Part shown: in pieces, positions 1-37,479 of the stretch
Position numbering within the stretch: the stretch's first letter is position 1
Layout of the letters: the number at the start of each line of letters is the position of its first letter
Source of the DNA: Promethearchaeota archaeon
GTDB taxonomy: Archaea > Asgardarchaeota > Lokiarchaeia > Sigyniarchaeales > SOKP01
Direction of reading: 5' to 3'
DNA length: 37,479 bases
Assembly: GCA_019058245.1 (NCBI GenBank)
Contig: JAHPZJ010000029.1
Location: forward strand, 29,708 to 67,186
Program-made: the position numbers and the translations under genes
The notes under the pieces: model-generated
What the model was told of the DNA's origin: nothing
Databases searched by the model: none
The model's input: the letters and a program-made list of their open reading frames with translations, nothing else

Positions 1-84
1 GATCTACATGCCCTAAATCTGCGTGATCTACGTGATCAATATGATCTACATGCCCCAAATCTGCGTGATCTATGTGATCAATAT
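1..84. repeat. 42-bp tandem repeat (2 copies visible) encoding a 14-aa His/Asp unit
   Basis: 1-42 and 43-84 differ at only 2 positions; the minus strand encodes IDH(I/V)DHADLGHVD(H). Confidence 0.9.
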
Positions 85-301
85 TCTGTAGATCGTGAGT
101 TGATATTTCGGAAAGAATTGTCGAAATAATTGACATTATTATCCCACCAATAAATAAACCTAAGCAGATGCTAAATAGTAAATCATAGAAAAAATTAAAG
201 TAAAAACTAATAAATGTGAAAACTAAACCAGAAAAAACGGTTGATAGAAAAAATATATTACTTTTTCTTTTCCAATGGATAATAGATAATTTCCTAAACA
301 T
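2..301 (-). CDS. Partial membrane protein (runs off the window edge) with His/Asp-rich repeat region, possibly NfeD/YuaF-like
   Basis: Not in the ORF track. ATG at 301 stays open to position 2: MFRKLSIIHWKRKSNIFFLSTVFSGLVFTFISFYFNFFYDLLFSICLGLFIGGIIMSIISTILSEISTHDLQNIDHIDHADLGHVDHIDHVDHADLGHVD. Two hydrophobic segments are followed by DH repeats. Confidence 0.75.
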   Translation of the reverse strand, partial: MFRKLSIIHWKRKSNIFFLSTVFSGLVFTFISFYFNFFYDLLFSICLGLFIGGIIMSIISTILSEISTHDLQNIDHIDHADLGHVDHIDHVDHADLGHVD

Positions 302-357
302 TTTTGTTTTCACTTATTATTTAATATCTAATTTTAATTTAAAATTCTAATCATATT

Positions 358-867
358 TCAAGATGATAATCTAATTCCACATTGATGGCAAAAAACGGCA
401 TCTCTATCAATTTTCGCTCCACAGAATCTACAAAAATTAATACTTTCCCCTAATAGGATATCAGGTTTAACCTCCTTAATTCCTTGTTCTACAAATTCAT
501 TTTGATTATGAACAGACTTATGAACTATATAAGGATTAATTGTTAGGTATTGACTCTGAGGTTCAGGTAGACTCTGAAATTTAGAATTATATGATTTCAA
601 GTTCTGTTCTTTTGGTTTCTTGTATGTCTCATTCATGGAAATTGAAATTGCACCAATGCAAATTATCATTAAAATAATGAAAACAAATCCACTTATTATA
701 GGTACTGTTGGAAAACTAAATCTATTAAGTCCAAATATACGAAACATGAAAAAAAACATTAAACCAAAAAGAACTAGTGCAAAAACCACAGCGGCAAGAA
801 TATTCCCTGACCGAGATCTATAGCTAGTTTTTCTGTTATTAGGCACAATTATTGGGACAAAAGCCAT
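358..867 (-). CDS. Membrane protein with C-terminal zinc ribbon
   Basis: Two hydrophobic helices; C-terminal CRFCG...CHQCG. Confidence 0.8.
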   Translation of the reverse strand: MAFVPIIVPNNRKTSYRSRSGNILAAVVFALVLFGLMFFFMFRIFGLNRFSFPTVPIISGFVFIILMIICIGAISISMNETYKKPKEQNLKSYNSKFQSLPEPQSQYLTINPYIVHKSVHNQNEFVEQGIKEVKPDILLGESINFCRFCGAKIDRDAVFCHQCGIRLSS

Positions 868-1214
868 TTTTTTTAACGCCTTATTATATTTCTTTATATT
901 TTTATATATTTATTTCGATATTTAATATTTCATTATATACTGATATATTTAAATGTTATGATATTCACAAAAATTTATAGAATAAGCTGATAGCTTTTAA
1001 ATACTAGTATTGAAATATATATATTATTATATATGATCAAATAAAGTTTAGGAGGATATAAGTATTTCTTTTCAATATATAACTTTATATATTCGAAAAT
1101 ATATTTTTTAAAACCATTTTGACCTTTTATAAATAAAATTAAACTTTATATAATATAAAGATATATATTCATTTTAAGAAGTTATTATAAATAAGAATAT
1201 AAGAGAGGTTTTTA

Positions 1215-1970
1215 ATGGCAAAACAAATCGAAAAAACTAAAGAAGAAAAAATTGAGATTGAAAAAGATGAGATAAAAGAACCTGAACCAAAAGATAAACC
1301 GATTTATGTTAAGGTGAGCGATGAGACAAGAAATTTGATTGATGAATATAAAGATCAAGGAACTACCATATCTGATCTCGTTAAAAATGCTGTAAAATGC
1401 TATGATGATTTTAATTCAATCTCTCCAGAAGTGCAAGCTATAATAAAAAAATATAAGGAAGAAGATGAAAACGAGATATTATTTGTAGAACGAGCAATCA
1501 AATATTATGGAGAACAGAAAAATCTTGATAGAGATCTTTGGGTACGTGCTAGAGATGAAATGAAAATGATGCTGATAGGAAAAACAACATTTAACCAACT
1601 TATACATGCCGCTGAAATACCAGAAGAAAGTTTGGATAAACCATGGCGGAAAAATGTAGCAATTGATTTAATTCTATGGTATAACGATTCCAAACCACTT
1701 AAAAGTCTTAGTATAGAAGAAATTATAGGTACAATACAAAAGGTTTGGGTTGTCGCAAATTACTTCCACACTATTGATGTAAACAAAGAAAGTGCTGATG
1801 AATTTCATATGCTTTTCAGACATCGGCAAAATAAGCGATATGGTACATATTGGTTAGGATATTTTACAGAATTATTTACTTCTGAAGAAATGCCGTTTAA
1901 ATGTGAAGTTGAAGGCCAAGCTTTTGATGAATCTATTTCATTAACATTAAAAATTGGATATGAAAAATAA
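1215..1970 (+). CDS. Putative regulator: ribbon-helix-helix-like N-terminus plus V4R-like C-terminal domain
   Basis: IYVKVSDETRNLID...TISDLVKNAV fits a beta-helix-helix pattern; C-terminal alpha/beta region with YW.GYF.ELF; GAGAGG SD-like motif upstream. Confidence 0.5.
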   Translation: MAKQIEKTKEEKIEIEKDEIKEPEPKDKPIYVKVSDETRNLIDEYKDQGTTISDLVKNAVKCYDDFNSISPEVQAIIKKYKEEDENEILFVERAIKYYGEQKNLDRDLWVRARDEMKMMLIGKTTFNQLIHAAEIPEESLDKPWRKNVAIDLILWYNDSKPLKSLSIEEIIGTIQKVWVVANYFHTIDVNKESADEFHMLFRHRQNKRYGTYWLGYFTELFTSEEMPFKCEVEGQAFDESISLTLKIGYEK

Positions 1971-1980
1971 AAGTAAATTA

Positions 1981-2001
1981 TTTAATTCAATTTGAATTAA
2001 A
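1981..2001. terminator. Perfect inverted repeat just downstream of the 1215-1970 gene (terminator or operator)
   Basis: TTTAATTCAA-T-TTGAATTAAA. Confidence 0.4.
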
Positions 2002-2200
2002 AACCATTCTATTTCAAATTAGAGCCTGATATTTCTTTAATATCCTTTAAATTTTTCATAATCCTCTCTTTTATCCCAATTATAAAATTCTGCTATAATT
2101 CTAATAATCCTAAGTAAACCTTAAAAAGAATTAATTAAAGATTACCCATATATAATTATTTAAAAAAATTCTTCAAATTAAATAAAAAAGGAAAAAAATT

Positions 2201-2962
2201 ATGTCAAAGGAAGTTTTAAGTTATGAAGTTAAAGATCAAATCGCATACCTTACTATAGATAATCCAGAAGCTAATAGATTGGATCCTCCTTTATGTAGAG
2301 CTCTAGGAGCTGCATGGGAACGTTTTGCAAATGAAAAAGAAAGTAGGGTGGCGATCCTCAGCGCTAAAGGTCCAGACTTTAGTCGAGGCGCAGATATTTA
2401 TGTTGAAGGTTTATTAAAAGATCTTCTTAAAGCATTTCCACCAAATGGTACTAAAATCTTGAAACCCATTATAGGAGCTGTCCATGGAAATGTTATTGGG
2501 AGTGGATATGGAGTAGGAGTTATAGGCACAGATATAACCTATGCTACAGAAGATGCTAAATTTATCTTTGGTGAGGTTTATGTTGGAATAGTTGGAGCAG
2601 TTGTAGATTATAGACCTTATATGCCCTTTAAAGCATCTATGGAATTTTATATGTCAGGAAAACCATTAAGTGCTCAACGAGCTTATGAATTAGGGTTAAT
2701 CAATGGTGTAACAAAAAATAAAGAAGAGCTCATGAAAGAAGCTATCAAAATGGCAGAAACTCTGCGTGATAATGCACCATTATCATTAAGGGCAATCAAA
2801 TATGGACATTATAAGATCATGGAAAATGAACAAAGAAAAGCAATGCGTATAGCACAACAGGAATTTAATGCTTTTATACAACCTCAATTAGTTAGCGAAG
2901 ATTTCAAGGAAGGTAAAGCAGCACTTAAGGAAAATAGGAAACCAGTATTCAAAGGTCGCTAA
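2201..2962 (+). CDS. Enoyl-CoA hydratase/isomerase family protein
   Basis: Crotonase motifs DFSRGADI, KPIIGAVHG, SAQRAYELGLIN and EDFKEG...ENRKPVFKGR. Confidence 0.92.
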   Translation: MSKEVLSYEVKDQIAYLTIDNPEANRLDPPLCRALGAAWERFANEKESRVAILSAKGPDFSRGADIYVEGLLKDLLKAFPPNGTKILKPIIGAVHGNVIGSGYGVGVIGTDITYATEDAKFIFGEVYVGIVGAVVDYRPYMPFKASMEFYMSGKPLSAQRAYELGLINGVTKNKEELMKEAIKMAETLRDNAPLSLRAIKYGHYKIMENEQRKAMRIAQQEFNAFIQPQLVSEDFKEGKAALKENRKPVFKGR

Positions 2963-3004
2963 AGCTTCGAATTACTATTTTTTTTAATATCAGATTTAAT
3001 AATT

Positions 3005-5518
3005 TTAATTTTTTTCTTTTTCTAACCTCTCAATATCTACTAACAACCTTTGTTTTTTTTCCATCGATTCTTTTCTTGTCTCCACCCTGCAAAAACACGT
3101 CTGGGTTGCTTGAGTTCCTCTTTCTGAATACTCCCGTGCTAAATCATATTGACCAAGATCTTTATAACATTTTGCTAGTAGATAGTAAGTATTATATGTA
3201 AACCAACCTAATGGATCAAGTTTTAATGCTTTCTGAAGATATTTTATAGCTTCCTCATATTCTCCAAATTCTGTTAAGACTTCTCCAAATGAGTCGTGAA
3301 AATTTCCATTTTCAGGATCGTGCTTAATTAATAGGTTCCCTACTTTTATTGCCTCCTCTTTTTCCCCTTTATATAAATGGTAATAAAGCTTGTTGTTCAA
3401 TATATCAAGATCATCAGGATACTTTTCCCATAATTCATCAATGATTTCTAAACATTTATCATATCTCATCAATTTCTTATATAAATAAGCTTTGTGTGTT
3501 GTAAGTTTGATCTCCTTCTCGGGAAAAAGTTTTATTCCCTCCTCCACTAACTCTATAGCCTCATCGATTTTTCCATAATCATATAATATAAAATACTTCA
3601 TAAGGTGTATAGAAAAAGATTTAGGATCCCAATCAAGGGCAGTTTCAATTGATTCAAGAGCTTCTTCAAATTTCTTTAAATGATTTAAAAAAAGAGCTTT
3701 AACATAGAGATAATTCGCCTTATTTTTTATGTTCTCCTCTAAAGAAATTGCTGTATCAATGTCCATTAAAACCTCCTCTATTTTTAAGCTTTCTACATCT
3801 ATTGCATCATAAATAATTTTATAACCTTCAATTAAAGCTCTTGTTATATACAATAAGGGATGGTCTGGATACAACTTTCCTATCTTATCACTCATTTCAA
3901 GAGCCTTATCAAACTCAGCTAAGGTTAGATAATTATAAACTAATATGTAATGATAAGGAATAAAAATATCCTCATCATTTTTATTTGGATGTTTTTCAAA
4001 TTCCGTTTTCAGGAGACGAATACCTTCTTGATGACGATTTGAGATACTCAATATAATTGATTTCAAGAAAAGAAAATTTATATTTTCAGGCTTAGTTTTA
4101 ATCTTATAATCAATTTCATTTAAAACACCCTCAAATCCTCCCTTCATCATCTTGTGCTTTGCTTCTTCAAAAATCTTTTCAAGTTTAGGATTTGAGAAAA
4201 TATCCAAGACCTGTAATACTGTAAAATCGATATAATACTTGAATTGGGCTTGCTCAGCTAAATTATACTTAGAGCCATATGATTGAAACACCTCGGGAAT
4301 ATCTCGCCATGCTACACCCTCTAACTTATCGAGGGTATCCATTAACCTACCCTCTGATTCTATTCTGTAAGCTAAATATTTAATATAATCTGGTAAAAAT
4401 ACGCGTAAGGCATCTTTCAGTTCAGTATTAAATAAATTATCACAAATTTCTTCTAAAATAGATTCAATAATATGGCTTAAACTCAGTGTAGGTGTCCCAT
4501 TAGGTGTGTTCTCATAGAGTTTATTCAAATAAGTAAATTTTGTAACATAATCTTCTGTGATGGCACTCAAAACCTTTTCATTTTTCTCATTTGCTTGAAA
4601 ATAGTAAGTCTTTTCTTCATCAACTACTAAGCGAAAGAATTTAACAGGATACACATTCTTCTCAACTATTTGACGAATATTAAATTTTAGATCTATTGTA
4701 TCAATTTTATATTCCTCTGAAAAATCTTTAACTGATATGTAAAATGGATATTGATTGGGATGATTCATAGTAAGAAATAATAAGACTTTATTGAATTGTT
4801 CCTCAGAATCTATAGATCCTCTTAAATTAGCAAATGGCATCTTTAATATATTATTTAAAAACCGAAATTTGATATCTGCATCTTCTATATGATACTTCTC
4901 AAAGAATCTAATTGTTTTTTTCGTAATATCCTCAATTCGGTTACTTTCTTCATCCAAAATAGATTGTCGATCTAGATCATATAGTTTCAACATTCTAGAA
5001 TATTCTGCTTTACCATTTTGTGTAATCCTATATTTTTTATCTTCTTTTTTAAAAAGTTCCCTTTTATGAAGTTCAAGCAGATTTTTTGATAAGCTAGATT
5101 GATTTATTTTAAGAGGTTCCTCAACAAAATCCGACCATTTACAAAATGTATTATTATAAATCATCCATAAAATCCAATGATCATAATTTCTGGTGTTAGT
5201 TATTGCTTTTGGTGGATAATTTAATTTTCGCTCTTTTTTCGCTTTAGATATTCTATTGTATCGTTCCTCTCCTTTAGGAGTGATTTTATAAACTCCTCTT
5301 TCCACTTTCTCCACATATTCATCCAATCTCAACGATTTGAGATAATAGGATAAGGTTGATTGAGCAATACCAACTGGATCCTCTTTAAAATCAGACCATT
5401 CTACAAGATCATTATTTCTTAGCATCCAAAGAATAATATGTTCAATATTTTGCCGAGTCTCCATACCCGTGTGTAATATCTCATCAGGAGGATAATTTAA
5501 TTCTTGGTGACGACTCAT
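3005..5518 (-). CDS. Tandem winged-helix plus TPR protein (putative regulator)
   Basis: ATG at 5518 (MSRHQE) is the likely start. Two homologous LNYPP...ILWM..NN...WSDF...I.QS.LS...Y.IT..G modules, followed by C-terminal TPRs. Confidence 0.8.
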   Translation of the reverse strand: MSRHQELNYPPDEILHTGMETRQNIEHIILWMLRNNDLVEWSDFKEDPVGIAQSTLSYYLKSLRLDEYVEKVERGVYKITPKGEERYNRISKAKKERKLNYPPKAITNTRNYDHWILWMIYNNTFCKWSDFVEEPLKINQSSLSKNLLELHKRELFKKEDKKYRITQNGKAEYSRMLKLYDLDRQSILDEESNRIEDITKKTIRFFEKYHIEDADIKFRFLNNILKMPFANLRGSIDSEEQFNKVLLFLTMNHPNQYPFYISVKDFSEEYKIDTIDLKFNIRQIVEKNVYPVKFFRLVVDEEKTYYFQANEKNEKVLSAITEDYVTKFTYLNKLYENTPNGTPTLSLSHIIESILEEICDNLFNTELKDALRVFLPDYIKYLAYRIESEGRLMDTLDKLEGVAWRDIPEVFQSYGSKYNLAEQAQFKYYIDFTVLQVLDIFSNPKLEKIFEEAKHKMMKGGFEGVLNEIDYKIKTKPENINFLFLKSIILSISNRHQEGIRLLKTEFEKHPNKNDEDIFIPYHYILVYNYLTLAEFDKALEMSDKIGKLYPDHPLLYITRALIEGYKIIYDAIDVESLKIEEVLMDIDTAISLEENIKNKANYLYVKALFLNHLKKFEEALESIETALDWDPKSFSIHLMKYFILYDYGKIDEAIELVEEGIKLFPEKEIKLTTHKAYLYKKLMRYDKCLEIIDELWEKYPDDLDILNNKLYYHLYKGEKEEAIKVGNLLIKHDPENGNFHDSFGEVLTEFGEYEEAIKYLQKALKLDPLGWFTYNTYYLLAKCYKDLGQYDLAREYSERGTQATQTCFCRVETRKESMEKKQRLLVDIERLEKEKN

Positions 5519-5715
5519 AAAAATACATCTTAATACTATAATAAATAGATAGTAACAAGTTTTATTTAAAAGTTTCGAGTTCAGTTTGTTTTGTGAACTA
5601 CAATTAGAGTACAAACTACATCTGAACTTTATGTAACAAAACTATATTTAAACCATTTTCTTTAATTAAATTAACAGAATAAAAAATAAATAATAAAATT
5701 TAGTGTGAAAAAAAT

Positions 5716-5964
5716 ATGGCTCAAGTAAAAAGAAATAAGGATGTAAGAAAAAATTGTGTTGATGTTGAAAAGGTTATTAATGATCTCTTGGAAAGTTCTA
5801 AAAGAGAAGATGTCATAGAAGTAAAGGAGCCAAGTCAACCTAGTGAGTTAAATAAAAAACTTTCGAAATTTTATTCAAAATATAATGCCAAATTTCATCA
5901 AGAATTAATTCCCATTGAAAAGATTAAATATAAATATATTTACAGGAATTTTCCAATTTATTAA
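5716..5964 (+). CDS. Small hypothetical protein (82 aa)
   Basis: ATG ORF divergent from the TPR gene, with protein-like composition. Confidence 0.55.
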   Translation: MAQVKRNKDVRKNCVDVEKVINDLLESSKREDVIEVKEPSQPSELNKKLSKFYSKYNAKFHQELIPIEKIKYKYIYRNFPIY

Positions 5965-6318
5965 ACAGTTGAACTTAAAGAAAGCTTGTCTACAAGTTGT
6001 TGAAACTGTAGAATAATTTTTTTAGAAAATTATCCTTCTCTATGTAATCTTTAGGTAAAGATTTCAGATTTTTTTATAAAAAATTATATTTTATTCTTTC
6101 AAAAATATGTTTAATGTAATTATTGAATTATAATTCTCTCTTTTAATTTCCATAAATTTTATTTTGATTTTCTAAAGTAGAAGAGCAATTGGTTTAAAAC
6201 TTCAATATAAAGAATATATGAGTTATAAAGTGCTTTAAAAATAAAATTCGAATCATTTTTATTAATTGATATTTTATCACATAGAAATTAAATTTTTTAA
6301 AAAATGTGAAAAAAAAAA

Positions 6319-7137
6319 ATGGAAAAGCGACATATATTACCAGCAATTCTTTCAATTATTCTTACCATAGCGGCAATTGGCCTCTCCTTTCTACCGCTCA
6401 GGGATGGATTTGACTTCGATGCAATCCCTTTATATCCTGGGAATGCTTTATCGGATATAATACTAGTAATGGTAATTCCCTATCTGATAGTTTTTGTAAT
6501 CCTCTTTCTTGGACCATTTATTGTTATTTTCTTTATCAAAATACACAAAATTATGAAACTAAATAAATATGATTATTTCATTGTAAAAAATGAGAAGAAG
6601 TTACCTGGATTGAGAATTATACTCCGAGCATTATTTCCAGGATTATTAGCAGTAAACATTGGAATATACGTAGGTCTATCTAGTACTCTTGCTTCGTGGA
6701 TTGTAACTGATCCTAATAATCTTTTTGGAGCTGTGGAATATGGCGCTGTTATTTTTGGAATGCCTATTGCAACGATTTTGATCTTACCTCTCTGGATGTT
6801 AGAATCATCTGGTTTGATAGGTAAGAAACGTGTTGAGCAATATAATCGTCCTGTCAGTCCCGATATTGAAGGTGTTGGACAATTTTACCTTCAGATGATA
6901 AAAGGATATGTTGGTATTTCAACGGTTGTAGCCTACACTACGGTTATAATTACGGTTTATGAAATGGGTGGAGCAGATCTTTACTTATTATTTGTTGATC
7001 CACTTATAGTAATGTTTTTATTATTGCCGGCGTCTTTATTAGTAGAAATAAGAGTTATGAAGACAAACAGTCAATTAAATAGATTCTATGAGAAATTACA
7101 ATTGGATACTACTCCAAAAACTATAAAAATAGAATAA
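6319..7137 (+). CDS. Hypothetical integral membrane protein
   Basis: About 6 hydrophobic segments; followed by a long T tract. Confidence 0.75.
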   Translation: MEKRHILPAILSIILTIAAIGLSFLPLRDGFDFDAIPLYPGNALSDIILVMVIPYLIVFVILFLGPFIVIFFIKIHKIMKLNKYDYFIVKNEKKLPGLRIILRALFPGLLAVNIGIYVGLSSTLASWIVTDPNNLFGAVEYGAVIFGMPIATILILPLWMLESSGLIGKKRVEQYNRPVSPDIEGVGQFYLQMIKGYVGISTVVAYTTVIITVYEMGGADLYLLFVDPLIVMFLLLPASLLVEIRVMKTNSQLNRFYEKLQLDTTPKTIKIE

Positions 7138-7175
7138 TTTTATTTTTTTTTTTTTTTAAAAAAAAAAAAATTATT
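7138..7175 (+). terminator. Poly-T tract followed by poly-A (archaeal-type terminator)
   Basis: Long T run directly after the stop codon at 7137, then an A run. Confidence 0.45.
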
Positions 7176-7405
7176 TAATCTTTTTAAGCTTTAAATATTA
7201 GTTTCAGACCTTTTTATAAAAAATGTCCTTCTAATATATTCTAAATCACATGAAAACATACTTAAACCGAGAATTAGAGAATAGGAGAAAAAATTTTAAA
7301 AATACAATAAAATTGGATAGAAAAATTTACATTTTTGGATAGAACAAACTCATAAAAACAGAAAGTTTTTTTATACAATCATATCTTAGCTATTAACTAA
7401 CATAG

Positions 7406-8215
7406 ATGGAGAATCAAACTATGCTAACAGGAGAAAAACATCTACTCTTAATCTTAAAGGAAAATGGCAAGTTGCCTTTGGGAGGGGCTGGGATGGGCCT
7501 TAAAAATTGGTGTCCAAGTTCAGTTCTTACAGATTTAAGATTGAGAGGAAAAATTGAATTATTTGATTCAGGGAAAAAAAAAAAACCAGTGCATATAAGA
7601 GCCATTGATGAAAAATCCGCAGAACATCCACTCTTAGACGAATACCTAGAAATAATTAAGGATTTTAAAAATAAAAAAGGAGAAACAACTCAATCTGTTG
7701 TTGATTGGGTAAAATGGTTTCGAGATAAGTATAAAAAGAAGGGTTATACAGAACGAGCTTTATGGGAAAGCCTTGAAAAACAAGGAATTATTAAAAATCA
7801 GGGCAAAAATCATAAGATTTTAAAACCGGAAATAAAGAAGGAACTCTATAATGATGTACGCTTGGTTTGTATGCATAAAAAGGAACCAGATGAAGAATTG
7901 AAGGCATTAACGGCATTTGCCAAATATGGTCATGGATGGAGATATTATGCTAGTAGAACTGAGCGAGATATTCCTTATTCCAAAGCACTTATTCGAACAC
8001 AAATCATTCCAACGATTACATTCTTCGATATTGTAGTAGAGAAGAGAAAGGCTATTGCGGGAGGAGTGACTGCTGGGACAGCAACAATTAGCACAGCTGG
8101 AGCATCTGTATTAGTGAGTTCAGAATATGGAGTAGATACATTAGTAAAAGGAAAGAGTACTACTGAAGCTTCGAATAATCTGGATAAAGCAATGACAAAT
8201 ATTAAGAAAAAATAA
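7406..8215 (+). CDS. GPP34/GOLPH3 (Vps74)-family protein
   Basis: LTGEKHLLLIL..NGK, VLTDLRLRGKI, HPLLDEYLEII and L.ESLEKQGII match the GPP34 family pattern. Confidence 0.7.
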   Translation: MENQTMLTGEKHLLLILKENGKLPLGGAGMGLKNWCPSSVLTDLRLRGKIELFDSGKKKKPVHIRAIDEKSAEHPLLDEYLEIIKDFKNKKGETTQSVVDWVKWFRDKYKKKGYTERALWESLEKQGIIKNQGKNHKILKPEIKKELYNDVRLVCMHKKEPDEELKALTAFAKYGHGWRYYASRTERDIPYSKALIRTQIIPTITFFDIVVEKRKAIAGGVTAGTATISTAGASVLVSSEYGVDTLVKGKSTTEASNNLDKAMTNIKKK

Positions 8216-8422
8216 GGATTAAATCAATCTCTTTTTTTGTTGTAGTATTTTTAATTCTTATAAAAATTATCAGAAATCAATGAAGTGTATTAAAAAAAAG
8301 ATTTTTTGAGATGAACAAGTTAATAAGTTCATTCGAAGTTTCGAGTTAACTTTATATTCCCAAATTAAGTCAAAAATTGAAGAACCCTATAAAAATATAG
8401 ATTATAATAGAAAGTCTTTATT

Positions 8423-9187
8423 TTAATTTATTGAATTAAAATACATTTGGGTTAAGTTATAAAATGCGTCGTCAACTTTTTCACCTGTTTTGGCAGAAGT
8501 TAGAAAGTAATCTAAATGTAATCTCTCGGCTTCAGATTTTATGTCATCTTCACTTACTGATAATTCTTCAGTTAAATCTGACTTATTTCCAATTATAATG
8601 AATGGTATTTCATATGATATCGATTTTAAAGTCTCACGGATCCATTTTTCAACATGATCCAATGATTTTTTTCGAGTTCTGTCTACTAATACCAATCCAA
8701 TTTGAGCACCTTGATAAAATTGATTCTTATAAGGTGCCATTTGAATAACTTGACCCCCAATATCCCAAATTACCAGTGTTATGTCCGATTCATCAATTTT
8801 TATTTCCTTTTTAGAAACTTTTAAGTGAAGAGTTGGTAAATAACTCTCTTCAAAAGAATTTTCTATAAATTGTTTTGTAATAGCCGTCTTTCCTACCTTA
8901 TAATCTCCAATAACAATTACTTTTAGGGCATATTTTCCTTTCGGAATCTTTTTTTTAATATTGAGTTCATAATCTACTTTTTGATATCCTCTTACGATAA
9001 AATTTTTATCCACAAATGCTTGGAAATGATGTTCACATATTTGGTCCTTTTGTATTGATATTGTTGCTAGTCTTTTTGCCAGACTAATTATTGATGTAGA
9101 TATATTAATTTCTTTTGTAGCTTTACAAGTTGGACAAGTAAATCTTATTAACCTTTCAGTGATCTCATCGCTATTTTTATCTGAAAT
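8423..9187 (-). CDS. Rab-like small GTPase with N-terminal Cys/His metal-binding domain
   Basis: G1 GDYKVGKT, G3 WDIGGQ, G4 NKSD, G5 SAK. The frame is open 58 codons upstream of the called GTG (CPTC...CEHHFQAFVDKNF), back to an ATT at 9187 preceded by GAGGGG. Confidence 0.85.
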   Translation of the reverse strand: MSDKNSDEITERLIRFTCPTCKATKEINISTSIISLAKRLATISIQKDQICEHHFQAFVDKNFIVRGYQKVDYELNIKKKIPKGKYALKVIVIGDYKVGKTAITKQFIENSFEESYLPTLHLKVSKKEIKIDESDITLVIWDIGGQVIQMAPYKNQFYQGAQIGLVLVDRTRKKSLDHVEKWIRETLKSISYEIPFIIIGNKSDLTEELSVSEDDIKSEAERLHLDYFLTSAKTGEKVDDAFYNLTQMYFNSIN

Positions 9188-9420
9188 AGTTTATTTTCCC
9201 CTCTTTTATTTATTCAAACATATTGGAATCGAATTAAAAAATGTTCTAATTTTTTGATATTAGATTTTTGCATTTATTATAAAAAAATTGATATTTAAAA
9301 TTTGCATTTTCGAAATTTCCTATTGAAATTTAATACTCATTTTTAACAACTTATAAAAAAATGATAAATTTCAATTGTTCAAATAACGAAATAAAAATCG
9401 AAGAATAAATAAAAGAAAGT

Positions 9421-9504
9421 AGTGAATTTTTTCACACTATAAACACGTTTAAATAGCTCATTAAATACATTATACATAAGAAGTTGTGAAAAAAAAATTC
9501 ACAA
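9421..9504. promoter_or_regulatory. Two GTGAA/TTCAC inverted repeats upstream of thioredoxin (putative operator)
   Basis: GTGAA-N4-TTCAC at 9422 and TTGTGAA-N7-TTCACAA at 9484-9504, flanking a TTTAAATA box. Confidence 0.45.
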
Positions 9505-9546
9505 AAAATCAAAAAACAAAAAAACTCTAGAATTCGTGAAAATTAA

Positions 9547-9954
9547 ATGCAAGAAGCAGACGAGAATTTAGAAAAATTAAGGCTGAAAAAAGCTGAAAAA
9601 TTAGTAAAACGTCAAACAATGCCAACAAACATTATAGAGATAAAATCAGTTGAAGAATTTAATACATTGATAAAAAATTACCCAGATAAAATAATTATTA
9701 TAGATTTTTGGGCAGTTTGGTGCGGACCTTGCATGTTTTTTGCTCCAATATTTAAAAAACTTCAGGAAGAATATCATAAAGATTTTATCTTTGTTAAAGT
9801 GAATGTAGATGAAAATCCTCCATTAGCGATGAAATATCAAATCACAGGAATTCCCACTACATTATTCGTTAAAAATGATGAAATTGTGAATAAGATTGTT
9901 GGTTCGATGAATTACGATGGCATGAAAAAAGTATTAGATAAATTAAAACAATAA
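9547..9954 (+). CDS. trxA: Thioredoxin
   Basis: IIDFWAVWCGPC active site and GIPT cis-Pro motif. Confidence 0.95.
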   Translation: MQEADENLEKLRLKKAEKLVKRQTMPTNIIEIKSVEEFNTLIKNYPDKIIIIDFWAVWCGPCMFFAPIFKKLQEEYHKDFIFVKVNVDENPPLAMKYQITGIPTTLFVKNDEIVNKIVGSMNYDGMKKVLDKLKQ

Positions 9955-10015
9955 TTAGATCTAAATCTATTCTTTTTTTCTTTTAATTTTATTTAATTTT
10001 TTGAGTTGATAAATA

Positions 10016-10480
10016 ATGGGAATAATTGATAAGCAATTAAAAGAGTTTGAAGATATTGATAGATTATTAAATGAAAAGGGAACCTTCTCAAGTGAGCAAT
10101 TATTTAAATGTATTTTAGGTTTAAATAAGACAGATTCTAAAATACTTGGATATATGCTGAAAAATAAAGATATAAGAGTATCAAAAATAGCAAAAGCATT
10201 AGAAATGGATAGAACTTCAATTCAAAAAGCAGTCCATAATTTAATTAAATTGAAATTTATCGAACGCAAATCAATATCAATGAAGGATTTTACTAAAGAG
10301 AAGGGGCTTGAGAATACAAAAAAGCAAGGTTATCTTTATGTATATAATGCGAAAGATATAAATTCAATTAAGATTCATTTTAAAAAATTATTGGATAAAT
10401 GGTACAATGCAATGTTAAAGTACATTGAAAATCTTGAAAATCTTTGTGAATGTTGTGGCTTTAAATTTGCCCCTTGTTAG
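10016..10480 (+). CDS. TrmB/MarR-like winged-helix regulator with C-terminal CECC
   Basis: CILGLNKTD..IL, VSKIAKALEMDRTSIQKAVHNL HTH, GYLYVY wing. Confidence 0.85.
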   Translation: MGIIDKQLKEFEDIDRLLNEKGTFSSEQLFKCILGLNKTDSKILGYMLKNKDIRVSKIAKALEMDRTSIQKAVHNLIKLKFIERKSISMKDFTKEKGLENTKKQGYLYVYNAKDINSIKIHFKKLLDKWYNAMLKYIENLENLCECCGFKFAPC

Positions 10481-10695
10481 ATTAAAACAAAATAAGAAAA
10501 AAGACTAGTCAAGATTATTTAGACTTTATAATTTTACTTAAAAAATTCATGTTTTTAATTAACATGACACTAACACGAACAGATTTTTTCTTACTTAAAA
10601 TTTTAATATATGATTTATTATACCAATATTTGAGTAAGGGATATTTTTTTAAATTTAAACCGTCGAGAAAAATCAAAAAATAGCAAATTTTTAGA

Positions 10696-11418
10696 ATGAC
10701 GCAAATGAAGATTATGCTTGAAATGAAAAGAATTTATCATTATTATGGGAGTGCGAGAGTACTTTCAGAACTTAATTTTAAAATTGAAGAAAATACTTTA
10801 TCAGCTATTATTGGCCCAAATGGTGCTGGGAAATCAACAATTCTTAGGTTAATATCAGGATTAGAAAAACCAAATAGGGGAACAATTGAATTTCTAGGCG
10901 AAAGAATTGATGGACTAAAAGCACATAAGGTTGCCAGATTAGGTATTGCTCAAAGCCCAGATCGCCGTAGGTTATTCTACGATTCGAATGTTTCGGACAA
11001 CCTCAGAATGGGGGCATATTTATTAAAAGATAAAGTTAAATATCGTGAATTAAAAGATTTTGCTTATGAAGTATTCCCTCGATTAAGAGAGAGGCGAAAA
11101 CAACGAGCAGGAACATTGAGTGGTGGTGAACAGCAAATGCTTGCAATTGCACGAGCAATAATGGCTGGTCCAAAATTACTTTTATTGGACGAGCCCTCAG
11201 TAGGTTTAGCTCCTAAAGTAAAGACTGATATATTTAAGGCGATTAAAAAAATAAAGGAGGCAGGAACTACTACGGTACTAGTCGAACAAAATAGAGCTTT
11301 AGCGATGGAAGTTTCAGATATGATTCATATACTTGAAGATGGAAGAATTGATTTGAAAGGTACTAGCGAAGAATTAAGAAGAGAACCTCGAGTTAAAAAA
11401 ATATATTTGGGAATGTAA
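10696..11418 (+). CDS. livF: Branched-chain amino acid ABC transporter ATP-binding protein (LivF-like)
   Basis: GPNGAGKS, LSGGEQQMLAIARA, LLLLDEPSVGLAP, LVEQN, YLG end. Confidence 0.9.
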   Translation: MTQMKIMLEMKRIYHYYGSARVLSELNFKIEENTLSAIIGPNGAGKSTILRLISGLEKPNRGTIEFLGERIDGLKAHKVARLGIAQSPDRRRLFYDSNVSDNLRMGAYLLKDKVKYRELKDFAYEVFPRLRERRKQRAGTLSGGEQQMLAIARAIMAGPKLLLLDEPSVGLAPKVKTDIFKAIKKIKEAGTTTVLVEQNRALAMEVSDMIHILEDGRIDLKGTSEELRREPRVKKIYLGM

Positions 11419-11442
11419 ATAATTTAGAGAGGTAATGGTCAA

Positions 11443-13377
11443 TTAGATTTTTAACTTACTTCTCCAAAAGTTAATTTTGTTTCTTAATTCTTCTTTTTGG
11501 GTGTTATCTAATAGATTCCTATTACTTTTAAGAGGTGAACTGCTCATTCGCATTTGCCTTAATATAGCACTAAAGCCTTTTTTCTCAAGAATATCATTCT
11601 GTAATTTTTCTAAAAGTGAACCTATATTTTCACCAGAAAAGGTATCGATCTTACTTAAAATATTATCAAATTGAGTTGTTAAATTACTATCTGAAGTTAT
11701 TCCCGCATCAGGCTGAATATTTGGAGTCAATTTTGCGGGTTCGATGGTAGGAGCTGATATTGGTTCAATCTCCTTCTCATAAGATATTTCTGAGGTTGAA
11801 ACTGATTTGGATGGTATCTCTTCAGATAATTTAGGAACTGAAGGAATAGTGAGTTTTTGATTTTGGGGGTGTAAAGGAATCACTTCAGGAGCCTGTGTAA
11901 TAGCTTGTGTAATTTCCACTTGTTCGAATTTTTTACTTTGAATCCATACATCTTCCAAAACGGCAGCAAACAATTTTACATGTTCTTCTAGAACTGATCC
12001 CATTCCAGCTATTTCGAAATCACCTTCTGCTGATTTTGACACTACACACACGACAACTTCTTCGAAATCTTTATTTATTGACCATAAATTTTCTCGGGGA
12101 TAATGTCTTATGGTAATATTGGGATAATCTGCTATTTGTTTAAACCTTATCTGATCTTCGGGATCAGTTAAATCGATATTTGTGGATATTCTAATATTAA
12201 TGTGTTTTTTCAATCTTAATAATGGAACTAAGTCAATATTTACTAACTTTGGTGCTACTATGTGAATACGCATTTTAACTCGAGAGAGTGACTCATTAAT
12301 TTGTGCCATAATTCCTTCAGATGACCGTACAAACCAAACATCCTTAAAGCTTAATAAAGATGCTTCTTTCGATCGCTCCCAAAATTCAATCATCGTAAGT
12401 TCGGCGCTTTCCAATTGGTGAATAATGTTGTAAATAATATCATCTTTCAATGTTTCAAAGATTTCTTTTCTGAATAAGCTCTTTAAATCATTAATTCCAG
12501 TCATAATATCATCATAAACACCTGTAATTCTTTCTTCTAAATCTTCTAAAGTTGTTACAATACCATTCTCAATATCTGTAACAATAGATCCTAAATCAGT
12601 ACTTACTTCACCAGCAGTATCAGAAATACTACCCAATTGATTTATGACTTGATCCAGCATATTTTGAGTCGTTTGTACAAATTTATTCTTAAAAGTTTTA
12701 GTTATTTGATCGAATTGCTCTGATATCACTTTAGATACAATTTTCTCAGCCATACTACTTAAAGCACCAATTCGAAATTGTTTTTCGAATCTAGCGGCTA
12801 TTTCTGATTTTACAGATTGCATACTTTCTTCCATAGATTCAAATTCTTTAGTGATATCAGAAGGGACAATTTCTTTTAAGTTAAAAATAAAGCTTTTTAC
12901 ATCTTGAAATCTTTTAACTTGATCAAGTTCTTTATCAAACAACTCAAACTGAGTTTTAATTTGAGCTGGTAATTTGGTCCTCATGATTTGTAGATAAGTT
13001 TTATAATCATCCAATTTTCGAAGCTTATCAGAGTGCTGCTCTAATGAATCGAATTTTTTTTGGATGTTTTGCGGAGCACTTTGCTCAAAACTCTTAATTA
13101 TCTCTTTGAACTGACCTATTTGACTGATCAATGCTGCATACGGTGGTAATGCTTCATATATTGGATTCTTTCCAGGTATTTGTTTAAGTAGACCTTTTTG
13201 AAATAAATTATTGGCTACTTCAGCAGCCCTCTCTTCGGAGAGATCAGAAATTAAAGCAATCTCTCCAATCATTACAGGACCTCTTCCTGTGATTTTATAA
13301 TAAGTATTCACTTCATCCTGTGCTAATCCAATAAGTTCTAAAACTTGTTTGGTTGCAGAATCTCTCTCATCTGACAT
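11443..13377 (-). CDS. Multidomain protein: TrmB-like wHTH, long helical region, PLD-like fold, Pro-rich linker, helical C-terminus
   Basis: GLAQDEVNTY...IGEIA...L..KGL...YEALPP at the N-terminus; VWFVRS...IHIVAP...IRIST...IRHY...KDFEEVV resembles the TrmB effector (PLD-like) domain. Confidence 0.6.
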   Translation of the reverse strand: MSDERDSATKQVLELIGLAQDEVNTYYKITGRGPVMIGEIALISDLSEERAAEVANNLFQKGLLKQIPGKNPIYEALPPYAALISQIGQFKEIIKSFEQSAPQNIQKKFDSLEQHSDKLRKLDDYKTYLQIMRTKLPAQIKTQFELFDKELDQVKRFQDVKSFIFNLKEIVPSDITKEFESMEESMQSVKSEIAARFEKQFRIGALSSMAEKIVSKVISEQFDQITKTFKNKFVQTTQNMLDQVINQLGSISDTAGEVSTDLGSIVTDIENGIVTTLEDLEERITGVYDDIMTGINDLKSLFRKEIFETLKDDIIYNIIHQLESAELTMIEFWERSKEASLLSFKDVWFVRSSEGIMAQINESLSRVKMRIHIVAPKLVNIDLVPLLRLKKHINIRISTNIDLTDPEDQIRFKQIADYPNITIRHYPRENLWSINKDFEEVVVCVVSKSAEGDFEIAGMGSVLEEHVKLFAAVLEDVWIQSKKFEQVEITQAITQAPEVIPLHPQNQKLTIPSVPKLSEEIPSKSVSTSEISYEKEIEPISAPTIEPAKLTPNIQPDAGITSDSNLTTQFDNILSKIDTFSGENIGSLLEKLQNDILEKKGFSAILRQMRMSSSPLKSNRNLLDNTQKEELRNKINFWRSKLKI

Positions 13378-13396
13378 TCTATATACTCTCTAATTA

Positions 13397-14524
13397 TTAC
13401 TTTTTGTATGCTTTTTCGAGGAACTCTAAATGAGTAATAGCTACATTTTTTTCTATTACTCCTTCTGAACGTTTCTTTCGAATTTTTTCAATCAAATATT
13501 CTGGATAAAATGTATGAACTGCAATATCAGTTAGTAAGAATACCCATAAAGTATCCTTATCATCTTTTATCAACTTAATAATCTTATATTTTTCTAAATC
13601 TTTTAAAAAACTCCCAACTTCATCTATCGATTGTCCAGGAGCTTTTGGAATCTTATTCAGAGGATATACTCTTTCTCTAAATAATGTGATAAAATCATAA
13701 TTATCCGGATTCATAATAATGTGAGCAATTTGTAAATTATCCTCTGGAGATGGTTCATAATCTTTAAAATATTGTCTTACTTCATTGAGATAAGTACGTG
13801 CGAGTTCTGGTGTAGGAAAACCTTTCCTTGCATTCTCTACTAATTTAGAAACAGGTCTTCTAAAGATTGTAAAATCGGAAAGAAGAAAAAGAGTAATATC
13901 AGTATTTCCCTCAACCCAATCTTGAGTTATTAGACCTGTTTTAACAAATGGATCTAAAATAAATTCAAGATTAGGGACAATTTTATTTAATTTATCTTCT
14001 ATGACACCCTGTAATTCTCTTCTAGATAATGGTCTTTCTTGTAAAGCTTCTAAAATAGTCCGCGCTTTTTCACTAATATATATTTGTGCTAATCTTTGCT
14101 CTTTTGATAAATTTTTCAAACGATCCAACAAAATTAATGTATTTTTAAGGTAGAGTCTTATTTTTTTTACAATTTCATAACTTTGCGATACATTTGTGCT
14201 CAGTTCCTTTAAATAATCTAAGATACCAACATTAATTTCTCTTAATACAGTTTCACCAAACATCTCAGGATCCTCACCTAACTCTAACATTAAGTTAATC
14301 ATTAATGGCATTTCAGAATCTAATCCTGTGAAATAACTCGAAACATTAGAACGTGATTTTTCCAAACGTACTAATACATTCCCTGCTGCTCCTGCCCCCG
14401 TAATATGAGCATAAAATATTCGCATCATATCATCCAAATCCACCTTAAGATCTTCAGGGTAACTTAATTTAATGACTAAACCTTGATCCTCAGTCCATTC
14501 AGTTATTATAAAACCATGTGGCAT
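13397..14524 (-). CDS. Longin/uDENN-like N-terminus plus winged-helix C-terminus
   Basis: GFIITEWTEDQGLVIKLSYPED hairpin; ILEALQERPLSRRELQ...LDPFVKTGLI wH; a probable second wH (FLKDLEKYKIIKLI). Confidence 0.55.
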   Translation of the reverse strand: MPHGFIITEWTEDQGLVIKLSYPEDLKVDLDDMMRIFYAHITGAGAAGNVLVRLEKSRSNVSSYFTGLDSEMPLMINLMLELGEDPEMFGETVLREINVGILDYLKELSTNVSQSYEIVKKIRLYLKNTLILLDRLKNLSKEQRLAQIYISEKARTILEALQERPLSRRELQGVIEDKLNKIVPNLEFILDPFVKTGLITQDWVEGNTDITLFLLSDFTIFRRPVSKLVENARKGFPTPELARTYLNEVRQYFKDYEPSPEDNLQIAHIIMNPDNYDFITLFRERVYPLNKIPKAPGQSIDEVGSFLKDLEKYKIIKLIKDDKDTLWVFLLTDIAVHTFYPEYLIEKIRKKRSEGVIEKNVAITHLEFLEKAYKK

Positions 14525-17500
14525 TTAATCTACGCCTCCTTCTTTCTTTATTACTTTTTCAACTTTATCTATTTCTTCAGGTTGAATAAATTCATAATCT
14601 ACACTTTTTATTTGGTTTTGAAGCTCTTTCCCTATAATCTCATCTCTTTTGTCTACTATTATTGGTTTTGTCCGTTTTGACTTCTTTACATTTTTCTTTA
14701 ATTTTCTAATTTTTCTAACCATTGGAGGGTATTTAAGATACATTTGATGTACAGCAAAAAAACTAACTAGACCAACAATTCCAGCAACTAGCACATATAT
14801 GAGCCAACTCAAATCCGGAGGAGGGCTTGTCGTGGGAGAAATAACAACTAAAGTAATTGTATAGCTCTTAAAATCGTAATTATCGCCGGCAAAAGCACTT
14901 ATTGTTATGGTATGAACCCCCTCTCTAACATTATCTATTGTATCCTCATAAATATTATCTTGCCCAGAATATTTAAGTTCTCCTTGGTAATAAGGAGAAT
15001 TGTATGTAATTGTCGCATTCGTTATATCAGCACCAAAGATCGTATCATTTAAGATTACTTGAAGTAATATATTATCTCCTACTTCCGCTTCTATTTGAGC
15101 TACTCCTGATACTGATCTAATTTCTGCAGCAATTTTGTTTACTGTGATTCTTAAATCTTTTGTTAATGACTGGAAATTTGATTTTTGGGCAACAATTGTA
15201 AACAATTTTGCTCCAATCCTTAATTCTGTTGAATTAAGTATTCTATAATATTGATCATAATTATTGTCTTTCACTAAATCTAGAGATAAATCTTCTCCAA
15301 TCAATAAGACTGTTGCGTTGTCAATAAACACTCCATTTAGGTCTGTGTACTTAACAGTAAGATTTATACTTTGACCAATAGTAAGATTAAAAACAGGATT
15401 ATTAGTCAAATCTTTACCATTCATAATAATTGTTAAGCTTGTCCCTATTTGTCCAATTTCTACTACAATTGAAATGGTTTGTGGTTCATAACCATCTTTT
15501 CGTGCGTAAATAGTTAAAAAATTAACTCCTTGACTTAAATCATTTGTATTTATAACCACTGAATAAATATTAAAATTTTCATTGAGTACTTTTGATATTC
15601 CTGTTCCATTTATGTCAACAATAGCACCAGAAATATGGGATAAAGTATCAGAATTATTATACAAAACAGTAATGTAAAGGAGTTGATTAGGATATTTAGT
15701 AATTGATGGATTCGATGTTGAATCTTTCCCATCTAAGAATAATGTTAAATTTGTTTGTATCTGTATAATTTCTATTACAATTAAAATCGAATAAGCTTCA
15801 TAATTAACTTTTCGAGCAAAAAGCGTTAAAAAATTCACTCCTTGATTTAATTCATTTGTATCTATTAACACGGAATAATTATTAAATTTATCTTCAAGAA
15901 CTTTCGATACAGAGGAGCCATTTATATCTACAGTCGCACCAGGAATATGTTCCTTTAAAATAGTATCATTATAAGTAAAAGTAATATTTAAGTACTGATT
16001 TTTATATAGCGGGATAGTTGGATTTTGTTCTGTTTGAATTGTTCCATTAAAATATACCCAATACTCAGTTTCTCTTGTATATATATTAATAGTTAATTTT
16101 TCAGTTATTGTTGTGTAATTATCTTTCTGAGCTATTATATTTAAAATGAATATTCCAACACCTAATTTTGTTGAATTTAAAGTAAGATTATAAAATTTAT
16201 AATTTTCTGTAAACACTTCTCCAATACCTGTCCCATTCAATGAAATAGTTGCATTTTGGATAAGTGATTCACTCATCGCATCAAGATCCATGTATTTAAC
16301 TGTAATATTTGCCATTGCTCCTGAATAAATATTAGCTGTTTTATTAATAGTACAGTTATTATCATCTATAATAATTTCAGTAATGGATGTTTGTCGCTCA
16401 ACCACTTCAATTGATATTATAATTGTTTGAGATTCATATCCCGTCTCATTAAAATCAATTCTTAAATTAGGAGCAGTATTTACTTGATATTTAGAAGTAT
16501 TACAAGTAATATTATAAAGCCCACCTCCCGATGTTATATACGACCAATCATCATTCCAATTATTAATTATTGGAGTAGCACCTTCAACTCCATTAATAAC
16601 TGAAGCATTAGAATAGGTATAATTAAGATGTACGGTAAAGTTATTATTCCAAGGTACTTCTATACCTGAAAATTCTTCAGCATAAAGATCTGTCGAAAAT
16701 ATTACTTCAATTGTAATATTAACTTCATCATCCAAATATGAAGGATGAGAAGCATGAATGGTCAAAATGTTTTCTCCAGCGTCACCTCCAGTTGTATTAA
16801 ATATAAGTAAATAATAACCATTATCTAAGTCTTTAAAAGTTTGAATCTCTCCTGTAAAGTTTCTCAAGGTGATATTTGCACCTTCTATTGGTTTGTTATA
16901 TCTTACATCTTTAAATGTAACTTCTAAGTTGATTGTATCGCCGTAAACTACATCTTCATAATAATTATCAAGAGCTTTTAATGTGGAATTATGGGTAACT
17001 GTAAATTTCTTGTATATAATCCCTGTTTCATTGAATAAATTAAAGTTAGAATATGAATTATTCCATGTAACTATTGCTTCGTACTCACCTACCATGTAAT
17101 TTGATCCATCAGAAGGAATAAAAATAGGATCAAAATAAACTATACCCGTATCATTAACTTGTTTGAATTGATTTTCTGCCGTCCAGATTGAGTCATCTGG
17201 AAACCTTATTTGGAGTTGAGCTTCTGTTTTATTAATATATCCCGAAATCAATTGCGATTTTTTAATATTTGCCGTAATATTAATCCATGTTCCATTAGTG
17301 AATACATTCCTCGGTATCCATTCACTTGTATCATTATTATATATATCCATTCCTAAACAATAATTTGGCGATTCCGCCTTTAGCCTCCAAAATAAATTAG
17401 TATTAGTTGTTATATTACTAACTGGAATATTTACAACCTTTTTGTTTCCATAGTTTGTTATATTAAGATCATCAAAAGAAACATTAGTCTGAGAGAAAAA

Positions 17501-18916
17501 TACTTCTTTTAAATTATAATCTGATGGATATTCCAGAGTCATATTTGTTTCTTCATATCTGGTTGGAATCTCCATATGAGCATACGTTGTCCAATTCACA
17601 TCAGTACTATTCGCTACAACAAAAGCTGAACCTTGATAAATATCATCAGGATTAGGAGTATAATAGCTTTCAGGAGTAGATTTATTTGCGTATAAAATTA
17701 GATTTGTTTCAAATTCTATCTTATATTTTATCCAACCATAATCATCATCATCAAAACTTAATGGCCAATTCAGATTGCTACTGAAATTTGCATATACATC
17801 TATTTTACTTCCATTCCAAGTACCTAACTTTCCACGATAACCTTCACCATAATTATCACCATTAACTTGTGAACCGTTTAAATATAATCCAAGTTGAGAT
17901 GGTTTTGCTTTAGATTTAACAATTAGCGATATATTATCAATAAGAACAGAATATTCGTCCCAATAATTAGGATTTGAATTTCCACTAACTCTTTTAAACT
18001 CAAAAGTTATATTCATATCTTTTACTCCGGTAGGAAATATATCTGGATCATCAGTATCTAAGTAAATGGGAGTTACATTATACCATTGCCCAGGATTAGG
18101 ATTACCACAGGCTTCTAACATTGATGCAAGACCATTACCCCATAATGTTTTATTGTTTACGATAATTTGTAAAGTAAAATGATTATTATATGTATCACTA
18201 TATTTTGGAAATGCTGCAAATTTTAACAAAGCTTCATCTACATCTCCCCTATCCATTTCAAAAGTAGTTTCCCACCAACATTTATCACCAACGTCATATT
18301 CCCCGCTTGATTGTCCAATCCTTAATTCTAAGCAATCAGCACCACCTGAACCAGTATCATCTGTATCATAATAATTTCCTGAAAAATCGTTATCGACTTC
18401 TCCAGATCCTCCATCCACATCACTTTCATAAAAAGTCCAATTGTAAATATAATAGCTATCATTTTCATTTGCTCCACCGCCATCAGAAGTTCCAACATCA
18501 TGAAATGTCCCATTAATCCAATTTCTTGTATCATATAAATTTGTTATTGTAGAATTTAATTGATAACCCATCCATCCCTCTTCTAATTCTACAAATTGAG
18601 AGTTATCATAAGGAGTATTATTAGTAAACCTTACCGGTAAATTAGTTTTTGTTCCATTGGCATAGTGAGTAACATTCCAAGGAGCCCCAATACCACTAAA
18701 AGTGTTATCAGTAGATAGATCTTGAGTTTTTAAATTTTCTTCAAGAAAAGTATATTCATCTTTCTCCTTCTTCCCATTTTCATTAAAGCTTAAATTTATT
18801 TCAATATTCTGTACAAGAGGAATCATTAAAAAACTAACTATCAAACCTATAACAATAAATATCTTTTTGCTACTAATTCGATTTATCTTTAGAAATTTAT
18901 GATTTTTTAATGTCAT
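14525..18916 (-). CDS. Large cell-surface glycoprotein with Ig-like repeats, C-terminal TM helix and basic cytoplasmic tail
   Basis: N-terminal signal/anchor, many N-x-S/T sequons, ~100-aa beta-rich repeats, then PTTSPPP-TM-YLKYPPMVRKIRKLKK. Confidence 0.85.
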   Translation of the reverse strand: MTLKNHKFLKINRISSKKIFIVIGLIVSFLMIPLVQNIEINLSFNENGKKEKDEYTFLEENLKTQDLSTDNTFSGIGAPWNVTHYANGTKTNLPVRFTNNTPYDNSQFVELEEGWMGYQLNSTITNLYDTRNWINGTFHDVGTSDGGGANENDSYYIYNWTFYESDVDGGSGEVDNDFSGNYYDTDDTGSGGADCLELRIGQSSGEYDVGDKCWWETTFEMDRGDVDEALLKFAAFPKYSDTYNNHFTLQIIVNNKTLWGNGLASMLEACGNPNPGQWYNVTPIYLDTDDPDIFPTGVKDMNITFEFKRVSGNSNPNYWDEYSVLIDNISLIVKSKAKPSQLGLYLNGSQVNGDNYGEGYRGKLGTWNGSKIDVYANFSSNLNWPLSFDDDDYGWIKYKIEFETNLILYANKSTPESYYTPNPDDIYQGSAFVVANSTDVNWTTYAHMEIPTRYEETNMTLEYPSDYNLKEVFFSQTNVSFDDLNITNYGNKKVVNIPVSNITTNTNLFWRLKAESPNYCLGMDIYNNDTSEWIPRNVFTNGTWINITANIKKSQLISGYINKTEAQLQIRFPDDSIWTAENQFKQVNDTGIVYFDPIFIPSDGSNYMVGEYEAIVTWNNSYSNFNLFNETGIIYKKFTVTHNSTLKALDNYYEDVVYGDTINLEVTFKDVRYNKPIEGANITLRNFTGEIQTFKDLDNGYYLLIFNTTGGDAGENILTIHASHPSYLDDEVNITIEVIFSTDLYAEEFSGIEVPWNNNFTVHLNYTYSNASVINGVEGATPIINNWNDDWSYITSGGGLYNITCNTSKYQVNTAPNLRIDFNETGYESQTIIISIEVVERQTSITEIIIDDNNCTINKTANIYSGAMANITVKYMDLDAMSESLIQNATISLNGTGIGEVFTENYKFYNLTLNSTKLGVGIFILNIIAQKDNYTTITEKLTINIYTRETEYWVYFNGTIQTEQNPTIPLYKNQYLNITFTYNDTILKEHIPGATVDINGSSVSKVLEDKFNNYSVLIDTNELNQGVNFLTLFARKVNYEAYSILIVIEIIQIQTNLTLFLDGKDSTSNPSITKYPNQLLYITVLYNNSDTLSHISGAIVDINGTGISKVLNENFNIYSVVINTNDLSQGVNFLTIYARKDGYEPQTISIVVEIGQIGTSLTIIMNGKDLTNNPVFNLTIGQSINLTVKYTDLNGVFIDNATVLLIGEDLSLDLVKDNNYDQYYRILNSTELRIGAKLFTIVAQKSNFQSLTKDLRITVNKIAAEIRSVSGVAQIEAEVGDNILLQVILNDTIFGADITNATITYNSPYYQGELKYSGQDNIYEDTIDNVREGVHTITISAFAGDNYDFKSYTITLVVISPTTSPPPDLSWLIYVLVAGIVGLVSFFAVHQMYLKYPPMVRKIRKLKKNVKKSKRTKPIIVDKRDEIIGKELQNQIKSVDYEFIQPEEIDKVEKVIKKEGGVD

Positions 18917-19131
18917 ATTAAATCACGAATAATAATCTGATATTCTTAATTTCTTTAAATCTAATTTGAATTAATTAATAATTAAATCTTTTTCTTATAC
19001 GTTATTAGAAGTACTTATAAGATAGTAATGTCAATATGGTATATTAAAATCTTTTTTTTCTTTATCAATAAGAATTAAAATCTGATAATTTAAAATCATA
19101 AAATATGAAAGTGATATATTAAATATTATTT

Positions 19132-19935
19132 TTAAAGAGGATTTTTTACAAAACCTCCATCAACTTGAATTGCGGTCCCTGTAATATAACTAGCTTTATC
19201 TGAGGCTAAAAAGACTACCAAATTTGCCAATTCCTCTGGTTTACCTAATCGTCCAAGTGGAATAGACTCTATCCACGTTTTCTCAACTTCGGCATAAGTT
19301 TGTCCAGTATCTTTAACTGTAGTATTGATTAATTCTTTCATACGATTAGTTAGTGTTGGACCAGGGCAAACAACATTGACTAAAATATTATCCTTACCAT
19401 ATTCATTAGCAAGAGTTTTTGCAAATCCGACAACACCCAACCTTGTTGTATTTGATAAAACTAAATTATTTAAGGGCTGTTTAACTGAAACTGAAGTAAT
19501 TGCTATAATCCTACCCCCTTTTTGCTTCTTCATTATTGGAATGACCATATCCGTTATATAAATAAAAGAACGGAGGTTTAAATCAATCGAATTTGACCAC
19601 TCCTCTTTAGAAATTTTATCAATGGGTTTTGAAGGAGGACCACCAGCATTATGCACTAAAATATCAATTCTACCAAATTCTTTTAAAGTTTTTTCTATAA
19701 GATTTTTTATATGATCTTCATACATTAAATCTGTAACAATGGAAAATACTTTATTATTCAAGGCAACTGAATAAGAATCTTCTATTTTTTCCTTCGCAAT
19801 CTTCAGATTTTCTTCGGAACGACTACATATTACCACATTAGCACCTTCTTGATATAATCCTTTGGCACATTCGAACCCTAATCCTTTACTCGATGCTAAA
19901 ACAAGAGCAACCTTTTTTTCTAAACCTAAATTCAT
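19132..19935 (-). CDS. Short-chain dehydrogenase/reductase (atypical FabG-like)
   Basis: ASSKGLG, DILVHNAGGPP, IPLGRLGKPEE, ASYITG.AIQVDGG; S-N-T-T-R replaces YxxxK. Confidence 0.92.
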   Translation of the reverse strand: MNLGLEKKVALVLASSKGLGFECAKGLYQEGANVVICSRSEENLKIAKEKIEDSYSVALNNKVFSIVTDLMYEDHIKNLIEKTLKEFGRIDILVHNAGGPPSKPIDKISKEEWSNSIDLNLRSFIYITDMVIPIMKKQKGGRIIAITSVSVKQPLNNLVLSNTTRLGVVGFAKTLANEYGKDNILVNVVCPGPTLTNRMKELINTTVKDTGQTYAEVEKTWIESIPLGRLGKPEELANLVVFLASDKASYITGTAIQVDGGFVKNPL

Positions 19936-19953
19936 AATTATTTACCCCTTTCT

Positions 19954-20121
19954 TTACTTTATTTTCGAAATATTATTGAATAAACTACATTTACGAAAAA
20001 ACTGGTTACATCTAATACAATTTTCCGCGGCTATGCAATCTTTCGCTAATGGACAACTAATATTATTTTTATCTAGTTTTATCATTACACGGTGTAATCG
20101 CTTTTCTACATTATATCGCAT
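19954..20121 (-). CDS. Small Cys-rich protein (55 aa), not in the ORF track
   Basis: MRYNVEKRLHRVMIKLDKNNISCPLAKDCIAAENCIRCNQFFRKCSLFNNISKIK*; GAGAGG upstream; ends 18 nt before the SDR start. Confidence 0.6.
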   Translation of the reverse strand: MRYNVEKRLHRVMIKLDKNNISCPLAKDCIAAENCIRCNQFFRKCSLFNNISKIK

Positions 20122-20315
20122 GGAAATAAGCCTCTCTTTAATTTTACCAATTTTAATAAATCATACAAAAAATTATAATTTCCTTATTTTCCTATGAAAG
20201 ATTTTAAAAGGATAATTTTATAAATTCAAATAGTTATAATAGTTTTATAGAGTGAAGAATATATTATTAAATATAGAAAAAAAATACTAAAATTTTGTAG
20301 AAAAGGTGTATTAGT

Positions 20316-20771
20316 ATTAGTATTGACACAAAAAGTTTCGATAATATTCTCAGCAAGATTATAAAGAGTGAAAGTGGCATTAAAAAAGTTATTTTGGTTG
20401 ACAGGACAGGATTAACTATTGCTAGTGTCTCAAAGTTTTCTTATTTCCCCGCTGATGTAGATGGTATTGGAGCAATTGCCAGTGCAGTATTCTGTGCATC
20501 AGAAGAACAAGGAAAAAATCTAGAACTTGGCAATTTAGAAATTGTAACTTCCGAATTCAGCGGAGGGAAAATCTTTGCGTCAAGCTGTGGACCTAAAGGA
20601 GTTCTCACACTCATCTCAGATCCAGATATCAACATTGGTTTAATTAGACTTATTCTGAAACGATCTGGGGATGAATTAAAGGATATATTAGATGAATTCC
20701 TATCAGAAACTGTAGAAGTTATGGATAGTGGTTTGGATCTATCTGATCTTGACTCTTTGACACCTGATTAG
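20316..20771 (+). CDS. Roadblock/LC7 (MglB/LAMTOR-like) protein
   Basis: VILVDRTGLTIAS...GAIASA...NIGLIRL. The first helix (FDNILSKII) lies upstream of the called TTG; probable ATT start after AGGTG. Confidence 0.85.
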   Translation: MSIDTKSFDNILSKIIKSESGIKKVILVDRTGLTIASVSKFSYFPADVDGIGAIASAVFCASEEQGKNLELGNLEIVTSEFSGGKIFASSCGPKGVLTLISDPDINIGLIRLILKRSGDELKDILDEFLSETVEVMDSGLDLSDLDSLTPD

Positions 20772-21056
20772 GATATACAAAAATTAAATTTTTCTTTACT
20801 ACACTTCCATAAAGGATTTAGATTCATCCTGAAATCATATTTTTCAAAATAAAAAATATTCATCATTTTTGGGTATAAATTATTCAATTTATTTAAGCTA
20901 TGGTTGAAGATATAAGAAGTTCAGTTTTTAACCTCAATAAAATTTAAATACATAATTTTCTGTTTAAGCATTAAATCAGAAACTAAATATATATCCCGAA
21001 ATCACATAGACATATAACTTGATTGTTATATTTAAGCAAGATGGGATGAAATTCAA

Positions 21057-22016
21057 TTGGAAGAATCTCAGATCTTTTATAAAAAGAAGAAAGAGTCTAA
21101 ATATGGGCCATATAAGATTCTATTCACAGGATTAGACGGAGCGGGTAAAACAAGCATAATATTAACTCTTGGAAGGCAGTTATCAAAGATAAGTAAAATT
21201 GAACCAACTAAGGGAGCACAAAGAACAAGCTTTAAATTATTGGGAAGAGAAATAAGTGAATGGGACTTAGGAGGGCAAAAGAGTTATCTTATTTCATACT
21301 TAAAAAGTCCTAGTAAATACTTCGATAAAACAGAAATTGCGATATATGTTATAGATGTATTAGATGATTCTCGGATAATTGAATCTATAAGTTATTTGTA
21401 TGATGTAATTAATAAGTTTAAAGAATTGAAAATTAATCCTCCCCTCAATATATTCTTTCATAAATATGATCCTCAACTAATGAATAATCTTACCCTCAAA
21501 AGTCAAATAGATGATGTAATGAAAGAAATATGGGAAACCGTGGAATATAAAAAACTATATTTTTTTCGTACATCTATATATGATCCATTTGCCTTAATGA
21601 GTACGTTATCTAAGATCTTATTAGAATTATATCCAAAATCAGATTTAATTCAGAAAACTATTGAAGAATTCGCGAAAAAATTAGACTGTGATGGATTAAT
21701 TATAATCGATAAAAATTCAATTATTTTGGGGTCCCATTTTAAAGATGATGATTCAAAACAATTGCTAAGCAAAACAATTGCTTACTTTCTAACGTTAAAT
21801 GATGTATTTGTTGATATGAATTTAGAAGAACAGAAGGATCAAATAATAGTTAGAAAATCACAAAATCATTTTTTATTTAAACCCATCATATTTCAAGAAA
21901 GTAAGATATCATATTATATGCTTATTCTGAAAAGACGTAATCCCTTTGATCTTTATTTCATTAATAAAGATTTTCCTGCATTTGTCAATGTTTTCAAGGA
22001 TATAATTTTAAGTTAA
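21057..22016 (+). CDS. Rag/Gtr-like (Arf-like) small GTPase with C-terminal roadblock-like domain
   Basis: GLDGAGKT, PT, WDLGGQ, Rag-type HKYD (G4) and TSI (G5); C-terminal LIIIDKNSIILGS. Confidence 0.85.
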   Translation: MEESQIFYKKKKESKYGPYKILFTGLDGAGKTSIILTLGRQLSKISKIEPTKGAQRTSFKLLGREISEWDLGGQKSYLISYLKSPSKYFDKTEIAIYVIDVLDDSRIIESISYLYDVINKFKELKINPPLNIFFHKYDPQLMNNLTLKSQIDDVMKEIWETVEYKKLYFFRTSIYDPFALMSTLSKILLELYPKSDLIQKTIEEFAKKLDCDGLIIIDKNSIILGSHFKDDDSKQLLSKTIAYFLTLNDVFVDMNLEEQKDQIIVRKSQNHFLFKPIIFQESKISYYMLILKRRNPFDLYFINKDFPAFVNVFKDIILS

Positions 22017-22079
22017 AATTTTAAAGATGAAATATAAACATCAATAAAGTTTATCAACAACTACAATCTAAAGAAATTT

Positions 22080-23027
22080 ATGTCATTTGATTTTGTAAAA
22101 AAATTAGATTTTGAATCTGAATTTTTCAATCTGTATAAAATTTCAGAAAGCGCATATGCAGCAATTTGTAAAGAAGATTCTTCGATGAGAGCAAATGCGG
22201 GATTTATAGATATTGGAGATTATTTGATAATCGTTGATACTACTATGAGTATAGGAGCTGCTAAAGATCTTATAAAAGCCGCTACCCACTATACTCAAAA
22301 GGAACCAAATTTTATTGTAATAACTCATTATCATTTGGATCATATAATGGGAAATTCATTATTGGATGTATCAACACAAATAATGACATCAGATCGAACT
22401 CTTAAAAATCTTCAAACAGAAGGTAGAAAAAGAATCGAAGATATAAAGAAGATGGATCTAAAAAAGCTGGAATCCTCTCTTAATAAAGTTACAGATGAGG
22501 TACAAAGAAAACGAGGAGAAATTGAATTAGCTGTTGCAAAAACTATTCAATCAGAGGGATTTACTATTCGAGAACCCAATATTACATTTAAAACAGGTTG
22601 TGTTATTCATGGAAATAATAAGAATGTTCATTTGCGTACATTTCAAAAAGCACATACAGATGGAGATGTTATAGTATACATTCCTGAGGAAAAAATACTT
22701 TTTACTGGAGATCTTCTGTTTGCGAGAACTGATCCTTGGTTAGGCTCCGGAGATCCTGAAGGGTGGATTTCCTTATCTGAGGAATTATTCACAATAGATT
22801 TTAAAATTGCTGTACCTGGACATGGAGAATTAGCATCTAAGGACGAATTTACCTTACAAAGTAAATATATCGAGGAAATTCTTAGAATTGTGAAAAAAAA
22901 GATAGATGCTGGAGAAGATCCAACCACGATAAAAAGGGAACATTTTTCTGAGGAGTTCCAATCATGGAAGAGTCCAATTTTTCAAAGGAATATTGAATTC
23001 CTTTCAGAATATTTAAAAAAATCTTAA
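22080..23027 (+). CDS. Metallo-beta-lactamase fold hydrolase (cyclase-like)
   Basis: THYHLDHIMGN, AHTDGD, FTGDL, PGHG. Confidence 0.92.
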   Translation: MSFDFVKKLDFESEFFNLYKISESAYAAICKEDSSMRANAGFIDIGDYLIIVDTTMSIGAAKDLIKAATHYTQKEPNFIVITHYHLDHIMGNSLLDVSTQIMTSDRTLKNLQTEGRKRIEDIKKMDLKKLESSLNKVTDEVQRKRGEIELAVAKTIQSEGFTIREPNITFKTGCVIHGNNKNVHLRTFQKAHTDGDVIVYIPEEKILFTGDLLFARTDPWLGSGDPEGWISLSEELFTIDFKIAVPGHGELASKDEFTLQSKYIEEILRIVKKKIDAGEDPTTIKREHFSEEFQSWKSPIFQRNIEFLSEYLKKS

Positions 23028-23055
23028 TTTTTTTTAGTTTAAAATTAGTTATATA

Positions 23056-24102
23056 CTAAAAAGGCTTAGTTCCCTTCACAATTTTATAATAACGATCCCG
23101 TTCTTCTCGTATAATTTTAATATCATTTTGTAAATCATTTAATAATCGTCTCATATTCTCTTTCTCGTTCGTTACACCCAAAATTTTATCTTTTAATTGC
23201 TGTATTTCGAGTTCTAATTCTGGAATTGTACCACTCTCCCTCTTTGCTTTCAACTCTTGAAATTTTAAATTTTTATTAGTTTCCTTTAAATTATCAATTT
23301 CTTGCTTTAAAGTCTCATTTTCCATTTTAATCCGTTTAATTTCTGATAGTAATTGTTCAGCACCTTTTTCAATTTCTGTGGTATCACCTAATTTAGCTTT
23401 TAAATTTTTAATTCTCTCGTCCTTCTGGTCTAAAGCCATTTTTTGTACATTTGTTAATCTAGTTAATTCTCTGTTTTTTGAGGTTAATGTTGCATTATAT
23501 TCGCTTAATTCAGCCATTTGGGTACCCCAATTCTCTAATTTTGAATATAATTCAGCAACTTCTCTTTTTAAATCTTCAACGTTTCGAAGATGTTCTGATC
23601 TATCAGATACTAATAGAGATACTTTTTGAGCTAGATCATCTATTTTTTCCTTCTTATCTCCTATTTCTTGTTCAAATTCTTCTCTTTCCTGCCAATATGC
23701 ATCTAATTCACCTTTTTCTAATAATTCGTAGGATCTAGCAATTAAATCTTTAAATTTTTTCTCCTTTCTTTTAGGTAATAATTCAAAAGCGATCCTTCTT
23801 ATTTGGCCCTCAAAATTTCTTGGAAGGATATCTTCGTCAGAAAGAAATACTGTAATTACATGATCCCCTTTCCCTATAAAATGTTTAGAGGAATGACCTG
23901 TAAAAAAGCTAGCAACACTTAGATCACGTTTGATTTGCATTTCAAGATAATTAGGACCTGTTTTAACTCTTTTATGCTCATCAAAGACAGTTTCTAACAT
24001 TGATTCTGTTACACCTAACTCTTCACTTACATTTGGGGGATATTCAATATCTATGGAGAGCTCTGATTTTTTGTCTAGATTCAGTATTACAAGTCCTTTC
24101 AA
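23056..24102 (-). CDS. Longin-like N-terminal domain plus long coiled coil
   Basis: GLVILNLDKKSELSIDIEYPP and SVASFFTG (compare NVSSYFTG in 13397-14524); about 200 aa of heptads. Confidence 0.6.
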   Translation of the reverse strand: MKGLVILNLDKKSELSIDIEYPPNVSEELGVTESMLETVFDEHKRVKTGPNYLEMQIKRDLSVASFFTGHSSKHFIGKGDHVITVFLSDEDILPRNFEGQIRRIAFELLPKRKEKKFKDLIARSYELLEKGELDAYWQEREEFEQEIGDKKEKIDDLAQKVSLLVSDRSEHLRNVEDLKREVAELYSKLENWGTQMAELSEYNATLTSKNRELTRLTNVQKMALDQKDERIKNLKAKLGDTTEIEKGAEQLLSEIKRIKMENETLKQEIDNLKETNKNLKFQELKAKRESGTIPELELEIQQLKDKILGVTNEKENMRRLLNDLQNDIKIIREERDRYYKIVKGTKPF

Positions 24103-24216
24103 GATGCAAACCTATAATATATAACTTTATTTTAATAGATATTTACAATAATAATATGTTATCTTACATTATTTAATATTAGAGATGATATTTCATCTTT
24201 AGTAATTTTTTAAAGT

Positions 24217-25764
24217 CTAAGTATAAATGTGTGAAAACGTCTCTACGGTCTTTAAAACATCATTAGTTAAATAATTTTGCTTAAATGCTGAAGCAAAAAA
24301 AGCTCGATCTCCCGGATTGAAATAATTATAACCAAATTTGTTCCACTCATGACTTGGTTGCAGTGGTGTAAAAAGAGAGATTTGATCTTTTACTAGATTC
24401 ATTAAAAGTATATTTTGCTCTTTCTTAGAACTATTGAATATAGTGGTTAATAATATATCCTCACTGAATATTTCCCAAGAATGTTTAAATTGAATACAAA
24501 ATTGTTTGATGTCGAATTTGTTATCTACTATAAGTTTTGCTAAGGTCATTATAGATATATCATAAGTACTTTTCTTATTTTGTTGATATAATGGATTAGA
24601 AACAATTATACTTGGCATTGTATTTTTTTCCTTCTGAATTTGAGGAGTACTATATTCCGGTAAAATTCTTAATTGATTTAGTCCAAGGATATTTCTAACA
24701 TCTTGAATGTTTCCACCAGTATCAAAAAATTGTTTATTAATAATATACTTAATAAGCTTTTGAGCATGAACGTCTCCAAAATATGGATAATCAGAAGCAA
24801 AAAGGAGATGTTCGGACCAAGTACGATTATCTACACTCTTTTTATTTTTAGATTGAAACCACTTTCGAAAACTCTCAAAAAAATTCCCCGCACCGGCTCC
24901 ATGCAACATTGAGAGGTCACCATAAGTATTTGGTTGAACAATAGTATCATAGACTTCATAATCATCAATATTCCCTTGAGCAAAATGAGCAATTATAACT
25001 TTAAAATGCGGTAACAGATCAGGAAATTTGGACTTAATTACATTTCTAGCGGATCTAATTAATTTTCCAATTTCTAAAATTGATCCCCTGCCTCGAGTAT
25101 CAAAAATAACAGGCATTGAGTAACTGGCAGCTTCAATTAGAACATTTATAACTTTTTCAGAAGTTATTTTGTCAATATATCCTTCGGAGCGAGGATGTAA
25201 TTTTAAACCCCTTAATCCTAACTGTTCTCTAACATATTTCACTTCATTTACTGCTTTTTCCCCTTCCATTGGATCACATCGCCCATACCCAATTAATTTC
25301 ATAGAAAAAGGAAATCTTGTTGTAAATCGAGAAATATTTATATTACTTGCTCTAAATAGAGCTTCTGGGCGTTTATCTCTAAACACATCTTGGAATGGAA
25401 AGCAGACAGCTTGATCTATAAATGAATAAAACTTTGATTTTTCTTTTAGATCAGAATGTCTTTTTCCTAATTTTTCGAGTTCACTATAAAGTCTATCTGT
25501 AAATGGAAATGGTGTAAAAGACCATGAGATTTTTGTAAATTTTCCATTCATAGTAGTCGTAAAAGACTGTTCACCAGTTTTTTCCCAATCAGCTTTGATT
25601 CTACCTTGGACATTACCCCAAAAATCAAATGTTCCTACCCCAGGAGCTAATGGATTCATCATAGTTGCTCCGTCTACATCTTGACCGAGATGAGAATGAG
25701 CATCAATTATGATTAATTGCTCTGTCCATTTTTTACCATCTTGTTCTATTGTACAAGTCAGCAT
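24217..25764 (-). CDS. Amidohydrolase family (TIM barrel) protein with C-terminal extension
   Basis: IIDAHSHLG, GLRGLKLHP, IIAHF, LLFASDYPY. Confidence 0.88.
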   Translation of the reverse strand: MLTCTIEQDGKKWTEQLIIIDAHSHLGQDVDGATMMNPLAPGVGTFDFWGNVQGRIKADWEKTGEQSFTTTMNGKFTKISWSFTPFPFTDRLYSELEKLGKRHSDLKEKSKFYSFIDQAVCFPFQDVFRDKRPEALFRASNINISRFTTRFPFSMKLIGYGRCDPMEGEKAVNEVKYVREQLGLRGLKLHPRSEGYIDKITSEKVINVLIEAASYSMPVIFDTRGRGSILEIGKLIRSARNVIKSKFPDLLPHFKVIIAHFAQGNIDDYEVYDTIVQPNTYGDLSMLHGAGAGNFFESFRKWFQSKNKKSVDNRTWSEHLLFASDYPYFGDVHAQKLIKYIINKQFFDTGGNIQDVRNILGLNQLRILPEYSTPQIQKEKNTMPSIIVSNPLYQQNKKSTYDISIMTLAKLIVDNKFDIKQFCIQFKHSWEIFSEDILLTTIFNSSKKEQNILLMNLVKDQISLFTPLQPSHEWNKFGYNYFNPGDRAFFASAFKQNYLTNDVLKTVETFSHIYT

Positions 25765-25999
25765 CTTGTTTTCTAAATTTCTTTTTATTTTATTTTCCTA
25801 TTTATACCATTATTTGTTTTTAAAGCTAAAAAATATAATTGATGAAAAGATATTTAAAATAATTCCTTAAACCTAAAAGTTATGATAATTGTGCTCTAGA
25901 ATGATAAATTCTTCTGTAAATTTAATTTTATCTTAAATATTTTCTAATTATCGAATCAAAACAATCCTTTTTAAAATAAAAACCATTTTTTTTTATTAA

Positions 26000-27295
26000 A
26001 TGAACGTACCTGCAATAATATTTATCTTATTTTTATTTGCACTTTTAATGGCTTTTTTTTCTCAAGATAAATTTGACTATTTTCCTGTTGCATTGATTAT
26101 AGGAACTACTGCGGTAATTTCAATGCTAGCGTTTACTGATGTTGAAGAGGCAGAAATTATTGGATTTATCAATTTCGATACTCTCATTTTTATTTTTGCT
26201 ATGCAAATAATCATATATTTTGCAGTTAGTGACCGAGTTTTAGAATATACTGCTATAAAATTGGTTCATATTACGAAAGGAAACAATCGGTTATTCTTTT
26301 ATTTGATTTGTCTGTTTACAGGTATAATAGTTGCTTTTATAGAGGATTTAACTCTTTCATTGATATTGGTACCCTTAATCTACAGGACATGTCGAGTTTT
26401 AAAGATACCTGCTGGTACTTATATGATGGGAATGACCATTACTATAAATATTGGAGCAATTCTCACGCCTATCTCAAGTCTTAAAAATTTAATTATTGGT
26501 AAGGAGTTTGGATGGGGATTTGGAGAATATTTTGCTAATATGGGTATTCTATTTATAATCACTTTATTATTGACAATTTTCTTGATTGACAGATTTATTT
26601 TAAAAAAAGAAGAAAAACCAACTGAACGAAATAAGAAGATTTTATTAGAAATACTAGAACCTGAAATTGTTATCGAAAATAAAAAGTTCTTTTTCATGAC
26701 AATTTTCATTATTTTAACCACTTTTGTATTCATGATTATTGGAGTTAAACCTGCTCTTGCTGCAATTATCTCTGCTGCCTTTCTTCTTCTTATTCATTCT
26801 AAGAATACAAATTTTTCCGATCTTAAGGATGATATCTCTTTGAGAATTATCATTATTTTTGCGATTTTGTTTATTCTAGCTAATTCTTTGTCACGATTTG
26901 GATTTTCAGATTTGATAGCTACTGGATTAGTAAATTTGTCAAATAATAATATCTATTTAGCCGTTTTGATAGTACTATGTCTCTCCACTCTTTTGTCCGC
27001 TTTTCTAGCAGGAACACCAGTCACGATTATTCTTCTTCCAATTTTTTCAGCACTCATAGGACAAGGATTCTTTCCTAATCCGATCATCATTGCTTTCATA
27101 GCCGGTGTTAATTTGGCTGGTAATTTTTTACCACAAGGGTCAGCTTGCGATCTTCTCACTCTTTCTTTAGCTAAAAAGTATAATGTAGTGAATTTAAATT
27201 ACAAGCGTTTACTTAAAACTGGAGCACTTTTTGCATCGATTCACTTTTTATTAATTTTAGGTTATACAATGCTTTACACTTTATTTTTAAGCTAA
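26000..27295 (+). CDS. SLC13/ArsB/NhaD-superfamily transporter
   Basis: About 12 TM segments; repeated NIGAILTPISS..N and NLAGNFLPQGSA motifs. Confidence 0.85.
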   Translation: MNVPAIIFILFLFALLMAFFSQDKFDYFPVALIIGTTAVISMLAFTDVEEAEIIGFINFDTLIFIFAMQIIIYFAVSDRVLEYTAIKLVHITKGNNRLFFYLICLFTGIIVAFIEDLTLSLILVPLIYRTCRVLKIPAGTYMMGMTITINIGAILTPISSLKNLIIGKEFGWGFGEYFANMGILFIITLLLTIFLIDRFILKKEEKPTERNKKILLEILEPEIVIENKKFFFMTIFIILTTFVFMIIGVKPALAAIISAAFLLLIHSKNTNFSDLKDDISLRIIIIFAILFILANSLSRFGFSDLIATGLVNLSNNNIYLAVLIVLCLSTLLSAFLAGTPVTIILLPIFSALIGQGFFPNPIIIAFIAGVNLAGNFLPQGSACDLLTLSLAKKYNVVNLNYKRLLKTGALFASIHFLLILGYTMLYTLFLS

Positions 27296-27499
27296 GACAA
27301 CAGAGAACAAACATTCTGATCTTTATTTCTACCATGAGGATAAGGTTCTATTTACTCTTATTAGATTTATAACAAAACTTTAACTATAAATATTTAAATT
27401 GAATCAAAGAGAAGATTTATAAATAAAAGCTAGTTATGAGATAAATGATAAATCAAAAATATTTACAAACTATAATTGAAATTATAAGGAGAAATTGAA

Positions 27500-28129
27500 T
27501 TGTCTGAGGATTTAATTGGTTTAATAGTAGATTTATGTGAGAAGGAAGCTATAGACCTAGTTCAGAAAAAAATTGATGCTGGAGGAGATCCTTTAAAAAT
27601 TCTAGAACAGATTAGAACTGCTATGACTAAAGTTGGAGAAAAATTTGAGAGTAAGGAGTTCTTCCTACCAGATTTGATAATGTCTGGAGAGATTTTAAGA
27701 CAAATCACAGAAATTTTGGAACCCAAGCTTAAAGCAGATATTAAGGCCCAGAGTTTAGGAAAAATTGTATTGGGTACCGTTTTTGGTGATATACACGACA
27801 TAGGCAAGGATATTGTAAAATTCATGTTAGAATCTAATGGGTTTGAAGTTCATGATCTAGGTGTTAATGTTCCCAAAGAAAAATTTGTAGAAAAAATAAA
27901 GGAATTGGATGCAAAAATAGTAGGCTTGAGTGGGTTCCTAACCCTAGCATATGATACCATGAAAGAAACTATAGAAGAGATCAAAAATGCAGGTCTAAGA
28001 GAAAAAACAAAGATAATGATTGGTGGAGGACAAATAAATGAAGATGTAAGAAAATACGTGGGAGCAGATTCCTATGGAAAGGATGCAATTGAAGCAGTAG
28101 CCCTAGCCAAAGAATGGATAAGTGAATAG
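27500..28129 (+). CDS. Corrinoid (B12-binding) methyl-carrier protein
   Basis: VGEKFE..EFFLPDL cap domain; GDIHDIGK, LSG, IGGG. Confidence 0.93.
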   Translation: MSEDLIGLIVDLCEKEAIDLVQKKIDAGGDPLKILEQIRTAMTKVGEKFESKEFFLPDLIMSGEILRQITEILEPKLKADIKAQSLGKIVLGTVFGDIHDIGKDIVKFMLESNGFEVHDLGVNVPKEKFVEKIKELDAKIVGLSGFLTLAYDTMKETIEEIKNAGLREKTKIMIGGGQINEDVRKYVGADSYGKDAIEAVALAKEWISE

Positions 28130-28168
28130 TATTAGTCCTCAGTAGAGAAAGTTAAGGTGATAATAATA

Positions 28169-29506
28169 ATGGAAAAGAAATGGGAAAATTTATCATTAGA
28201 TGAAAAACAAGAAGAAATGTTTAAAAAATGGCTTTCACCACAAAATATTGAATTTGTAAACTCTGAAGCCGAGAAAGTTTATAAAGAAAGAGTAATGAGG
28301 ATAAAAGACGTTGTTCAATTGAAAAAAAAGCCAGATAGAGTTCCTACTGTATTAATGCTTGGCTTTTTTCCTGCCTATTATAGCGGTATATCTCCAAAAG
28401 AATCTATGTATGATTATGATAAACTTTTTGCAGCATGGAAAAAAGTGATTTTAGATTTAGAACCAGATGCTCATATAGGGTGTTTTGTACCTGGACCAGG
28501 AAAAGTTTTTGACATTCTTGATTATAGATTATACGCTTGGCCTGGCCATGGAGTCTCGCCTAACCTTTCATATCAGTGTCTTGAGGGAGAATATATGAAG
28601 GCGGATGAATATGATGCCTTTATACAAGATCCCTCTGGTTTCTTCAGAAGTGTCTACTTGCCTCGTGTATTTGGAACTTTAGATCCCTTTAAACAATTAG
28701 CACCTCTCACCAACATAATTGAATTACCATTCACAGGGGGCAATCTTTTACAATATGGGCTTCCAGATGTTCAAGAAGCTTTGAAATCCCTTATGGAAGC
28801 AGGAAGTGAGGCTTTGAAATGGGTAGAAACTCTCGGAGCGTATGATAAGGAGATGGCAGAAAATGGCTTTCCAAACTTTTTTGGTGGAGCATCAAAAGCA
28901 CCTTATGATGTAATAGGCGATACTCTCAGAGGAACTAAAGGGATTATGCTTGATATATACCGACAACCTGATAAGGTACTTAAAGCTCTTGAAATAACTG
29001 TACCATTGATGGTTAACATGGGGGTATCTATGGCTAAGATGAATGGAAATCCTATAGTATTCATACCTTTACATAAAGGAGCTGATGGATTTCTTTCTGA
29101 TGAGCAATTTAAGACATTTTATTGGCCTTCCTTTAGAAAAGTTCTCATGGGTTTAATAGAAGAAGGATGTGTACCTTTTTCTTATGTTGAGGGTGGTTTT
29201 AACTCACGTCTTGAGGTTATTAAAGATTTACCTAAAGGTAAGGCGATATGGGCTTTTGATTTAACAGATATGGAAAAAGCAAAAGAAATTTTAGGCGACT
29301 CTGCATGTGTAGGAGGTAACATGCCAATTTCTTTATTAAATTTAGGAACACCCCAAGAAGTAAAAGATTATGCTAAAAAATTAATAGATACAGTTGGTAA
29401 AGACGGTGGTTATTTGATGATGAATGGGGCAGTCATTGATGAGGCAAAGCCAGAAAATGTTAAAGCTATGATTGATTTCACCAAAGAATATGGTGTATAT
29501 AAATAA
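28169..29506 (+). CDS. Uroporphyrinogen decarboxylase-fold methyltransferase (MtaA/CmuA-like)
   Basis: PDRVP, APYD.IGDTLRG, FIPLHKG, FYWP, CVGGN, KPENVKAM; ATG at 28169 after AGGTGA; adjacent to the corrinoid gene. Confidence 0.88.
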   Translation: MEKKWENLSLDEKQEEMFKKWLSPQNIEFVNSEAEKVYKERVMRIKDVVQLKKKPDRVPTVLMLGFFPAYYSGISPKESMYDYDKLFAAWKKVILDLEPDAHIGCFVPGPGKVFDILDYRLYAWPGHGVSPNLSYQCLEGEYMKADEYDAFIQDPSGFFRSVYLPRVFGTLDPFKQLAPLTNIIELPFTGGNLLQYGLPDVQEALKSLMEAGSEALKWVETLGAYDKEMAENGFPNFFGGASKAPYDVIGDTLRGTKGIMLDIYRQPDKVLKALEITVPLMVNMGVSMAKMNGNPIVFIPLHKGADGFLSDEQFKTFYWPSFRKVLMGLIEEGCVPFSYVEGGFNSRLEVIKDLPKGKAIWAFDLTDMEKAKEILGDSACVGGNMPISLLNLGTPQEVKDYAKKLIDTVGKDGGYLMMNGAVIDEAKPENVKAMIDFTKEYGVYK

Positions 29507-29578
29507 AATAATTTCAAAATTTTCTTTTTTTTTTCAATCTGATATTTTAATACTCAAAATTATTCAAAATATTAAGGA

Positions 29579-29680
29579 TTAGGCGCTCATCTCTTTGGGA
29601 AGGGTTAATACACCAGTAAGAGGATTATTCAATGGATCCTGATAATACTGGATTGCAAATTATATCCTATCATACGATAA
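29579..29680 (-). pseudogene. Diverged remnant of the 3' end of the glutamate-cysteine-ligase-like gene
   Basis: Translates YDRI*FAIQYYQDPLNNPLTGVLTLPKEMSA*, against YDLIYFTIQYCQDPLNNPLTGTLTLPKEMRD* at the end of 30492-32153. Confidence 0.9.
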
Positions 29681-29745
29681 GTTTATCATTTTTGCTGAAG
29701 AGAAATAATTAGAAGTGAGGAGTTTCAACATTGAATTTGTGAATA

Positions 29746-30381
29746 CTAAGTTTTACTATTAGCAGAATTATTATCATTCTTATTTTGAGAACTATTTTCA
29801 ATTTTATCTAACCATTTCCTAATTGTTATTAAACTAGTATTTTGTTCATTTGCGATATCTTGAATACTTTTCCCAATATCGTAATATTGATGCTTCAACC
29901 AGTTTACATTCATATAATCGCATTTTTCCTCTAATCCCTTCCCAATTACACGTGTTTGCAAAATTCTCGCAATAATCAAGAGTGCTCCACTAATTATAGG
30001 AAAAAAAAAAGCAAAAGTAAATTTATAACCATAAGGATACATAAATGTCATTATTCCCACTAAAAGTGTAATCATATTCCATAAAAAATAAAGAATTAAA
30101 ATAACAATACCCCATTCTTGCCATTTTTCTGAAATATGATGTATGCTTTCAGAATTTTTCGAGAGGAAAATTGATCTAATTAGAAAGATTGTTATTATTA
30201 TATAAAGCAAAGATATAATTTTTTGGGAAATATCAATTATAATAGACCCAGGATTAGGAGAACCATAAATCCAATATGGTATATCAAAATATATATCATT
30301 AAATAATAGAATTGGGAAAATAAATGACAATATCATTGAAATTATCGAGCCAAATAGAAATATATACAGGATTTTCTTCAT
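29746..30381 (-). CDS. Membrane protein (~4 TM) with C-terminal HTH
   Basis: Hydrophobic segments, then WLKHQYYDIGKSIQDIANEQNTSLITIRKWL. Confidence 0.7.
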   Translation of the reverse strand: MKKILYIFLFGSIISMILSFIFPILLFNDIYFDIPYWIYGSPNPGSIIIDISQKIISLLYIIITIFLIRSIFLSKNSESIHHISEKWQEWGIVILILYFLWNMITLLVGIMTFMYPYGYKFTFAFFFPIISGALLIIARILQTRVIGKGLEEKCDYMNVNWLKHQYYDIGKSIQDIANEQNTSLITIRKWLDKIENSSQNKNDNNSANSKT

Positions 30382-30491
30382 AAATAATAAACTAGTTTAT
30401 TAAATATTTAAATTTAATCTATAAGATTAATTTATTCAATTAATAAGATTTTTAGTGTAATTGAAATCGAATTTTAGGTACGAATAATAAC

Positions 30492-32153
30492 TTAATCTCT
30501 CATTTCTTTTGGAAGTGTTAAAGTTCCGGTGAGCGGATTATTAAGTGGATCCTGACAATATTGGATAGTAAAGTATATTAAATCATATAAAATACTTGGA
30601 TCCTCTCCATTTTGTAATTTATAATCATAAAGGGAAAGCTGATATTCTGCTTCAGTTATTGGTGGTTCCGCATAAGAGATGTTTCCAAAAACGGATTGTA
30701 AAAGAGGTTTCATAAATGGTGAATATAGAAAACCTAATTCTTTTAATACATCTTTTAGATAGAAGAACAATCTCTGGACAGCTTGCATCATATAGCGTAT
30801 AGGATGATTTTCTGGACCCAAATATTGCTCAGCAAAATCAGGATCATATTGAGCAAGTTTTTCTCGTGATATATTCAGAGGTCGGAATAAAGAAATTAAC
30901 CCTCTCTCAATTGCCCCTTCTCGATTAGTTGCAATTGTTTCACTACCAGCATCGGGTACCCATACGCCCTTTTCTAACAATTTTCTTGTTTTATAACACA
31001 TAGCTTGAATTAACATTCCGATTCCAATTCGACGGCAAATAGAAATTTGGGCATCACTAATTCTGACTTCAATTGTCCCCCAATCTGTTAATGGAAACAC
31101 ATCTTGAAACCTCCCATCCTCTAAGCTTGCCTTCTGCACGGTTTGAAGGAAATAATTTACGGAATTTTCATTTAGATCTGTTAAGTAAGGGATATAATAT
31201 TTTGGGTCATTCCCACTCAGCATCGTAGTATTATTCTTTAATCGCAACGACCTAGTACAGTTTGGTGCGGTAATTCGGCCATTAATAATCTTTACTACAT
31301 CTGTAGGTCGATTATTAATAATTGGTGAATTACATGTCAGGGAAATGAGATGTGGGATGAAATTTCGTATCATACAATAAGCTTGAACTTTTTCTAATTC
31401 AGAACTAAAGGAGCCTATATGAGAATGATCAGCCTGAGAAACTCCACGCATGTATTCCTTCGTCGCAGGATTGATAGCGGAAGCTATAATATGCAAATCT
31501 TTTGGTAATGTGGCTTTTGCTAATAAAAATAGAGTACTTGCCCAATATGCTAATTCTTCAACATAAACACATGGAGGCGTTACGAGTTCTAATATATAAG
31601 TAATTGCGGTTACATTCCCATCTCTAGCAAAAGTATCTATATCGACATATGAATCACCTAGAGCGTATCGAATATCCATAGCATACCCTTTTTCTAAATC
31701 ATCCTTCCCCCATGGTCTAGCTAAGACCTTTTGCCTAATGTATTCAGGAACTGGGAGAAAATCTTCTCTTCCCTCATATAACATCTCATCCATGATTTTA
31801 ATAGCATCTTTAACAATCTCTTTCATCCGAAATACCATTTCCTCTCCAGGAGGATATTCTCCACTATCATCAGCAATAATCAATTCCATTTCAATACCAT
31901 GAGTAAAAGGTAAAGCTGTCCAATTTTCAGTGTCAGCTAATATTTCGGACCATGGGTGTTCAGGGATTAGAACTTCTTTATAATCAGTTCCAAGAAATAA
32001 TTTATCTCCAGATCTATCAATACTTTCTCCTAACGTAACAGCTGAAGATAACCCTGATTTTCCTTTTTTAGCATATAAATGTGAAAAAGTATCCCCTCGT
32101 TGTTCTACTTTTTTCTTTTTTTTATCTTTCTTTTTTTTTTTATCTTTTGTCAT
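30492..32153 (-). CDS. Glutamate-cysteine ligase (GCS2)/carboxylate-amine ligase family protein
   Basis: THGIEMEL, ELVTPP, HSHIG, GTIEVRISD; Lys-rich N-terminus. Confidence 0.8.
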   Translation of the reverse strand: MTKDKKKKKDKKKKKVEQRGDTFSHLYAKKGKSGLSSAVTLGESIDRSGDKLFLGTDYKEVLIPEHPWSEILADTENWTALPFTHGIEMELIIADDSGEYPPGEEMVFRMKEIVKDAIKIMDEMLYEGREDFLPVPEYIRQKVLARPWGKDDLEKGYAMDIRYALGDSYVDIDTFARDGNVTAITYILELVTPPCVYVEELAYWASTLFLLAKATLPKDLHIIASAINPATKEYMRGVSQADHSHIGSFSSELEKVQAYCMIRNFIPHLISLTCNSPIINNRPTDVVKIINGRITAPNCTRSLRLKNNTTMLSGNDPKYYIPYLTDLNENSVNYFLQTVQKASLEDGRFQDVFPLTDWGTIEVRISDAQISICRRIGIGMLIQAMCYKTRKLLEKGVWVPDAGSETIATNREGAIERGLISLFRPLNISREKLAQYDPDFAEQYLGPENHPIRYMMQAVQRLFFYLKDVLKELGFLYSPFMKPLLQSVFGNISYAEPPITEAEYQLSLYDYKLQNGEDPSILYDLIYFTIQYCQDPLNNPLTGTLTLPKEMRD

Positions 32154-32268
32154 GGAAACTTTACCTTCTTATTGTAGTACTATATTTAATCATATAAAAA
32201 AATGATTTTTTCCCTTACGTTATATATAAATAATTTTTATTTTATAGTTTTTAGATCTTACCTTCATT

Positions 32269-34107
32269 TTATAATAAGGATTGGATAAACGACTTGAAAA
32301 TATTATAATCATTAATAAATTCATAGGAAAGTACTAAGTTAATTACTTTGCATTTGTTGATTGGAAATATTTCTTTTAAGTAATCAACAATTTTACCCCC
32401 TTTGAAAAAAGAATCATCTACAATCAAGTTAATGGAATCTCCAATTTTATCAACTTTAGAGTGAAATATCGCTTCCAAACCAACCTCATCTGATACGATA
32501 ACAGTAGGTTTTCCTAAGTATGGAATAAAATCTAAATTAAAAATTATTACTTGATTTGGAGCATTATTAATTTTGTTGAAAAATTGCTTTAACGAAGTTT
32601 GAAGAGTTCTAAGTTCATTTTCAATATAATTCTTTTTTGATGGAAACACATAGTAGGCTATTGACTTGTTTAATGAATATTTTATATCATTATATACACG
32701 ATCCATTATAGGAAATATGCTAAAATCGAAACCGAATAATGATACTAATGCAATTGTAAAATTAAAATCGCCTAATAGTAGATTATTACTAACATTTCCA
32801 CCATTCAAAGAAAAATTTCTTATCTCATTACCAACAGCCGAACTGAGTATATTTAATACATAATACTGAGAAAATACTAATTGTGATTCTGTTTTTGTTC
32901 TAATTTCATCAACCATCACGTAAATATCATCAAAGATATCTTTATTAATTTTTTCTTTAAGTTCAGGAATATCCAAATTTTCAATAATAGTATGTGCTTT
33001 CGTAGGATTTTCAATTTCGGCAAGAAGAATAATAACATCTTTAAAAATTTTATAATATTGCTTTTTATAATCTGCTTTGAGTAAGTTTAAGATTTTTTCA
33101 ATAATCAAATTAATTACAACAACTAATTCAGATGCAATATTTTGTTCTTTCAATTTTTTCGCTACATTGAATAAGATTTGAATCTTTCGAATTTCACTCT
33201 CCACATGACCTATTAATTTTAACGCTAATAATGGATTTGATTCAATCATCTTACTATAAATCTTGAGGAATAAATCCTCTTTCGATGAGGAATCTTGAAT
33301 TAAAAGAGCAACTTTTATTGCTCGTTCTGGATTTATTTCCACGTGATCTTGAGCCAGAAGTTCTAGTAATTGTTGCTTATTTTTTGGATCACTCAAATTA
33401 TTAACAATTTGTAAGGTGGAATCAATATTTTTTAAACCATAGGCTCTAATTAAATTAAAGTAGAAATCTATCTGTTCTTTCTTTTTAGATAGCATTAACG
33501 CTAATTCTAAAGCACGAGTTGGATTGTTATTTGAAAGATATCCTTTTGCTAGATTTTTTAAATACTTATCGATTTCTTCTAAAAGTTCTGGACTTTTTGT
33601 ACCTGCAGCTTGTAGAGATGTATATTCTTCCCTTAATTTTTTTAATTGTTGTTCTGCTTTTTTTATTACATCTTTCTTCATTTCAATAATAAAATTATTT
33701 TGGTTAAATGATTCCATACTCTTTTTATTGCTGAAAATATAATTCTCTAAAATTTTGTTGAATTTTCTTTCGTGGATTTGTTCCCTTACTTTTTGTACTT
33801 TAACAGTATATTCTGTAATCTTTAACCAATAGACTTTAATTATTAACTTACCGGAACCATCTGAAGTAGGATCTAATTTTAATTCTATATTTTTTGTTTC
33901 TCCAGGACTAAACTCTGATATCTCCTTAAGACCGACAGGTTCAACATTAATAGTTAAATTTTCGCCCTCAAATTCAAACTTAAAATTTTCAATTTTATTT
34001 GTATTATTTATTGCTTGAATTGAAATGTTATTATCAATTCCAGGAATTAATAAATTTTGAGGGAATTTTGTTATATTTAAAGATATAATTGTATTAGGAT
34101 CTGACAT
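32269..34107 (-). CDS. Hypothetical: Ig-like N-terminus, alpha-solenoid, alpha/beta C-terminus
   Basis: PGETKNIELKL beta sandwich; repeated NP..AL..A..I helical units. Confidence 0.6.
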   Translation of the reverse strand: MSDPNTIISLNITKFPQNLLIPGIDNNISIQAINNTNKIENFKFEFEGENLTINVEPVGLKEISEFSPGETKNIELKLDPTSDGSGKLIIKVYWLKITEYTVKVQKVREQIHERKFNKILENYIFSNKKSMESFNQNNFIIEMKKDVIKKAEQQLKKLREEYTSLQAAGTKSPELLEEIDKYLKNLAKGYLSNNNPTRALELALMLSKKKEQIDFYFNLIRAYGLKNIDSTLQIVNNLSDPKNKQQLLELLAQDHVEINPERAIKVALLIQDSSSKEDLFLKIYSKMIESNPLLALKLIGHVESEIRKIQILFNVAKKLKEQNIASELVVVINLIIEKILNLLKADYKKQYYKIFKDVIILLAEIENPTKAHTIIENLDIPELKEKINKDIFDDIYVMVDEIRTKTESQLVFSQYYVLNILSSAVGNEIRNFSLNGGNVSNNLLLGDFNFTIALVSLFGFDFSIFPIMDRVYNDIKYSLNKSIAYYVFPSKKNYIENELRTLQTSLKQFFNKINNAPNQVIIFNLDFIPYLGKPTVIVSDEVGLEAIFHSKVDKIGDSINLIVDDSFFKGGKIVDYLKEIFPINKCKVINLVLSYEFINDYNIFKSFIQSLL

Positions 34108-34224
34108 AATTCAATTTTTTTTGCTCACCTTACTAATACTAAATCAGAATACCTCATTATTTTTTAGGTTTGATTTTTATCAATAAAAAAAAAACTTTTA
34201 CAAAAATCCAAAAAAATAGCGTTC

Positions 34225-34992
34225 TTATTTTCCCATTCGTCGATTTCTTGCAATATAATCCTTGAGATCCTCAATTACCATTTCTTTATTGTAATCAGGC
34301 CAATACTCTTTTCGAAATTTAAATTCTGCATAAGAAGAATCCCACAATAAAAATCCTGAGAGTCTTGCTCCATCATTCATACCAGTTCTAATAATATAAT
34401 CTAAGGGAGGGAAGTTTTTCGAATAAAGATGTGATTTTATTAAAGATTTATCTACCTGTTCTGGTGTAATTCCATTACTTACTATCTCCTTCACAGCGTC
34501 AACAATTTCTTCATGTCCATCATACATAACGCAGAGATTAATGAAATTTTGATTATAATTTTTAGTAAGTTCAATTAATTCTTGAAACTTACCCCTAACC
34601 TCATTGGGCAATATTGAAATCCTTCCAATAACGTTAAATCTAACTTTTTCTTCTTTAACGATTGATTCGTTTATAATCGTATCGATAGCTTTAATCATTA
34701 TCTTGTAAATATATTCAATTTCTTCAGGTTTACGTTTCTTCACATTTTCGAGCGATAAAAGATATAAACTCAAATAATGAATCCCCGCGTCAAAAAAATC
34801 GAATAAACGTTTTTTAAGGTTTTCATAACCAATTAAATGCCCTAAATTAATTTCAAGATTTCGCTTTTTGGCCCATCTTCTGTTAATGTCTAGAAGTGGA
34901 AATCTCTTCCAAGTACCATCAATAATGAGGCCAATATGTCTAGGTAATCTCTCTTTTTCTTTTAATTTTAGTTCTTCTAGAATTGTTTGCAT
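34225..34992 (-). CDS. uppS: cis-prenyltransferase (polyprenyl diphosphate synthase) interrupted by a 30-nt insertion
   Basis: PRHIGLIIDG[+10 aa]NRRWAK, GH..G, SLEN..R, YDG..EI, IIRTG...RLSGFLLW..SYAE, YWPD, R.MG; probable ATG at 34992. Confidence 0.92.
   Translation of the reverse strand: MQTILEELKLKEKERLPRHIGLIIDGTWKRFPLLDINRRWAKKRNLEINLGHLIGYENLKKRLFDFFDAGIHYLSLYLLSLENVKKRKPEEIEYIYKIMIKAIDTIINESIVKEEKVRFNVIGRISILPNEVRGKFQELIELTKNYNQNFINLCVMYDGHEEIVDAVKEIVSNGITPEQVDKSLIKSHLYSKNFPPLDYIIRTGMNDGARLSGFLLWDSSYAEFKFRKEYWPDYNKEMVIEDLKDYIARNRRMGK
34884..34913 (-). other. Candidate BHB-type mRNA intron in uppS
   Basis: Removing CUUGGAAGAGAUUUCCACUUCUAGACAUUA restores GAU GGU AAC AGA AGA UGG; both junctions fall in 3-nt bulges flanking a 4-nt helix. 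Confidence 0.75.
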
Positions 34993-35278
34993 GAAGTTGA
35001 AAAAATAATTTTTTACTTTCAATATTAATATGAATATTAAAGGTATTAAACTTTTCTCAAAAATGGTAAAATCATTCTATTATTAGAATTTAAATTTTTT
35101 TAGGAAAATAGCAAATCTTAATAAAAAAATATTCATTTCAGATTCACTGGATTGCTTTATTTTGTTTGTGTATAATTACCTTACACGATAATTTCTAATA
35201 TCTCTCTAATTTGATTTAAGACTTTTGATTGAGCTATTTCTAATATAAACAGCCTTTTAATAACAAAATGAGAAAAGC

Positions 35279-35589
35279 TCCGGAACAGTTGAATGGTTGT
35301 TTAGGCAAGTGATAATACGAAATTAAACCAACTTTTATTAGTTGACCATTCTGCAAGTATTTATATTAATATTCTTACCAGCTATACAAAGAATCAATAG
35401 ATTCAATGCTATGAGGGTTCTATACACAGTATATGTCCATTTTCTTCGAGTATATGGTATCATATAAGTGCTAATTTTGATATCGGTACTGTTGGAGATG
35501 GGACAAATGATTAGCATTTATCAATTAACGGTGTCGATTAAGGATCATTTGGGGATCAAGAAACTCCTAATTCCATGGATTATATATAC
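35279..35589 (+). pseudogene. Decayed beta-sandwich (LamG/ConA-like) surface-protein fragment
   Basis: SGTVEWLFR /frameshift/ SDNTK...*IQCYEGSIHSICPFSSSIWYHISANFD...ND*HLSINGVD*GSFG; in-frame stops at 35398, 35512 and 35539. Confidence 0.5.
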
Positions 35590-35724
35590 TGTTATTATAT
35601 ATATTATTTTTTAAAAGAGAAAATTTGATTTATTCATCATTAATGAGATTTAAATAATAAGTTATCTATGCAAATAGTATCTTTTTACATTTATTCAAAA
35701 AAAAAATCTAGAACATGAAAAAAA

Positions 35725-37083
35725 ATGACAAATTCAGAAGTTGACGTTATTATAGTTGGAGGGAGCATGGCAGGTACCTCTTTAGCATTTAATTTATCAA
35801 GAAAGAGTCAATTAAAGATTATCGTAATTGATCGTTCTAAAAGAGAATTACTTGGAAAAAAATGTTGTGGAGATATTTTTTTTGGAGACTGGGAAAAAGA
35901 TCATCTTCTTACTCCTCAGGAAGATGAAATTTTTGATACATGGAAGGATCATGATTTAGTTATACATGCGGAAGATACCCATGGAAAAACTCGTTTTGCA
36001 AATGGACTTATTGTGGATCGTCTTAAATATACTCAACGATTGCTAAAAGAGGCAGAAAGAAATGGTGTTAAAATATTTGCCAATAGAAAAGTGGTTAAAC
36101 CAATAATTGAAAATGATTCTATTGTTGGTGTTGTTGCTATAAATCAAAAGACAAAAGAACGAGAAACTTATAGAGCAAAGCTAATAGCTGATACCTCGGG
36201 ATTCGCCCATGTAGTCCGAAGAAACATTCCTGAAGGAAGTTTTCCTTTATTAGAAAAAAAAATATCTTATATGGTAGATGGATATAGAGAAATCTTAAAG
36301 GTTGATCCTAAAATCGATCAACGTCTTATTATGGTTGTTTCAGATGATTTACCTGTAGGATCTTTTTTTTGGGTGGTGGATCAAGCAAGAGGACGAGTAA
36401 ATGCAGGTATGTATATACGTAATAATGAGGGAGAAGAAAAAAAGAAATTACCAGATGTTTTTAAAAATATATTACATACACAATTTTATACGGAAGATCA
36501 GTATGAGGTAGAAGAAGCGAGTGGATGTCCAATTCCTTCAGTTATTCCTATGACAAATATTGTAGGGAATGGATTCGTAACATTTGGAGAAGCCGGTACT
36601 CAAACAAGTCCAATAATTGGAGATGGAATCCGGCAAGGTCTATTAACGGGTGAATCAATATCGGATATAATAATCGGAGCATTTGATAAAGGAGATCTCT
36701 CTGAAAAAGGACTTTGGGAAGTAAATAAGATAGTTCAACCAAATACCATTAAAAATATCATTGCTTATTTTCGATTAATGGCATTCAAAGAGTTTGGTAA
36801 TGAAGGATTAAAATTACTGTTAAAAAGAATTCCTGATCAAATTGGTGCTTTTTTTTTAACTGAAAATCTTTCATTTTTCGAACAACTTACTTCAGCTTTC
36901 AAACTCAGAGAAAAAAATATATTGAAAGCATTACTTAAGATTCAACTAAACACAAGAAAACTTAAGAAAATATTTAAAAAATATCCCAACACCCCAGAAA
37001 ATTATCTTAAATGGCGAGATAAATTTCTCGAGTTTATTGATGATTGTATAGGATCTAAACAATCCCTTCTTGTAACGCAATAA
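35725..37083 (+). CDS. Geranylgeranyl reductase family FAD-dependent oxidoreductase
   Basis: DVIIVGGSMAG, GKKCCGD, IVDR, FGEAG.QTSP..GDGI. Confidence 0.85.
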   Translation: MTNSEVDVIIVGGSMAGTSLAFNLSRKSQLKIIVIDRSKRELLGKKCCGDIFFGDWEKDHLLTPQEDEIFDTWKDHDLVIHAEDTHGKTRFANGLIVDRLKYTQRLLKEAERNGVKIFANRKVVKPIIENDSIVGVVAINQKTKERETYRAKLIADTSGFAHVVRRNIPEGSFPLLEKKISYMVDGYREILKVDPKIDQRLIMVVSDDLPVGSFFWVVDQARGRVNAGMYIRNNEGEEKKKLPDVFKNILHTQFYTEDQYEVEEASGCPIPSVIPMTNIVGNGFVTFGEAGTQTSPIIGDGIRQGLLTGESISDIIIGAFDKGDLSEKGLWEVNKIVQPNTIKNIIAYFRLMAFKEFGNEGLKLLLKRIPDQIGAFFLTENLSFFEQLTSAFKLREKNILKALLKIQLNTRKLKKIFKKYPNTPENYLKWRDKFLEFIDDCIGSKQSLLVTQ

Positions 37084-37305
37084 TAATTATTTTTTAAAAA
37101 TAATAAATTTAGAAGATTATAAACATAATAAGCTATGAATATTTTCTTTATCTTTTTCTTTATCGCTACTTTTTCATTTTCAATTACCTTTACAAGTTTT
37201 ATAATTAAATCATTCCGGATAAGGTTAAACTCTTAAATTTTAATAATTTTAAGTAAATTTATGCTAGCTTTCTATCAATTAATTAATATAAAAAAAATAA
37301 AAAAA

Positions 37306-37479
37306 TTAGTTATCTTTTTGTCTCAAAATTTTTTCTTTAATTGTTCTTATTTTCTTCTTAGCTTCCGCTTTTCTATTTTCACCATTTTCTGACTTCTGAC
37401 TTAGGTTTTTCCTTAGATCCCCAGCTAAACTCCCAAGTTTATTAGCAGTTTCTAAAATCTCTTCCATTGATGCTGTTTG
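37306..37479 (-). CDS. C-terminal end of a methyl-accepting chemotaxis-like protein (partial)
   Basis: QTASMEEILETANKLGSLAGDLRKNL...KDN*, typical of the end of an MCP signalling domain. Confidence 0.65.
   Translation of the reverse strand, partial: QTASMEEILETANKLGSLAGDLRKNLSQKSENGENRKAEAKKKIRTIKEKILRQKDN

What the first reader, a model, noticed from the sequence alone, without database searches (positions are those of the whole stretch)
34868..34934. Hidden in-frame bulge-helix-bulge intron in the catalytic motif of uppS
Seen: the conserved cis-prenyltransferase motif DGNRRW reads DG-TWKRFPLLDI-NRRW, a 30-nt insert. The minus-strand RNA folds as 5'-UUGGCC U CAUU A UUG AUGG [UA^C] UUGGAAG-(9-nt loop)-CUUCUAG ACAU [UA^A] CAG AAG AUG GGCCAA-3'. 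This gives a long exon-exon helix (UUGGCC/GGCCAA, CAU/AUG, UUG/CAG), a central helix AUGG/ACAU with one G-A mismatch, two 3-nt bulges on opposite strands and a 7-bp intron stem. Cutting after the second nucleotide of each bulge removes exactly 34884-34913 and gives GAU GGU A|AC AGA AGA UGG. Established: this is the geometry cut by archaeal tRNA splicing endonuclease (EndA) and ligated by RtcB; archaeal mRNA introns are known from few genes, notably crenarchaeal cbf5. Inference: an Asgard mRNA intron in the carrier-lipid synthase gene, invisible to gene callers because it is in frame and stop-free. The unspliced protein would have a disrupted diphosphate-binding loop, so splicing could gate enzyme activity, and more such introns may be hidden genome-wide.
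Basis: partly seen in the sequence, partly recalled or inferred. Interest (0 to 1): 0.95.

Follow-up and report, generated by a model that had tools for sequence, protein, structure and literature searches.

The report
tRNA-type mini-intron in Asgard uppS
The only gene found for the lipid-carrier enzyme UppS in this Asgard archaeon has a 30-base insert in its catalytic motif that is shaped like a tRNA intron and carries a stop codon in 28 of 29 related copies, so it is very probably cut out of the messenger RNA, which the papers I could search confirm inside a coding sequence for only one archaeal gene (cbf5).

Summary
Observation confirmed. A 30-nt insert (34884-34913, minus strand) splits DG|NRRW in the only uppS found in a Promethearchaeota (Loki-type) genome. 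I found 29 distinct copies at this site, all 30 nt; 28 carry an in-frame stop. This window is the only stop-free one (TAG to TGG at 34910, stem kept by a G-U pair), so being 'hidden' is a local accident.

Both exons are under purifying selection (dN/dS 0.09-0.15), and relatives without the insert read DGNRRW exactly. The intron stem, one exon-intron pair and one exon-exon pair show compensatory changes in the register whose bulge cuts restore the motif. The motif is relaxed: only the two middle central pairs always form. The genome encodes a two-subunit EndA with the crenarchaeal-type specificity loop, and RtcB. A same-type 31-nt insert splits mvk in this genome.

Best reading: an EndA/RtcB-spliced mRNA intron, about 0.9. 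No spliced RNA was seen and no RNA run was listed. Regulatory gating is untested. The scan has already noted this uppS intron in other genomes and the class many times; I found no paper describing it.

The parts
34225..34992 (-). uppS (cis-prenyltransferase) coding region, 255 codons unspliced, 245 spliced; only PF01255 gene found in the genome
34914..34992 (-). Exon 1 (79 nt), ends ...Asp-Gly plus the first A of the Asn codon
   Evidence: dN/dS 0.15 over its last 18 codons among insert-bearing copies
34884..34913 (-). Predicted 30-nt BHB intron
34225..34883 (-). Exon 2, starts with AC completing the Asn codon
   Evidence: dN/dS 0.09
34920..34922 (-). Exon 1 arm (UUG) of the exon-exon helix h
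   Evidence: all three pairs form in 25 of 25 copies; middle pair U-A 13, G-C 12
34880..34882 (-). Exon 2 arm (CAG) of the exon-exon helix h
   Evidence: middle pair Watson-Crick in 25/25 insert-bearing against 7/49 insert-free genes
34916..34919 (-). Central helix, exon strand (AUGG)
   Evidence: second pair U-A 12, C-G 12, U-G 1; third pair G-C 25/25; outer pairs form in 11/25 and 6/25
34913..34915 (-). Bulge 1; predicted cut between 34914 and 34913
   Evidence: middle base A in 25/25 copies; cut position from the BHB rule (PMC2738675)
34890..34912 (-). Intron hairpin: 7-bp stem (34912-34906 with 34896-34890) and 9-nt loop
   Evidence: 98% of cells paired, two pairs with changes on both sides
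34886..34889 (-). Central helix, intron strand (ACAU)
34883..34885 (-). Bulge 2; predicted cut between 34884 and 34883
   Evidence: AAA or UAA in 25/25 copies
34910..34910 (-). A-to-G change that turns the in-frame TAG of sister genomes into TGG while keeping the stem (A-U to G-U)
   Evidence: only difference from the L002/L031 insert

Best explanation
The insert is an archaeal BHB-type intron in the uppS mRNA. The transcript folds into exon-exon helix, 3-nt bulge, relaxed 4-bp central helix, 3-nt bulge and intron hairpin (structure shown by folding and covariation). The two-subunit EndA cuts after the second base of each bulge (inferred from the known rule) and RtcB joins the exons (inferred), giving an mRNA that encodes DGNRRW. 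In relatives the unspliced message stops two to four codons into the intron. In this genome the stop was lost, so unspliced message would give a 255-aa protein with 10 residues inside the diphosphate-binding loop, probably inactive (inferred from family knowledge, not tested). The intron is most simply an old, constitutively spliced passenger that has been lost precisely several times; a regulatory role is possible but unsupported.
For: 29 distinct copies, all 30 nt at the same site, 28 with an in-frame stop (TAG, TAA or TGA, some with two). It is the only PF01255 gene in G000, G003, G006 (one contig) and G024 (100% complete). Exons keep dN/dS 0.09 and 0.15, like insert-free genes at 0.11; exon 2 is a full 218 codons in all but one copy that could be read to its end. 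Insert-free relatives read DGNRRW exactly (126 proteins). Stem 98% paired; covariation above all 500 shuffles and all slid controls. The synonymous Asp codon base covaries with its intron partner, and the exon-exon pair is Watson-Crick in 25/25 against 7/49 insert-free genes. The insert changes more slowly than fourfold sites (stem 0.14, loop 0.20, fourfold 0.38). The genome has two EndA paralogues, one aligning with PDB 3p1z_B (from memory Aeropyrum pernix EndA) including the specificity loop and Tyr/His/Lys, and RtcB. PMC5829648 reports Asgard (alpha-beta)2 EndA with the L1 loop, which cuts relaxed motifs. A tRNA gene on C27 has a 29-nt intron with the same geometry.
Against: No spliced RNA, excised circle or in vitro cleavage was seen. 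The central helix is imperfect: the pair next to bulge 1 is G-A in 19 of 25 copies and the first pair fails in 14 of 25. The exon covariation may rest on only one or two independent events, since the G-C/C-G type is confined to one clade plus L041. G102 has a second, intact uppS, so one of the copies need not be essential.
Confidence: 0.9

Rival explanations
1. Translational bypass: the ribosome stalls at the stop in the hairpin and hops 30 nt, as in T4 gene 60, with no RNA cutting.
For: A stop sits at the start of a hairpin in most copies; in about 6 of 25 copies the codon before the stop is AAT (Asn), which could re-pair at AAC 30 nt on and give DGNRRW.
Against: In the other copies the codon before the stop is Ile, Thr or Ser and a hop would not restore the motif; this window has no stop at all; exon-exon and exon-intron covariation is not needed for hopping.
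Confidence: 0.03
2. In this genome the former intron is no longer spliced and is tolerated as a 10-residue protein loop.
For: This copy is stop-free and gives a full-length ORF; the branch to its subclade is long (0.27).
Against: The insert differs from a stop-bearing sister copy at 1 of 30 bases while synonymous exon sites differ at 43%, and that one change keeps the stem. None of 126 intact homologues has extra residues there. The long branch is shared with stop-bearing sisters.
Confidence: 0.03
3. The genes are dead or N-terminally truncated by a small hairpin insertion (pseudogene, or re-initiation downstream as public annotations assume).
For: Public entries-235-aa proteins without the Asp-Gly. 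G102 has an intact second copy.
Against: Single copy in four checked genomes; purifying selection on exon 1 as well as exon 2; no other lesion apart from one short metagenome contig. The truncated form lacks the catalytic Asp (family knowledge).
Confidence: 0.02
4. The insert is removed at DNA level or by a different, unknown RNA-processing enzyme rather than by EndA.
For: The central helix is consistently imperfect and the loop sequence is more conserved than neutral sites, which could reflect another recognition factor.
Against: Both junctions fall exactly after the second base of 3-nt bulges on opposite strands, which is the EndA rule; no insert-free near-identical allele was found (closest insert-free protein to this copy 83% identical).
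Confidence: 0.02

Closest known systems
BHB intron in the cbf5 pre-mRNA of Desulfurococcales and Sulfolobales (Watanabe 2002, Yoshinari 2006, Yokobori 2009 PMC2738675)
   Same: Short (cbf5 16-44 nt), no ORF, relaxed BHB, cut between bulge bases 2 and 3, phase-1 junction in a catalytic motif, hetero-oligomeric EndA, patchy with secondary losses; some cbf5 introns (33, 36, 39 nt) keep the frame too, and a negative-regulator role was already proposed.
   Different: Different phylum (Promethearchaeota) and a lipid-synthesis gene; fixed length of 30 nt in all 29 copies; other genes in the same genome and family carry similar inserts (mvk, pfkA); splicing not yet shown by experiment.
BHB intron in the 5' UTR of Haloferax volcanii HVO_1309 (Schwarz 2020, PMC7714728)
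   Same: mRNA substrate of the splicing endonuclease, short (46 nt).
   Different: Lies in an untranslated leader; removal is not needed to restore a coding sequence.
Archaeal tRNA introns, abundant in Asgard archaea (bioRxiv 10.64898/2026.10.13.758758)
   Same: Same motif, similar size, same enzymes; repeated gains reported.
   Different: That study covers tRNA genes only ('mRNA' and 'cbf5' do not occur in it); the uppS intron model found no similar tRNA intron in this genome.
HAC1/XBP1 non-spliceosomal mRNA splicing in eukaryotes (from my own knowledge)
   Same: mRNA cut by an endonuclease and sealed by a tRNA ligase (RtcB in animals).
   Different: Cut by Ire1 at stem-loops, not by EndA at a BHB; known to be regulated.

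Membership tests
Archaeal BHB (EndA/RtcB) intron | Two 3-nt bulges on opposite strands around a 4-nt central helix, flanked by an exon helix and an intron helix | tested here: met
Archaeal BHB (EndA/RtcB) intron | Fully paired 4-bp central helix (canonical hBHBh') | tested here: not met
   3 of 4 pairs here; only the two middle pairs form in all copies. Fits the relaxed class described for most cbf5 introns
Archaeal BHB (EndA/RtcB) intron | Cutting after the second base of each bulge restores the mature sequence | tested here: met
   gives DGNRRW in all 29 copies
Archaeal BHB (EndA/RtcB) intron | Structure conserved by compensatory change and insert not conserved as protein | tested here: met
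   28 of 29 copies contain stops; few independent events for the exon pairs
Archaeal BHB (EndA/RtcB) intron | Host encodes EndA of a type that cuts relaxed motifs, and RtcB | tested here: met
   two PF01974 genes, one with the L1-type loop and catalytic triad; one PF01139 gene
Archaeal BHB (EndA/RtcB) intron | Spliced RNA or excised intron seen in vivo | not testable with these tools
   no RNA run was listed
Archaeal BHB (EndA/RtcB) intron | Cleavage by EndA in vitro | not testable with these tools
   bench experiment
cis-prenyltransferase (UppS, PF01255/TIGR00055) | Family score above cut-off with motifs DGNxRW, H-x2-G, SxEN, RT and RxS | tested here: met
   the first motif is intact only after removing the insert
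Group I or group II self-splicing intron | Ribozyme core of well over 100 nt | tested here: not met
   the insert is 30 nt in every copy
Translational bypass element (T4 gene 60, byps) | Matching take-off and landing codons with a stop directly after take-off | tested here: not met
   fits about 6 of 25 copies; this copy has no stop

The most novel reading that the evidence does not exclude
Loki-type Asgard archaea routinely splice protein-coding mRNAs with the tRNA-splicing enzymes, through a population of roughly 30-nt introns in conserved catalytic motifs (here uppS and mvk of one isoprenoid pathway), some of them in frame and stop-free and so invisible to annotation; precise loss of these introns is frequent. 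The further step, that splicing is used to regulate isoprenoid synthesis, I put at about 0.15.
Probability: 0.75. Interest if true: 0.88.

Novelty: new variant of a known kind. Interest (0 to 1): 0.77.

Why it matters
Papers I could search give cbf5 as the single confirmed BHB intron in an archaeal coding sequence (PMC2738675, PMC7714728). An intron in a single-copy lipid-carrier gene across two clades of Promethearchaeota, with more in mvk and pfkA, would mean mRNA splicing is ordinary in close relatives of eukaryotes and that expression of basic metabolic enzymes depends on EndA and RtcB. It also corrects annotation: 59 listed database entries from the clade around L149 are N-truncated UppS proteins (4 of 4 checked, counting P0146, carry the insert), and gene callers invented TAG=Q or TGA=W codes to read through it. 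This copy shows that stop-free introns can pass as intact proteins with a small insertion, so counts based on broken genes are lower bounds. The 30-nt substrate is easy to synthesise, so the claim is directly testable in vitro.

Tried and rejected
A metagenome scan for both the spliced and unspliced junction gave six insert-bearing loci and one insert-free gene (L102) from a different species (86% DNA identity to its nearest locus), not a spliced copy. No 245-aa database protein matched a spliced product (best 92%; cluster look-ups). P0123 looked like a second stop-free copy but is a TAG=Q caller artefact. Stop-codon recoding (Sec, Pyl, alternative code) rejected: the stops are TAG, TAA and TGA, sometimes two, and read-through would still leave 10 extra residues. 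An alternative register with an 8-bp stem was rejected: it shows no covariation and would remove 32 nt. AlphaFold models of the unspliced protein and of an insert-free control were both poor (mean pLDDT 49 and 42) and say nothing. De novo genome-wide BHB scans were too permissive or timed out before the controls ran; a paralogue-based scan was noisy, though it flagged 30-31-nt breaks at C22, C3 and C17, so I give no genome-wide count. A loose DNA pattern across 54 genus genomes gave mostly chance hits, with 10 true inserts, all 30 nt. The promoter scan was at chance level. Two paper searches for the UppS catalytic loop returned nothing, so that point rests on my own knowledge.

Full report
OBSERVATION. 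The minus strand carries uppS at 34225-34992. After GAT GGT A come 30 extra bases (34913-34884); removing them gives GAT GGT AAC AGA AGA TGG and a 245-aa protein. The intron hairpin is firm (most pair probabilities 0.8-0.9) and the central helix weak (0.25-0.30); shuffled inserts reached the same pairing in 63 of 200,000 trials. A Logan contig from SRR14817123 holds the same junction and protein. Solved cis-prenyltransferases have no residues at this place. From my own knowledge, the Asp and the following G-N-x-R loop bind Mg2+ and the allylic diphosphate.

SOURCE. The nearest relatives are titled Promethearchaeota or Lokiarchaeota, for example Loki_b32 and bin108. Some depositors label near relatives Odin-, Thor-, Hod- or Hermodarchaeota, but the one I matched (L032, the same place as G070:C349) is placed in the window's own genus. 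The assembly is 76% complete.

RELATIVES. Pooling genome and metagenome loci gave 29 distinct junction sequences with an insert at this exact site and 47 without. Every insert is 30 nt. Twenty-eight contain an in-frame stop (TAG, TAA or TGA; some two). Only this window is stop-free. It differs from its sister copy L002 at one insert base, A to G at 34910, which turns TAG into TGG and an A-U pair into G-U, while synonymous exon sites differ at 43%. Ten of 54 genomes of the genus carry the insert, and so do 8 of 31 sampled from genus g18 and one from g25. The other families sampled show no extra length. On the UppS tree the insert needs at least 7 changes (4 forced by well-supported branches), and one clade of insert-bearing genes is rejected (p-AU 8e-68; 15 loci dropped for a frame offset in my script). 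Because the inserts are homologous, one old gain with repeated precise loss is the simplest reading, but the tree is unrooted and lateral spread is not excluded: L041 has junction flanks of the g18 type although its protein nests in g1.

NOT A DEAD GENE, NOT PROTEIN. Insert-bearing genes have dN/dS 0.09 in exon 2 and 0.15 in the last 18 codons of exon 1, against 0.11 in insert-free genes. The gene is the only PF01255 member in G000, G003, G006 and G024; G102 has a second, intact copy. All 126 intact homologues in the first search read DG directly followed by NxRW. Variation within the insert does not follow codon position (0.19, 0.20, 0.16) but does follow structure (stem 0.10, loop 0.23).

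STRUCTURE. On 14 copies the named structure has 87% of cells paired against 30-52% for slid controls; the intron stem is 98% paired, with G-C/A-U swaps at two pairs. On 25 copies the three exon-exon pairs always form, the middle one as U-A (13) or G-C (12); the second central pair is U-A (12), C-G (12) or U-G (1), tracking the synonymous Asp codon; the third is G-C in all; the middle base of both bulges is A in all. The exon-exon pair is Watson-Crick in 25 of 25 insert-bearing genes but 7 of 49 insert-free ones. Kin are not independent, and the exon swaps may be one or two events. The outer central pairs are often G-A, A-A or A-G, so this is a relaxed BHB.

MACHINERY. The genome has two EndA genes and RtcB. 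One EndA aligns best with PDB 3p1z_B (E 4e-35), including the loop GSPLGINKP and the Tyr, His and Lys of the active site; the other lacks the His and is the likely structural subunit. PMC5829648 reports that Asgard archaea have (alpha-beta)2 EndA with the L1 loop and that this type cuts relaxed motifs. A tRNA gene on C27 has a 29-nt intron of the same geometry. A covariance model of the uppS intron found no donor-like copy elsewhere in this genome, so its origin is open.

MORE INTRONS. A weak hit of the uppS model in G126 is a 30-nt hairpin splitting the GGDDT motif of a phosphofructokinase. Hairpins are present at the ahcY, cdhA, response-regulator and ABC sites that earlier notes named, but I did not test those against relatives. 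My genome-wide scans did not give a reliable count.

MECHANISM. Shown: the insert, its fold, its conservation as RNA, the need to remove it in stop-bearing single-copy genomes, and the presence of the enzymes. Inferred: cutting by EndA after bulge base 2 and sealing by RtcB. Confidence 0.9. Translational bypass, exonisation, pseudogene and other excision routes each fail on specific points listed under rivals. Whether the stop itself is selected cannot be separated from selection on the stem, although shuffled inserts are stop-free 47% of the time and two copies that lost the first stop (L041, L158) have a later one. Regulation is untested.

KNOWN SYSTEMS. It works like the cbf5 intron and meets every test of that class I could run, apart from a fully paired central helix, which most cbf5 introns also lack; splicing in vivo could not be tested. 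In-frame introns in a catalytic codon and a regulatory hypothesis both have precedent in cbf5. Schwarz 2020 lists only cbf5 and a Haloferax 5' UTR intron; Yokobori 2009 mentions unconfirmed predictions in other genes. Eight searches on archaeal or Asgard introns found no report for Asgard coding genes (the library lacks many subscription papers). Earlier notes of this scan describe the same uppS intron in other genomes and 72 findings match the class; one claims spliced environmental RNA for a different gene, which I did not check.

VERDICT. A real, very probably spliced BHB mRNA intron; a new variant of a known kind; interest 0.77. What this copy adds is a natural case of a stop-free intron that passes as an intact gene.

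Noticed in passing
L134:~415-446 (G000:C15:~8315-8345): Mevalonate kinase is split at GE|HF by a 31-nt hairpin insert; nine genus relatives share a 31-nt insert there, four relatives and two outgroup genomes lack it. Two isoprenoid-pathway genes of this genome thus carry such inserts.
   Followed up: yes
L163:~1500-1545 (G126:C205:15725-15767): A 30-nt hairpin splits the GGDDT motif of a 6-phosphofructokinase-like gene; removal restores the motif and frame.
   Followed up: partly
L159:~1500-1545 and L160:~1500-1545 (minus strand): Weak hits of the uppS intron model with similar hairpins and, in L159, the same mismatched fourth central pair; host genes not identified.
   Followed up: partly
L103:176-952 and L189:32-739: Gene callers read these uppS genes with TAG=Q or TGA=W because of the stop inside the insert, creating false alternative-code proteins.
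   Followed up: yes
Proteins P0142-P0252 (clade around L149): 59 listed entries are N-truncated UppS proteins lacking the Asp-Gly; no full-length protein at 82% identity or more was listed, suggesting the insert is fixed in that clade.
   Followed up: partly
L041:3058-3132: Junction flanks and covarying pairs resemble the distant g18 type although the protein nests in genus g1 next to an insert-free gene; possible lateral transfer with co-conversion, or retained ancestral state.
   Followed up: no
G102:C1:488877-489568 and G102:C7:104361-105026: This genome has both an insert-bearing uppS near a contig end and an intact second copy; paralogue or bin contamination.
   Followed up: no
G000:C17:~90570-90640 (L139): A 31-nt frame break against a paralogue, not yet examined for a BHB in the right register.
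   Followed up: no
G000 whole genome: ARAGORN finds only 19 tRNA genes, many with implausible anticodons, which suggests multiply interrupted tRNAs plus incomplete assembly.
   Followed up: partly
window 30492-32153 (-) and 35725-37083 (+): Neighbours: a glutamate-cysteine-ligase-like (YbdK family, below cut-off) gene downstream and a geranylgeranyl-reductase-family gene divergent from uppS; the 612-aa gene at 32269-34107 has no NCBIfam hit.
   Followed up: no
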